In this document: positions 1-5,835 of the stretch, in pieces | Position numbering within the stretch: the first letter of the stretch is position 1 | Layout of the letters: each line of letters begins with the position of its first letter | DNA from: a virus | Taxonomy: Duplodnaviria; Heunggongvirae; Uroviricota; Caudoviricetes | Reading direction: 5' to 3' (one strand) | DNA: 5,835 nt | Virus record (IMG/VR): IMGVR_UViG_2671180758_000004 | Notes under the pieces: model-generated | Databases searched by the model: none | What the model saw: only the letters and a program-made list of their open reading frames with translations | What the model was told of the DNA's origin: nothing | Made by a program: the position numbers and the translations under genes

Positions 1-52
1 GGCGGCAGAGCAGTCACGGAGTAAAACTGATACCGCCAAACGTCACCAGAAA
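1..52 (-). ncRNA. dicF: DicF antisense sRNA, copy 1 (3' terminator U-tract lies beyond the left window edge)
   Basis: Minus-strand reading of 52..1 gives UUUCUGGUGACGUUUGGCGGUAUCAGUUUUACUCCGUGACUGCUCUGCCGCC, which I recognise from memory as DicF. It sits downstream of the ydfC-like gene as in the Qin dicB operon and is identical to copy 2 at 1633..1684. Confidence 0.75.
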
Positions 53-375
53 ATTGATAACAGAGGGCGTTGCAGCGGGGTTGTCACTTAAGCGTATGGT
101 CAACCTGACAACCCGGTGTCCTCAACGGGGGAAGGAATAACCCCGCCATACTTACCGCCGCGCCATTTCGCGGATTGCCACAACCGGAAGCGCACGGTCG
201 ACGAAAATTTAACGACAGGCTATCTATGAACCAGCTACCTCGCCGTGCGCTTTCGCGTTATGGTCTGACTTTTCATGGAAATATCCTTTCAGTAAACTGT
301 CAATGCCGGATGCTCACCCGTGTCCGGCGCACGCACTCCACCTCACCCGTGGAGAACTCCTTAATTACTAACCTT
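1..375. repeat. Direct repeat A1: DicF plus its upstream precursor/leader region (copy of 1633..2007)
   Basis: Positions 1..365 match 1633..1997 with only 2 mismatches (276 t vs 1908 g; 303 a vs 1935 g). Similarity decays over the next ~10 bp. The left boundary is not visible because the window starts inside the element. Confidence 0.9.
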
Positions 376-393
376 AGCTTTGTTGATTAGCTA

Positions 394-612
394 CTAACGC
401 GGGTATGTAATCATTCTGGCAATGCTTAATGCCGCTGCTTTTTCCAGATTGGTGATATCCTGCTCCAGAGCGGACAGATTTTCAGCCTGCTTAGCTCTGG
501 CTTCATTGGCCCATTTCAGATCCTGCGCTGCATTAATTTTCTGGTGCATCCACTCATAAAGTTCATCATCGGTATAGTCTGGCGCGATGATGACGGGTTC
601 TCGTTTCTGCAT
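394..612 (-). CDS. ydfC: YdfC-like small protein (72 aa), Qin dicB-operon type
   Basis: 72-aa ORF with GAGGA-type RBS upstream of the ATG at 612..610. Size and position (between the ydfB-like gene and the DicF leader) match the ydfA-ydfB-ydfC-dicF-dicB-ydfD operon order as I recall it. Confidence 0.75.
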   Translation of the reverse strand: MQKREPVIIAPDYTDDELYEWMHQKINAAQDLKWANEARAKQAENLSALEQDITNLEKAAALSIARMITYPR

Positions 613-641
613 ACTGATTCCTCGCGGTGCTGTTTCGCTTA

Positions 642-770
642 TCAGCCGTTAGATTTTGCCGAACTGGAAAGCGCCTGTTTAAATTCGTTGAAGCTGAGAG
701 CTTCTTCGCCTTCGGCAAGACCTTCGAAGTATTCTTCGTAAGCCTTTTCCATGATTGTGTCGAAATCCAT
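642..770 (-). CDS. ydfB: YdfB-like small protein (42 aa, MDFDTIMEKAYEEYFEGLAEGEEALSFNEFKQALSSSAKSNG)
   Basis: 42-aa ORF below the six-frame track threshold, found by manual translation. Its ATG at 770..768 lies 1 nt after the ydfA-like stop (TGAtATG), with a GGTGAG RBS-like stretch. The 42-aa size matches ydfB. Confidence 0.65.
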   Translation of the reverse strand: MDFDTIMEKAYEEYFEGLAEGEEALSFNEFKQALSSSAKSNG

Positions 771-771
771 A

Positions 772-1008
772 TCACTCACCTGAGTTTCTTTCCAGCCAGC
801 GACGGGCACCATTTTCGGTTTTAAACGTTTTGCTTTTGGTATACGTCATCGCGGTGAACGTACCGTCCTGGTTGGGAAACACGCCGTACACCAGAGATTC
901 GTTGTTGCCAAGATCGATAGTATCCATGTTGACCTCATTTCCCCTTAACGCCGGGGTAGCGGAACAAAAACCTGCTGCATAGTTATTAAAGTTGAACCCT
1001 GCCGTCAT
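772..1008 (-). CDS. ydfA: YdfA/YdaF-family (DUF1391-like) small protein, copy 1; 78 aa from ATG 1008, or 51 aa if translation starts at the internal ATG 927
   Basis: ORF conserved in two copies (see 2605..2838). The internal Met at 927..925 has a GAGG RBS 5 nt upstream and gives the 51-aa size I recall for ydfA/ydaF. The long form starts 9 nt downstream of a GAGG. Confidence 0.7.
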   Translation of the reverse strand: MTAGFNFNNYAAGFCSATPALRGNEVNMDTIDLGNNESLVYGVFPNQDGTFTAMTYTKSKTFKTENGARRWLERNSGE

Positions 1009-1063
1009 GTTCTTACGCCTCGGGCTGGCTACTTAACCCCTGACCACTGCCTGGTAACTCGAA
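796..1063. repeat. Direct repeat B1: ydfA-like gene plus 55-bp 5' leader (copy of 2626..2893)
   Basis: 930..1063 is 100% identical to 2760..2893 (134 bp), while 796..929 differs from 2626..2759 at 13 positions (~90%). Confidence 0.9.
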
Positions 1064-1080
1064 TTTATTACGGAACTGTT

Positions 1081-1272
1081 TTAAAGACCTGCCGGGATTT
1101 CGTTATTATCCTGGTGAATAACTTTATCGACCGGGTAACAGTTACCGGGAATTTTCTGTTCGGTTGCTGCAGTCACACACTCCTGCATTGTCCTGTGAAC
1201 ACTGACTGCAATATCAACTGGCTCTCCGGAAACAAGAAAAACTGTCAGAACAAGTGCAAATGCTGTATTCAT
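1081..1272 (-). CDS. ydfD: YdfD-like small lysis protein (63 aa) with N-terminal hydrophobic segment (MNTAFALVLTVFLVSG...)
   Basis: 63-aa ORF starting at ATG 1272..1270, which overlaps the dicB stop as ATGA (translational coupling). N-terminal hydrophobic helix. Size and position after dicB match ydfD. The longer 81-aa track ORF (to 1326) would overlap dicB and is less likely. Confidence 0.7.
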   Translation of the reverse strand: MNTAFALVLTVFLVSGEPVDIAVSVHRTMQECVTAATEQKIPGNCYPVDKVIHQDNNEIPAGL

Positions 1273-1457
1273 TGCCAGCATCCTTTTTGTATCGGACGTA
1301 AACGGGCCAGCATTGAAAGAATGCATATTTTATTTAATAGCTCCCGTTCGTGTTTTCTCTTGTTAATGGCATCTTCAGTAAATACAGGGTTACTGATAGT
1401 GACACCAATTTCAAAACAACCTTCAGACGTATTAACGTTTGGTAATAACGTTTCCAT
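1269..1457 (-). CDS. dicB: DicB cell-division inhibitor (62 aa)
   Basis: Translation METLLPNVNTSEGCFEIGVTISNPVFTEDAINKRKHERELLNKICILSMLARLRPIQKGCWQ closely matches my recollection of E. coli DicB. GAGGA RBS 7 nt upstream of ATG 1457..1455. The 97-aa track ORF is an upstream in-frame extension with no RBS. Confidence 0.9.
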   Translation of the reverse strand: METLLPNVNTSEGCFEIGVTISNPVFTEDAINKRKHERELLNKICILSMLARLRPIQKGCWQ

Positions 1458-1626
1458 TATCGCGTCCTCAACAATGAATTTTGTGATGTGGTGCCTGGTG
1501 CCTCCAGGTGACGTTAACCAGTTAACAATTAACGCCGGATACAGAGAATCCACCCATAACACTGTTTTTGGTTTTAACTGTTCCGCGTGCGCTCAGCCGC
1601 ATTCACCGCATCACAAAATTCACTTT

Positions 1627-1684
1627 AAAAACGGCGGCAGAGCAGTCACGGAGTAAAACTGATACCGCCAAACGTCACCAGAAA
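1627..1684 (-). ncRNA. dicF: DicF antisense sRNA, copy 2, complete with intrinsic terminator (GC-rich hairpin then U-tract = complement of 1627..1631)
   Basis: Minus strand 1684..1627 reads UUUCUGGUGACGUUUGGCGGUAUCAGUUUUACUCCGUGACUGCUCUGCCGCCGUUUUU. It lies between a ~320-bp leader and dicB, as expected for DicF. The exact 5' end (RNase E processed in the known system) is approximate. Confidence 0.8.
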
Positions 1685-2007
1685 ATTGATAACAGAGGGC
1701 GTTGCAGCGGGGTTGTCACTTAAGCGTATGGTCAACCTGACAACCCGGTGTCCTCAACGGGGGAAGGAATAACCCCGCCATACTTACCGCCGCGCCATTT
1801 CGCGGATTGCCACAACCGGAAGCGCACGGTCGACGAAAATTTAACGACAGGCTATCTATGAACCAGCTACCTCGCCGTGCGCTTTCGCGTTATGGTCTGA
1901 CTTTTCAGGGAAATATCCTTTCAGTAAACTGTCAGTGCCGGATGCTCACCCGTGTCCGGCGCACGCACTCCACCTCACCCGTGGAGAACTCCTTAATCAC
2001 CAACCCT
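1633..2007. repeat. Direct repeat A2: DicF plus upstream precursor/leader region (copy of 1..375)
   Basis: See A1. The right end of A2 abuts the RBS of the plus-strand 91-aa gene instead of a ydfC 3' end. Confidence 0.9.
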
Positions 2008-2019
2008 CAGGAGGGTGAA

Positions 2020-2295
2020 ATGTCGACTGAAAATGATGAAATCATTAACTCCCTGATACGCCAGATTAATAATTTTGATAAAGCATTGCAACATGCTGCG
2101 GCGCGTAGTGATATAACTCTTTTAGCAATTTCATTTCTTGCATCTGTTATGGATAAAAATGAAGTCGTACGACAGAGTCTTGTTGATTATATCGACTCGC
2201 TTCAACCCGGCACTTTCAATCATGAGAGCTTCAATCATGAGAAAGAGCATGTTAAGTCTGTAATTAATTCTCTTATTTTGAATCAAAAGAATTAA
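2020..2295 (+). CDS. Hypothetical acidic small protein (91 aa), AT-rich cargo gene; function unknown
   Basis: ATG at 2020 preceded by a strong RBS, AGGAGG at 2009..2014 with 5-nt spacing. ORF ends TAA at 2293..2295 and is followed by an intrinsic terminator at 2323..2350. Local GC content is visibly lower than in flanking repeats. One short hydrophobic stretch (ITLLAISFLASVM), no clear transmembrane pair. Confidence 0.7.
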   Translation: MSTENDEIINSLIRQINNFDKALQHAAARSDITLLAISFLASVMDKNEVVRQSLVDYIDSLQPGTFNHESFNHEKEHVKSVINSLILNQKN

Positions 2296-2593
2296 TGCTT
2301 TTTGTTGCAAAGTAATTTTCAAGGGGTTCTATTCGAATCCCTTTCTTTTTCATTAACAAGCCAAACCCCTTATCAATGATGTCCATTAGATCCAGGAAGT
2401 ATTTTTCATGTAAATCCTGGTTATCAGAGAGCTGCTTCTCTTCGTACAGCCCGATAAAGGCTCGGCGTACGTTACCGGATATATTGTCGATGGTTTCTTT
2501 TTCTACGGTACTCAGGTCAAGAGTCGCCAGTTGAGAGCGAACCACATTCGATGCCATTTCCTGGAATGGTACTGGTAAATCTTTAAATTCCAT
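2273..2593 (-). CDS. Hypothetical acidic protein (106 aa from ATG 2593; 110 aa if started at ATG 2605 overlapping the ydfA-like stop as TGATG); function unknown
   Basis: Long ORF in AT-rich DNA immediately downstream of ydfA-like copy 2. A GAGG RBS lies 6 nt before ATG 2593. Its 3' end overlaps the convergent 91-aa gene by 23 bp. No family recognised by eye. Confidence 0.6.
   Translation of the reverse strand: MEFKDLPVPFQEMASNVVRSQLATLDLSTVEKETIDNISGNVRRAFIGLYEEKQLSDNQDLHEKYFLDLMDIIDKGFGLLMKKKGIRIEPLENYFATKSINSFDSK
2323..2350 (+). terminator. Rho-independent terminator for the plus-strand 91-aa gene
   Basis: Stem GGGGTTC (2323..2329) pairs with GAATCCC (2335..2341) as 7 bp including one G-U pair, with a 5-nt loop, followed by TTTCTTTTT (2342..2350). 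On the minus strand the hairpin would be followed by A's, so it is unidirectional. Confidence 0.6.
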
Positions 2594-2604
2594 CGTCAAC
2601 CTCA

Positions 2605-2838
2605 TCAGTCAGTGTTTCTGGTTAACCAGCGACGCGCGCCAGCTTCAGTTTTAAACGTTTTGCTTCTGGTATATGTCATCGCGGTAAACGTGCCGTCCTG
2701 GTTGGGAAACACGCCGCATACCAGAGATTCGTTGTTGCCAAGCTCGATAGTATCCATGCTGACCTCATTTCCCCTTAACGCCGGGGTAGCGGAACAAAAA
2801 CCTGCTGCATAGTTATTAAAGTTGAACCCTGCCGTCAT
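2605..2838 (-). CDS. ydfA: YdfA/YdaF-family (DUF1391-like) small protein, copy 2; 77 aa from ATG 2838, or 50 aa from internal ATG 2757
   Basis: Paralogue of 772..1008 with 6 amino-acid differences plus a divergent C-terminus. First gene downstream of the predicted early-left promoter, the position ydfA occupies relative to dicA in Qin. Confidence 0.7.
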   Translation of the reverse strand: MTAGFNFNNYAAGFCSATPALRGNEVSMDTIELGNNESLVCGVFPNQDGTFTAMTYTRSKTFKTEAGARRWLTRNTD

Positions 2839-2893
2839 GTTCTTACGCCTCGGGCTGGCTACTTAACCCCTGACCACTGCCTGGTAACTCGAA
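2626..2893. repeat. Direct repeat B2: ydfA-like gene plus 55-bp leader (copy of 796..1063)
   Basis: See B1. Confidence 0.9.
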
Positions 2894-2935
2894 GTATTGC
2901 CCTGCATTCTGTGGGGTGGGGTGGGTGGCAGGTAT

Positions 2936-2980
2936 ATAATGTACTTTGCGTTCATTGTTGTAAAGTACTTTTAGTACATT
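2936..2980 (-). promoter_or_regulatory. Predicted early-left (dicB-operon type) promoter with flanking GTAC-centred operator half-sites
   Basis: On the minus strand: -35 TTTACA (2964..2959), 17-bp spacer, -10 CATTAT (2941..2936). AATGTACT at 2938..2945 overlaps the -10, its inverted copy AGTACATT is at 2973..2980, and the palindrome AAAGTACTTT is at 2962..2971. Sequence-only prediction. Confidence 0.45.
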
Positions 2981-3054
2981 CTGTGTGTAAAAAAATGAGA
3001 TGGGATAAAGTGAAGCACAAACCCGGAGGAAGGCGCTACCGGATTTATGCTGGT

Positions 3055-3474
3055 TTAAGAGGCTTTTTGTTTTTTCTTTCGTGCTAACTCTTCGTAAATT
3101 GCATTGTACTTCTGTTTTTTCTCTTCAAGAGTTTTTAAAAGTTCATCTGTCTCACTGTCAGGGAGCTCGTCCAGAAGGTCAATGATGATTTTTTGTCTTG
3201 GATTTAACTCCTGATAGAAACGTACCTGTCCACTTTCTTCTGTATCCTCTCCCAAAAGATAGGTTGGTGTTGTTCCTATTAGTGTTGCTAATTCCCTTAA
3301 TTTCTCCCGGCGAGGAATTGTTTCGCCATTAAACCATTTGCTAACCGCTTTTGGTGTTAATTTCATTCGACGGGCAATTTCTGCCTGCCTTCCATGTTGT
3401 TCATAACCAGCATTTTCACAGGCTAGCGCAAGCCTACTGGCGAACTCTTTACGCGCTTTATCTTCATGAACCAT
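3055..3474 (-). CDS. Prophage repressor, XRE-family HTH (RacR/DicA-like, 139 aa), no S24 peptidase domain apparent
   Basis: N-terminal HTH-like segment (QAEIARRMKLTPKAVSKWFNGETIP), charged C-terminal helix, AT-rich codon usage. Divergent from a Cro-like gene and upstream of a dicB-type operon. Weak RBS, consistent with repressor genes. Confidence 0.85.
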   Translation of the reverse strand: MVHEDKARKEFASRLALACENAGYEQHGRQAEIARRMKLTPKAVSKWFNGETIPRREKLRELATLIGTTPTYLLGEDTEESGQVRFYQELNPRQKIIIDLLDELPDSETDELLKTLEEKKQKYNAIYEELARKKKQKAS

Positions 3475-3494
3475 AAGTTCAATGATATTCGCTC

Positions 3495-3529
3495 TTGAAT
3501 GTACTGTCAGTTCTGTTATAGCATGTACT
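3495..3529 (+). promoter_or_regulatory. Predicted rightward promoter for the Cro-like gene with operator-like AATGTACT / ATGTACT repeats
   Basis: -35 TTGAAT (3495..3500), 16-bp spacer, -10 TATAGC (3517..3522). AATGTACT at 3498..3505 and ATGTACT at 3523..3529 share the motif found at the leftward promoter. A small palindrome TCACAtTGTGA lies at 3536..3546. Confidence 0.45.
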
Positions 3530-3553
3530 CAAAGTTCACATTGTGAGGGTGAT

Positions 3554-3808
3554 ATGAACCAGAAAACACTTGAAGATGTAATCAAAACTGTTCGCGTTGC
3601 TGTTGTGGCCGACGTTTGTGGTGTCAGCCAAAGAGCAATCTATAAATGGATGGATAACGGAAAATTGCCTCGCACAGAATATACCGGCGAAACAAATTAC
3701 GCTGAAAAAATCGCTCTTGCATCAAACGGATTATTTTCTGCCGATGCAATTTTAACTATTGGCAGGAATAAAACTACTACGAAAAAGCTGATGGGAGTTG
3801 ATTCATGA
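3554..3808 (+). CDS. ydaS: Cro-like HTH protein (YdaS-like, 84 aa)
   Basis: ATG 3554 with GAGGG RBS at 3545..3549. HTH-like segment VADVCGVSQRAIYKWMDNG. Divergent from the repressor. Its stop overlaps the next start as ATGA. The 108-aa track ORF from 3482 would begin inside the repressor start region without an RBS. Confidence 0.75.
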   Translation: MNQKTLEDVIKTVRVAVVADVCGVSQRAIYKWMDNGKLPRTEYTGETNYAEKIALASNGLFSADAILTIGRNKTTTKKLMGVDS

Positions 3809-4230
3809 AAATCAAGCATGAACACATCCGCATGGCGATGAATGCCTGGGCGCATCCGGACGGCGAAAAAGTACCGGCTGCGAAAATTACCAAAGCATAT
3901 TTCGAGCTGGGAATGACGTTCCCGGAACTGTATGACGACAGCCATCCGGAAGCCCTGGCTCGCAATACTCAGAAAATTTTCCGCTGGGTGGAGAAAGACA
4001 CCCCTGATGCGGTTAAAAAAATTCAGGCGTTGTTACCAGCTATCGAAAAAGCAATGCCACCTCTGCTGGTGGCCCGAATGCGCAGTCATAGCTCAGCCTA
4101 TTTTCGGGAACTAGTGGAGACGCGGGAACGACTGGTGAGAGACGCTGATGATTTTGTCGCAGTGGCGATCGCTGGTTTCAACCAGATGAATCGTGGTGGC
4201 CCTGCAGGAAATATTGTGGCTGTGCATTGA
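3805..4230 (+). CDS. ydaT: YdaT-like protein (141 aa), CII-position gene of the Rac-type module
   Basis: ATG 3805 overlaps the ydaS-like stop (ATGA). Size and position match ydaT as I recall it. Sequence-level identity to K-12 YdaT is from memory and unverified. Confidence 0.7.
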   Translation: MKIKHEHIRMAMNAWAHPDGEKVPAAKITKAYFELGMTFPELYDDSHPEALARNTQKIFRWVEKDTPDAVKKIQALLPAIEKAMPPLLVARMRSHSSAYFRELVETRERLVRDADDFVAVAIAGFNQMNRGGPAGNIVAVH

Positions 4231-4301
4231 CTCGCAATATTCATACCGGATCACTTCCGGCAATTTGTGAGTAAAAAGATTCGGTATCAAAAGAGGTGAG
4301 T

Positions 4302-5372
4302 ATGGCTAACGCCTGGCTCAGATTATGGCATGACATGCCAAATGACCCTAAGTGGCGAACAATTGCCAGGGTGTCAGGGCAGCCAATTGCAACAGTGATG
4401 GCAGTGTATATCCACCTCCTGGTGAGCGCGTCACGAAATGTCACGCGAGGTCACATTGATGTCACGACAGAAGATTTGGCAAGTGCGCTCGACGTGACAG
4501 AAGAGGTAATTGATTCAATTTTGCAGACGATGCAGGGGCGGGTACTTGATGGTGATTTAATCACTGGATGGGAAAAACGCCAGGTGCTTAAAGAGGACAA
4601 CGGCAATATTTCGCAAACCGCAAAATCTCCTGCAGAGCGCAAGAGGGCGCAGCGAGAGAGGGAAAGAAAGCGGGAACAAAATGGCGATTGTCACGGCGCG
4701 TCACGAAATGTCACGCACATGTCACGACGAGTCACGACAGATAAAGATACAGATAAAGATACAGATCAAGAAGATCAAAACACTATGGTCCATGGCGTAA
4801 AAAACGCCACGAACCAGGCAGGGGATGTTCAGACCGTCAATCCTGGTCAGCCAGCAGGCACGACACCGGAAGCCGATTCAGCGTATGCGCTGAAAGCCGA
4901 TTCGGGCGCTGTGCAGCAGGTGATGACCGCAAGGCCGGAGCAATCACACCAACTGCAGCAGCCCGAAGCCGATTCCGCCATTCAGCGGGAAGCCGATCGG
5001 GTAGTCCCGGAAAACACCGGTCAGTCTGTGGGACGAGTGGATTATCCGGATGTGTTCGAACAGGTCTGGCGGGAGTACCCGTTGCGTGCCGGAGCAAACC
5101 CGAAGAAATCCGCTTTCAGTGCCTGGAAGGCCAGATTACGCGAGGGGGTGCCACCAGAGGCCATGCTGGATGGCGTGAGGCGTTACGCAAGATACTTGGC
5201 GGCTACCGGGAAAGCGGGAACGGAATTTGTTCAGCGAGCGACGACGTTTTTTGGACCGGACCGGAATTTTGAGAACCCCTGGTTTCTCCCGGTAAGCGGC
5301 ACGAACAACCAGCGTTGTGTGAATCATATTACTGAACCGGATAACGAAATTCCGCCGGGCTTCAGGGGGTAA
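4302..5372 (+). CDS. ydaU: YdaU-like phage replication initiator (lambda O-like role), 356 aa, with a low-complexity central linker
   Basis: ATG 4302 with AAGAGG RBS (4291..4296). Two iteron arrays and an AT-rich tract lie inside the coding sequence, as for ori-lambda inside gene O. Central region is charged and repetitive (ERKRAQRERERKRE, DKDTDKDTD, PEADSA repeats). Confidence 0.8.
   Translation: MANAWLRLWHDMPNDPKWRTIARVSGQPIATVMAVYIHLLVSASRNVTRGHIDVTTEDLASALDVTEEVIDSILQTMQGRVLDGDLITGWEKRQVLKEDNGNISQTAKSPAERKRAQRERERKREQNGDCHGASRNVTHMSRRVTTDKDTDKDTDQEDQNTMVHGVKNATNQAGDVQTVNPGQPAGTTPEADSAYALKADSGAVQQVMTARPEQSHQLQQPEADSAIQREADRVVPENTGQSVGRVDYPDVFEQVWREYPLRAGANPKKSAFSAWKARLREGVPPEAMLDGVRRYARYLAATGKAGTEFVQRATTFFGPDRNFENPWFLPVSGTNNQRCVNHITEPDNEIPPGFRG
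4426..4466 (+). repeat. Iteron array 1: four GTCAC(G/A) repeats in helical phase (4430, 4440, 4450, 4461), plus an inverted copy at 4493..4498
   Basis: Direct repeats spaced 10-11 bp. The 21-mer GCGCGTCACGAAATGTCACGC (4426..4446) is repeated exactly at 4696..4716. Confidence 0.8.
4690..4790 (+). other. Putative prophage origin of replication: iteron array 2 (five GTCACG repeats at 4690, 4700, 4710, 4721, 4731) followed by an AT-rich tract with tandem GATAAAGATACA x2 and two GATC sites
   Basis: Perfect 10/10/11/10-bp phasing of five identical hexamers. Adjacent AT-rich tract with GATAAAGATACA at 4740..4751 and 4752..4763 and GATC at 4764..4767 and 4773..4776. Architecture parallels ori-lambda inside the initiator gene. 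Confidence 0.7.
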
Positions 5373-5412
5373 GTGTTAATTTCTGGTCATGAGGTAATTT
5401 TCAGGAGGGCTT

Positions 5413-5835
5413 GTGGCAAAAGTTTTTACACAAGAAGAGCGGGAAAAAATTAAAGGGCTGATCGTGGAATTCGTACGCCTTAACGGACGAGGCACGATTC
5501 GGCAGTTATCGGATGAAATTGGTGTCAGTCATGCGTCTGTCGGTCGTTTATGCATGGAGCTGGCCGCCAGTGGTGATGTTTACAATTCCGGTTACGGAGT
5601 ATTCCCGTCTGAGCAGGCGCGCAAGGACTGGCAAAACGCCCGCAAAAAACTCTCAAGGGCAAAGCTGAAGAAACCATCTGTGGTTGATCCGGACCTTATC
5701 TGGCTATTACCAGACGGCGAAATACGCCGCTACGACAGGCGCCTAAACATAATCTGTCGCGAGTGCCGGAAGAGCGAAGCTATGCAGCGTGTACTGGCAT
5801 TTTATCAAGGAAATGTTAGGTATTTTAGACGTTAC
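5413..5835 (+). CDS. Hypothetical protein with putative winged-helix/HTH segment, 5' portion only (ORF runs off the right edge); occupies the position after the initiator gene
   Basis: Open frame from GTG 5413 to the window end (141 codons, no stop). AGGAGG at 5403..5408, 4 nt upstream. HTH-like segment IRQLSDEIGVSHASVGRLCMELAASGDV. No Walker A motif in the visible part, so not obviously DnaC-like. Confidence 0.55.
   Translation, partial: MAKVFTQEEREKIKGLIVEFVRLNGRGTIRQLSDEIGVSHASVGRLCMELAASGDVYNSGYGVFPSEQARKDWQNARKKLSRAKLKKPSVVDPDLIWLLPDGEIRRYDRRLNIICRECRKSEAMQRVLAFYQGNVRYFRRY

Follow-up and report, generated by a model that had tools for sequence, protein, structure and literature searches.

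Gene content of the left operon

The window, i.e., the whole stretch of 5,835 nt that was analysed, carries on its left-hand side the components of a dicBF operon, some of them in two versions. They are distributed over two contigs (see below), and are the following:

1..51, minus strand: DicF sRNA of contig 1, truncated where the contig ends (Rfam RF00039, 69.6 bits over model positions 1-51 of 52)
394..612, minus strand: ydfC (98.6% amino acid identity to K-12 YdfC; phrog_1744)
642..770, minus strand: ydfB (97.6% amino acid identity to K-12 YdfB)
772..927, minus strand: ydfA (DUF1391), Qin allele (100% amino acid identity to K-12 YdfA)
930..1062, minus strand: leader upstream of ydfA at the end of contig 1, identical to 2760-2892, without a promoter
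1063..1063, no strand: scaffold join (N in CYDB01000073.1, A in the window as supplied)
1081..1272, minus strand: ydfD (DUF1482; PF07358; 93.7% identity to K-12 YdfD)
1269..1457, minus strand: dicB, cell-division inhibitor (PF05358, E = 1.7e-37; 88.7% identity to K-12 DicB)
1632..1683, minus strand: full-length DicF sRNA of contig 2 (Rfam RF00039, 72.5 bits over model positions 1-52 of 52)
2020..2295, plus strand: 91-aa ORF antisense to the operon (from the ORF list; AGGAGG upstream of its ATG)
2273..2605, minus strand: orf110, early-left gene in place of ydfB-ydfC (phrog_6937, E = 6.9e-67)
2605..2757, minus strand: ydfA' (DUF1391), second allele (PF07151; 87.8% identity to YdfA, 83.7% to Rac YdaF)
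2758..2926, minus strand: conserved left-operon leader, ending in a G-rich tract at the left joint of the immunity cassette

Both DicF copies score above the Rfam gathering threshold for this sRNA (48 bits). In contig 2, dicF is followed downstream by dicB and then by ydfD, the latter two overlapping by 4 nt (1269-1272), and all three are part of a leftward early operon downstream of the gene for a CI-type repressor other than K-12 DicA. The operon order is that of K-12 Qin (dicA-ydfA-ydfB-ydfC-dicF-dicB-ydfD), where DicF and DicB both arrest FtsZ-dependent division; as in Qin, the operon is preceded by a repressor gene of like orientation, and the tail of its product is DicA-like. DNA identity to Qin amounts to 97-98% over two stretches, 1-965 (98.0%) and 1063-2005, and covers the dicBF genes only. 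It stops sharply 38 nt before the ydfA start codon, from where the leader differs, and no DNA of the window corresponds to the Qin genes dicA, dicC, ydfX and ydfW. Unlike Qin, contig 2 has ydfA' and orf110 without ydfB and ydfC, and contig 1, which bears ydfA, ydfB and ydfC, ends before its promoter side is reached. In E. coli Ec-U5, orf110 directly adjoins ydfA'; the antisense 91-aa ORF (2020..2295) has no Pfam or PHROG match and is hypothetical in the annotation of relatives.

The Qin-type gene set that an earlier note had recognised in this DNA is thus present (DicF together with YdfA, YdfB, YdfC, DicB and YdfD, these proteins at 88.7-100% identity to K-12), but it is partly duplicated and split over two contigs. 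The note was silent on the duplicated set (two DicF, two ydfA).

The join at position 1063

The window matches the draft record CYDB01000073.1 (5,835 bp) throughout, with one mismatch: an N in the record where the window has an A, at position 1063. The record therefore consists of two contigs, 1-1062 and 1064-5835, with a one-N gap between them, and the apparent tandem repeat of DicF and ydfA arises from this scaffold join. We interpret the N as a contig join and the window as a complete 5.8-kb scaffold of a short-read draft E. coli assembly; the whole explanation of which this is part has, in our estimate, a probability of roughly 0.86. The ydfA, ydfB and ydfC genes (1-1062) may not be linked to the immunity region.

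In the sister assembly CYAR01000066.1, the identical ...CTCGA end is again followed by an N, and then by window position 1805; that is, one contig end has two different partner coordinates in the two records. The DicF copy of contig 1 runs on into a normal dicF-dicB spacer in that same assembly. In all comparators, six independent genomes, the ydfA leader runs on into AGTATTGCCC, and TTTATTACGG is preceded by CCGGATA or CCGGATG. A junction query (900-1300), at a coverage of at least 80%, found no match in any of 5,426 complete E. coli genomes, and searches of GTDB representatives, IMG/VR and metagenomes for the exact junction strings found none. SNP alleles differ between the two DicF regions, each region fitting a different prophage type, and dicBF DNA occurs at a median of two places per genome. 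Contig 1, with leader, ydfA, ydfB, ydfC and DicF, would be the promoter-proximal half of a second, Qin-like dicBF operon, most probably from another prophage of the same genome, and was probably put beside contig 2 by a repeat-induced scaffolding link.

If the tandem existed, illegitimate joining at a point 17 nt after ydfD would have added a promoterless leader-ydfA-ydfB-ydfC-DicF block downstream, resulting in one long left operon with two ydfA alleles, the single transcript of which would yield two DicF copies, i.e., a natural variant in the dosage of a toxic sRNA that inhibits division. Contig 1 is on one and the same side of contig 2, and in the same orientation, in both related assemblies; the join lacks common sequence of the type that gives a de Bruijn chimera; 1.6 kb of extra DNA would presumably be tolerable for a phage genome; and a one-N join could in principle conceal a true adjacency. 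Nevertheless, we regard a real tandem as very unlikely. The record has an N at the join, not sequence, and gap closing by scaffolders or gap fillers should remove the N from a join bridged by reads. The second pairing of the same contig end in the sister assembly speaks against it, as does the absence of the junction from the complete genomes and the three other collections: continuous sequence over the novel junction of a tandemly duplicated operon was found in neither the record nor those collections. The different alleles in the two copies exclude a simple duplication.

Slightly less probable still is that the scaffold order is right and a large unsequenced gap lies at the N, for instance with the contigs at the edges of two nearby lambdoid prophages. 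The orientation would fit one prophage (..DicF-ydfCBA-leader-immunity..) upstream of another (int-xis-exo-ydfD..), but tens of kilobases are beyond the reach of short-insert scaffolding, and a one-N gap represents a predicted distance of zero or less. We retain the scaffolding link between two prophages of one genome as the probable origin of the repeat. The case is mainly a warning: where a region occurs in several prophage copies per genome, a short draft scaffold from it can mimic a striking mosaic or duplication, and the key adjacency is here a mere N that was displayed as a base in the supplied window.

An HK022-like immunity cassette

Prophages with other repressors share the left-operon leader as far as about position 2926, and homology to Rac and to prophages with other repressors picks up again at 3794-3799. 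The cassette in between (about 2927-3793) is HK022-like, not Rac-like, and includes:

2936..2978, minus strand: PL-like promoter with two operator sites (-35 TTTACA, 2964..2959; -10 CATTAT, 2941..2936; promoter scan)
3055..3474, minus strand: CI-type repressor, 139 aa (HTH_3 only; HK022-like HTH domain and DicA-like C-terminal tail)
3467..3538, no strand: OR region with three predicted 15-bp operator sites (3467-3481, 3500-3514 and 3524-3538)
3554..3808, plus strand: cro-like regulator (60% identity, 44/73, to HK022 Cro)

The repressor shares 58.3% identity with HK022 CI over residues 4-75, and 32% with DicA over residues 90-137; both match far better than RacR, which aligns over 33 aa only (residues 30-62, the HTH; 36% identity). 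The Cro-like protein has no significant match to Rac YdaS (BLASTP E = 1.5 over 18 aa). DNA identity to the immunity region of HK022 (cI-OR-cro, OL/PL; X16093) is 71% over 3314-3723, and the five operator sites are placed as in HK022 with respect to both promoters (PL and PR) and to the start codon of the repressor. The predicted OL sites (2940-2954 and 2964-2978) correspond one for one with the pL/oL annotation of X16093, the -35 hexamer of PL is identical, and so is one operator site, that at 3467-3481, which spans the repressor start codon and equals the HK022 oR sites. PR reads TTGAAT/TATAGC, and the PRM-like promoter ends 8 nt ahead of the repressor ATG. In strains 300709 and Z1323HEC0108, the OL sequences switch along with the repressor type. 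As DNA identity to HK022 is about 71%, immunity specificity is probably not the same.

HK022 differs in other respects. Its CI has a long C-terminal domain, which we take to be the RecA-dependent self-cleavage domain, where the 139-aa repressor has the short DicA-like tail; this repressor has no Peptidase_S24 match in Pfam, and its alignment with HK022 CI ends at residue 102. HK022 also has a lambda-type cII and nun in the places of YdaT and the dicBF operon. In contrast to Qin, the repressor's DNA-binding domain and the operators are HK022-like. The repressor gene, described in the earlier note as AT-rich and of intermediate length, encodes 139 aa and has 40.5% GC against 47.5% for the window.

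YdaT and the replication genes

To the right of the cassette, four features follow:

3798..3815, no strand: YdaT operator TTGATTcatgaaAATCAA at the cro/ydaT junction, marking the right joint of the immunity cassette
3805..4230, plus strand: YdaT, CII analogue (PF06254, 39.1 bits; about 97% identity to PDB 3c4r)
4302..5372, plus strand: replication initiator/replisome organiser, 358 aa (phrog_3729, E = 3e-256)
5413..5835, plus strand: DUF977/Ren-like gene (PF06163; phrog_142), running to the contig end

YdaS and YdaT have been described as analogues of Cro and CII, respectively (PMC8630535), and a YdaT site, TTGATT-N6-AATCAA, has been reported at the end of a cro-like gene (PMC9986795). The operator at 3798-3815 fits this motif perfectly (chance expectation 0.47 at up to two mismatches). 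The PF06254 score of the YdaT protein is above the cut-off of 21 bits; it matches 8bt1, the YdaT of CP-933P, with E = 1.8e-80, and its full-length identity to Rac YdaT is 32.6%. CP-933P/Sp12 of E. coli O157:H7 (PaaR2-YdaS-YdaT) shares YdaT and the operator at the cro/ydaT junction, and also bears dicBF. It differs in having paaA2-parE2 toxin-antitoxin genes after the repressor: the ORF list shows no ORFs between the repressor stop (3055) and PL, so there is no three-gene paaR2-paaA2-parE2 operon in the window.

The replication gene contains internal iterons (GTCACG repeats, 4430-4468 and 4690-4738). Its product has no match to DUF1376 or any other Pfam family and resembles K-12 YdaU in the last 19 aa only, and we therefore rejected its designation as ydaU; the following gene, encoding DUF977, was likewise rejected as ydaV.

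These data bear on the proposal, made in the earlier note, that a Qin-type dicB operon is joined to a Rac-type racR-ydaS-ydaT-ydaU module, with DicF and DicB under a RacR-like switch. The gene order (repressor, then divergently cro-like, YdaT-family and replication genes) does resemble racR-ydaS-ydaT-ydaU-ydaV of Rac; the 30-nt YdaT operator and the leader beside the DUF1391 gene are conserved, the leader at 85-87% identity to the racR-ydaG spacer (87% over 2770-2928); and the Qin-like DNA ends abruptly. However, DNA identity to Rac is confined to short conserved stretches (79-87%) and that operator, the latter being the only Rac DNA within 2929-5835. Beyond a generic HTH and the 19-aa C-terminal tail, the window has no homology to RacR, YdaS, YdaU or YdaV, and its left operon has DicF/DicB in place of kilS/kilR. 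A YdaT-family protein does follow cro, but RacR, YdaS and a YdaU followed by a DnaC-like YdaV are absent. Moreover, Qin itself holds a YdaT-family remnant, YdfX (35.8% identity over 95 aa), and a cro-ydaT arrangement therefore does not discriminate Rac from Qin. Finally, the same combination occurs in phage Tritos and at least 190 genomes.

On this comparison of sequences, the Qin-Rac hybrid is largely refuted, and we give it as little credence as the large gap at 1063. What stands is a mosaic lambdoid early region in which Qin identity ends sharply and the repressor, although of CI type, differs from K-12 DicA. Rac is not the partner, and the repressor is HK022-like in its N-terminal domain. 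The donor of the immunity and replication modules is neither Qin nor Rac.

Proposed regulation of the early operons

The gene for the repressor with the DicA-like tail, together with operator-like sites overlapping PL, sits upstream of the dicBF operon of contig 2. We propose that the repressor binds operators of the 15-bp TGTAC-N5-GTWCA type, three at OR and two at OL. At OR, it would shut off a rightward operon of cro, YdaT, the replication initiator with its internal iterons and DUF977; at OL, a leftward operon of ydfA', orf110, DicF, dicB and ydfD. PL, PR and the PRM-like promoter would be the promoters used, and the repressor may be translated from a leaderless transcript. Once repression is lifted, the left transcript would yield DicF sRNA and DicB, as is established for K-12 Qin. 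Lacking a cleavage domain, the repressor would not be subject to cleavage in the SOS response, and the prophage would probably not be SOS-inducible. This scheme and the scaffold join at 1063 together make up our best explanation.

The module joints at about 2927, 3794 and 4220 are usual lambdoid exchange points. Among the lambdoid phages of E. coli, there is a widespread family in which the dicBF division-inhibition operon is the standard early-left operon and pairs with interchangeable immunity cassettes, here an HK022-like one whose repressor tail is DicA-like. K-12 Qin belongs to this family as a decayed member and is not its reference type.

Occurrence in Tritos-type prophages

Within the same explanation, contig 2 (1064-5835) holds the early-control region of a lambdoid prophage of a common type. 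Among the 5,426 complete E. coli genomes surveyed, 190 match the window over 80% or more of its length, as does phage Tritos; at the same coverage, 1064-3060 is found in 196 genomes and 2840-5835 in 329. A uniform match of the whole window to one prophage, which the earlier note had named as incompatible with its proposal, is thus nearly reached. Rather than a local recombinant, the combination represents an established lineage, and the finding is already known: dicBF has been described in several prophage contexts, including CP-933 prophages (PMC5069750). The current understanding is unchanged by our results.

In phage Tritos (OV696610) and the prophages of 14EC020, Ec-U5 and HCP5S3_I2, the genes occur in single copy and in equal order, int-xis-exonuclease-ydfD-dicB-DicF-(ydfC-ydfB or orf106)-ydfA-repressor | cro-YdaT-replisome organiser-DUF977. 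The parts in common are 95-99% identical in DNA sequence, and the repressor and Cro in RefSeq genomes of this group are the same proteins as those of the window (WP_000233320.1 and WP_001072337.1). Unlike the window, the group has a single dicBF operon and lacks the ydfD-to-leader junction. Where contig 2 has orf110 and the 91-aa ORF, Tritos and 14EC020 have ydfB-ydfC, and Ec-U5 has another replication gene, with homology lost at 4220-5309.

Gene Organisation

The ORF list of the window resolves into two gene strings, one long and leftward (minus strand), the other rightward (plus strand):

3474..3055, minus: helix-turn-helix repressor, 139 aa (HTH_3, Pfam)
298 nt, minus: spacer between the repressor and ydfA'
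2757..2605, minus: ydfA' (DUF1391, Pfam)
2605..2273, minus: orf110, 110 aa
1683..1632, minus: DicF, contig 2 copy (Rfam, well over threshold)
1457..1269, minus: dicB (DicB, Pfam)
1272..1081, minus: ydfD (DUF1482, Pfam)
927..772, minus: ydfA, after a second leader
770..642, minus: ydfB
612..394, minus: ydfC
51..1, minus: DicF, second copy (Rfam, well over threshold)
3554-3808, plus: cro-like gene
3805-4230, plus: YdaT-family gene (YdaT_toxin, Pfam)
4302-5372, plus: replication gene (protein a member of phrog_3729)
5413-5835, plus: DUF977 gene (Pfam), reaching the window end

The ORF, Rfam and Pfam evidence agrees in essence with the gene list of an earlier note on this DNA, which had overlooked the duplication of the DicF/ydfA set.

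A Scaffold Join at Position 1063

The window is the entire record CYDB01000073.1 (5,835 bp; draft assembly GCA_001283425.1), from which it differs at a single position: 1063 is an N in the record and is shown as an A in the window, which hides a scaffold join. The two blocks abut 17 nt past the stop codon of ydfD and 136 nt upstream of ydfA, and there is no sequence common to both sides of the join. Of 5,426 complete E. coli genomes, not one covers 80% or more of a 401-nt query across it, while each half of the query matches thousands of them; the exact junction strings were not found in the GTDB species representatives, IMG/VR or the metagenome collection. In the sister assembly CYAR01000066.1, an N comes straight after the identical ...GGTAACTCGA end, and the base that follows it corresponds to window position 1805, a different partner coordinate. 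In six of six independent genomes, the leader continues as AGTATTGCCC..., and, likewise in six of six, TTTATTACGG on the ydfD side is preceded by ...CCGGATA or ...CCGGATG, on the exonuclease side. The N at 1063, the absent junction, the sister join and these continuations together indicate that 1-1062 and 1064-5835 are two separate contigs. A real tandem duplication of DicF/ydfA was set aside as very unlikely, given the N in the source record and the absence of the junction from all four of the collections searched.

Scaffolders insert one N between contigs for which they predict a zero or negative gap but detect no overlap. The 133-nt leader that ends contig 1 is identical to 2760-2892 within contig 2; because of this identity, read pairs from the leader/promoter of contig 2 could plausibly have linked the two contigs. 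The one-N join of CYAR01000066.1 (our L010) lies at its position 1204, and other short prophage scaffolds of the same sequencing project may hold similar repeat-induced joins.

The two copies of the set are similar (four mismatches between 1-373 and 1633-2005; a 94% match between 784-1063 and 2614-2893), and a simple recent duplication is excluded, since they carry different SNP alleles in the DicF region: copy 1633-2005 is nearest to the Ec-U5 and 14EC020 prophages and copy 1-373 to the Z1323HEC0108 prophage. The number of dicBF DNA loci per E. coli genome has a median of two and a maximum of ten, and a report of 2016 described dicBF in multiple prophage contexts, with multiple copies per strain (PMC5069750). 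Given the different alleles and the median of two loci, the simplest source of contig 1 is a further prophage of this strain, of whose dicBF operon it would form the promoter-proximal half; its true neighbour would be another immunity region with ...CTCGAAGTATTGCCC in front of it.

Comparison with the Qin and Rac Prophages of K-12

DNA identity with Qin is confined to three segments: 1-965 (98.0%), from DicF through to 38 nt upstream of ydfA; 1063-2005 (97.0%), comprising ydfD, dicB, and DicF with its upstream region; and 2626-2795 (91.8%), which covers ydfA'. No further DNA match to Qin was found, and dicA, dicC, ydfX and ydfW are without a DNA counterpart. By protein comparison, the repressor is 28.6% identical to DicA over 112 aa, and YdaT is 35.8% identical to Qin YdfX (4347-4637 in L004, the Qin sequence), which aligns with the N-terminal 83 aa of the window's YdaT (E 8e-7). 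This identity suggests that YdfX, encoded downstream of dicC, is a truncated remnant of a YdaT/CII analogue, so that Qin itself would carry a YdaT-family relic.

The earlier note had proposed that a Qin-type dicB operon was fused to a Rac-type repressor-ydaS-ydaT-ydaU module. DNA matches to Rac are, however, short stretches only: ydfA with Rac ydaF (86%), the leader with the racR-ydaG spacer (85-87%), a 30-nt match at 3799-3828, and the dicF-dicB spacer (1473-1637), 79% identical to the kilS/kilR leader (4250-4416 in L005, the Rac sequence), by which different division inhibitors, DicB and KilR, stand behind a homologous leader. The repressor aligns with RacR over 33 aa only, Cro does not match YdaS significantly in protein comparison, YdaT is 32.6% identical to its Rac namesake, the replication protein resembles YdaU in its last 19 aa only, and the gene after it encodes a DUF977 protein, not YdaV. 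Neither Qin nor Rac qualifies as donor of the right half, their DNA matches being limited to short conserved pieces. The proposal holds in so far as the region is lambdoid and mosaic and has dicBF placed under a CI-type switch. That switch resembles HK022 and DicA, not Rac, and goes with a YdaT of the CP-933P type; the note's observation is confirmed in part, and its interpretation is supported only in part.

The Immunity Cassette

When phage records were searched at the DNA level with sensitive settings, 3314-3723 aligned with the cI-OR-cro regions of HK022, HK75 and O276 (~71% identity); the Cro protein shares 60% identity with its HK022 counterpart. The repressor shares 58.3% identity with the HK022 CI N-terminal domain over residues 4-75, and 32% with the DicA C-terminal tail over residues 90-137; it matched neither the C-terminal domain of HK022 CI nor S24 peptidase in Pfam. 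A DicA-family repressor over the full length was rejected, as the tail alone fits and the N-domain is HK022-like. The repressor (3055-3474) resembles a domain hybrid, with an HK022-CI-like DNA-binding domain and a DicA-like tail, without the self-cleavage domain. All three RefSeq prophages examined (HCP5S3_I2, 14EC020 and Ec-U5) have this very protein annotated (WP_000233320.1), and the DNA of the repressor region is matched in 329 complete genomes.

Each of the five repressor-binding sites annotated in the HK022 record X16093 has one counterpart in the window:

2940-2954: OL candidate site, TGTACTTTGCGTTCA
2964-2978: OL candidate site, AGTACTTTTAGTACA
3467-3481: OR candidate site, TGAACCATAAGTTCA
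3500-3514: OR candidate site, TGTACTGTCAGTTCT
3524-3538: OR candidate site, TGTACTCAAAGTTCA

These sites are 15 bp, as set by the HK022 annotation, whose support led us to use them; a first, 19-bp operator consensus was dropped, as it had been built from the sites themselves. Both OL sites overlap a PL-like promoter with the same -35 hexamer as in HK022, TTTACA. The first OR site, which spans the repressor ATG, has the same sequence as oR sites of HK022; the other two flank a PR-like promoter (TTGAAT/TATAGC). In a promoter scan, a PRM-like promoter ends 8 nt ahead of the repressor ATG, which suggests that the repressor message is leaderless, as has been shown for lambda cI and PaaR2 (PMC8630535).

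YdaT and the Replication Gene

YdaT shares ~97% identity with PDB 3c4r and also strongly resembles the YdaT of CP-933P (8bt1). The YdaT operator TTGATT-N6-AATCAA occurs as a perfect copy at 3798-3815, at the cro/ydaT junction, the same place where it was footprinted in CP-933P (PMC9986795); a second match of this type (2278-2295), with two mismatches, was judged to be due to chance. Two clusters of GTCACG iterons, with a spacing of ~10 nt between iterons, lie inside the replication gene (4430-4468 and 4690-4738), suggesting a phage origin internal to that gene, as in lambda O. An A+T-rich repeat of the GATAAAGATACAGAT type (~4740-4790) follows the iterons within the gene.

Proposed Regulation

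From the homologies and sites observed, we infer binding, promoter activity and induction as follows. Repressor bound at OR and OL would silence PR (cro, YdaT, replication) and PL (ydfA', orf110, DicF, dicB, ydfD), whose transcript would run on to exonuclease, xis and int, as in relatives. Cro would compete with the repressor at OR, and YdaT would act as a CII analogue from the operator at the cro/ydaT junction (PMC8630535, PMC9986795). Upon derepression, the PL transcript would yield DicF and DicB, both of which block division. For Qin DicF, RNase E processing combined with termination or RNase III cleavage is established (cited in PMC5069750), and release in the window prophage would proceed likewise. 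As an S24 domain is lacking, no repressor self-cleavage is predicted, and SOS-independent control is therefore expected.

Module Joints and Relatives

The dicBF leader is common to prophages with other repressors, e.g., in strains 300709 (LexA-family repressor) and Z1323HEC0108 (WP_000362152.1), up to the end of a G-rich tract at ~2926. Past this point, each such prophage has palindromic operators of its own, and homology returns at 3794-3799, at the YdaT operator; these limits define an immunity cassette of ~2927-3793, as judged from sequence comparison. The tract itself (GGGGTGGGGTGGGTGG, 2915-2930) varies in length among relatives, is the exact left cassette boundary in every comparator and may be a favoured site of exchange.

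Collinearity with Ec-U5 extends over 1063-4219 (97.1% overall; 99.1% over 1064-3060), beyond which Ec-U5 has a different replication gene up to 5310. The joints are standard lambdoid exchange points. The overall layout is found, by segment, in 190-329 complete genomes and in phage Tritos, with a single dicBF operon. The combination is common, and one sequenced phage already carries it; the sole unusual feature, the duplicated DicF/ydfA arrangement, depends on the N in a draft scaffold.

Segment 2006-2625 (39% GC), with orf110 and an antisense 91-aa ORF, is an alternative to ydfB-ydfC; HCP5S3_I2 carries both. The 91-aa ORF (2020-2295, plus strand), which has a strong Shine-Dalgarno sequence, lies within the left operon, shares 23 nt with the 3' end of orf110 and had no match in Pfam and PHROG searches. 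Its position is that of sieB in Rac. Its counterparts in relatives are labelled hypothetical, as proteins of 91 or 145 aa.

Follow-up and report, generated by a model that had tools for sequence, protein, structure and literature searches.

Processing of the dicBF transcript by RNase III has been in the literature since 1990 (Faubladier, Cam and Bouche 1990, cited in PMC5069750, PMC9438474, PMC2777011 and PMC10448788). According to the passages of Balasubramanian 2016 (PMC5069750) and Ponath 2022 (PMC9438474) that cite Faubladier 1990, DicF has two 3′ ends: termination gives an RNA of 53 nt, and RNase III makes an RNA of 72 nt from the full-length dicBF mRNA, a length that we take from these citing papers and that rests on approximate S1 mapping. 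A review includes the 'dicA-dicF-dicB' intergenic regions among the RNase III substrates that it lists (PMC2777011). Table S1 of Gordon 2017 places an intergenic dicF-dicB site, marked 'Known? Yes', at K-12 position 1649470 with 0 and 0 reads in the wild type versus 26 reads in the rnc mutant, a low-coverage signal from a low-resolution method. Ragunathan 2023 reports that DicF biogenesis is RNase III-dependent and deals with just one cut, the upstream one that produces the 5′ end of a 190-nt DicF; the site 'between positions 813 and 814' named there was left unused, its numbering being irreconcilable with our coordinates.

Two further described systems are close to this locus. STnc100, PasD1 and PasD2 are prophage-encoded, Hfq-associated sRNAs, PasD coming from EPEC. 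KilS (b4833) is an Hfq-bound sRNA of the Rac prophage (PMC8175672).

We analyzed a 5,835-nt stretch of a Caudoviricetes virus record (IMGVR_UViG_2671180758_000004), called the window below, in which an initial annotation had proposed a long-range RNA duplex between DicF and dicB as a candidate RNase III processing stem. We confirm that this duplex is real and conserved. We propose, with a probability of about 0.7, that it is the closing helix (P1) of a folded RNA of ~150 nt, and that RNase III cuts it mid-helix and releases the 72-nt DicF.

The dicF-dicB locus of the window

On the minus strand, a dicA-like repressor gene (3474..3055) is followed by small ydf-type ORFs, DicF, a spacer of ~175 nt, dicB, and a ydfD-like gene. 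In the 261 nt around the spacer, the window matches E. coli O127:H6 E2348/69 with 100% identity and the Qin prophage of K-12 with 98%. Aligning the K-12 annotation to the window, we find that K-12 position 1649382, the annotated RefSeq 5′ end of DicF, corresponds to position 1684, and that the 53-nt DicF as annotated in K-12, terminator hairpin included, occupies 1632..1684 (minus strand). The Rfam model of DicF (RF00039) matches over its full length at 1683..1632 with 72.5 bits, above the gathering score of 48. The terminator U-tract follows at 1627..1631 (minus strand). The ORF translation and the RefSeq annotation of the identical E2348/69 stretch give dicB, encoding a cell-division inhibitor of 62 aa, at 1269..1457 (minus strand); its ATG is 1457..1455 and does not begin at 1456, and its stop is at 1269.

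At gathering thresholds, an Rfam scan of the window returned DicF matches only, two of them. The second DicF copy (51..1, minus strand, 69.6 bits) is truncated by the left window edge. The sequences upstream of the two copies repeat at an offset of 1632 nt (1-230 versus 1632-1860), the ORFs 100..195 and 1732..1827 are identical, and paralogous ORFs of 78 aa (772..1008) and 77 aa (2605..2838) are also present. No match above 96% to the whole window was found among the complete E. coli genomes compared, and the best matches fall in several pieces; the tandem DicF arrangement may therefore be unusual.

Scanning 1250-1950 for promoters and terminators, we found no minus-strand promoter in the spacer. 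The same scan reported no terminators and is uninformative on them, because it missed the DicF terminator itself. Spacer sequence of the E. coli type also occurs in the records of Aeromonas phage AP1 (98% identity over 95% of the query) and Actinobacillus phage vB_Apl-pPE4 (86% identity over 63% of the query), which could reflect contamination, misassembly, or recent transfer.

A long duplex lies between DicF and dicB

The two 18-nt arms are GAAUUUUGUGAUGCGGUG at 1621..1604 and CACCACAUCACAAAAUUC at 1493..1476 (minus strand), and they pair at 17 of 18 positions, as the initial annotation had it. Its geometry also holds: the 5′ arm (1604..1621; outer half 1621..1613, inner half 1612..1604) begins at the sixth nucleotide past the U-tract (1631..1627), and the 3′ arm (1476..1493) stops 6 nt short of the dicB Shine-Dalgarno sequence GAGGA (1469..1465). 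The description as a long perfect duplex has to be given up, since a C.A mismatch lies inside P1 at 1608/1489. Among 122 collected copies of the module, this mismatch is confined to the window and E2348/69; K-12 has U.G plus a neighboring G.U at the same place, and most other copies have C-G and some U-A.

An inverted-repeat search of 1400-1760 (at least 10 nt) returned the arms as the sole match, with 19 nt and 95% complementarity. Allowing one mismatch at most, the longest Watson-Crick inverted repeat measures 19 nt, compared with a maximum of 17 nt in 1000 dinucleotide shuffles of this 361-nt region. We performed the RNA folding that had been suggested for the locus: the minimum-free-energy structures of RNAs of 158 nt and 251 nt both contain the duplex, with z-scores of -5.5 and -5.4. 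In contexts of 301 nt and 632 nt, all 17 arm pairs have probabilities of 0.99-1.00, so that the helix dominates the predicted ensemble.

The helix is longer than had been reported. In the minimum-free-energy fold, 1632..1622 pairs with 1475..1464 at probabilities of 0.68-1.00, with one bulged G and several G.U pairs. The 5′ strand of this basal extension, GUUUUUAAAGU (1622..1632, minus strand), includes the U-tract, which in the read-through RNA is the 5′ side of the basal helix segment and pairs with 1469..1465 at probabilities of 0.94-0.95. The 3′ strand, AUUGUUGAGGAC (1464..1475, minus strand), contains the GAGGA. Altogether, P1 amounts to ~30 bp with one mismatch and one bulge and has a duplex energy of -32 kcal/mol. 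It exceeds the length of about two turns (at least 20 bp) that is taken to define an RNase III substrate.

The region between the arms is a conserved, pseudoknotted RNA

The initial annotation described the arms as closing a loop of ~110 nt. The distance is right, as 110 nt separate the arms; what lies there is no loop or mere spacer. It is a conserved folded RNA with strong covariation that consists, together with P1, of five helices (P1-P5) and a pseudoknot. Hairpin P2 (1588..1601, minus strand; UGCG-GCUGAG-CGCA) is invariant in 75 homologues; covariation neither supports nor opposes it, because its pairs never vary. Helix P3 (1536..1585, minus strand) pairs 1585..1582 with 1539..1536 and encloses a region of variable length, and its innermost pair is AU in 22, CG in 9, and GC in 6 cases. 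Hairpin P4 (1511..1535, minus strand) pairs GCGUUAA (1535..1529) with UUAACGU (1517..1511) and shows changes on both sides in 7 of 7 pairs. The pseudoknot (1519..1580, minus strand) joins CAGUUAA (1580..1574) to UUAACUG (1525..1519) in the P4 loop; 98% of its alignment cells are paired, and 4 of 7 pairs have changed on both sides. Its 5′ partner is the segment after the 5′ strand of P3, which forms the combinations CAGUUAA/UUAACUG, AGGUUG/CAACCU, and UGGUUAU/AUAACCA. Hairpin P5 (1494..1508, minus strand; CCUGG-AGGCA-CCAGG) abuts the 3′ strand of P1, with 100% of cells paired and a middle pair that is UA in 49 and GC in 26 sequences. The module resembles a cloverleaf in a loose analogy only: ARAGORN found no tRNA or tmRNA in the window, and there was no Rfam tRNA match.

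Homologues of the spacer are present well beyond dicB. They occur between sieB and kilR in Rac, ahead of a phd/yefM toxin-antitoxin pair in strain VL40, between tRNA genes and terB/tciA in phages P7 and D6, in a Klebsiella phage, and in at least 120 viral contigs. The initial annotation had made its claim depend on conservation and covariation of the arms in such homologues, and the claim survives: the arms covary. Across 75 distinct aligned sequences, the inner 9 bp show 99% pairing, and four of these positions have changed on both sides (GC/AU, AU/UA, CG/UA, and GC/AU). In a curated set (n = 46), changes on both sides are seen in 10 of the 18 arm pairs, and 92.5% of the cells of the whole structure are paired, a figure that falls to 31-42% if the partners are shifted by 1-3 columns. 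Neither the observed percentage paired nor the observed covariation score was reached in any of 500 shuffles. The inner helix has G.U pairs on the minus strand only (GU 17, UG 10, UG 7), which indicates an RNA transcribed from the minus strand.

The length of P1 differs between classes of the module. Every Qin- or Rac-type homologue has 21-30 bp, the window itself 29-30 bp; the Klebsiella type has 14-23 bp, with an unrelated outer sequence and some perfect duplexes of 20-22 bp. The class B modules and those of P1-like phages have just 8-12 bp, which argues that the conserved role of P1 is structural and that its inner stem is architectural. Some lineages have retained or gained a long stem of RNase III size, with compensatory changes, and RNase III cleavage may be a lineage-specific addition.

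The module is a distant relative of STnc100/PasD

Using an E-value scan of 271 nt, we find a match to the Rfam model of STnc100 (RF02076) with 35.2 bits and an E-value of 2.3e-6, under the gathering threshold of 47; on the whole window, the score is 35.3 bits (E-value 4.7e-5). The relation is visible only in the E-value scan and not at gathering thresholds. On the STnc100 consensus structure, with its closing helix, internal hairpins, and P5 with GGAGGCACC, P1, P4, and P5 align onto consensus pairs. The 3′ hairpin of the STnc100 model (positions 155-206) aligns weakly over the dicB start. Reciprocally, a covariance model built from modules of the dicF-dicB type (R1) detects canonical STnc100 loci, retrieved through an STnc100 primer sequence, with scores of 28-58 bits and E-values of 1e-14 to 6e-6. 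The pseudoknot is retained across the STnc100 superfamily with at least six different pairs of complementary sequences; the structure line that cmscan prints for the Rfam STnc100 model shows no pseudoknot.

Shared with STnc100/PasD are the closing helix with a GGUGAAU junction, the P4 hairpin, and the loop pseudoknot, and P5 is near-identical to the STnc100 consensus (CACCGGGAGGCACCCGGCACC). The module differs from STnc100/PasD in the sequence of P2, in apparently having no 3′ terminator part of its own, and in a much longer closing stem. Its location is also different: it lies in the early-left operon, flanked by an sRNA terminator and a kil-type gene, whereas STnc100/PasD lie near Q, stx, or lysis genes. 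The literature searched gave no link between STnc100/PasD and dicF or dicB. The dicF-dicB RNA thus looks like a distant, sub-threshold relative of STnc100/PasD, and both this identity and the pairing with toxic genes look new.

The copy number of STnc100-type modules varies between loci. One locus (L131, 2314-3362, minus strand) carries four of them in tandem within ~1.05 kb, each with a covarying pseudoknot sequence of its own, and several other loci have two copies.

Proposed RNase III processing within P1

Counting 72 nt from the DicF 5′ end (1684), the length given in the citing papers, leads to position 1613, nine nucleotides into the 18-nt 5′ arm (GAAUUUUGU^GAUGCGGUG). We infer the placement of the cut inside P1 from this arithmetic, which does not come from a mapped figure. 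The site 1649470 of Gordon 2017 maps to ~1596 in the window, 8 nt 3′ of the 5′ arm, just inside the junction and outside the arm. The initial annotation was right that RNase III acts here, insofar as the dependence and the 72-nt product are published, which is indirect support; it was wrong to treat the stem as a new candidate. Most likely, P1 is the cutting site of this operon that has been published since 1990.

The sequence of events can be pictured as follows. P1 would close the ~150-nt RNA that fills the dicF-dicB spacer, an RNA made of P1-P5 and the pseudoknot and distantly related to STnc100/PasD, and it would form only in transcripts that continue past the DicF terminator. The helix of this lineage would extend for ~30 bp from the terminator U-tract to the dicB Shine-Dalgarno sequence, a length at which it should be a substrate of RNase III. 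The enzyme would cut the 5′ arm after 1613, about halfway along the 18 bp. Staggered cuts of RNase III leave 2-nt 3′ overhangs; by this rule, the second strand would be cut between 1483 and 1482, giving a dicB mRNA with its 5′ end at 1482. Cleavage would free the 72-nt DicF and part it from the dicB mRNA, and, if both strands are cut, a core RNA of ~130 nt (1612..1483) would come free as well. Cleavage would further replace the intramolecular clamp on the Shine-Dalgarno sequence (-32 kcal/mol) by a weak bimolecular duplex (-13.9 kcal/mol), so that dicB translation should be favored, as far as the folding energies can tell. The exact cut positions in P1, the second-strand cut, and the effect on dicB expression are what we infer; the helix, its dominance in the folding, and its conserved covariation come from our analysis, and the RNase III dependence and the 72-nt product from the literature.

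A long hairpin also lies upstream of DicF at 1817-1887 (minus strand), with arms at 1887..1875 and 1829..1817 that can be extended to ~24 bp and a loop of 45 nt. The RNase III-made 5′ end of the 190-nt DicF (Ragunathan 2023) falls by arithmetic at ~1821, in the 3′ arm of this hairpin, so that DicF would be flanked by two duplexes of RNase III size. The region 1690-1830 was also considered as a degenerate second module; neither the Rfam E-value scan nor the R1 search found one, and an ordinary long hairpin is present there.

Predicted sequestration of the dicB Shine-Dalgarno sequence

In the read-through RNA of the window, the predicted unpaired probability of the dicB Shine-Dalgarno sequence is 0.01-0.02, and it rises to 0.2-0.7 once the 5′ arm is missing or cleaved. 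In K-12 Qin, the corresponding values are 0.19 with and 0.80 without the 5′ arm. Folding of the Rac homologue places the Shine-Dalgarno sequence just outside the helix, with an accessibility that is independent of the 5′ arm, and the helix of the Klebsiella-type and P1-like modules likewise leaves it out. The dominant predicted fold pairs it in the window and K-12 Qin and not in Rac. The folding suggests that cleavage activates dicB translation. The coupling to dicB translation or stability raised in the initial annotation is a prediction, and for translation it applies to Qin-type loci and not to Rac.

Alternative explanations

P1 might be just the architectural closing stem of an STnc100-like RNA, its extra length being incidental and the published RNase III cut lying elsewhere or having no function. 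The inner 9 bp are universal while two module classes have just 8-12 bp in total, a purely structural helix would covary as well, and the peak of Gordon 2017 (~1596) lies outside the arm. We nevertheless consider this distinctly unlikely: the inverted-repeat search left the DicF-dicB interval with no other duplex of RNase III size, the 72-nt length known from the citing papers falls at the center of the arm, and two lineages with unrelated outer sequences have kept at least 20 bp with compensatory changes. The 130-nt core (1612..1483), excised by cuts on both strands, might be a stable RNA in its own right, with the release of DicF as a by-product. Its relatives STnc100 and PasD accumulate as Hfq-dependent sRNAs of 80-240 nt, its loop sequences are invariant across very different phages, and its pseudoknotted fold is conserved. 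On the other hand, the 3′ hairpin of the canonical STnc100 model (positions 155-206) here falls on the dicB start, and no paper found in the literature search reports an sRNA from the dicF-dicB spacer, which leaves us doubtful of a stable core RNA.

The extended helix might mainly silence dicB translation in the read-through RNA, its Shine-Dalgarno sequence being paired with the U-tract until RNase III, or melting by a ribosome or helicase, releases it. Loss of the 5′ arm is predicted to open the Shine-Dalgarno sequence (0.01-0.02 to 0.7 in the window, 0.19 to 0.80 in K-12), and small toxic genes, those for DicB, KilR, and small hydrophobic peptides, have their start codons 27-40 nt downstream of the module. 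DicB itself is toxic. The Rac Shine-Dalgarno sequence, outside the helix and indifferent to the 5′ arm, and the Klebsiella-type and P1-like modules, which do not include it, speak against such a role, and the 18-bp bimolecular duplex could persist after cleavage; silencing as the main function is therefore possible and somewhat on the unlikely side. A role of the inverted repeat as DNA (a protein-binding palindrome or a recombination site) or as part of a coding sequence is highly improbable, and we reject it. Any inverted repeat is a DNA palindrome too, and an in-phase upstream ORF does exist: 97 aa with a GTG start (1562..1269, minus strand), in frame with dicB and overlapping the 3′ half of the structured module. 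However, G.U is tolerated on the transcribed strand only (the other strand would have A.C), the compensatory changes preserve pairing and not sequence, and the arms are 110 nt apart with nested helices between them that also covary. The lengths of the elements range from 161 to 187 nt and differ by non-multiples of three, and the module precedes unrelated genes. The covariation thus argues that the upstream part of the 97-aa ORF is RNA structure rather than coding sequence. A closing helix cut mid-way by RNase III, with release of the 72-nt DicF, remains the reading that we prefer.

The module forms a cassette with small toxic genes

In 122 elements, the next gene starts 27-40 nt past P1. It encodes DicB in ~56 cases, KilR in ~18, and TerB/TciA in ~6; the remainder codes for small hydrophobic peptides of 35-78 aa or, in a few cases, other proteins. 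After class B modules comes a DicF-like sRNA instead. The cassette takes the form of DicF-dicB, of KilS-kilR, of tRNAs and tciA, and of small hydrophobic peptide genes in Klebsiella phages.

The Rac prophage of K-12 (NC_000913.3, 1417800-1419400; locus 452-770, minus strand) has the order hairpin, KilS, module (133 bits with R1), and kilR, in which KilS is the Rac paralogue of DicF and the hairpin is the homologue of the Qin upstream hairpin. Table S1 of Gordon 2017 holds an unflagged 'kilR-sieB' candidate RNase III site at 1418510, with 0 reads in the wild type versus 41 in the rnc mutant. We considered it as a cleavage of the Rac P1 and discarded it, as its position falls in the hairpin that immediately precedes KilS and not in P1.

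Another locus (L010, 8018-8370) carries a short-P1 class B module after a sieB-like gene, followed by a DicF-like sRNA with its terminator. Straight after the U-tract of this sRNA and just before the next gene lies a different long inverted repeat (ACAAAACAGAGAAGA ... UCUUCUCUGUUUUGU). The design of sRNA terminator, long duplex, and gene therefore recurs with unrelated sequence.

We regard the fold and the cassette as well supported. More tentatively, and at somewhat short of even odds, we suggest that the spacer is an unrecognized member of the large, pseudoknotted, cloverleaf-like STnc100/PasD superfamily of phage RNAs, placed in an early-operon cassette of sRNA plus terminator, module, and small host-killing gene. 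If this is true, the module would gate or process toxin expression, or act in trans after excision by RNase III.

Discussion

The RNase III interpretation of the dicF-dicB duplex is right in substance and was published before; our analysis adds that the spacer is a pseudoknotted RNA with covariation, related to STnc100/PasD, and that it makes up a cassette with small toxic genes. The spacer is not filler: it is a conserved RNA that immediately precedes small toxic genes in phages of several unrelated types. Because two cell-division inhibitors, DicF and DicB, come from one prophage transcript, their separation and dosing decide host filamentation. With the RNase III step assigned to a defined, covarying helix, mutagenesis has a precise target. 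STnc100/PasD is a multicopy family of prophage RNAs, and the K-12 locus, with filamentation and reporter read-outs, offers a tractable way into its role.

The published dicBF processing site and the window agree in the operon, in the intergenic region, and in an RNase III cut downstream of DicF in the read-through RNA; the window differs from K-12 by its strain variant C.A in place of U.G plus G.U. KilS-kilR parallels DicF-dicB in its upstream hairpin, its sRNA with a terminator, its module, and its FtsZ-directed toxin gene, and it departs from DicF-dicB in the Rac 3′ arm, which has a bulged A and a U.G pair. No RNase III processing has been described at KilS-kilR save the low-coverage match of Gordon 2017 upstream of KilS.

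More distant parallels exist in the early-left RNase III sites of phage lambda (the N leader and cIII) and in the excision of rRNA by long flanking stems, where duplexes between distant segments of a polycistronic RNA are cut. The lambda cIII case is also mentioned in PMC2777011. The dicF-dicB duplex has no sequence relationship to the N leader, cIII, or rRNA stems, it closes a pseudoknotted RNA of several helices, and its effect on translation is a prediction; in common with them, an RNase III cut would separate functional RNAs or alter the translation of the next gene.

Follow-up and report, generated by a model that had tools for sequence, protein, structure and literature searches.

A convergent pair of small genes in the early-left operon of a dicB-type prophage is best explained, at a probability that we put at roughly 60%, as two abutting things of different kinds: a regular, modular operon gene of 106 codons and, on the opposite strand, a real orphan gene of 91 codons that is carried on an AT-rich antisense accessory (that is, 'moron') cassette. 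The best reading of the 91-amino-acid (91-aa) gene is therefore that of an antisense cassette at an insertion hot spot and not of one half of a two-gene system. The pair lies in a 5,835-nucleotide stretch of DNA from a member of the Caudoviricetes (IMG/VR record IMGVR_UViG_2671180758_000004), hereafter the window, and had been singled out by a sequence-only reading as a candidate accessory system. The observation behind that proposal holds and its interpretation is right in part; the 91-aa gene is a fairly ordinary prophage accessory gene encoding a hypothetical protein, and not a demonstrated system. Its surroundings are nevertheless of interest: the dicBF operon serves as a model in the study of toxic genes of cryptic prophages, and its products DicF and DicB change cell division, metabolism and phage sensitivity.

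Organization and base composition of the window

The window contains two copies of DicF (Rfam), the proximal one at 1632–1683 on the minus strand (RF00039, 72.5 bits) and another at 1–51 (69.6 bits), together with two sets of direct repeats (1–300/1633–1932 and 784–1063/2614–2893). The distal unit contains ydfA-ydfB-ydfC, and the proximal unit a ydfA-like gene and the 91-aa/106-aa pair. The duplication junction of the window was absent from the 5,426 complete Escherichia coli genomes searched. The ydfA-like gene, the first of the operon (2605–2757, minus strand, RefSeq coordinates; Pfam DUF1391, 9.3e-28), has a stop codon that adjoins the start region of the 106-aa gene. The sequence-only reading had described two convergent ORFs with a 23-bp overlap, an AGGAGG motif and a terminator-like hairpin inside the 106-aa gene, and each of these proved correct in position.

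The segment with both ORFs is AT-rich (GC 0.35–0.39 versus 0.53–0.55 in the flanking repeats). GC is 0.348 in the 91-aa gene and 0.317 in the tail-coding part of the 106-aa gene, as against 0.548 and 0.526 in the flanking repeats and 0.475 across the whole window. The base composition of the 91-aa gene and the 106-aa tail region thus differs from that of the flanks, as in a moron, and the earlier suggestion of horizontally exchanged cargo is borne out. The cassette is present or absent among otherwise collinear prophages, with breaks in homology at approximately 2277 and at the leader junction. Not supported was the suggestion that the pair replaces ydfB-ydfC, given that both coexist in a single operon (ydfA-ydfB-ydfC-106aa/91aa-dicF-dicB) in three loci (L149, L150 and L158) and that a 124-aa form of the 106-aa protein is placed after ydfC in O157:H7.

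A modular operon gene with a variable tail

The minus-strand ORF (2273–2605) spans 110 codons, and its true start is likely to be the ATG at 2593, which yields the 106-aa protein of the RefSeq annotation (WP_001435739.1). In all loci examined, the gene lies between the DUF1391 gene (with or without ydfB-ydfC) and dicF-dicB on the same strand, and it is a regular component of the dicBF (early-left) operon that DicA represses. The protein matches phrog_6937 over its full length (E 6e-67, residues 1–106 on profile positions 1–106 of 124), and lacks 18 residues relative to the 124-aa form that is usual in that family; its N terminus also matches phrog_1363, phrog_2151 and phrog_9419 in PHROG. phrog_6937 and related proteins with the same N-domain are found in Stx and dicB-type prophages (for example, gp25 of phage PA2).

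The 106-aa protein is modular, consisting of a conserved 55-residue N-domain and one of several unrelated tails. The N-domain (residues 1–55; 2429–2593, minus strand) is modelled as a helical hairpin (pLDDT ~85) and is joined to at least five unrelated C-terminal tails across relatives, the one present here being the variable 'type A' tail (residues 56–106; 2273–2428, minus strand). Homology to the 124-aa form is lost at about 2277; the neighbouring cassette causes the type A tail to stop at residue 106 rather than at 124. AlphaFold2 (AF2) confidence is low from residue 56 onwards (means of 10-residue blocks fall from 68 to 34, with values below 50 at residues 79–106). The best BFVD match of the N-domain was a 52-residue stand-alone protein of phage phi191, and a Foldseek search with the 106-aa AF2 model against the PDB and BFVD gave no match at E ≤ 0.001. 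As long open frames in AT-rich DNA, the tails are probably coding. We rejected the idea that they are mere read-through junk, as it is too improbable that open tails of 51–80 codons would have arisen independently in four AT-rich cassettes.

An orphan gene on the opposite strand

The plus-strand gene (2020–2295; RefSeq WP_000102678.1, hypothetical protein) begins with an ATG located 5 nt downstream of AGGAGG. Comparison with a 79%-identical allele, which retains the 91-codon ORF, shows it to be a genuine gene under purifying selection: of all six frames, the annotated one has the lowest dN/dS (0.28). Together with the value of 0.24 obtained for the 106-aa gene, this supports the earlier view that both ORFs are genuine genes. 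The 91-aa ORF is intact in all 59 IMG/VR loci, those with the 79%-identity allele included. Within it, a 15-bp unit occurs twice (ttcaatcatgagagc and ttcaatcatgagaaa, with 13 of 15 bases in common; 2219–2248, plus strand) and encodes FNHES-FNHEK; the number of copies differs among loci (for example, three in L052 and one in L053) with the frame always kept. An open frame of 91 codons at 35% GC is improbable by chance.

Both proteins are mildly acidic (pI 5.4 for the 91-aa and 5.0 for the 106-aa protein) and have no transmembrane-grade hydrophobic segment, in keeping with their earlier description as acidic and soluble-looking. The AF2 model of the 91-aa protein has four helices at low confidence (pLDDT 61.6), so that a soluble four-helix protein is predicted; Foldseek with this low-confidence model against the PDB gave no match at E ≤ 0.001. 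When the 91-aa protein was searched with phmmer against 1.84e9 representative proteins, its own cluster was recovered and no other relatives except one weak match, to a repeat in a 1,168-aa protein (E 6.1e-05, 35% identity). The gene had no match in 50,697 phage records (megablast and tblastn). In PADLOC-DB v2, its best match was BrxA at E 0.014, which is not significant, and the 106-aa protein had no match. Sequence searches of Pfam, NCBIfam, PADLOC and the PDB gave no significant match for either protein, whether to a toxin, antitoxin or defence family or to any other. The previous statement that the two proteins match no family fails for the 106-aa protein given its place in phrog_6937. In the literature searched for the RefSeq protein identifiers, DUF1391, the dicB operon and hot spots, we found no functional description of either gene.

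The 91-aa protein has a single detectable relative, phrog_18692, a 92-aa prophage protein (for example, WP_000358771.1 in ETEC). Pairwise BLASTP with a member gave 28% identity over 86 residues (E 9e-6); the E value against the phrog_18692 HMM was 0.022, and the member was absent from the whole-library phmmer results. The phrog_18692 gene resembles the 91-aa gene in its near-equal length, its junction and Shine–Dalgarno sequence and its convergence with an N-domain gene, and differs in that the tail of its partner gene is unrelated to that beside the 91-aa gene.

Docking junction, overlap and terminator-like hairpin

The dicF leader repeat ends in a conserved docking junction that includes the Shine–Dalgarno sequence (CCAACCCTCAGGAGGGTGAA; 1999–2019, plus strand). 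ORFs of 91, 92, 77 and 73 aa in different prophages all begin at CCAACCCTCAGGAGGGTGAA-ATG and seem to be four unrelated small genes; YmfI-family 100-aa, 61-aa and SLATT-like 148-aa genes occupy the same gap in other prophages. Taken together, these genes mark the slot as a hot spot for small genes on the opposite strand.

The 3′ ends of the two genes overlap by 23 bp (2273–2295). This overlap is 32 bp in an allele with a 109-aa gene, and its length is therefore not conserved. Within the 106-aa coding sequence, an intrinsic-terminator-like hairpin with a T tract is positioned to serve the plus-strand gene (2321–2353, plus strand): a 9-bp stem at 2321–2343 is followed by TCTTTTTCAT, with a predicted energy of −14.0 kcal/mol (RNAfold). 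The putative terminator encodes IRIEPLE on the minus strand, on which no T tract lies beside the hairpin. Almost every locus with a convergent cargo gene has the complete 9-bp stem; 32 loci that lack such a gene have a weakened one (TT to AG), L077 being an exception. Common descent of these 32 loci, instead of selection, could account for this association. In the other cargo types, scans detected no terminator-like hairpins. A consensus scan for plus-strand promoters in the leader (1684–2019) gave only sub-threshold matches, and the nearest promoter-scan match is at 1522–1549, approximately 470 nt upstream of the 91-aa gene.

Distribution and alternative explanations

Both genes occur in about 198 of the 5,426 complete E. 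coli genomes, and approximately 750 further genomes lack the 91-aa gene but have relatives of the 106-aa gene, accompanied by other convergent genes (73 aa or 148 aa) or by none. Strains that have the pair include E. coli 2017C-4173W12 (CP030768) and STLEFF_47 (CP058874). The pair is not an obligate unit, and the earlier notion of a two-gene system is not supported by this comparison. We likewise rejected an obligate pair or toxin–antitoxin system. Two small adjacent prophage genes beside toxic functions do resemble a type II toxin–antitoxin system, but the 91-aa and 106-aa genes are convergent rather than arranged as a bicistronic operon, their co-occurrence is not obligate (the 106-aa gene commonly has relatives in genomes that lack the 91-aa gene) and neither product matches a toxin or antitoxin family.

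A looser association, in which the variable tail binds the small convergent protein and both are exchanged as one cassette (that is, a cognate module of effector and regulator or of toxin and antidote), is in our view unlikely, even though several patterns speak for it. The 91-aa gene adjoins a type-A 106/109-aa gene in 59 of 59 loci examined and was never seen without such a partner, its 92-aa homologue adjoins a type-B gene in 54 of 57 loci, convergent pairs with overlapping 3′ ends recur with four tail types, and the tails are probably coding. However, the type-A and type-B tails each occur with differing convergent genes or with nothing (91-aa, 73-aa or 148-aa genes beside type A; 92-aa or 61-aa genes beside type B), and the approximately 750 genomes with 106-aa relatives dispense with the 91-aa gene altogether. 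In five of the 57 loci, the 92-aa gene is frameshifted while the 133-aa gene beside it is retained. Moreover, the homology between the 91-aa and 92-aa proteins is not mirrored in tails A and B, for which homology was considered and rejected, no similarity being detected on comparison. The two genes are not co-transcribed, and no toxin, antitoxin or defence HMM was matched.

Somewhat less probable still is a role at the RNA level, in which convergent transcription and antisense RNA would damp leaky expression of DicF and DicB, the encoded protein being secondary. The operon transcript crosses approximately 330 nt of antisense cassette before DicF (1632–1683) and dicB, unrelated cargo genes share the antisense position, and DicF and DicB are toxic, with the dicBF mRNA processed by RNase III, a cutter of double-stranded RNA (PMC5069750, PMC10448788). 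Against this, the purifying selection acts at the protein level (dN/dS 0.28) and ORF length is kept at 28% identity, and the 91-aa protein therefore matters; in addition, most dicBF operons, that of K-12 Qin among them, have no antisense cassette, and the promoter scan found no promoter in the leader. A decaying or non-functional remnant, annotated merely because the frame is open, is a very improbable reading of the 91-aa ORF, given that its lack of homologues, family or confident fold in our searches, the commonness of deletion derivatives and the frameshifts in the related 92-aa gene (5 of 57 loci) are set against a dN/dS of 0.28 that is lowest in the annotated frame, a strong conserved Shine–Dalgarno sequence, an ORF intact in 59 of 59 loci with repeat indels in frame, and a length not expected by chance at such a GC content.

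Comparison with known systems

The position of the 91-aa gene had been likened to that of sieB, and the comparison supports this. In the Rac prophage of K-12, racR-ydaG-ydaF(DUF1391) and sieB are convergent and overlap at the 3′ end. There sieB occupies the equivalent slot: like the 91-aa gene, it lies on the opposite strand inside a repressor-controlled early-left operon, on the side of the DUF1391 gene and with overlapping 3′ ends. The slot is followed in both cases by a small RNA and a cell-division inhibitor (KilS/KilR in Rac and DicF/DicB here). The likeness does not extend to the proteins or to the upstream junctions, which differ. SieB is a membrane protein of 162 aa; the 91-aa protein, by contrast, lacks any transmembrane-grade segment. 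Membership of the 91-aa protein in the SieB family was rejected, as it has no sequence similarity to Rac SieB (BLASTP E 1.8) and no Pfam SieB match.

The morons of lambdoid phages, as reportedly described by Hendrix and colleagues, are extra transcription units that are present or absent between otherwise collinear phages. The 91-aa cassette is moron-like in its presence or absence, AT-richness, own Shine–Dalgarno sequence and putative terminator, and in an orientation that is independent of the surrounding operon. Unlike morons, it has a boundary inside a neighbouring gene, whose C terminus it alters.

Proposed model and implications

On the preferred reading of an antisense cassette abutting a modular operon gene, the cassette would dock antisense to the operon where the dicF leader ends, at the conserved junction with its strong ribosome-binding site, and the 91-aa gene would end at the intrinsic terminator that lies within the coding sequence of the 106-aa gene. 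We suggest that the 91-aa gene may be transcribed rightwards in the lysogen while DicA represses the operon, and that the terminator may block antisense read-through into ydfA and dicA. Once the operon is derepressed, transcription across the cassette would presumably interfere with the latter. By analogy of position, the 91-aa protein may benefit the lysogen, for example through superinfection exclusion or another phage- or host-directed activity, and we propose this class of function only tentatively. More speculative, and in our estimate improbable, is a scenario in which the slot serves as a dedicated site of cassette exchange and the small antisense protein (the 91/92-aa family or its unrelated replacements) would form, together with the variable N-domain tail, a polymorphic two-component exclusion or abortive-infection module that is switched by convergent transcription with the DicA-controlled dicBF operon. 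If true, this scenario would represent a new kind of prophage immunity-linked defence locus.

If the preferred reading is confirmed, many E. coli prophages would have, in the path of the dicBF operon, an antisense gene with a terminator of its own, at the slot equivalent to that of Rac sieB. The slot would then be a concrete place in which to seek new functions expressed by lysogens, and the cassette a possible extra layer in the control of DicF and DicB. The 91-aa protein itself is widespread (approximately 3.6% of complete E. coli genomes and thousands of assemblies) yet without homologues or predicted fold relatives in our searches; its exact sequence is present in 8,667 blocks of public assemblies, beside at least five different repressor types.

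Organization of the convergent gene pair

The window covers the immunity and early region of a lambdoid prophage of the Qin/Rac type. Read from right to left on the minus strand, a DicA-like HTH repressor (3055-3474) is followed by a ydfA-like DUF1391 gene (2605-2757), the 106-aa ORF (2273-2593), a leader repeat of about 380 bp that contains a DicF copy (1632-1683), and then dicB with a DUF1482 (ydfD-like) gene; a second minus-strand unit consists of ydfA-ydfB-ydfC, leader and DicF (1-51), and cro-like, YdaT-like and replication genes lie past the repressor on the plus strand. The 91-aa ORF (2020-2295, plus strand), which starts 5 nt past an AGGAGG, converges on the 106-aa ORF with an overlap of 23 bp, and a hairpin with a 9-bp stem (2321-2343), followed by TCTTTTTCAT, lies within the 106-aa coding sequence. 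The segment is AT-rich (GC of 0.348 in the 91-aa gene and 0.317 in the tail-coding part of the 106-aa gene, versus 0.526-0.548 in the flanking repeats), and both proteins are mildly acidic and free of transmembrane-grade segments, all as described in the sequence-only reading. RefSeq lists each as a 'hypothetical protein' (WP_000102678.1 for 91 aa, WP_001435739.1 for 106 aa).

The 91-aa frame is open upstream across the GC-rich dicF leader (1807-2295 plus, with an ATG at 1858), and gene callers including RefSeq therefore sometimes give 145-, 127-, 119- or 117-aa versions (for example, WP_143363822.1 and P0002). Given that the cassettes carrying unrelated or distantly related 77-aa and 92-aa genes at the same position do not retain this upstream frame, the long forms (117-145 aa) are probably start-site mis-annotations.

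The 91-aa gene is a widespread orphan

Sequence conservation indicates that both ORFs are real genes under purifying selection. An IMG/VR scan yielded 59 loci with the 91-aa gene, among which an allele 79% identical to that of the window retains the 91-codon ORF, and a 15-bp repeat (encoding SFNHE) varies to one or three copies, always in frame. Between the window and the 79% allele, the annotated frame of the 91-aa gene has a dN/dS of 0.28, lower than any of the other five frames; the value for the 106-aa gene is 0.24. Public assemblies list the exact 91-aa protein in 8,667 blocks.

The earlier statement that neither protein matches a known family holds for the 91-aa protein in Pfam, NCBIfam and PADLOC, and nothing significant was found in PDB sequences or phage genomes; it fails for the 106-aa protein, which matches phrog_6937 over its full length (E = 6e-67). 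When 1.84 billion representative proteins were scanned in full with HMMER, the 91-aa protein retrieved only fragments of its own cluster and one weak match to a repeat within a protein of 1,168 aa (E = 6.1e-05). Its only detectable relative is the 92-aa protein (phrog_18692; 28% identity, E = 9e-6; E = 0.022 against the phrog_18692 HMM), and its single-sequence AF2 model (four helices) has a low pLDDT of 61.6 and no fold match. The 91-aa gene is a genuine and widespread orphan that occupies an antisense cargo position within the dicBF operon.

The 106-aa gene is a modular operon member

The first 55-66 residues of the 106-aa protein also match phrog_1363, phrog_2151 and phrog_9419, and AF2 (small alignment) models residues 1-55 as a confident helical hairpin (pLDDT of about 85), with confidence dropping from residue 56 and falling below 50 at residues 79-106. 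The best BFVD match of this model is a stand-alone 52-residue protein of phage phi191; no PDB fold match was found. At least five unrelated tails are found behind this N-domain, namely type A (proteins of 106, 109, 124 or 126 aa), type B (133 aa), type C (135 aa), type D (122 aa) and a Stx-phage type (147 aa), and tail pieces recur in further mosaic proteins. Among the GTDB species representatives scanned (one genome per species), the N-domain occurs in Escherichia albertii only; its protein-database hits nearly all bear the name E. coli, and E. albertii, E. marmotae and Salmonella enterica contribute one entry each. The 106-aa gene is a modular early-operon protein gene and an ordinary member of the dicBF operon.

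The full segment is present in 198 of 5,426 complete E. coli genomes, and about 750 further genomes match only the 106-aa-coding part, usually as a 124-aa form whose homology to the window ends at about 2277 (where the 106-aa ORF has its stop codon) and which has no plus-strand gene behind it; in O157:H7, the 124-aa gene comes after ydfA-ydfB-ydfC. Strain HCP5S3_I2 and several assemblies have a single operon, ydfA-ydfB-ydfC-106aa/91aa-dicF-dicB. The proposal that the pair replaces ydfB-ydfC is not supported, given this coexistence; the pair is an addition to the operon, not an alternative to these genes. In these genomes the pair resides in single-unit prophages, beside at least five different repressor types.

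An insertion hot spot at the end of the dicF leader

Other small genes occupy the slot of the 91-aa gene. The 92-aa gene is at the equivalent position, convergent with a type-B 133-aa gene (41-bp overlap, 54 of 57 loci), and is frameshifted in five of these loci, where the 133-aa gene is intact. A type-C gene converges with an unrelated 77-aa gene (phrog_10348) and a type-D gene with a YmfI-family gene of 100 aa; the partner of type-A 124-aa genes is a 73-aa gene (phrog_7249), a 148-aa protein or nothing, and type-B genes also occur with a 61-aa gene or without any partner. Apart from the weak 91/92 similarity, the 91-, 92-, 77- and 73-aa ORFs are mutually unrelated, yet each begins at an identical junction, CCAACCCTCAGGAGGGTGAA-ATG, where the dicF leader ends, and GC is 0.35-0.38 in all cargo genes. 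Such a pattern is consistent with a hot spot for recombination and insertion whose boundary sequences are conserved.

Tails A and B show no similarity, although the 91- and 92-aa proteins are homologous. Cargo and tail may nevertheless be functionally linked, as the 91-aa gene was in every case beside a type-A partner. The 'two-gene system' of the sequence-only reading does not fit as an obligate pairing, relatives of the 106-aa gene occurring with other cargo genes or with none. A type II toxin-antitoxin pair (no Pfam or NCBIfam match) and a known defence system (no PADLOC match) were rejected.

Two features of the slot can be added. The junction ACCCTCAGGAGGGT (1999-2019) is a near-palindrome that can fold to sequester the Shine-Dalgarno; region 1985-2040 has a predicted fold of -9.0 kcal/mol, and this hairpin would also form in the antisense operon transcript. 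The 148-aa protein (phrog_6315), encoded at 2954-3400 of IMGVR_UViG_2623620502_000005 on the opposite strand, in the gap between the 124-aa N-domain gene and the dicF leader, contains a hydrophobic stretch resembling two transmembrane helices by eye and gives a weak SLATT match (PADLOC RTasSLATT, E = 0.002); it is a possible abortive-infection-type effector at the hot spot.

Terminator, expression and the parallel with Rac

The hairpin at 2321-2343 folds at -14.0 kcal/mol and, as its minus strand lacks a T tract, should not stop the operon transcript. Its sequence is also found in loci without the 91-aa gene, 32 of which have two changed stem bases (TT to AG; E to A in the protein) that make the fold weaker (-7.4 instead of -11.6 kcal/mol). 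A strong stem is retained in almost every locus that has a convergent gene (91, 73 or 148 aa), one compared locus (L077) being an exception; across these phylogenetically non-independent loci, this suggests a working terminator. A scan recognized no terminator at the other cargo types.

K-12 Rac carries, in this order, racR, ydaG, ydaF (DUF1391), sieB (opposite strand, 3' overlap of 4 bp), KilS (an sRNA) and kilR (a division inhibitor); the window carries repressor, DUF1391, 106-aa gene, 91-aa gene (opposite strand), DicF (an sRNA) and DicB (a division inhibitor). On the basis of this matching order, the slot of the 91-aa gene is equivalent to that of sieB, as had been proposed, although the 91-aa protein is unrelated to SieB. 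The gene-for-gene parallel (ydaF/sieB/KilS/kilR at 1906-2660 of the Rac locus against ydfA/cargo/DicF/dicB) suggests a common ancestral architecture of sRNA, division inhibitor and antisense slot. Studies of the dicBF operon describe ydfABC, DicF, DicB and YdfD, with DicA, Rem, RNase III and RNase E as regulators, and do not mention the 91-aa and 106-aa genes (PMC5069750, PMC10448788).

The cassette has most hallmarks of a lambdoid moron, although a consensus scan of the leader (1684-2019) found no promoter above threshold; the 91-aa gene is best read as a prophage moron, adjoining an ordinary modular operon gene. Building on the established gene structure, cassette boundaries, shared junction, hot spot and operon membership of the 106-aa gene, we envision that the cargo gene would be expressed in the lysogen from a putative promoter within or upstream of the leader, that its transcript would end at 2321-2353, and that transcription of the derepressed operon would antagonize it. 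A lysogen-benefit function of the 91-aa protein (for example, exclusion) is speculative.

Further features of the window

Across 1-2010 and 784-2893, two dicBF-operon units with two DicF copies (1-51 and 1632-1683) are arranged in tandem, and direct repeats are 100% (1-300/1633-1932) and 94% (784-1063/2614-2893) identical. Given that the ydfD end/ydfA leader junction (960-1180) is contiguous in none of the 5,426 complete E. coli genomes and that the whole window has no collinear match among them, the tandem arrangement is rare, from another source or an assembly artefact. Mechanical ORFs of both ydfA-like genes (2605-2838 and 772-1008, minus) are 77-78 aa; as neither the Pfam DUF1391 match nor the RefSeq annotation extends beyond the C-terminal 50-51 residues, the true starts are taken to be internal ATGs, near 2757 for the proximal gene. 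Rfam also gives a sub-threshold match to STnc100 (1425-1634, minus; 35.3 bits, gathering score 47, E = 4.7e-05), which spans the spacer between dicF and dicB together with the beginning of dicB. Within the 358-aa replication (replisome organizer) gene, TGTCACG occurs six times (4439-4726; 0.7 expected by chance) alongside a tandem array of 10-11-bp units (4689-4739), and these elements look like origin iterons.

Follow-up and report, generated by a model that had tools for sequence, protein, structure and literature searches.

A probable backwards accessory-gene slot in the dicBF-type operon of an Escherichia coli prophage, with a candidate intrinsic terminator inside the neighboring coding sequence

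The 91-aa ORF that opposes the early-left operon of a Rac/Qin-type lambda-like prophage is, on balance, best read as one allele of a backwards accessory-gene slot in a dicBF-type operon, a slot that has the position of sieB and whose transcript would terminate at a hairpin located in the coding sequence of the next gene. Most likely, this is a moron-like accessory gene with an embedded intrinsic terminator, an ordinary add-on layout for a prophage. The window (the whole stretch of 5,835 nucleotides analyzed here, from the Caudoviricetes record IMGVR_UViG_2671180758_000004) is the immunity-left region of an E. coli prophage of this type, with repressor, DUF1391 gene, 106-aa gene, DicF, and DicB; the 91-aa ORF is antisense within the early-left (DicF/DicB) operon. 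DicF and DicB are responsible for inhibition of cell division and for altered phage sensitivity. The relevant features are:

1269..1457, minus strand: dicB (inhibitor of cell division), further down the operon (ORF translation METLLPNVNTSEGCFEIG...; annotated as dicB in related loci)
1632..1683, minus strand: DicF sRNA, downstream of the 106-aa gene in the same operon (Rfam RF00039, 72.5 bits, E=4e-15)
1684..2019, minus strand: DicF precursor leader (DNA alignment with related loci)
1684..2019, plus strand: the sole 5' region available to the 91-aa gene, any promoter of which would lie here or further left
2009..2014, plus strand: Shine-Dalgarno sequence AGGAGG, read from the sequence, 5 nt before the ATG at 2020
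2020..2295, plus strand: 91-aa orphan ORF, ATG 2020, TAA 2293..2295 (PGAP WP_000102678.1, hypothetical protein, annotated in identical DNA)
2023..2270, plus strand: allele-specific cassette segment, lost from empty alleles and with different sequence in its place where the 73-aa ORF is found (DNA alignments)
2273..2295, both strands: convergent overlap of the two coding sequences, 23 bp (ORF coordinates)
2273..2593, minus strand: 106-aa gene of the early-left operon, ATG 2593, stop 2275..2273 (phrog_6937, unknown function; PGAP WP_001435739.1)
2321..2343, plus strand: predicted terminator stem-loop AAGGGGTTC-TATTC-GAATCCCTT, stem 2321..2329 / 2335..2343
2344..2350, plus strand: T-run TCTTTTT, in the minus-strand gene read as Lys codons AAA AAG AAA
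2605..2757, minus strand: DUF1391 (ydfA/ydaF-like) gene, first of the early-left operon (Pfam PF07151, E=9e-28; PGAP)
2936..2964, minus strand: candidate pL/dicBp-like promoter of the early-left operon (TTTACA-17-CATTAT, 9/12, by consensus match only)
3055..3474, minus strand: prophage repressor, HTH_3, in a DicA/RacR-like position (Pfam PF01381 and context)

The operon is of the dicBF type, as it comprises DicF (RF00039 is matched twice in the window), DicB, and PF07151 in the first gene, below an HTH_3 repressor, in the same order as in the Qin prophage of K-12. Besides DUF1391 and the HTH repressor, YdaT and DUF1482 have also been detected in the window with Pfam, and operator-like palindromes lie beside the candidate promoter at 2936..2964. 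Identical DNA is found in a prophage located at ompW, together with integrase, exonuclease, and dicB; none of the complete E. coli genomes surveyed (5426) has the whole window intact, a 96% mosaic being the best match. In K-12, the dicBF operon is a single polycistron transcribed from a promoter upstream of ydfA, without internal promoter (PMC10448788), and no minus-strand terminator is predicted here between 2272 and DicF (1684); therefore, the operon transcript would be antisense to the whole 91-aa gene. The original prediction had transcripts of the two convergent genes complementary to each other at their 3' ends, a geometry that is right in itself but not limited to those ends.

The slot carries an allelic series. 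In otherwise collinear loci it contains the 91-aa ORF, a 73-aa ORF (phrog_7249), a two-TM protein of 148 aa (phrog_6315, with a weak SLATT-like match, E=0.0065), or nothing. The leader, Shine-Dalgarno sequence, and ATG context of the 73-aa ORF are the same as those of the 91-aa ORF, and the two proteins show no homology to each other. In the survey of E. coli genomes, the 91-aa ORF is carried by 198 of 5426 and the 73-aa allele by 88, the latter with dN/dS values of 0.14-0.49. The GC content of the cassette segment is 35-38% (35% in the ORF), lower than in the DicF leader (55%) and in the window as a whole (47.5%).

The 91-aa ORF is under coding-type constraint. When compared with an intact allele of the same length and 86% identity, from which it differs at 44 nucleotides, its dN/dS is 0.28, the lowest among the six frames. 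Among the remaining alleles, one has an in-frame 15-nt deletion and another one (locus L011) is truncated. Annotated lengths vary (91, 145, and 162 aa) because the frame is open into the DicF leader. A long antisense ORF through this leader (175..390; 1807..2019, in frame with the 91-aa ORF) was also considered and rejected as coding on account of 1-nt indels between related loci. A search of 5.8 billion proteins has retrieved only Escherichia copies and fragments of the 91-aa protein, and an exhaustive HMMER search of 1.8 billion representatives has added nothing but pieces of this gene, from Escherichia, and a single marginal match (E=6e-5, to a protein of 1168 aa). No match was found in 50,697 phage records by tblastn, no family in Pfam, PHROGs, NCBIfam, or PADLOC, and no mention of the protein accessions in any paper of the literature. 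The single-sequence AF2 model is of low confidence (pLDDT 62) and has no Foldseek match below E=0.5 in BFVD; judged by sequence and AF2 rather than by a TM predictor, the product is predicted to form four amphipathic helices, with no long (TM-length) hydrophobic segment evident. Regarding its expression, no plus-strand promoter match of at least 9/12 was found in 1600..2019, and the best candidate (TTTTCA-17-TAAACT, 1902..1930, 8/12) lies in the antisense of the shared DicF leader. Upstream of the ATG, just 29 nt differ from the empty-slot alleles.

The convergent arrangement that had been proposed for the 91-aa and 106-aa genes, with stops 23 bp apart on opposite strands, has been confirmed, as ORFs 2020..2295 (plus) and 2273..2593 (minus) share 2273..2295. 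From the alignments, this overlap seems to be a scar of recombination, left when cassettes were exchanged within the variable C-terminal tail of the 106/124-aa protein. C-terminal variants of 106, 109, 124, 126, and 133 aa occur in the family of the 106-aa protein, and the last eight codons of the 91-aa ORF fall in DNA homologous to the coding sequence of the 124-aa allele. The overlap measures 0, 11, 23, or 32 bp across alleles; for example, the 109-aa (SLVLNQKN) allele overlaps by 32 bp, and the allele that combines the 73-aa and 124-aa proteins by 11 bp.

The hairpin does reside, as previously stated, within the last ~25 codons of the 106-aa gene, and its position can be refined: stem-loop and T-run occupy codons 82-91 of 106, 25 nt past the TAA at 2293..2295. 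The stem has nine pairs (four G-C and one G-U) and the loop 5 nt; counting the closing UU of the stem, eight of nine positions of the tract are U, on the plus strand only. The hairpin is asymmetric between strands, with a folding energy of -11.6 kcal/mol on the plus strand (z = -5.3; 0/200 shuffles as good) and of -8.9 on the minus strand, which is weaker because the G-U pair turns into an A-C mismatch and the T-run is absent. Having a G+C-containing stem, an adjoining U tract, and a same-strand stop shortly upstream, it can credibly serve, on sequence grounds, as intrinsic terminator of the plus-strand gene. The same 44-nt region is found, without any change, in loci with the unrelated 73-aa ORF (as in L037-L047, with that ORF in the slot and the hairpin intact), and the distance from the hairpin to the cassette stop is 25, 91-97 (73-aa allele), or 180 nt. 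Since the 91-aa and 73-aa alleles have it in common, the hairpin was not made for the 91-aa gene; the original prediction, which called it the terminator of this gene, is credible as to its function and not as to its origin. Across haplotypes, the hairpin is intact in seven of the nine that have a 91- or 73-aa ORF next to it and in 0/4 with an empty slot, in all of which it is weakened or its T-run is broken, an association (uncorrected Fisher p ~0.02) drawn from few haplotypes that are linked by descent and recombination. The exceptions are L028, with a 73-aa ORF and a weak hairpin, and the Escherichia albertii loci L059/L060, with a 91-aa ORF and an altered hairpin of -7.9.

The functioning of this slot can be outlined as follows. 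The 91-aa gene would be translated from the strong Shine-Dalgarno sequence common to the alternative alleles, and its transcript would most likely end at the hairpin and U-run (2321..2350) in the 3' part of the 106-aa gene. Termination at this point would shield the pL-like promoter and the repressor gene from head-on rightward transcription. Once the repressor is lifted, the leftward transcript of the operon would have to cross the entire 91-aa gene in antisense before reaching DicF and DicB. For convergent units with 3'-3' overlap, collision and cleavage of the duplex are expected (PMC7067206; PMC10349824 for interference of this kind in E. coli). The two units of the prophage would interfere by collision of polymerases and RNase III cleavage of the duplex RNA, probably as a consequence of the layout and not as a dedicated toxin-antitoxin device.

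A precedent for this position is that of sieB. In lambda the order is pL, N, and a convergent sieB abutting N; in the Rac prophage of K-12 it is racR, ydaG, ydaF (DUF1391), a convergent sieB overlapping ydaF by 4 bp, the kilS sRNA, and kilR. In lambda, P22, and Rac, sieB has the same slot and orientation as the 91-aa ORF, convergent to the first gene or genes after a pL-type promoter, and the overlap increases from 0 bp with N in lambda to 4 bp with ydaF in Rac and 23 bp with the 106-aa gene here. An sRNA and a cell-division inhibitor follow leftward, kilS/kilR in Rac and dicF/dicB here, and the layout by its nature exposes the gene to antisense from the early-left transcript in lambda, P22, Rac, and the present locus alike. 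In P22, sieB is under the control of the antisense RNA sas (PMC12197685, PMC7067206). However, SieB is a membrane protein of 162-192 aa, whereas the product here has 91 aa, is predicted to be helical, and has no evident long hydrophobic segment. SieB shows no similarity to this protein (BLASTP E=1.8) and none to the 148-aa protein either; no exclusion phenotype is known for the present gene, and neither an esc-type internal start nor a sas-like RNA is detectable.

Prophage morons offer another comparison. They are alike in their presence, absence, or replacement between collinear prophages, in their deviating GC, in lying antisense to the lytic early operon, and in the predicted terminator after the gene (PMC7067206). 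On the other hand, morons have their own promoter, whereas none has been found here and the cassette brings only a Shine-Dalgarno sequence; their terminator is also their own, whereas here it is located in the coding sequence of the neighbor and is common to different cassettes. Similarly, the OOP RNA of lambda is a convergent transcript complementary to the 3' end of a lambdoid early gene, cII (PMC7067206), although OOP is a non-coding RNA of 77 nt whose promoter is mapped and whose role is defined, the convergent unit here is protein-coding, and the opposing operon covers it completely and not just at the 3' end. The dicBF operon of Qin (ydfABC-dicF-dicB-ydfD) has the same order of DicF, dicB, DUF1391, and DUF1482 below a DicA/RacR-type repressor. 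The window differs in having two DicF modules and in its proximal module, which has the 106-aa gene and the backwards 91-aa ORF; in K-12 Qin, ydfB and ydfC are present and nothing convergent lies between ydfC and dicF. Finally, type I toxins (hok/sok-like) are small hydrophobic membrane proteins, typically under 60 aa, a description that fits neither the 91-aa product nor its 106-aa partner, both of them predicted to be helical.

The reading of the hairpin as a terminator has to be weighed against coincidence. It is possible, if doubtful, that the hairpin is a by-product of the 106/124-aa coding sequence (KKKGIRIEPL) that terminates nothing, the 91-aa transcript, if made, ending elsewhere (for instance by Rho, or further right). 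The evidence for the hairpin beyond chance is mixed. Loose-class terminator-like motifs are not enriched in the window (7 observed vs 6.4 +/- 2.5 expected from shuffles), and the chance of finding such a motif on the right strand at 100 nt or less from a given stop is ~5%. Moreover, conservation in the hairpin region does not exceed that elsewhere in the 106/124-aa gene, the stem is modest in G-C pairs and energy, and the hairpin accompanies different cassettes at different distances from their stops. By contrast, the codon choice unusually favors the hairpin, whose stability depends on the rare codons GGG, CGA, ATA, CCC, and CTT: 0.2-0.4% of the synonymous recodings of the peptide MKKKGIRIEPLEN reach -11.6 kcal/mol and ~1% yield a 9-bp terminator-like motif, in a test that is post hoc because the region was picked for its hairpin. 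The confinement of the G-U pair and T-run to the plus strand, and the retention of the hairpin in most ORF-bearing haplotypes with impairment in every empty one, also argue against coincidence. As for the ORF, it might be non-functional, either a decaying remnant or a chance ORF in AT-rich acquired DNA that pipelines call hypothetical, in keeping with an orphan confined to Escherichia prophages and absent from deposited phage genomes, with a low-confidence structure model, truncated and in-frame deletion alleles, no promoter found, and inconsistent annotated lengths. This is very unlikely, given a strong and correctly spaced Shine-Dalgarno sequence, a length kept intact and a low dN/dS in spite of the nucleotide differences, the improbability of 91 open codons by chance at 35% GC, and a start context that serves a second, independently constrained ORF.

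Another possibility is that of a dedicated antisense-controlled exclusion or toxin module, in which the convergent overlap would be the regulatory device by which one partner switches off the other, as in P22 sieB/sas or type I toxin-antitoxin systems. The original prediction had already pointed to such a resemblance, and the exclusion side of it does find a positional precedent in the sieB of lambda and K-12 Rac. In its favor, the slot is the one that lambdoid phages use for sieB, a gene for which control by the antisense RNA sas is documented (PMC12197685, PMC7067206), the 148-aa alternative is a two-TM protein with its weak SLATT-like match, and the operon transcript has to be antisense to the gene over its full length. 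Nevertheless, this explanation seems improbable: the 91-aa protein lacks similarity to SieB and is predicted to consist of helices among which no long hydrophobic segment stands out, and neither it nor the 106-aa protein has Pfam, NCBIfam, or PADLOC matches, so that no toxin or defense signature is seen in either. No sRNA family is matched in 1990-2350, nor is any dedicated cis-antisense sRNA in 1990-2600 (Rfam, E<=1), and no sRNA-size unit of promoter plus terminator is predicted. In addition, the length of the overlap varies by allele, which recombination explains, and the 106-aa core is unchanged with any cassette or none. The toxin side of the resemblance is thus not sustained. A related and equally improbable idea sees in the slot a brake that would act in cis, by antisense, on the toxic dicBF operon, its product being a dual-function mRNA with an exchangeable coding part (91, 73, or 148 aa) and a conserved antisense role. 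A coding transcript expressed in the lysogen would pair with the dicBF polycistron and could control DicF maturation and DicB through RNase III and collision; given that the cassette has no promoter, the start of this mRNA would have to lie opposite the DicF precursor leader or DicF itself, and its end would be within the 106-aa gene. In the literature, no paper was found on RNA antisense to dicF or ydfC.

If the reading as an accessory-gene slot is true, the sieB position of lambdoid prophages would be a general plug-in site for genes expressed in the lysogen, with a fixed translation-start context and a terminator borrowed from the coding sequence of the neighbor. This would give a simple rule to find accessory or exclusion genes of prophages, including orphans such as those of 91, 73, and 148 aa, and a candidate additional layer of control over DicF and DicB. 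The practical yield is modest: some candidate genes plus a terminator that can be tested, with no new mechanism revealed.

The 106-aa gene itself is annotated by PGAP in this form in identical DNA, although the frame is already open from 2605, which would give 110 aa, and the full-length 106/124-aa gene occurs in 736 genomes of the E. coli survey. Its AF2 model (pLDDT 70), for which Foldseek returned nothing below E=0.8 in the PDB, is helical, with a three-helix core and a low-confidence tail at residues 93-106.

The 91-aa ORF (WP_000102678.1) is most likely an accessory gene of the prophage, placed convergently in the sieB slot, with a terminator embedded in the adjacent 106-aa gene (WP_001435739.1). 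The window can be assigned on sequence grounds to the immunity-left region of a Rac/Qin-type lambdoid prophage, because it carries DicF, DicB, DUF1391 and repressor features and because DNA identical to 1990..2620 recurs in the prophages of numerous E. coli genomes, for example one at ompW, flanked by an integrase-exonuclease arm and a repressor, cro, ydaT arm. Pfam additionally detects a gene of the YdaT family and one with DUF1482 in the window, and the layout places the 106-aa gene in the leftward early operon toward DicF and DicB.

Main features of the window, with their source
2020..2295, plus strand: 91-codon ORF, ATG 2020 to TAA 2293..2295 (ORF list)
2009..2014, plus strand: AGGAGG before ATG 2020 (read from sequence)
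2273..2593, minus strand: 106-codon ORF, ATG 2593 to stop 2275..2273 (ORF list)
2321..2343, plus strand: 9-pair stem AAGGGGTTC-TATTC-GAATCCCTT, then TCTTTTT (simple terminator scan)
1632..1683, minus strand: DicF (Rfam)
1..51, minus strand: second copy of DicF (Rfam)
1269..1457, minus strand: DicB (ORF translation)
2605..2757, minus strand: DUF1391 (ydfA/ydaF-type) gene (Pfam)
3055..3474, minus strand: HTH repressor (Pfam)

The anatomy of the gene pair is directly observed and confirms what the original prediction had seen, namely a convergent overlap and a hairpin inside the last ~25 codons of the 106-aa gene: 23 bp (2273..2295) are common to both coding sequences, and the hairpin plus T-run corresponds to codons 82-91 of the 106-codon gene, on the correct strand and 25 nt past the 91-aa stop codon. 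A 110-codon reading from 2605, an alternative start of the 106-codon ORF, is likewise open on the minus strand. The 106-aa protein matches phrog_6937 (PHROG; function unknown), a family with a conserved core and C-terminal endings of 106, 109, 124, 126 and 133 aa, and 736 of the 5426 complete E. coli genomes carry full-length relatives; with the 109-aa variant the overlap is 32 bp. The C-terminal tail is allele-variable, and residues 93-106 are of low confidence in the AF2 model. Since the final eight codons and stop of the 91-aa ORF align, as homologous DNA, with the 124-aa allele's coding sequence, the 23-bp overlap resembles a scar left by cassette exchange within the C-terminal tail of the 106/124-aa protein.

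When the window was aligned with related loci taken from draft assemblies and metagenomes as well as complete genomes, an allelic series was observed; judging by these alignments, the DNA that separates the 106/124-aa gene from the DicF leader is a polymorphic slot with four states.

States of the slot
State 1: 91-aa ORF, two alleles, 86% identical
State 2: 73-aa ORF, phrog_7249, function unknown, unrelated to the 91-aa protein
State 3: 148-aa protein, phrog_6315, two predicted TM helices
State 4: empty, deletions having removed the SD and the greater part of the ORF

The 73-aa ORF (loci L037-L047 and L055-L056, e.g., L041 2865..3086, that locus's minus strand) is found in 88 complete E. coli genomes, uses the same ATG, leader and SD as the 91-aa ORF (..CTCCTTAATYRCCAACCCTCAGGAGGGTGAAATG), shares 11 bp with the 124-aa gene and has a dN/dS of 0.14-0.49. 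The 148-aa protein (loci L049, L050, L052-L054; 1654..2100, minus strand there) is, in this sieB position, a candidate for a membrane effector because of a weak match to the PADLOC RT-associated SLATT model (E=0.0065, 14 bits).

The sequence features tilt toward the hairpin working as a terminator. The plus-strand RNA folds at -11.6 kcal/mol (z = -5.3, 0 of 200 shuffles equal) compared with -8.9 kcal/mol on the minus strand, where a G-U pair turns into an A-C mismatch and no U-run follows the stem. That the hairpin is beyond chance occurrence is less clear: 7 loose terminator-like motifs are present in the window vs 6.4 +/- 2.5 expected from shuffles. A run of rare codons (GGG, CGA, ATA, CCC, CTT) underlies it, and in a post hoc test 0.2-0.4% of synonymous recodings of the same peptide reach its stability and ~1% yield a 9-bp terminator-like motif. 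An identical hairpin lies 91-97 nt past the stop of the 73-aa allele, so the hairpin belongs to the slot and not to the 91-aa gene specifically. Of 9 haplotypes with an adjoining 91- or 73-aa ORF, 7 keep an intact stem, and each of the 4 empty-slot haplotypes has a weakened stem or a broken T-run (GGGGAGC; AAGTGG; AATGGG with TCTGTTT; shifted register with TCTGTTT), an association drawn from few, related haplotypes (uncorrected Fisher p ~0.02), with exceptions in locus L028 and in the E. albertii loci L059/L060, which have a -7.9 kcal/mol variant. No extra conservation of the hairpin region was found relative to the rest of the 106/124-aa gene.

The 91-aa ORF itself is probably a real gene. 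It is present in 198 of 5426 complete E. coli genomes, and coding constraint is evident, the length being kept across 44 nucleotide differences with a dN/dS of 0.28, the lowest of six frames; one allele has lost 15 nt in frame and another is truncated, and the cassette has a GC content of 35-38% vs 55% in the adjoining leader. The protein is an orphan: homologues among 5.8 billion proteins are Escherichia copies only, 1.8 billion representatives yielded fragments of the protein itself plus one marginal match, phage records gave no match, no family was found and the structure model was uninformative. In identical DNA, PGAP annotates both the 91-aa and 106-aa ORFs as hypothetical proteins. A long upstream extension (145 or 162 aa) was rejected as not credible because related loci differ by single-base indels there; such annotations (P0002; CDS 2323..2760 of locus L004) exist because an open frame in frame with the 91-aa ORF (175..390 and 1807..2019, plus strand) continues through the DicF leader antisense. 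The SD is predicted to lie within a small hairpin (1997..2018, plus strand, CACCAACCCUCAGGAGGGUG, ~-9 kcal/mol) after two strong leader hairpins, which may act in translational occlusion or simply be the complement of DicF-leader structure.

By analogy, the 91-aa gene occupies the sieB slot, since Rac and lambda share the same architecture. The annotated K-12 Rac record has racR, ydaG, ydaF (DUF1391), convergent sieB, the sRNA kilS and the division inhibitor kilR, sieB overlapping ydaF by 4 bp instead of 23; the lambda record has cI, pL, N, convergent sieB abutting N, ral and, further on, kil. K-12 Qin has no convergent gene at this position. A simple scan of K-12 Rac (L061 2672..3312) predicted no sieB terminator inside ydaF or ydaG. 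In P22, an antisense RNA, sas, controls sieB; an orientation antisense to lytic genes is typical of prophage accessory loci, and OOP covers the cII 3' end (PMC12197685, PMC7067206). The interpretation in the original prediction is partly supported: the sieB-slot position speaks for its exclusion idea, but the gene does not qualify as a member of such systems, since no SieB similarity of the 91-aa protein was found, a long hydrophobic segment is not evident, and the gene pair shows no resemblance to a type I toxin or dedicated antisense sRNA in Rfam and PADLOC.

Compared with empty-slot loci, occupied loci have only 29 nt of their own ahead of the 91-aa ATG, a stretch that contains the SD and is too short for a promoter; the best plus-strand promoter candidate (8/12) lies at 1902..1930, antisense of the DicF leader. 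The K-12 dicBF operon is one polycistron starting upstream of ydfA (PMC10448788), and because of this homology, and since a simple scan predicted no minus-strand terminator between 2272 and DicF, the antisense operon transcript would cover the whole 91-aa gene. The antisense overlap proposed for the 3' ends would thus hold there but not be confined to them. Palindromic GTACTTT...AAAGTAC / AGTAC repeats (2936..2970) overlap a minus-strand promoter-like TTTACA-17-CATTAT (2936..2964), and both probably represent the operators and the pL/dicBp-equivalent promoter; in the scan the palindromes additionally scored as a plus-strand 'terminator'.

For the promoter, termination, expression and function of the 91-aa gene we infer, as the most likely, a scheme in which it would be expressed in the lysogen as an accessory gene and translated from the SD common to slot alleles. 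Its transcript would end at the hairpin within the neighbor's coding sequence, keeping rightward transcription off the pL-like promoter candidate (2936..2964) and the repressor gene, and once the prophage is derepressed, leftward transcription of the operon would override the gene and silence it via collision and duplex cleavage. If the promoter at 1902..1930 is true, the 5' UTR of the 91-aa mRNA would be complementary to the DicF precursor, from which comes the improbable reading that the slot additionally brakes DicF and DicB production.

At the DicF position of loci L018, L031, L015 (~200 nt left of the hairpin) and L003 (O157:H7), another hairpin-terminated short sequence replaces DicF (GCACCTTTGGCGGCATCAGTTTTCATTGCTGGCTGATGTCCGCCC in the L018 type); it has no Rfam DicF match at gathering threshold and is perhaps a remnant, or perhaps an sRNA of the DicF type whose seed differs. 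The window also contains two tandem DicF modules (1..390 vs 1633..2010; 784..1063 vs 2614..2893), with segment 1..300 matching 1633..1932 at 100% identity and the ydfA region repeated at 94%, in the order repressor, ydfA', 106-aa, (91-aa), dicF, dicB, DUF1482, ydfA, ydfB, ydfC, dicF; the second module is without a promoter/operator region. This arrangement is intact in 0 of 5426 complete E. coli genomes, the best match being a 96% mosaic, and could stem from genuine unequal recombination or from an assembly join. The dicF-dicB spacer (1425..1634, minus strand) gives a sub-threshold Rfam STnc100 match (35.3 bits vs gathering 47, E=5e-5). Finally, clusters of GTCACG-containing direct repeats (4430..4468 and 4690..4738) inside a 358-aa replication-organiser-like gene look like origin iterons in an O-type gene, as in lambda.

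Follow-up and report, generated by a model that had tools for sequence, protein, structure and literature searches.

The window, by which we mean the whole stretch of 5,835 nucleotides analyzed here, is the entire draft record CYDB01000073.1 (assembly GCA_001283425.1), and the sole difference between the two lies at base 1063. On its minus strand, a repressor gene, a promoter-like site and a DUF1391 gene (ydfA copy 2) are followed by an ORF of 106–110 aa (orf106), DicF, dicB and ydfD, which ends at 1081; a plus-strand ORF of 145 aa with its own terminator-like hairpin sits between orf106 and DicF. Beyond ydfD, as assembled, the minus strand continues with a second leader, ydfA copy 1, ydfB, ydfC and a second DicF. 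The window also encodes a replisome-organizer protein. The features to which the text refers are as follows:

3474..3055, minus strand: HTH repressor (open reading frame and Pfam annotation)
2936..2964, minus strand: promoter-like site of the early-left operon (−35 TTTACA, 17-nt spacer, −10 CATTAT)
2605..2757, minus strand: ydfA copy 2, canonical 50-aa DUF1391 ORF (translation, Pfam)
1683..1632, minus strand: DicF (Rfam RF00039, 72.5 bits; gathering score 48)
1063..1063, no strand: scaffold join, N in CYDB01000073.1 and A in the window
772..927, minus strand: ydfA copy 1, canonical 51-aa DUF1391 ORF (translation, Pfam), identical to the protein query used
1..373, minus strand: DicF copy 1 with its upstream block, repeated at 1633–2005 with 4 mismatches
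51..1, minus strand: DicF, copy 1 (Rfam RF00039, 69.6 bits; gathering score 48)

The initial annotation placed copy 1 in mid-operon after ydfD. That order rests solely on the N at base 1063, and it does not hold. In a sister record, CYAR01000066.1 (L306), which is 99.7–99.98% identical to the window over the common parts, the only N sits at the same leader base, after ...CTGGTAACTCGA, and is followed by the sequence of window position 1807 onward (the repeat upstream of DicF) with no ydfD flank. The junction between ydfD and the leader is spanned by none of 5,426 complete E. coli genomes, in which the ydfD homology begins exactly at 1063, and it is also without a match in IMG/VR or in the JGI metagenomes; the two copies were not found contiguous on one molecule in the order shown. 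The complete E. coli genomes with the same repressor contain a single module only, in the order repressor, ydfA, ydfB, ydfC, optional ORFs, dicF, dicB, ydfD and exonuclease. One nucleotide with two different partners, and an N at both joins, is the picture given by abutted contig ends and not by two biological events; we conclude that 1–1062 (contig A) and 1064–5835 (contig B) are separate contigs that were joined in scaffolding. The right edge of the repeat is a contig end, since base 1063 is N in the public record. Furthermore, L056, which matches copy 1 exactly in its 133-nt leader and throughout ydfA, carries C at the position equivalent to base 1063, where copy 2 carries T; the end of contig A thus coincides with the first difference between the two leaders, a pattern to be expected where a repeat has been collapsed. 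Repeat-induced scaffolding errors in short-read drafts are marked, as here, by a lone N bordering an exact repeat, by disagreement between sister assemblies and by a junction seen nowhere else. We found no difference between this case and an ordinary error of that kind, and the join appears ordinary. A microhomology at the junction (GTAATAAAT vs GCAATACTT, 6 of 9 bases) was considered as a trace of illegitimate recombination, a reading that was dropped when the N was found. A second repeat, the DicF block (1–373 vs 1633–2005), likewise terminates where a contig ends.

At an offset of 1830 bases, the pairwise comparison of the two copies gives no mismatch between 930–1063 and 2760–2893 and 13 mismatches between 796–929 and 2626–2759, which reproduces the counts of the initial annotation, with five more mismatches in 784–795; the homology has sharp limits at 1063/2893 and at approximately 784/2614. 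The number of determined identical bases is 133, since the partner base 1063 is N in the public record. According to Fisher's test, the difference between 0/134 and 13/134 has P = 1.8e-4, and when 18 mismatches are placed at random over 279 sites, a mismatch-free run of at least 133 has P = 9e-5. The identity step is therefore non-random, with P of about 1e-4. The start codon of the canonical 51-aa ORF lies at 927..925 in copy 1 and at 2757..2755 in copy 2. Mismatch 929/2759 therefore belongs to the untranslated leader (position −2), and the whole of the perfect block precedes the canonical ORF. Codons 1–44 differ by four amino-acid changes (D5E, Y14C, K31R and N39A), rather than the six initially reported for the canonical part, and by seven synonymous changes, all of them at third positions. 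Were the leader neutral and of the same age as the coding sequence, it should have accumulated some tens of differences.

To place this step in context, we used 175 ydfA loci from IMG/VR and GTDB genomes that were chosen by protein alone. Their leader mismatches to the window are bimodal (0–2 in 66 loci and at least 26 in the remaining loci), and 49 of the 175 natural loci carry the identical 134-nt leader. The adjoining 134 nt of coding sequence differs from either copy at 0–16 positions, in many combinations with the leaders. Among 49 distinct haplotypes with the same leader, the nucleotide diversity is 0.0047 in the leader (134 nt), 0.092 in the ORF, 0.156 at third positions and 0.128 in the 33 nt upstream of the leader. 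The class is defined by leader similarity, which makes the low leader diversity partly circular, and the independent signal is the absence of loci with 3–25 mismatches. The other leaders found at ydfA loci comprise a subtype with indels, a Rac type and a K-12 Qin type that is unrelated upstream of about −36. The last 23 nt before the ydfA start codon have at most one mismatch in 120 of 126 unique loci, and this translation-initiation region is kept even at loci with a different leader (K-12 Qin type). The entire copy-1 haplotype, that is, the 133-nt leader and the whole coding sequence, is present in L056, and the entire copy-2 haplotype is present in L103, L105, L107 and L108. The wide alignment of ydfA loci that had been proposed as a check thus upholds the step, which persists across 49 haplotypes (0.0047 vs 0.156 at third positions), and removes the idea that it is private to this genome.

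Because leader types and ydfA alleles occur in many combinations and the last 23 nt are common to nearly all loci, we consider the two to be reshuffled among prophages, and the boundary between leader and coding sequence is a population-level mosaic. The exchange probably goes through the conserved ribosome-binding region. The identity step is thus ordinary lambdoid mosaicism, a property of the family and not an event in the window's genome. In HK97 and HK022, abrupt changes from near identity to divergence at the gene boundaries of lambdoid phages were reportedly described by Juhala and colleagues in 2000. The present case resembles such boundaries in that the step lies within 2 nt of a start codon, one leader is found with many ydfA alleles and these alleles also with other leaders, and a short conserved ribosome-binding stretch stands at the boundary. 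It differs in that the conserved side, with its hairpin and core, is held by RNA-structure constraint as well as by recent common descent.

Two other explanations of the step refer to the window itself. The initial annotation suggested a recent gene conversion or recombination within the genome, which copied the leader between the ydfA paralogues with a tract end at about 929/2759. The non-random step, with 133 identical bases beside approximately 10% divergence, has the appearance of such a tract, and paralogous prophage modules of one genome can convert each other. However, both whole haplotypes exist unchanged as single loci elsewhere, the same leader accompanies many ydfA alleles, and the close tandem layout that would favor conversion is the scaffold join. 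A private tract is therefore unneeded, and we regard it as very improbable. An assembly artefact is only slightly more plausible and still clearly unlikely: the leader of contig A would have been assembled or gap-filled with reads that belong to the other copy, and would deviate from the real copy-1 leader. The block does end exactly at an N-marked contig end of a short-read draft, two sister assemblies join the same end to different sequences, and repeats below the insert size are often collapsed in short-read assemblies. Against this, L056 is another genome and has exactly these 133 bases before the exact copy-1 coding sequence, and the identical leader is frequent among the natural loci.

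The copy-2 side of the identical block consists, 5′ to 3′ on the minus strand, of the 3′ half of a hairpin (28 nt), an invariant core (36 nt), the body of an upstream ORF (approximately 45 nt) and the ydfA ribosome-binding region (approximately 25 nt). The upstream-ORF body is allele-specific and not conserved between leader types, and its identity here reflects a shared allele rather than constraint. The parts of the leader are as follows:

2760..2893, minus strand: copy-2 side of the identical block, wholly 5′ untranslated leader of ydfA copy 2 (0 mismatches)
930..1062, minus strand: copy-1 side of the identical block, 133 determined bases, ending at the end of contig A
2866..2922, minus strand: three-helix hairpin of 57 nt (A2 alignment columns 3–59; folds and covariation)
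2918–2922 with 2866–2870, minus strand: outer helix of the hairpin (folds, covariation)
2911–2915 with 2873–2877, minus strand: middle helix (folds, covariation)
2900–2906 with 2878–2884, minus strand: inner helix (folds, covariation)
2885..2899, minus strand: apical loop of 15 nt, CAAUACNNCGAGUUA, conserved; contig A (copy 1) ends inside it
2830..2865, minus strand: invariant single-stranded core of 36 nt, UAAGUAGCCAGCCYGAGGCNUANGAACAUGAMGGC
2848–2851 and 2836–2838, minus strand: GAGG and upstream-ORF AUG, parts of the core, whose copy-1 equivalent is 1000–1035
2763..2786, minus strand: ydfA translation-initiation region, with a small hairpin (CCCC 2783–2786 with GGGG 2771–2774) and the Shine-Dalgarno sequence GAGG (2763–2766)

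The hairpin loop encloses three further apical pairs, and 11 of the 15 positions of the apical loop are invariant in the A2 alignment (A27–C31 and G35–A40). Because contig A ends inside this loop (alignment column 32), the assembled copy 1 has the 3′ half of the hairpin but not the 5′ half. When sequences of eight types were folded one by one, almost all took the same architecture, with an outer helix of 4–5 pairs, a middle helix of 3–6, an inner helix of 6–7 and an apical loop of 15 nt. When IMG/VR was searched with the core TAAGTAGCCAGCCTGAGGC, at least 120 loci proved to carry strongly diverged versions. The core part TAAGTAGCCAGCCYGAGGC was the search pattern, and the evidence of conservation is independent only for the remaining core positions.

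The covariation of the hairpin was evaluated with two alignments. In an ungapped alignment that was anchored on the loop and the core, and was thus not fitted to the structure, 83.8% of the cells are paired, compared with 23–41% for slid partners; double changes occur in 15 of the 20 pairs, and none of 500 shuffles reaches the observed values. With the covariance model built from this alignment, 98 matches were obtained in 96 out of 100 sources searched, and the model scores 108.7 bits for copy 2 and 55.7 bits for the truncated copy 1. In the model-based alignment of 42 distinct sequences, 82.8% of the cells are paired and 17 of the 20 pairs have double changes (0/500 shuffles); across both alignments, slid partners pair in 23–47% of cells. 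RNAalifold on a plain MAFFT alignment recovered only nine pairs, because the stems are misaligned between types. The folding stability of the whole leader is not above that of shuffled sequence (z = +1.3), so stability alone would have missed the element, and the stability z-scores of the hairpins of the individual types are modest. The covariation analysis of the leader that had been suggested at the outset supports the structure.

The predicted transcription start should lie near 2929, which leaves approximately 7 nt up to the hairpin. All types examined have the element 200–270 nt downstream of a repressor-type gene (HTH or S24) or, at some loci, of a different ORF, and the genes downstream of it are early-left genes of the DUF1391, DUF1482, ydaG or N-like kind. 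Other first genes are likewise preceded by the 5′ part of the leader, namely ydaG in Rac-type prophages and a 118-aa ORF in phage vB_EcoS-640R1, and a 76%-identical version of this part occurs in phage pPE4. A full element, unannotated there, is present in the Rac prophage of E. coli K-12 between ydaG and racR (107 bits). The covariance model found no match in K-12 Qin (L083), lambda or HK022 (L183). The element is conserved regardless of the downstream gene. The evidence supports the view that the 134-nt identical block belongs to a conserved folded leader RNA of the early-left operons of many lambda-like prophages. We attribute the nucleotide-level conservation of the leader to the structured RNA that it specifies, with which the early-left transcript begins. 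Constraint on an RNA element, which the initial annotation had offered as its second reading of the step, is thus borne out by a covarying hairpin and an invariant core that are kept before unrelated first genes.

An in-frame ATG at 1008/2838, with GAGG 9 nt upstream, opens a long ORF that runs into ydfA, and the initial annotation described part of the identical block as the first 26 codons of this ORF. The block is better described as 5′ leader. Across loci, the ORF that begins at the conserved AUG encodes 4–121 aa; its frame is not the same in all leader subtypes, and in many cases it terminates short of ydfA (examples are MTAVVD*, MTAVVVK*, MKASDDS*, MTAGFNFNNYAAGFCSATRR* and MTAGTLCITAQQVF...). 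Pfam DUF1391 (PF07151; 96.8 and 96.1 bits, cut-off 27.3) matches residues 29–76 and 29–75 of the long ORFs, which correspond to the 51-aa part. Because its length and frame vary and DUF1391 covers residues 29–76 only, the long ORF is, judged from its sequence, an upstream ORF that runs in frame into ydfA by chance in this haplotype.

Two further readings concern what the conserved segment encodes. The first, a real N-terminal extension that would yield a YdfA isoform of 77/78 aa, draws on the in-frame ATG with its GAGG, on the annotation of the draft record, which calls the long ORF, and on the high conservation of the ORF start (GAGG, AUG and ACG GCN). However, the variable length and frame of the ORF, its frequent stop before ydfA and the restriction of DUF1391 to the 51-aa part argue against it, and RefSeq annotates the 51-aa form. 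Moreover, among the loci with the same leader, only 4 of the 81 sites of the extension vary, without the excess at third positions that a protein-coding sequence would show. We find such an isoform scarcely credible. It is somewhat less improbable, though still improbable, that the hairpin acts as DNA or from the opposite strand, as a protein-binding palindrome, a recombination site or an antisense RNA, rather than as sense leader RNA. Compensatory changes preserve an inverted repeat in DNA as they do in RNA, and wobble pairs do not favor the sense strand: the count of cells by strand of folding, outside the invariant pair, is 10 G.U vs 20 A.C. However, the element is always just 3′ of a promoter-like site, in the sense orientation of the operon, and the conserved Shine-Dalgarno sequence and AUG come after it. 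Neither the loop nor the core is symmetric, and the sequence of each is specific to one strand; no antisense promoter-like site was flagged there.

Considering all of these observations, our overall interpretation is that of a two-contig scaffold, a population-wide identity step and a conserved structured leader RNA for which we infer a cis-acting role, and we assign it a probability of approximately 0.75. Contigs A and B belong to two paralogous early-left modules of a short-read draft genome, abutted at a gap of one N, and the two modules most likely come from two lambdoid prophages. Contig B runs from the repressor through the promoter, leader, ydfA2, orf106, dicF and dicB to ydfD, and contig A from a cut leader through ydfA1, ydfB and ydfC to dicF; the abutment created the false order of ydfD, leader and ydfA. 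Both modules carry the same leader allele with different ydfA alleles. The leader may be a cis-acting element that is read by a conserved host machine, either RNA polymerase or the ribosome. The partner is probably a host machine because the phage genes downstream differ between types. Such a leader would ensure that the long left operon is expressed in spite of terminators within it, for example that of DicF. We believe that a leader that acts in cis through protection of the 5′ end and early ribosome loading on the upstream ORF is preferable to a put-like action. With this arrangement, early ribosome loading and a protective 5′ hairpin would prevent truncation of a long operon of small genes. 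Alternatively, the element may act on RNA polymerase in the manner of putL, so that genes beyond the DicF terminator would be reached without N. The RNA would then fold at the outset of PL transcription, as it emerges from RNA polymerase, and would enable the elongation complex, or the first ribosome coupled to that complex, to pass the DicF terminator and other stops to dicB, the recombination genes, xis and int. By analogy, the leader would do for N-less lambdoid prophages (Rac-like, DicF/DicB-carrying) what putL does for HK022, a proposal that we consider rather unlikely. The lack of similarity to put, the lack of a copy at PR and the R-type relatives, which carry the element together with boxA and an N-like gene, all speak against it.

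The dicBF and Rac left operons encode toxic inhibitors of cell division (DicB, DicF and KilR), and, to our knowledge, the control of their expression after release of the repressor is poorly understood. The conserved leader provides a handle on this control that can be tested in K-12. The study of an apparent duplication has yielded, as a by-product, a structured RNA with strong covariation support that opens the early-left transcript in many prophage contigs, K-12 Rac included, and the element also occurs in DicF/DicB-carrying prophages of pathogenic strains. The case carries a caution as well: the tandem "duplicated ydfA" is a product of scaffolding, and its identity step is the normal mosaic of lambdoid prophages.

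Among known systems, the dicBp leader belongs to an operon of the same type, the K-12 Qin dicBF operon, in which a repressor is likewise followed by ydfA-ydfB-ydfC-dicF-dicB-ydfD and the last ~36 nt before the ydfA start are common to both. However, the Qin leader is unrelated upstream of that point and has no hairpin or core, and a 2023 paper on the regulation of this operon describes no leader element (PMC10448788). Rfam 15 (cmscan, E ≤ 1) has no family at the window leader, its matches in the window being DicF twice and a sub-threshold STnc100 elsewhere, and no match at the element in seven loci with divergent versions. The leader RNA was not found in the literature searched, and a literal search of papers for its sequence gave no relevant match. 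Two known anti-sRNAs, AgvB and AsxR, were set aside because they are located 3′ of PR′ and not at the leader; the preprint on another candidate, the Pas sRNA, mentions neither ydfA nor dicA.

The lambda nutL site (boxA and boxB) is similarly a cis element of the same transcript leader, and in the R-type relatives the present element lies directly upstream of the boxA CGCTCTTTAAC and an N-like gene. However, the 15-nt loop of the window is unlike boxB, and lambda is without a match to the model. The boxA sequence YGCTCTTTAA is not found in the left leader of the window; matches with one mismatch occur only at 3490 (plus strand) and 4588 (minus strand), a number within chance. The left-operon ORFs of the window include no N-like protein, their Pfam matches being to DUF1391 only, and an N_peptide match (25.9 bits, below the cut-off) occurs only in the R-type relatives. 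A nut site with N was accordingly rejected for the window leader.

The put RNAs of HK022 consist of two adjacent stem-loops, approximately 70 nt in total, and bring about factor-independent antitermination through the zinc-binding domain of the β′ subunit. HK022 putL is a cis-acting RNA that renders RNA polymerase resistant to terminators (PMC9378689). The repressor and Cro of the window are 47% and 57% identical to their HK022 counterparts, and its promoter/operator region is 79% identical to HK022 PL (48/61), with the homology ending at the −10 element. Past that point, HK022 has putL and the window has the hairpin described here. Both elements start within a few bases of the PL start (in the window, the promoter-like site extends to 2936 and the hairpin follows from 2922), both are structured RNAs some 60–95 nt in length, and both belong to phages without an N gene beside the leader; the window operon, moreover, contains an internal terminator (DicF). 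Identity with put was rejected, since blastn (word size 7) against the HK022 immunity region yielded only chance matches of 7–10 bases and there was no match to the model. Unlike put, the window element is a single 57-nt hairpin of three helices with an unpaired conserved core rather than two stem-loops, the window has no second copy on the PR side, and some relatives also carry nutL and N. The loop and core motifs are absent from the plus strand of the window, and loci with two copies have both in the same orientation. From sequence comparison, we consider the element to be a putative cis-acting leader RNA of phage early operons that is apparently undescribed and falls outside put, nut and the families of Rfam 15.

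A complete leader element, scoring 107 bits against its covariance model, is present in the Rac prophage of E. coli K-12 (L304, 3519-3613, - strand). It corresponds to about positions 1,419,518-1,419,612 of NC_000913.3 and lies between ydaG and racR, where nothing is annotated, and this copy of the element offers a handy experimental system. The leader also carries a second short conserved block, GCGCAGYAGRU...GUUCCGC, which lies 3′ of the upstream ORF at about 2790-2808 of the window (- strand). It recurs in a number of leader types (W, Rac, P, Q and T, plus one S), each time 45-55 nt past the conserved AUG and irrespective of which gene comes first.

Two DicF sRNA genes, an opposite-strand ORF and a set of short repeats were located elsewhere in the window.

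Further features of the window
1-51, - strand: DicF sRNA gene, copy 1 (69.6 bits)
1632-1683, - strand: DicF sRNA gene (72.5 bits)
1858-2295, + strand: 145-aa ORF, inside the left operon in the opposite orientation
2321-2343, + strand: terminator-like hairpin belonging to the 145-aa ORF
4430-4738, + strand: iteron-like GTCACG repeats within the replisome-organizer gene

Upstream of each DicF gene is a block of approximately 320 nt that is nearly identical between the copies; across DicF and this block, 1-373 and 1633-2005 differ by 4 mismatches in 373 nt. DicF copy 1 is truncated at the contig end; therefore, the DicF repeat, which is the second one in the window, also coincides with an assembly boundary. 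Between dicF and dicB, the prophage sRNA family STnc100 gives a hit (1425-1634, - strand; 35.3 bits, E = 4.7e-5) that falls below the gathering score of 47.

The 145-aa ORF and the end of the 106-110-aa ORF overlap, and neither ORF has a match in Pfam. Together with its own terminator-like hairpin, the 145-aa ORF forms a moron-like arrangement. The GTCACG repeats look like a replication origin embedded in the O-like gene.

Four relatives (L213, L220, L227 and L262) each contain a pair of leader elements that point the same way and are separated by 1.7-2.7 kb.

Paired leader elements in L227
1428-1522, + strand: leader element
4112-4206, + strand: leader element

In the copies examined, those of L227 and L262, boxA CGCTCTTTAAC and an N-like ORF lie downstream of the element, and a second repressor/Cro pair lies between the two copies. 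The organization of these relatives is suggestive of a tandem, immunity-like layout.

In the window, the promoter PL and its operators (2934-3000, - strand) share 79% identity with those of phage HK022 (L183, 2319-2379), and the homology ends at the -10 hexamer, past which the sequence continues with putL in HK022 and with the new hairpin in the window. The window's repressor and Cro are 47% and 57% identical, respectively, to the HK022 proteins. Phage lambda (L309) yielded no match to the leader-element model. Its pL leader (630-683, - strand) reads ...ACCACCATGAAGGTGACGCTCTTAA, and a short ORF starts with ATG AAG G directly before boxA; this start resembles the GAACATGAAGGC of R-type leaders, in which the element lies directly upstream of boxA and an N-like gene, and we regard this as a likeness and nothing more.

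Follow-up and report, generated by a model that had tools for sequence, protein, structure and literature searches.

GTAC motifs flanking a short repressor gene as very likely half-sites of HK022-type operators in a lambdoid immunity region

The GTAC-centred motifs in the two control regions around a phage repressor gene are very likely half-sites of five HK022-type 15-bp operators, which flank the gene and would together form a lambdoid immunity switch. We studied them in a window of 5,835 nucleotides, i.e., the whole stretch of DNA analysed here (Caudoviricetes; IMG/VR record IMGVR_UViG_2671180758_000004). A preceding sequence-only reading had assigned the motifs, as operators, to the adjacent HTH repressor, the Cro-like protein or both. 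Given the homology of the sites to oR1-3 and oL1-2 as well as that of the two proteins to HK022 CI and Cro, this is the interpretation best supported by the sequence comparisons. The module reads as an ordinary lambdoid immunity switch, whose sole unusual feature would be that its repressor is short and has no self-cleavage domain.

Operator and promoter map

The true unit behind the motifs is a 15-bp dyad, TG(A/T)AC-N5-GT(A/T)CA (TGWAC-N5-GTWCA). Its instances are listed below together with the promoters and the two regulatory genes; mismatches refer to the dyad.

2940..2954: putative operator OL1, TGTACTTTGCGTTCA, 0 mismatches, aligns with HK75 oL1 TGTACCTAAAGTTCA
2964..2978: putative operator OL2, AGTACTTTTAGTACA, 1 mismatch, aligns with HK75 oL2 AGTACCAGTAGTACA
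3467..3481: putative operator OR3, TGAACCATAAGTTCA, identical to HK022 oR3 and oR1
3500..3514: putative operator OR2, TGTACTGTCAGTTCT, 1 mismatch, aligns with HK022 oR2 TGTACTATCAGTTCC
3524..3538: putative operator OR1, TGTACTCAAAGTTCA, 0 mismatches, aligns with HK022 oR1
2936..2964, minus strand: predicted promoter pL, -35 TTTACA (2964..2959), 17-bp spacer, -10 CATTAT (2941..2936)
3482..3510, minus strand: predicted repressor maintenance promoter PM, -35 CTGACA (3510..3505), 17-bp spacer, -10 TATCAT (3487..3482)
3496..3523, plus strand: promoter pR, -35 TTGAAT (3496-3501), -10 TATAGC (3518-3523), placed by alignment to the annotated HK022 pR
3055..3474, minus strand: immunity repressor, 139 aa, HK022-CI-type HTH N-terminal domain and DicA-like short helical tail
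3554..3808, plus strand: Cro-like protein, 84 aa, Shine-Dalgarno sequence GAGGG at 3545-3549

As had been proposed, the sites lie close to -35/-10 elements, and they bracket the predicted pL, pR and PM. On the left, OL1 sits in the pL spacer and reaches 2 nt into the pL -10 hexamer, while OL2, which starts 24 bp from the OL1 start, abuts or overlaps the pL -35. This 24-bp spacing is also found in HK75 as well as in Citrobacter and Klebsiella phages. The predicted pL, with an expected start at about 2929, shows 9/12 consensus matches in the promoter scan and is colinear with the annotated HK75 pL. The genes it would drive are ydfA-like, orf110, DicF, dicB and ydfD.

On the right, OR3 lies across the start codon of the repressor gene (ATG 3474..3472), OR2 overlaps the pR -35 hexamer and fills the pR spacer, and OR1 is located directly 3' of the pR -10 hexamer such that it covers the expected start site (about 3530). 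The consensus scan returned exactly two minus-strand promoters, pL and PM, both bracketed by operators; it missed pR because the poor pR -10 ends in C. We infer PM from its 10/12 consensus matches and from the equal geometry in HK022. Its -35 is inside the OR2 spacer and its -10 ends 7 nt before the repressor ATG, with no Shine-Dalgarno sequence in between. The repressor mRNA is therefore probably leaderless, judging from this arrangement, with a predicted start at 3474/3475. A literature search on HK022 leaderless mRNA returned nothing useful.

Two details of the map count against the operator reading as a whole. First, the predicted PM -35 is within OR2, the centre of which is at about -33, which is not easily reconciled with repressor expression under OR2 occupancy. 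Second, TATAGC is a poor -10 hexamer for pR.

Enrichment of the motif and the dyad

All five motif instances of the sequence-only reading were checked and lie where it had placed them, i.e., AATGTACT at 2938-2945 and 3498-3505, AAAGTACTTT at 2962-2971, AGTACATT at 2973-2980 and ATGTACT at 3523-3529. The motifs are real, but their boundaries had been set wrongly and they are half-sites only. That is, they represent the left halves of OL1, OR2 and OR1 as well as both halves of OL2, while the GTTCA/GTTCT right halves and the entire OR3, which has no GTAC core, had been overlooked. Also wrong was the statement that GTAC is G/C-flanked elsewhere: 7 GTACs of the window are A/T-flanked on both sides and 2/7 are found outside the control regions, namely at 3106 (within the repressor gene) and 5791.

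Next, we compared observed and expected counts within the window. Counted over both strands, ATGTACT is found 4 times in total with an expectation of 0.38 (0/200 shuffles reach 4), and 4/4 copies are within the two control regions. Allowing for at most one mismatch, the dyad has 5 matches where 0.51 are expected (0/200 shuffles reach 5); again, all five are within the control regions, three of them perfect. No enrichment is observed for GTAC by itself (19 vs. 13.3 expected) or for ATGTACT with one mismatch (15 vs. 12.2).

The latter two counts, together with the two A/T-flanked GTACs outside the control regions, are what one would see if the motifs had arisen by chance in promoter DNA that is rich in AT, with no specific protein binding to them. 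We give this explanation next to no probability, given the excess of exact ATGTACT and of the dyad, the positions and spacings that are kept across five genera, and a polymorphism that avoids the half-sites (both detailed below). The GTAC motifs are half-sites of real elements.

The inverted GTAC repeats at 2941-2968 could also be read as the hairpin of a plus-strand intrinsic terminator, as a terminator scan picks up a stem of 10 pairs there, 3 of them GC, with the T-run TTTTAGTACA behind it. This single match compares to 1.1 expected in shuffled sequence, however, and the stem is AT-rich with no convergent plus-strand gene directly upstream. Furthermore, the stem arms coincide with the palindromic half-sites of OL1 and OL2, which leaves the terminator barely credible.

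Correspondence to the HK022 and HK75 operators

The HK022 immunity region is reportedly covered by Oberto et al. 1989 (record X16093) and by Carlson & Little 1993 (cited in PMC8053113). For the comparison, we used the HK022/HK75 operator positions from the GenBank annotations X16093 and HM173637 as well as from PMC8053113.

Window positions 3314-3539 show about 73% DNA identity to the cI N-terminus and oR of HK022/HK75, and the annotated HK022 oR1, oR2 and oR3 align gap-free onto 3524-3538, 3500-3514 and 3467-3481, respectively. The pL/oL1/oL2 block can be aligned to HK75 and to the Citrobacter and Klebsiella phages; as in HK022/HK75, the OL1/OL2 pair is 24 bp apart around the pL -35/-10 hexamers. 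Measured from start to start, the sites are 33 and 24 bp apart in OR and 24 bp apart in OL, and the Escherichia phages HK022 and HK75 agree in this with those of Citrobacter, Klebsiella and Providencia; site spacing is identical across phages of five genera. With HK022, the window shares the 15-bp dyads (OR3 base for base), the number of OR sites with their spacing, and an OR3 that covers the start of the repressor gene. In sequence, number, spacing and promoter-relative position, the sites are homologous to the annotated oR1-3 and oL1-2 of HK022 and HK75.

HK022 CI binds cooperatively to adjacent operators and loops from OL to OR (PMC8053113), and HK022 repression is described as relying on strong cooperativity (PMC8053113). 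The 24-bp spacing of both OL1/OL2 and OR2/OR1 is the one at which HK022 CI shows cooperative binding.

The window also differs from its relatives. HK022, HK75 and the Citrobacter and Klebsiella phages have a distal OL3 and an OFR site, both of which are absent from the window: no site with at most 2 mismatches was found for OL3 (about 53 bp beyond OL2) within 2979-3466, nor for OFR downstream of cro up to 5789. A literature search on the OFR site turned up nothing. Downstream of the window's pL, no HK022 put-like RNA was found; the alignment breaks directly past the promoter and the pL leader folds no better than shuffled sequence (z = +1.64). While the HK022 region is flanked by nun/cIII and cII/O/P, the window has flanks of Rac/Qin type, with ydfA-DicF-dicB on the left and ydaT and ydaU on the right.

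Distribution and conservation of the sites

The region is found in 1047/5426 complete E. coli genomes (about 19%) and, with 99% identity, in the complete phage Tritos (46,360 bp), for which a literature search found nothing useful. Within the Tritos genome, 4/7 ATGTACT copies fall into the two control regions, as do all 3 perfect dyad matches.

Across 53 unique close variants, variation is seen at 1/45 half-site positions compared to 21/80 positions in spacers and flanks, with a p-value of 3e-4 that is approximate because the sequences are related. The OL1 half-sites are almost invariant while the OL1 spacer varies, and OR3 shows zero polymorphism. In the window's lineage, purifying selection acts on the half-sites of the operators. 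The repressor ORF is likewise intact and nearly invariant.

A search for related loci with the repressor alone returned near-identical loci only. Sequence diversity was obtained by scanning viral contigs for a DNA pattern of the OR architecture, which yielded at least 120 contigs. For those dyad positions that the pattern itself had fixed, the information content of this set is circular. The following observations relate to what the pattern left free, each among the matches listed. The OR2 spacer TnTCAG is near-invariant in 85 unique OR regions, and OL1/OL2 pairs, which are outside the search pattern, are found downstream of the repressor gene. The flanking repressors have a median N-terminal domain identity of 49% to the window repressor and differ in their C-terminal domains. 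Of the 69 unique ones with a readable ORF, 68 show the helix motif TPKAxSKWxN.E and 65 the stricter TPKAxSKWxNGE.

Repressor and Cro-like protein

The N-terminal domain of the window repressor is 47% identical to HK022 CI over 99 aa (E 6e-32), with an almost identical recognition helix (TPKAVSKWFNGE in the window repressor vs. TPKAISKWFNGE in HK022 CI). Beyond residue ~100, no similarity to HK022 CI was found. HK022 CI has 235 aa, with the autocleavage domain Peptidase_S24 at residues 101-223, whereas the 139-aa window repressor hits HTH_3 only in Pfam, without an S24 peptidase domain, and ends in a DicA-like tail. The Cro-like protein and HK022 Cro share 60% identity across 73 aa (E 1e-33).

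Compared to K-12 DicA, the repressor shows 29% identity over residues 30-137 (E 5e-15), tail included. The NCBIfam DicA model (NF007257) scores 56.8 bits, which is below its cutoff of 101. By these scores, we class the repressor as a relative of DicA and not as a member of the DicA subfamily. A PDB sequence search with the repressor retrieved the P22 C2 N-terminal domain only and thus no structural precedent for the tail. A single-sequence AlphaFold model reaches a pLDDT of 53, such that only its helix pattern was used, as a weak indication.

The repressor falls into the class of short prophage repressors of DicA/RacR/Gifsy type (~135-160 aa, N-terminal HTH, short tail, no Ala-Gly/S24 module; PMC3121763, PMC10448788). 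To this class belong the Gifsy-type repressors GfoR and GftR, which are under the control of LexA-regulated antirepressors (PMC3121763). They resemble the window repressor, a comparison made via DicA only, in their ~136-150 aa with HTH and short tail as well as in lacking an Ala-Gly/S24 module.

Comparison with the Qin and Rac prophages

The DicA/DicC system of Qin, a cryptic prophage of E. coli K-12 in which it controls the dicBF operon, is similar to the window in its short HTH repressor with homologous C-terminal tail and no autocleavage motif, its divergent cro-like gene, and its codirectional ydfA...DicF-dicB-ydfD genes behind a repressor-controlled promoter. It differs in the DNA-binding domain, i.e., the N-terminal domain of DicA goes along with TGTTAG-N6-CTAACA operators. 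These have 3 matches in the Qin dicA region but none in the window at up to 2 mismatches, while no TGWAC dyads are found in the Qin dicA region. Operator specificity follows the N-terminal domain of the repressor.

The DicA comparison also bears on whether the operators are used effectively by Cro only, with a short repressor that binds weakly or non-cooperatively and a prophage that is otherwise silenced. The domain swap that removed the S24-type domain, the missing OL3 and OFR sites, and the reliance of HK022 repression on strong cooperativity (PMC8053113) are in favour of this alternative. On the other hand, DicA with the same type of tail strongly represses its own operon (PMC10448788), the module is widespread among the complete E. 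coli genomes and present in the complete phage Tritos, the repressor ORF is preserved, and the half-sites are under purifying selection. We consider a Cro-only use of the sites very unlikely.

With Rac racR-ydaS-ydaT and CP-933P YdaT, the window shares the arrangement of divergent repressor, cro-like gene, ydaT and replication genes. It is unlike Rac in that its repressor and Cro are of HK022 type in place of RacR and YdaS. The window has a YdaT homologue of its own (3805-4230), and the footprint of Rac YdaT includes the racR-ydaS intergenic promoter region besides its own box (PMC11879457), so the sites might be bound by this downstream-encoded CII-like protein instead of repressor or Cro. 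However, the YdaT box is defined as TTGATT-N6-AATCAA (PMC11879457), an inverted repeat to which the GTAC dyads do not fit. A perfect copy, the only one in the window, is located at 3798-3815 over the ydaT start codon. Moreover, TGWAC dyads with HK022-type repressors are also found in HK022 and HK75, which have a lambda-type cII and no ydaT. YdaT is thus very unlikely to be the protein that binds the dyads.

Proposed switch and its implications

Returning to repressor and Cro, we infer that dimers of the 139-aa repressor would bind the dyads via their HK022-CI-type helix-turn-helix. Occupation of OL1 and OL2 would occlude pL and with it the ydfA-DicF-dicB-ydfD operon, while occupation of OR1 and OR2 would occlude pR, i.e., cro, ydaT and the replication genes. 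Negative autoregulation is suggested by OR3, which lies over both the start codon of the repressor gene and the predicted 5' end of the leaderless mRNA. The HK022-type Cro homologue would be expected on the same sites, setting the opposite state. Since the HK022 CI C-terminal domain, which mediates dimerisation and cooperativity, is replaced in the window repressor, cooperative pairwise binding and OL-OR looping are not to be assumed.

The idea that one immunity switch controls both operons, including a duplicated dicB-type operon, holds with one qualification. It fits the pL/pR geometry, and both DicF gene copies are downstream of pL; but only the proximal module is directly behind the operators, and the second dicF-module copy (784-1063) comes without promoter and operators.

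Given the lack of an S24 autocleavage domain and the DicA-like tail, what flips the switch is probably not RecA-stimulated self-cleavage but an antirepressor or some other factor that acts in trans. No antirepressor gene is found in the window, and among the 10 of 15 tblastn records listed for the Rem antirepressor, none is from Tritos. TRITO_42, which occupies the rem position in Tritos, is unrelated.

The module may be a natural domain swap in which the operator specificity of HK022, represented by the N-terminal domain, Cro and the five operators, is joined to a DicA-type tail, a reading we hold tentatively and at slightly less than even probability. If it is true, homo-immunity with HK022-type phages would be expected of the prophage, and its repressor would be blind to RecA-stimulated autocleavage. 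The inducer would be trans-acting, with an antirepressor or an ImmA/IrrE-like peptidase encoded elsewhere in Tritos (TRITO_41) as candidates, and the 24-bp paired-operator geometry would work with an unrelated oligomerisation domain. The operator map itself predicts cross-immunity with HK022-type phages. With five 15-bp sites and three promoters, it supplies targets for reporter and mutagenesis work on a region present in about one fifth of complete E. coli genomes.

Operators and promoters of the two control regions

By homology, the GTAC motifs of the two control regions belong to a set of HK022-type operators, carried by a mosaic prophage. Phage genomes were searched by sensitive blastn, where window positions 3314-3539 share about 73% identity with the cI N-terminus and oR region of the lambdoid phages HK022 and HK75. 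The sites oR1, oR2 and oR3 are annotated in both records, and the alignment runs without gaps through the operators, which in HK022 are 15-bp dyads (oR3 and oR1 TGAACCATAAGTTCA; oR2 TGTACTATCAGTTCC). On the left side, OL1, OL2 and the predicted early promoter pL align with HK75 oL1 (TGTACCTAAAGTTCA), oL2 (AGTACCAGTAGTACA) and pL.

Predicted operators and promoters with the adjacent genes (window coordinates)
2940-2954: OL1, TGTACTTTGCGTTCA
2964-2978: OL2, AGTACTTTTAGTACA
2964..2936, minus: pL (predicted), -35 TTTACA 2964..2959, 17-bp spacer, -10 CATTAT ending at 2936; consensus scan
3474..3055, minus: HTH repressor, 139 aa
3467-3481: OR3, TGAACCATAAGTTCA
3510..3482, minus: repressor promoter (predicted), -35 CTGACA 3510..3505, 17-bp spacer, -10 TATCAT ending at 3482; consensus scan
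3496-3523, plus: pR (predicted), -35 TTGAAT 3496-3501, -10 TATAGC 3518-3523; alignment to HK022
3500-3514: OR2, TGTACTGTCAGTTCT
3524-3538: OR1, TGTACTCAAAGTTCA
3554-3808, plus: cro-like gene

The sequence-only reading had proposed the GTAC motifs as operators, and every motif it listed was found at its coordinates. For OL1, OR2 and OR1 they represent the left half-site only, for OL2 both half-sites; the GTTCA right halves went unnoticed, as did the entire OR3, whose half-site has TGAAC in place of TGTAC. The motifs are half-sites of the putative operators, and the full element is the 15-bp dyad, whose symmetric consensus is TGAAC-N5-GTTCA with TGTAC as an accepted half-site variant. The operator observation as a whole is real and essentially rightly interpreted, though incomplete.

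A chance origin of the motifs is ruled out by motif statistics and conservation. GTAC as such is not enriched in the window (19 observed vs. 13.3 expected), and the statement that all other copies are G/C-flanked is inexact, since TGTACT has further copies at 3105-3110 and 5790-5795. Exact ATGTACT, however, is found 4 times (0.38 expected) and TGWAC-N5-GTWCA with at most one mismatch 5 times (0.51 expected); none of 200 shuffles reaches either count, and all copies of both lie inside the two control regions. In the complete genome of Escherichia phage Tritos (OV696610.1), 3/3 perfect dyads are inside the control regions, with only five single, scattered one-mismatch matches in the remaining 45.7 kb.

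A consensus scan of 2800-3620 yields exactly two sigma-70-like promoters, both on the minus strand, i.e., pL and the repressor promoter. OL1 lies within the pL spacer and OL2 adjoins the -35 hexamer. In the repressor promoter, the -10 element stops 7 nt short of the repressor ATG, which no Shine-Dalgarno sequence precedes, such that a leaderless repressor mRNA is likely, as for lambda PRM; HK022 has the same geometry. OR2, centred at about -33, holds the -35-like CTGACA in its spacer. On the pR side, OR2 overlaps the -35 element and spacer, and the start site expected for pR falls within OR1; the pR -10 is weak and does not pass the scan rule. A terminator-like hairpin at 2941-2968 was rejected: it is as frequent in shuffled sequence, and its arms are the palindromic half-sites.

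Downstream of pL, a G-rich tract (GGGGTGGGGTGGGTGG) occupies 2906-2930 on the plus strand, so that the pL transcript begins with a C-rich, G-poor stretch. The tract shows indel polymorphism in close variants (2913, 2923, after 2925) and could be a Rho-utilisation-like leader. No significant RNA structure was found for the pL leader (z = +1.64).

Conservation of the operator architecture

The start-to-start distances (OR3-OR2 33 bp, OR2-OR1 24 bp, OL1-OL2 24 bp) are identical in HK022, HK75, Tritos, Citrobacter phage Omnitron, Klebsiella phages and Providencia phage PSTNGR2lys. The motif search across homologous immunity regions recovers the OR architecture in at least 120 viral contigs, with 85 unique OR regions among the matches listed. 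Among these matches, the flanking repressors measure 226-292 aa; the exceptions are four unique 139-aa proteins like that of the window. TPKAxSKWxN.E is found in 68/69 unique repressors (in 65 as TPKAxSKWxNGE), although the median N-terminal identity of the flanking repressors to the window repressor is 49%. Information content is circular at the dyad positions specified in the search but not at free ones, such as the OR2 spacer TnTCAG, which is nearly invariant in the 85 unique OR regions among the matches listed.

OL1/OL2 pairs, which lay outside the search pattern, occur at 24 bp no more than 600 nt past the repressor stop codon in 20/64 loci among the matches listed (estimated chance expectation <0.01 pairs). 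A further 25 such pairs lie elsewhere in these loci, where gene insertions have probably moved the OL sites away. In 53 unique close variants, the substitutions are located in spacers and flanks of the operators (2948, 2949, 2955-2958, 2969-2973); counting minor alleles seen at least twice, 1/45 half-site positions vary vs. 21/80 in spacers and flanks (Fisher p = 3e-4, approximate given related sequences).

Repressor, Cro and the proposed switch

The N-terminal ~100 residues of the repressor resemble HK022 CI (47% over 99 aa, E 6e-32; recognition helix TPKAVSKWFNGE vs. TPKAISKWFNGE), while past them no similarity to HK022 CI was found. HK022 CI has a Peptidase_S24 domain, which the window repressor lacks. 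Its C-terminal tail resembles that of DicA from the Qin cryptic prophage (29% over residues 30-137, E 5e-15; common pattern LPxSExD...EEL); the NCBIfam DicA model scores 56.8 bits, under its 101-bit cutoff. A single-sequence AlphaFold model of low quality (pLDDT 53) suggests no more than a helix pattern, with five helices in the N-terminal part and, past a linker, two in the C-terminal part. Qin has TGTTAG-N6-CTAACA dyads at both control regions and zero TGWAC dyads, while the window shows the opposite; the operator type goes with the N-terminal domain.

The Cro-like protein shares 60% identity with HK022 Cro. Its Tritos counterpart is annotated with 108 aa from a start equivalent to 3482, upstream of pR. 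HK022 Cro alignment and a Shine-Dalgarno GAGGG (3545-3549) favour ATG 3554 (84 aa), and the Tritos annotation is probably an over-extension.

Repressor dimers at OL1/OL2 and OR1/OR2 would switch off pL and pR, OR3 across the repressor start would provide negative autoregulation, and Cro on the same sites would set the opposite state. For HK022 CI, cooperative binding to adjacent operators and OL-OR looping are described (summarised in PMC8053113). Compared to HK022, the window lacks the distal OL3, OFR and, since homology stops directly after pL, any put-like sequence; its neighbouring operons are of Rac/Qin type.

A moderately interesting twist of this operator set is its short, non-cleavable repressor. 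Short DicA/RacR/Gifsy-type repressors are not cleaved but inactivated by antirepressors (PMC10448788; PMC3121763), e.g., DicA by Rem (PMC10448788). No Rem homologue was found in Tritos among the matches listed. A candidate inactivator is TRITO_41 (OV696610.1, 36945-38090), which joins an ImmA/IrrE-type metallopeptidase to an XRE HTH.

That the GTAC dyads are YdaT sites is excluded, since the YdaT box is TTGATT-N6-AATCAA (PMC11879457). A perfect copy of it (TTGATTCATGAAAATCAA; 1 match vs. 0.04 expected) lies at 3798-3815 and contains the ydaT start codon (3805) in its spacer, in agreement with the YdaT site of CP-933P and Rac (PMC11879457). By analogy to Rac, the box suggests that the repressor has a second, reverse promoter within the cro-like gene, CII-like in type and activated by YdaT.

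Gene map and occurrence

The window represents a prophage immunity region, the prophage being lambdoid and Rac/Qin-like. Region 2840-3560 is present in 1047/5426 complete E. coli genomes (coverage at least 80%) and 99.2% identical to Tritos, a complete lambdoid phage of 46 kb.

Flanking genes and repeats (leftward operon listed from pL)
2838..2605, minus: ydfA/DUF1391 gene
left of it, minus: orf110, then DicF
1-51 and 1632-1683, minus: the two DicF sRNA genes (Rfam RF00039)
1463..1269, minus: dicB (DicB domain)
after dicB, minus: ydfD/DUF1482
beyond ydfD, minus: second, partial ydfA...DicF module
1-300 = 1633-1932: duplicated block, 100% identical
784-1063 ~ 2614-2893: duplicated block, 94% identical
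3805-4230, plus: ydaT
4302-5372, plus: replication-initiator gene

Two DicF genes (69.6 and 72.5 bits) are present because the ydfA...DicF module occurs twice. The distal copy is without pL and operators and would therefore be expressed by read-through only. The best E. coli genome matches cover about 5.16 kb of the 5.8-kb query; the duplication is thus not universal. A 91-aa ORF (MSTENDEIINSLIRQ...) at 2020-2295 (plus), located between orf110 and DicF copy 1 and antisense to the pL operon, has no PHROG match; it may be spurious or else a moron gene. The ydfA-like ORF 2605-2838 is listed with 77 aa from ATG 2838; K-12 YdfA (51 aa) and a Shine-Dalgarno-like AAGGGGAAATGAGG favour the internal start MDTIELGNN, and the first 26 codons are probably non-coding leader sequence.

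Follow-up and report, generated by a model that had tools for sequence, protein, structure and literature searches.

In the 5,835-nucleotide stretch of viral DNA that we analyzed (hereafter the window), positions 4426-4816 are probably (by our own estimate, roughly 0.72) the replication origin of a lambdoid (Qin/Rac-like) prophage, lying inside the gene of its own initiator. The best reading of the sequence is an in-gene origin in the style of lambda and SPP1, supplemented by an auxiliary iteron cluster upstream. In the literature on oriJ, ydaU, DnaT-like phage proteins and replisome-organizer origins, we found neither a description of this family nor experimental work on it. The architecture of the region is given in Table 1.

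Table 1. Features of the initiator gene and its candidate origin (window coordinates).
Feature	Position	Strand	Remark
Replication initiator gene ("phage replisome organizer"), 356 aa	4302..5372	+	phrog_3729 profile match, NCBI names
Winged-helix N-terminal domain coding region, aa 1-98	4302..4595	+	
Exact 21-bp unit GCGCGTCACGAAATGTCACGC	4426..4446, again at 4696-4716	+	
Iteron array 1, four copies	4430..4466	+	GTCACG 4430, 4440, 4461; GTCACA 4450
Single inverted iteron copy	4493..4498	-	CGTGAC on + strand
Iteron array 2, five GTCACG copies	4690..4736	+	4690, 4700, 4710, 4721, 4731
A+T-rich, purine-rich tract, putative DNA-unwinding element	4737..4785	+	contains (ACAGATAAAGAT) x2.9, spanning 4737-4771; two GATC sites, 4764-4767 and 4773-4776
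Inverted repeat TGGTCCATGGCGT / ACGCCACGAACCA	4786-4798/4804-4816	.	13-nt arms, 5-nt gap; adjoins AT tract on right
DnaT-like C-terminal tail GTNNQRCVNHITEPDNEIPPGFRG	5298..5369	+	matches C-terminus of host primosomal protein DnaT

The ORF tool lists GTG 4296 as the start of the initiator gene; we adopted ATG 4302 instead, because homologues open with MAN(A/S)WLRLW and AAGAGG sits 6-7 nt upstream. The product is matched end to end by phrog_3729, "replication initiation protein" (E 2.9e-256), and its close relatives bear the NCBI names "phage replisome organizer" and "DnaT-like ssDNA-binding domain-containing protein." An initiator that is 98-99% identical is encoded by Tritos, Evi, and vB_EcoS-689R5, all isolated phages, and the origin region in isolated phages is identical. 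The encoded "phage replisome organizer" consists of a winged-helix N-domain, a linker that is predicted to be disordered and is poorly conserved as protein, and a C-terminal domain with a DnaT-like tail. Within the N-domain, helices 4-14, 16-25, and 29-45 precede a loop/strand (46-55), a helix-turn-helix (56-63 and 67-77), and a wing (78-87), i.e., the order of helix-turn-helix and β-hairpin wing that characterizes a winged helix. Its nearest shapes are the DnaD N-terminal domain and transcription-factor winged helices; sequence identity to the DnaD domain, which serves Firmicute chromosomal initiation, is 9-10%, and DnaD differs in being a host scaffold protein whose own gene is without its binding sites. 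PF09681 aligns residues 5-123 with profile positions 1-119 of 121 at 15.9 bits (cut-off 23.3), and TIGR01714 scores 15.4 bits against the initiator (curated cut-off 49.8). There was no O-family Pfam match to the initiator, and the sole match in a PDB sequence search was the tail, to residues 73-96 of 6aep (primosomal protein 1; E 0.0075, below the curated threshold); the tail also aligns with positions 156-179 of 179 of NCBIfam DnaT (E 0.002, a score far under the family cut-off). We counted these subthreshold Pfam, NCBIfam, and PDB matches against the origin reading. Downstream, the next gene is DUF977/Ren-like, and no P-like or DnaC-like helicase-loader gene was found in the window or beside the initiator gene in phage Tritos.

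The iterons are far in excess of chance in the window, where GTCACG occurs 11 times versus 2.42 expected (none of 200 shuffles reached 11) and GTCACR 13 times versus 4.96 expected. As the earlier note had reported, nine GTCAC(G/A) hexamers form two arrays, ∼260 bp apart, and a 21-bp unit recurs exactly in both; we take this identity as a sign of recent sequence exchange between them. Copies are spaced at 10/10/11 bp in array 1 and 10/10/11/10 bp in array 2. Each core is only 6-7 bp long and repeats in direct orientation with a 10-11 bp period, with no ∼19-bp internal dyad symmetry. Array 1, whose copies lie in reading frames 2, 0, 1, and 0, covers the codons for aa 43-55, where helix 29-45 ends and the next loop/strand begins, and the inverted copy encodes D64-V65-T66, the turn immediately ahead of helix 67-77. 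The copies of array 2 are in frames 1, 2, 0, 2, and 0 and fall in the disordered linker (aa 130-145).

The tandem repeats and the two GATC sites that had been described after array 2 are present, and array 2 together with the tract encodes aa 130-161 within the predicted disordered linker. Among 40-nt windows of the gene, GC content is lowest at 4741-4780 (GC 0.25, purine 0.75). Family-wide, GC is 0.31 in the tract versus 0.55 in the gene, and in 38 of 43 loci the lowest-GC window begins between -10 and +40 nt from where array 2 ends. The inverted repeat is retained in Stx phage 75/02 with its loop-closing pair changed on both sides, and inverted repeats ∼45-60 nt past array 2 are enriched in the family (score 15.6 versus 12.4 in control windows, p = 8e-9). 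A link between GATC in the tract and Dam-positive hosts was not clean; GATC also occurs there in one Pseudomonas and one Sphingomonas locus. A near-consensus DnaA box had also been proposed just upstream of array 1. The letters TATCCAC do stand at 4409-4415, but their 9-mer context, ATATCCACC (4408-4416), has two mismatches to TTATCCACA, and we rejected a DnaA box beside the iterons on a chance-level match (15 TTWTNCACA matches in the window versus 12.9 expected, with 4408-4416 not within one mismatch) and a lack of conservation in the Pseudomonas and Aeromonas phage homologues.

The comparison took in 52 homologous loci, drawn from the alpha-, beta-, and gammaproteobacteria, and used anchored motif counts, which replaced a first automated top-6-mer scan that was noisy from imprecise region boundaries. 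Both arrays and the inverted copy keep their places within the gene across relatives from E. coli, Pseudomonas, Aeromonas, Bordetella, Acidovorax, and others. About 25 relatives have the array 1 copies at gene nt 129/139/149/160, most class-A relatives have the inverted copy at gene nt 193(-), class B lacks the inverted copy, and array 2 has three to six copies directly adjoining the AT tract in 43 loci. The order of iterons and then AT tract is conserved in about 50 distant homologues, and in these homologous loci array 2 and the tract appear to be a lambda-like core. Copy-to-copy spacing is 10 bp in 159 and 11 bp in 38 of 240 measured intervals. The distance between the final copies of the two arrays, counted by hand, ranges from 249 to 339 bp among relatives with no helical phasing, which we counted against the origin reading. 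Because gamma- and betaproteobacterial relatives have both arrays at matching places in the gene, the arrays are ancient and not the recent internal duplication that the earlier note had suspected. Its companion suggestion, that array 2 and the linker are an insertion, also failed in the homologue comparison: where one array is missing, it is array 1 (L039).

The iteron core differs by clade (GTCACG, GTAACG, or CGAACG), the first and second differing at one base and the second and third at two. In all 44 loci that have both arrays, the dominant core type is the same in array 1 and array 2, with no discordant locus, so the two arrays change in concert. Six loci lack both arrays, and L030, L032, and L043 have degenerate iterons only. 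Neighboring regulator genes were detectable at few of 54 loci (YdaT-like at 5, cI-like at 3, DUF977-like at 2, and Cro-like at 1). We rejected the iterons as sites for these regulators, whose genes are absent at most loci; the arrays travel with the N-domain instead. The inverted copy, the inverted repeat past the tract, and the concerted change of the iterons in both arrays are features beyond those in the earlier note.

Purifying selection at the level of the DNA is seen in codon usage. Synonymous-codon entropy, after normalization, falls to 0.20 in the codons beneath array 1 and the inverted copy versus 0.84 elsewhere (p = 1.7e-6): V47 is GTC, T48 is ACG, and G50 is GGT in 22 of 22 sequences each, while R49, a spacer codon, uses four codons, and V65, in the inverted copy, is GTG in 19 of 19. 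Family-wide, the iteron motif is found in all three reading frames (147, 96, and 93 instances in frames 0, 1, and 2). Frozen synonymous codons, matched cores, and the use of all three frames together indicate that selection acts on the iterons as DNA.

We propose that the initiator binds the hexamer iterons through its winged-helix N-domains, and that one site per helical turn would align initiator monomers on one face of the DNA. With its five copies, array 2 would be the core initiator-binding site, and the duplex would open at the adjoining A+T/purine-rich tract; the short inverted repeat would close the origin unit on the right, giving the left-to-right order of ori-lambda. Array 1 and the inverted copy, ∼260 bp upstream in the sequence encoding a surface loop of the DNA-binding domain, would form a second cluster for the same protein. 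Most likely, array 1 joins array 2 through initiator oligomerization, looping the intervening DNA, and thereby builds or regulates the initiation complex. The C-terminal domain and its DnaT-like tail are presumed to recruit host helicase-loading proteins because no loader gene adjoins the initiator gene, either in the window or in Tritos. The mode of binding is conjectural because the core is a direct repeat of only 6-7 bp, unlike the symmetric 19-bp iterons of lambda.

It is possible, although unlikely, that the origin consists of array 2 and the AT tract and that array 1 is a control site for the same initiator, limiting initiation by titration/handcuffing or working as a roadblock or by autoregulation in its own transcript region. 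Such a role would suit the variable, unphased distance between the arrays, the presence of an extra inverted copy with array 1 and none with array 2, and locus L039, which keeps array 2 without array 1. However, almost every member with array 2 also retains array 1, with its synonymous sites frozen; an insertion has restored array 1 in L045, and it is expanded in L006, L028, and L038. Because L039 has array 2 only and three other loci have only degenerate iterons, array 1 is not indispensable, which we counted against the origin reading; the sequence data do not separate a positive from a negative role for it.

The exact 21-bp identity in the window, and the loop insert in L045 that is nearly identical to the locus's own array 2, would also be expected if array 1 had no function of its own and gene conversion from a selected array 2 kept overwriting a permissive loop-coding segment. 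We regard this as quite improbable, as the spacers of the arrays diverge while the cores are kept in many loci (e.g., L003), a sign that the cores are maintained independently. The four positions of array 1 are also fixed across lineages in which other synonymous sites are nearly randomized, and the six loci that miss both arrays together are also without an origin-like tract.

A role for the antisense strand or for RNA is very improbable. GTGACA resembles the -35 hexamer TTGACA, and a promoter-like match lies on the minus strand at 4714-4687, which could reflect an antisense promoter, possibly CII/YdaT-activated, but promoter-like matches are at chance level (two found versus 2.0 expected), the CGAACG-core classes lose the -35 resemblance and keep the arrays, and a YdaT-like gene is present at only those 5 of 54 loci. 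On chance-level matches we also rejected an internal promoter or terminator. Pairing of forward with inverted copies in the mRNA could be reflected in a 12-nt complementarity (4488-4499 / 4720-4731) and in the fold of 4400-4830 (z = -2.2), but the local fold gave z = -1.2 and class B is without the inverted copy, and we rejected RNA structure as an explanation given these weak z-scores. An Rfam scan found no RNA family within the initiator gene; its only matches were two copies of DicF, far upstream. We give almost no credence to selection for a repeated peptide (SRNVT/VTT) needed in the initiator, which the frame and synonymous-codon analyses reject: ASRNVT and VTT do occur twice each, as had been pointed out, but the hexamer in its three frames encodes different peptides (SR, VT, GH, CH), the synonymous positions are frozen, and the linker copies lie in a predicted disordered, poorly conserved region of the protein.

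The in-gene origin that we favor resembles several known systems. Ori-lambda is located centrally in gene O, where an AT-rich tract directly follows the iterons, and in origins of this type extra iterons lengthen the protein by added residues (PMC7466680). In lambda and in Stx phages P27 and 933W, the origin is in mid initiator gene and encodes the linker between the DNA-binding N-domain and the C-domain; the same is true of the candidate origin here, at a similar in-gene position (iterons at nt 389-435), and extra iterons likewise add residues in L006 and L045. Ori-lambda also has an inverted repeat to its right. The C-domain in that system recruits the helicase machinery, for which the candidate counterpart here is the C-terminal domain. 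The likeness to ori-lambda drawn in the earlier note stands for the layout of iterons and then AT tract within an initiator gene, as in the ∼50 homologues; it does not extend to O-family homology, a P partner (no P-like or DnaC-like gene adjoins), or the iterons, which in lambda are ∼19 bp and symmetric. A further difference from ori-lambda is that the coding region of the DNA-binding domain contains a second array and an inverted copy here.

The SPP1 organizer gp38 belongs with related organizers of Gram-positive phages (PF09681), and oriL is inside its gene 38. [quoted passage not shown] The initiator studied here shares the repeats and AT-rich element within its own gene and the name "phage replisome organizer"; its match to PF09681/TIGR01714 is end to end but below the curated cut-offs. 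In contrast, SPP1 oriL and oriR are separate origins ∼13 kb apart, whereas the two clusters here are 260 bp apart in one gene, and SPP1 has its own loader, gp39, and helicase, gp40, neither of which adjoins the initiator gene here.

In the Rac prophage of E. coli K-12, ydaU/oriJ occupies the same genomic slot as our initiator gene, downstream of ydaS/ydaT-like genes, and both genes have the linker tract AATAAAGATACAGATAAAGATC, which codes for TDKDTDKD; the two proteins also have IPPGFRG in common in the C-terminal tail. The description of the gene as ydaU-like in the earlier note was nonetheless not borne out by the protein: Pfam gave no DUF1376 hit (E <= 0.01), and BLASTP aligned it to K-12 YdaU only over the last 19 residues (E 2e-05) and the low-complexity linker. 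The N-domain of Rac YdaU is DUF1376, nonhomologous to the N-domain described here, the iteron sequence differs, and ydaU is followed by the DnaC-like ydaV. The ydaU gene has its own short repeat, RTGTTSAA: the 8-kb locus has seven copies, of which ydaU contains six, with four in its linker and two in the part for the N-domain. The present family suggests a candidate layout for Rac oriJ. Satellite phage P4 ori/crr and the low-affinity DnaA-box arrays of oriC also have short (8-9 bp) direct repeats in two clusters for one initiator, at about one site per helical turn. P4 alpha primase-helicase and DnaA are unrelated initiators, however, and their clusters are outside the sequence encoding the initiator's DNA-binding domain.

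Between the GTCACG and CGAACG clades, 13 protein columns are discriminating, of which 11 (45-48, 51-53, 55-56, and 65-66) are overlaid by array 1 or the inverted copy; the other two are 31 and 67, and helix positions 68-77 and the wing show no difference. The idea that the sequence-reading residues of the initiator and its binding sites are one and the same DNA stretch is doubtful. If the loop and turn residues did read the variable half of the iteron, a change in the iteron would automatically rewrite the reading head, and origin and initiator specificity would switch together, inseparable by recombination, as a self-referential specificity module. We counted against the origin reading that the conserved recognition helix does not change from one iteron class to another.

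The family constitutes a natural series of matched origin/initiator variants with three related hexamer cores, and because about a dozen codons account for the protein differences among them, it offers a compact system for studying how origin specificity evolves and how a binding site can be accommodated in the codons of its own presumed reader domain. A phage initiator with a host DnaT-like C-terminal tail and no adjoining loader gene suggests a route for capture of the host helicase-loading machinery. In practice, the layout could be used to annotate origins in many proteobacterial prophages. The replication module is present in 2500 of 5426 complete E. coli genomes as well as in isolated temperate phages, and among the 20 complete genomes listed, the NCBI pipeline annotates the protein as "hypothetical protein."

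Recounting bore out the core of the earlier note, nine forward GTCAC(G/A) hexamers 10 to 11 bp apart in two arrays within the initiator gene, together with a 21-bp unit exact in both and the tandem repeats and two GATC sites that follow the downstream array 2. A tenth, inverted copy had been overlooked. The window (5835 bp) contains GTCACG 11 times, where 2.4 would be expected, and 0 of 200 shuffles reach that count. The lowest-GC 40-nt segment of the initiator gene lies at 4741-4780 (GC 0.25, top strand 75% purine). The iterons, the adjoining low-GC tract, and the inverted repeat beyond it therefore give the order iterons, AT-rich tract, inverted repeat within the initiator gene. The likeness to ori-lambda within gene O held in this respect: the element order is the same, the lambda palindrome also lying to the right of the AT tract. 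[quoted passage not shown] The proposed DnaA box fared less well; TATCCAC is present at 4409-4415, but its 9-mer has two mismatches to the DnaA box, and the window as a whole has about as many DnaA-box-like matches as chance predicts (15 versus 12.9 expected).

Features of the initiator gene, its protein and its neighbourhood (nucleotide positions refer to the window)
Feature	Position	Strand	Remarks
cI-like repressor gene	3055-3474	-	
Cro/YdaS-like gene	3554-3808		
YdaT/CII-like gene	3805-4230		
Initiator gene, 356 aa	4302-5372		phrog_3729 "replication initiation protein", end-to-end match, E 2.9e-256
DUF977/Ren-like gene	from 5413 (5413-5835 in window)		directly after initiator
Array 1, GTCAC(G/A) x4	4430, 4440, 4450, 4461	+	spacing 10-11 bp
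Inverted iteron, tenth copy	4493-4498	-	motif count
Array 2, GTCAC(G/A) x5	4690, 4700, 4710, 4721, 4731	+	spacing 10-11 bp
Exact 21-mer GCGCGTCACGAAATGTCACGC	4426, 4696		two occurrences
Tandem repeat (ACAGATAAAGAT) x2.9	4737-4771		directly abuts array 2
GATC sites	4764, 4773		inside AT-rich tract
Inverted repeat, 13-nt arms	4786-4816		after AT tract
N-domain helices	aa 4-14, 16-25, 29-45		AlphaFold2
N-domain loop/strand	aa 46-55		AlphaFold2, lower confidence
N-domain helix-turn-helix	aa 56-63 and 67-77		AlphaFold2
N-domain wing	aa 78-87		AlphaFold2
Linker, disordered	about aa 99-246		AlphaFold2
C-domain, helical	after linker		AlphaFold2, moderate confidence

The description of the gene as ydaU-like did not survive comparison: BLASTP against K-12 YdaU, a DUF1376 protein, aligned only the last 19 residues and the low-complexity linker, and the window's gene occupies the ydaU slot despite this non-homology. 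Its product had no Pfam match at E ≤ 0.01. Of 5426 complete E. coli genomes, 2500 carry the module. It recurs at 98-99% identity in phage isolates (Tritos, Evi, and vB_EcoS-689R5), and Tritos is identical to the window throughout the origin region. In the AlphaFold2 model, the N-domain is confident over aa 11-90. Array 1 codes for aa 43-55 (the end of helix 29-45 and the loop), the inverted iteron for D64-V65-T66 (the turn of the helix-turn-helix), and array 2 with the AT tract for aa 130-161, within the linker.

A scan of one genome per species gave 52 loci from gamma-, beta-, and alphaproteobacteria. Relatives of at least ~65% identity have GTCAC at gene nt 129/139/149/160 (+), 193 (-), and about 387-430 (+), and the flanks of the same loci (~4.4 kb each) hold only 1-10 copies on both strands. 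Pseudomonas and Aeromonas phages carry the N-domain (~70% nucleotide identity) fused to unrelated C-domains and retain both arrays, the inverted copy, and a GATAAAGATA tract. In distant relatives, the core becomes GTAACG/GAAACG or CGAACG, with both arrays altered together. The dominant core was GTCAC in both arrays at 27 loci, GAACG in both at 12, and GTAAC in both at 5; 6 had none in either, one (L039) had GTCAC and another GAAAC in array 2 only, and discordant types were found at 0 loci. Aligned in register, GTCACG, GTAACG, and CGAACG have a common right half (AACG/CACG) and differ in one or two bases. Spacing was 10 bp in 159 and 11 bp in 38 of 240 cases, and in three loci (L006, L028, and L038) in-frame insertions into the same loop have raised the copy number of array 1. 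Both arrays are absent from four loci that join the N-domain to other C-terminal sequences without an origin-like tract (L046, L047, L049, and L054). In 43 loci, mean GC is 31% in the 40 nt following array 2 and 55% in the gene, and the lowest-GC segment starts -10 to +40 nt from the array 2 end in 38 of these 43. At most loci an inverted repeat, short and usually G+C-rich, is present ~45-60 nt beyond array 2 (score 15.6 versus 12.4 in control windows; p = 8e-9).

We examined synonymous sites in 22 genes of class A, a group of relatives most of which have the inverted copy, independently of any motif search. Codon choice is fixed under array 1 (V47 GTC, T48 ACG, G50 GGT, and V54 GTC, each 22/22; H51 CAC, 21/21) and under the inverted copy (V65 GTG, 19/19). 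At the spacer residue R49, four different codons occur. Normalised codon entropy is 0.20 for motif-covered codons and 0.84 for the other conserved ones (Mann-Whitney p = 1.7e-6). The result shows purifying selection on the nucleotides themselves at array 1 and the inverted copy. Selection of the repeats as peptide is contradicted by these frozen sites and by motif occurrence in all reading frames (147/96/93 in frames 0/1/2).

We propose that winged-helix monomers would bind arrays 2 and 1 along a single DNA face, filling one site in each helical turn, that oligomerisation of the initiator would link both clusters across the 260-bp interval, that the AT/purine tract adjoining array 2 would open, and that the C-domain with its DnaT-like tail would bring host helicase-loading proteins. 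The last step is proposed because no loader gene adjoins the initiator; neither the window nor Tritos has a P-like or DnaC-like gene after it. The C terminus, ...EPDNEIPPGFRG (5298-5369), matches the host DnaT tail (PDB 6aep), which suggests a mimic through which the phage could recruit these proteins. Less probably, array 1 may instead serve for control through titration or handcuffing.

The GTCACG and CGAACG clades are told apart by 13 protein columns (31, 45-48, 51-53, 55-56, and 65-67). Array 1 and the inverted copy overlie the codons of 11 of these, and no difference is seen at helix positions 68-77 or in the wing. We consider it unlikely that loop and turn residues read the variable iteron half as a self-encoded specificity module; possibly the initiator reads only the shared half, the loop being merely permissive.

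Other readings fared worse. The repeats are unlikely to serve as sites for neighbouring regulators: of 54 loci, only 5 have a YdaT-like, 1 a Cro-like, 3 a cI-like, and 2 a DUF977-like gene. Predicted RNA structure is weak, z being -1.2 for the local fold and -2.2 for the entire region. A known RNA family is excluded, as the only Rfam matches are two DicF copies upstream. Antisense promoter matches are at chance level, the -35 resemblance being lost in other iteron classes.

An in-gene origin of a phage initiator is a well-known type of element; in the searchable literature, we found no description of the origin of this family. The putative origin differs from known in-gene origins in its very short iterons, one per helical turn, in a second cluster embedded in DNA-binding-domain coding sequence, in a pair of clusters that change strictly in concert from clade to clade, and in a DnaT-like tail with no loader gene beside the initiator gene.

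Several individual loci deserve mention. In L045 (Sphingomonas sp., gene from 1494), the array 1 loop has an 11-residue insertion, ETTGNAGVTQG, whose DNA is a near-copy of its own array 2 (GTAACGC type) and adjoins a leftover copy of the CGAACGC type, as if array 2 had been pasted into the loop. Two loci, L046 (a Serratia MAG) and L054 (Pantoea sp.), switch right after the wing to another C-terminal sequence, YVYYV...GISRNPWAR..., which may be a GIY-YIG/T5orf172-type domain; they have no iterons at either position and no AT tract. Fragments 99-100% identical to the window's gene but filed under Gram-positives (L055, a 1797-bp Collinsella MAG contig, and P0040, named Staphylococcus saprophyticus) are probably assembly or binning contamination, not true host range. 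GATC in the tract is not confined to hosts with Dam methylase. A recurrent AGATCTAAA(A) closes the right end of the tract across several unrelated hosts (L004, L008, L014, L023, L027, L028, and L045) and in Rac ydaU (L001); the window has GATCAAGAAGATCAAAA there instead.

E. coli K-12 Rac ydaU (L001, 3620-4477) has its own short repeat, RTGTTSAA. The 8-kb locus contains 7 copies, where 2.2 would be expected, and 6 of them are inside ydaU: the part encoding the N-domain holds two (3767, 3852) and the linker four (4011-4078). Next come AATAAAGATACAGATAAAGATCTAAAAACAGATC and an inverted repeat, CCCCCCC..GGGGG. With two clusters as in the window, this arrangement is a candidate for oriJ. The initiator of Shigella phage 75/02 Stx (L137, 1894-2982) has the window's C-domain and an unrelated N-domain, in whose coding part GGGGCTTC occurs twice (2080, 2091). 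An inverted copy lies in the linker (2332), immediately ahead of a purine-rich (GAACAG)n tract; 0.17 copies would be expected. The post-tract inverted repeat is retained, with change on both sides of the loop-closing pair, and a DnaC-like gene comes after the initiator.

At the left of the window, two DicF sRNA genes, 1-51 (-) and 1632-1683 (-) (Rfam 69.6 and 72.5 bits), sit on a 100% identical 300-bp direct duplication (1-300 and 1633-1932). A second duplication (784-1063 and 2614-2893, 94% identical) carries two DUF1391 genes, 772-1008 (-) and 2605-2838 (-), between which lie DicB, 1269-1562 (-), and DUF1482, 1081-1326 (-). The immunity-left region of the prophage is therefore partly tandemly duplicated.
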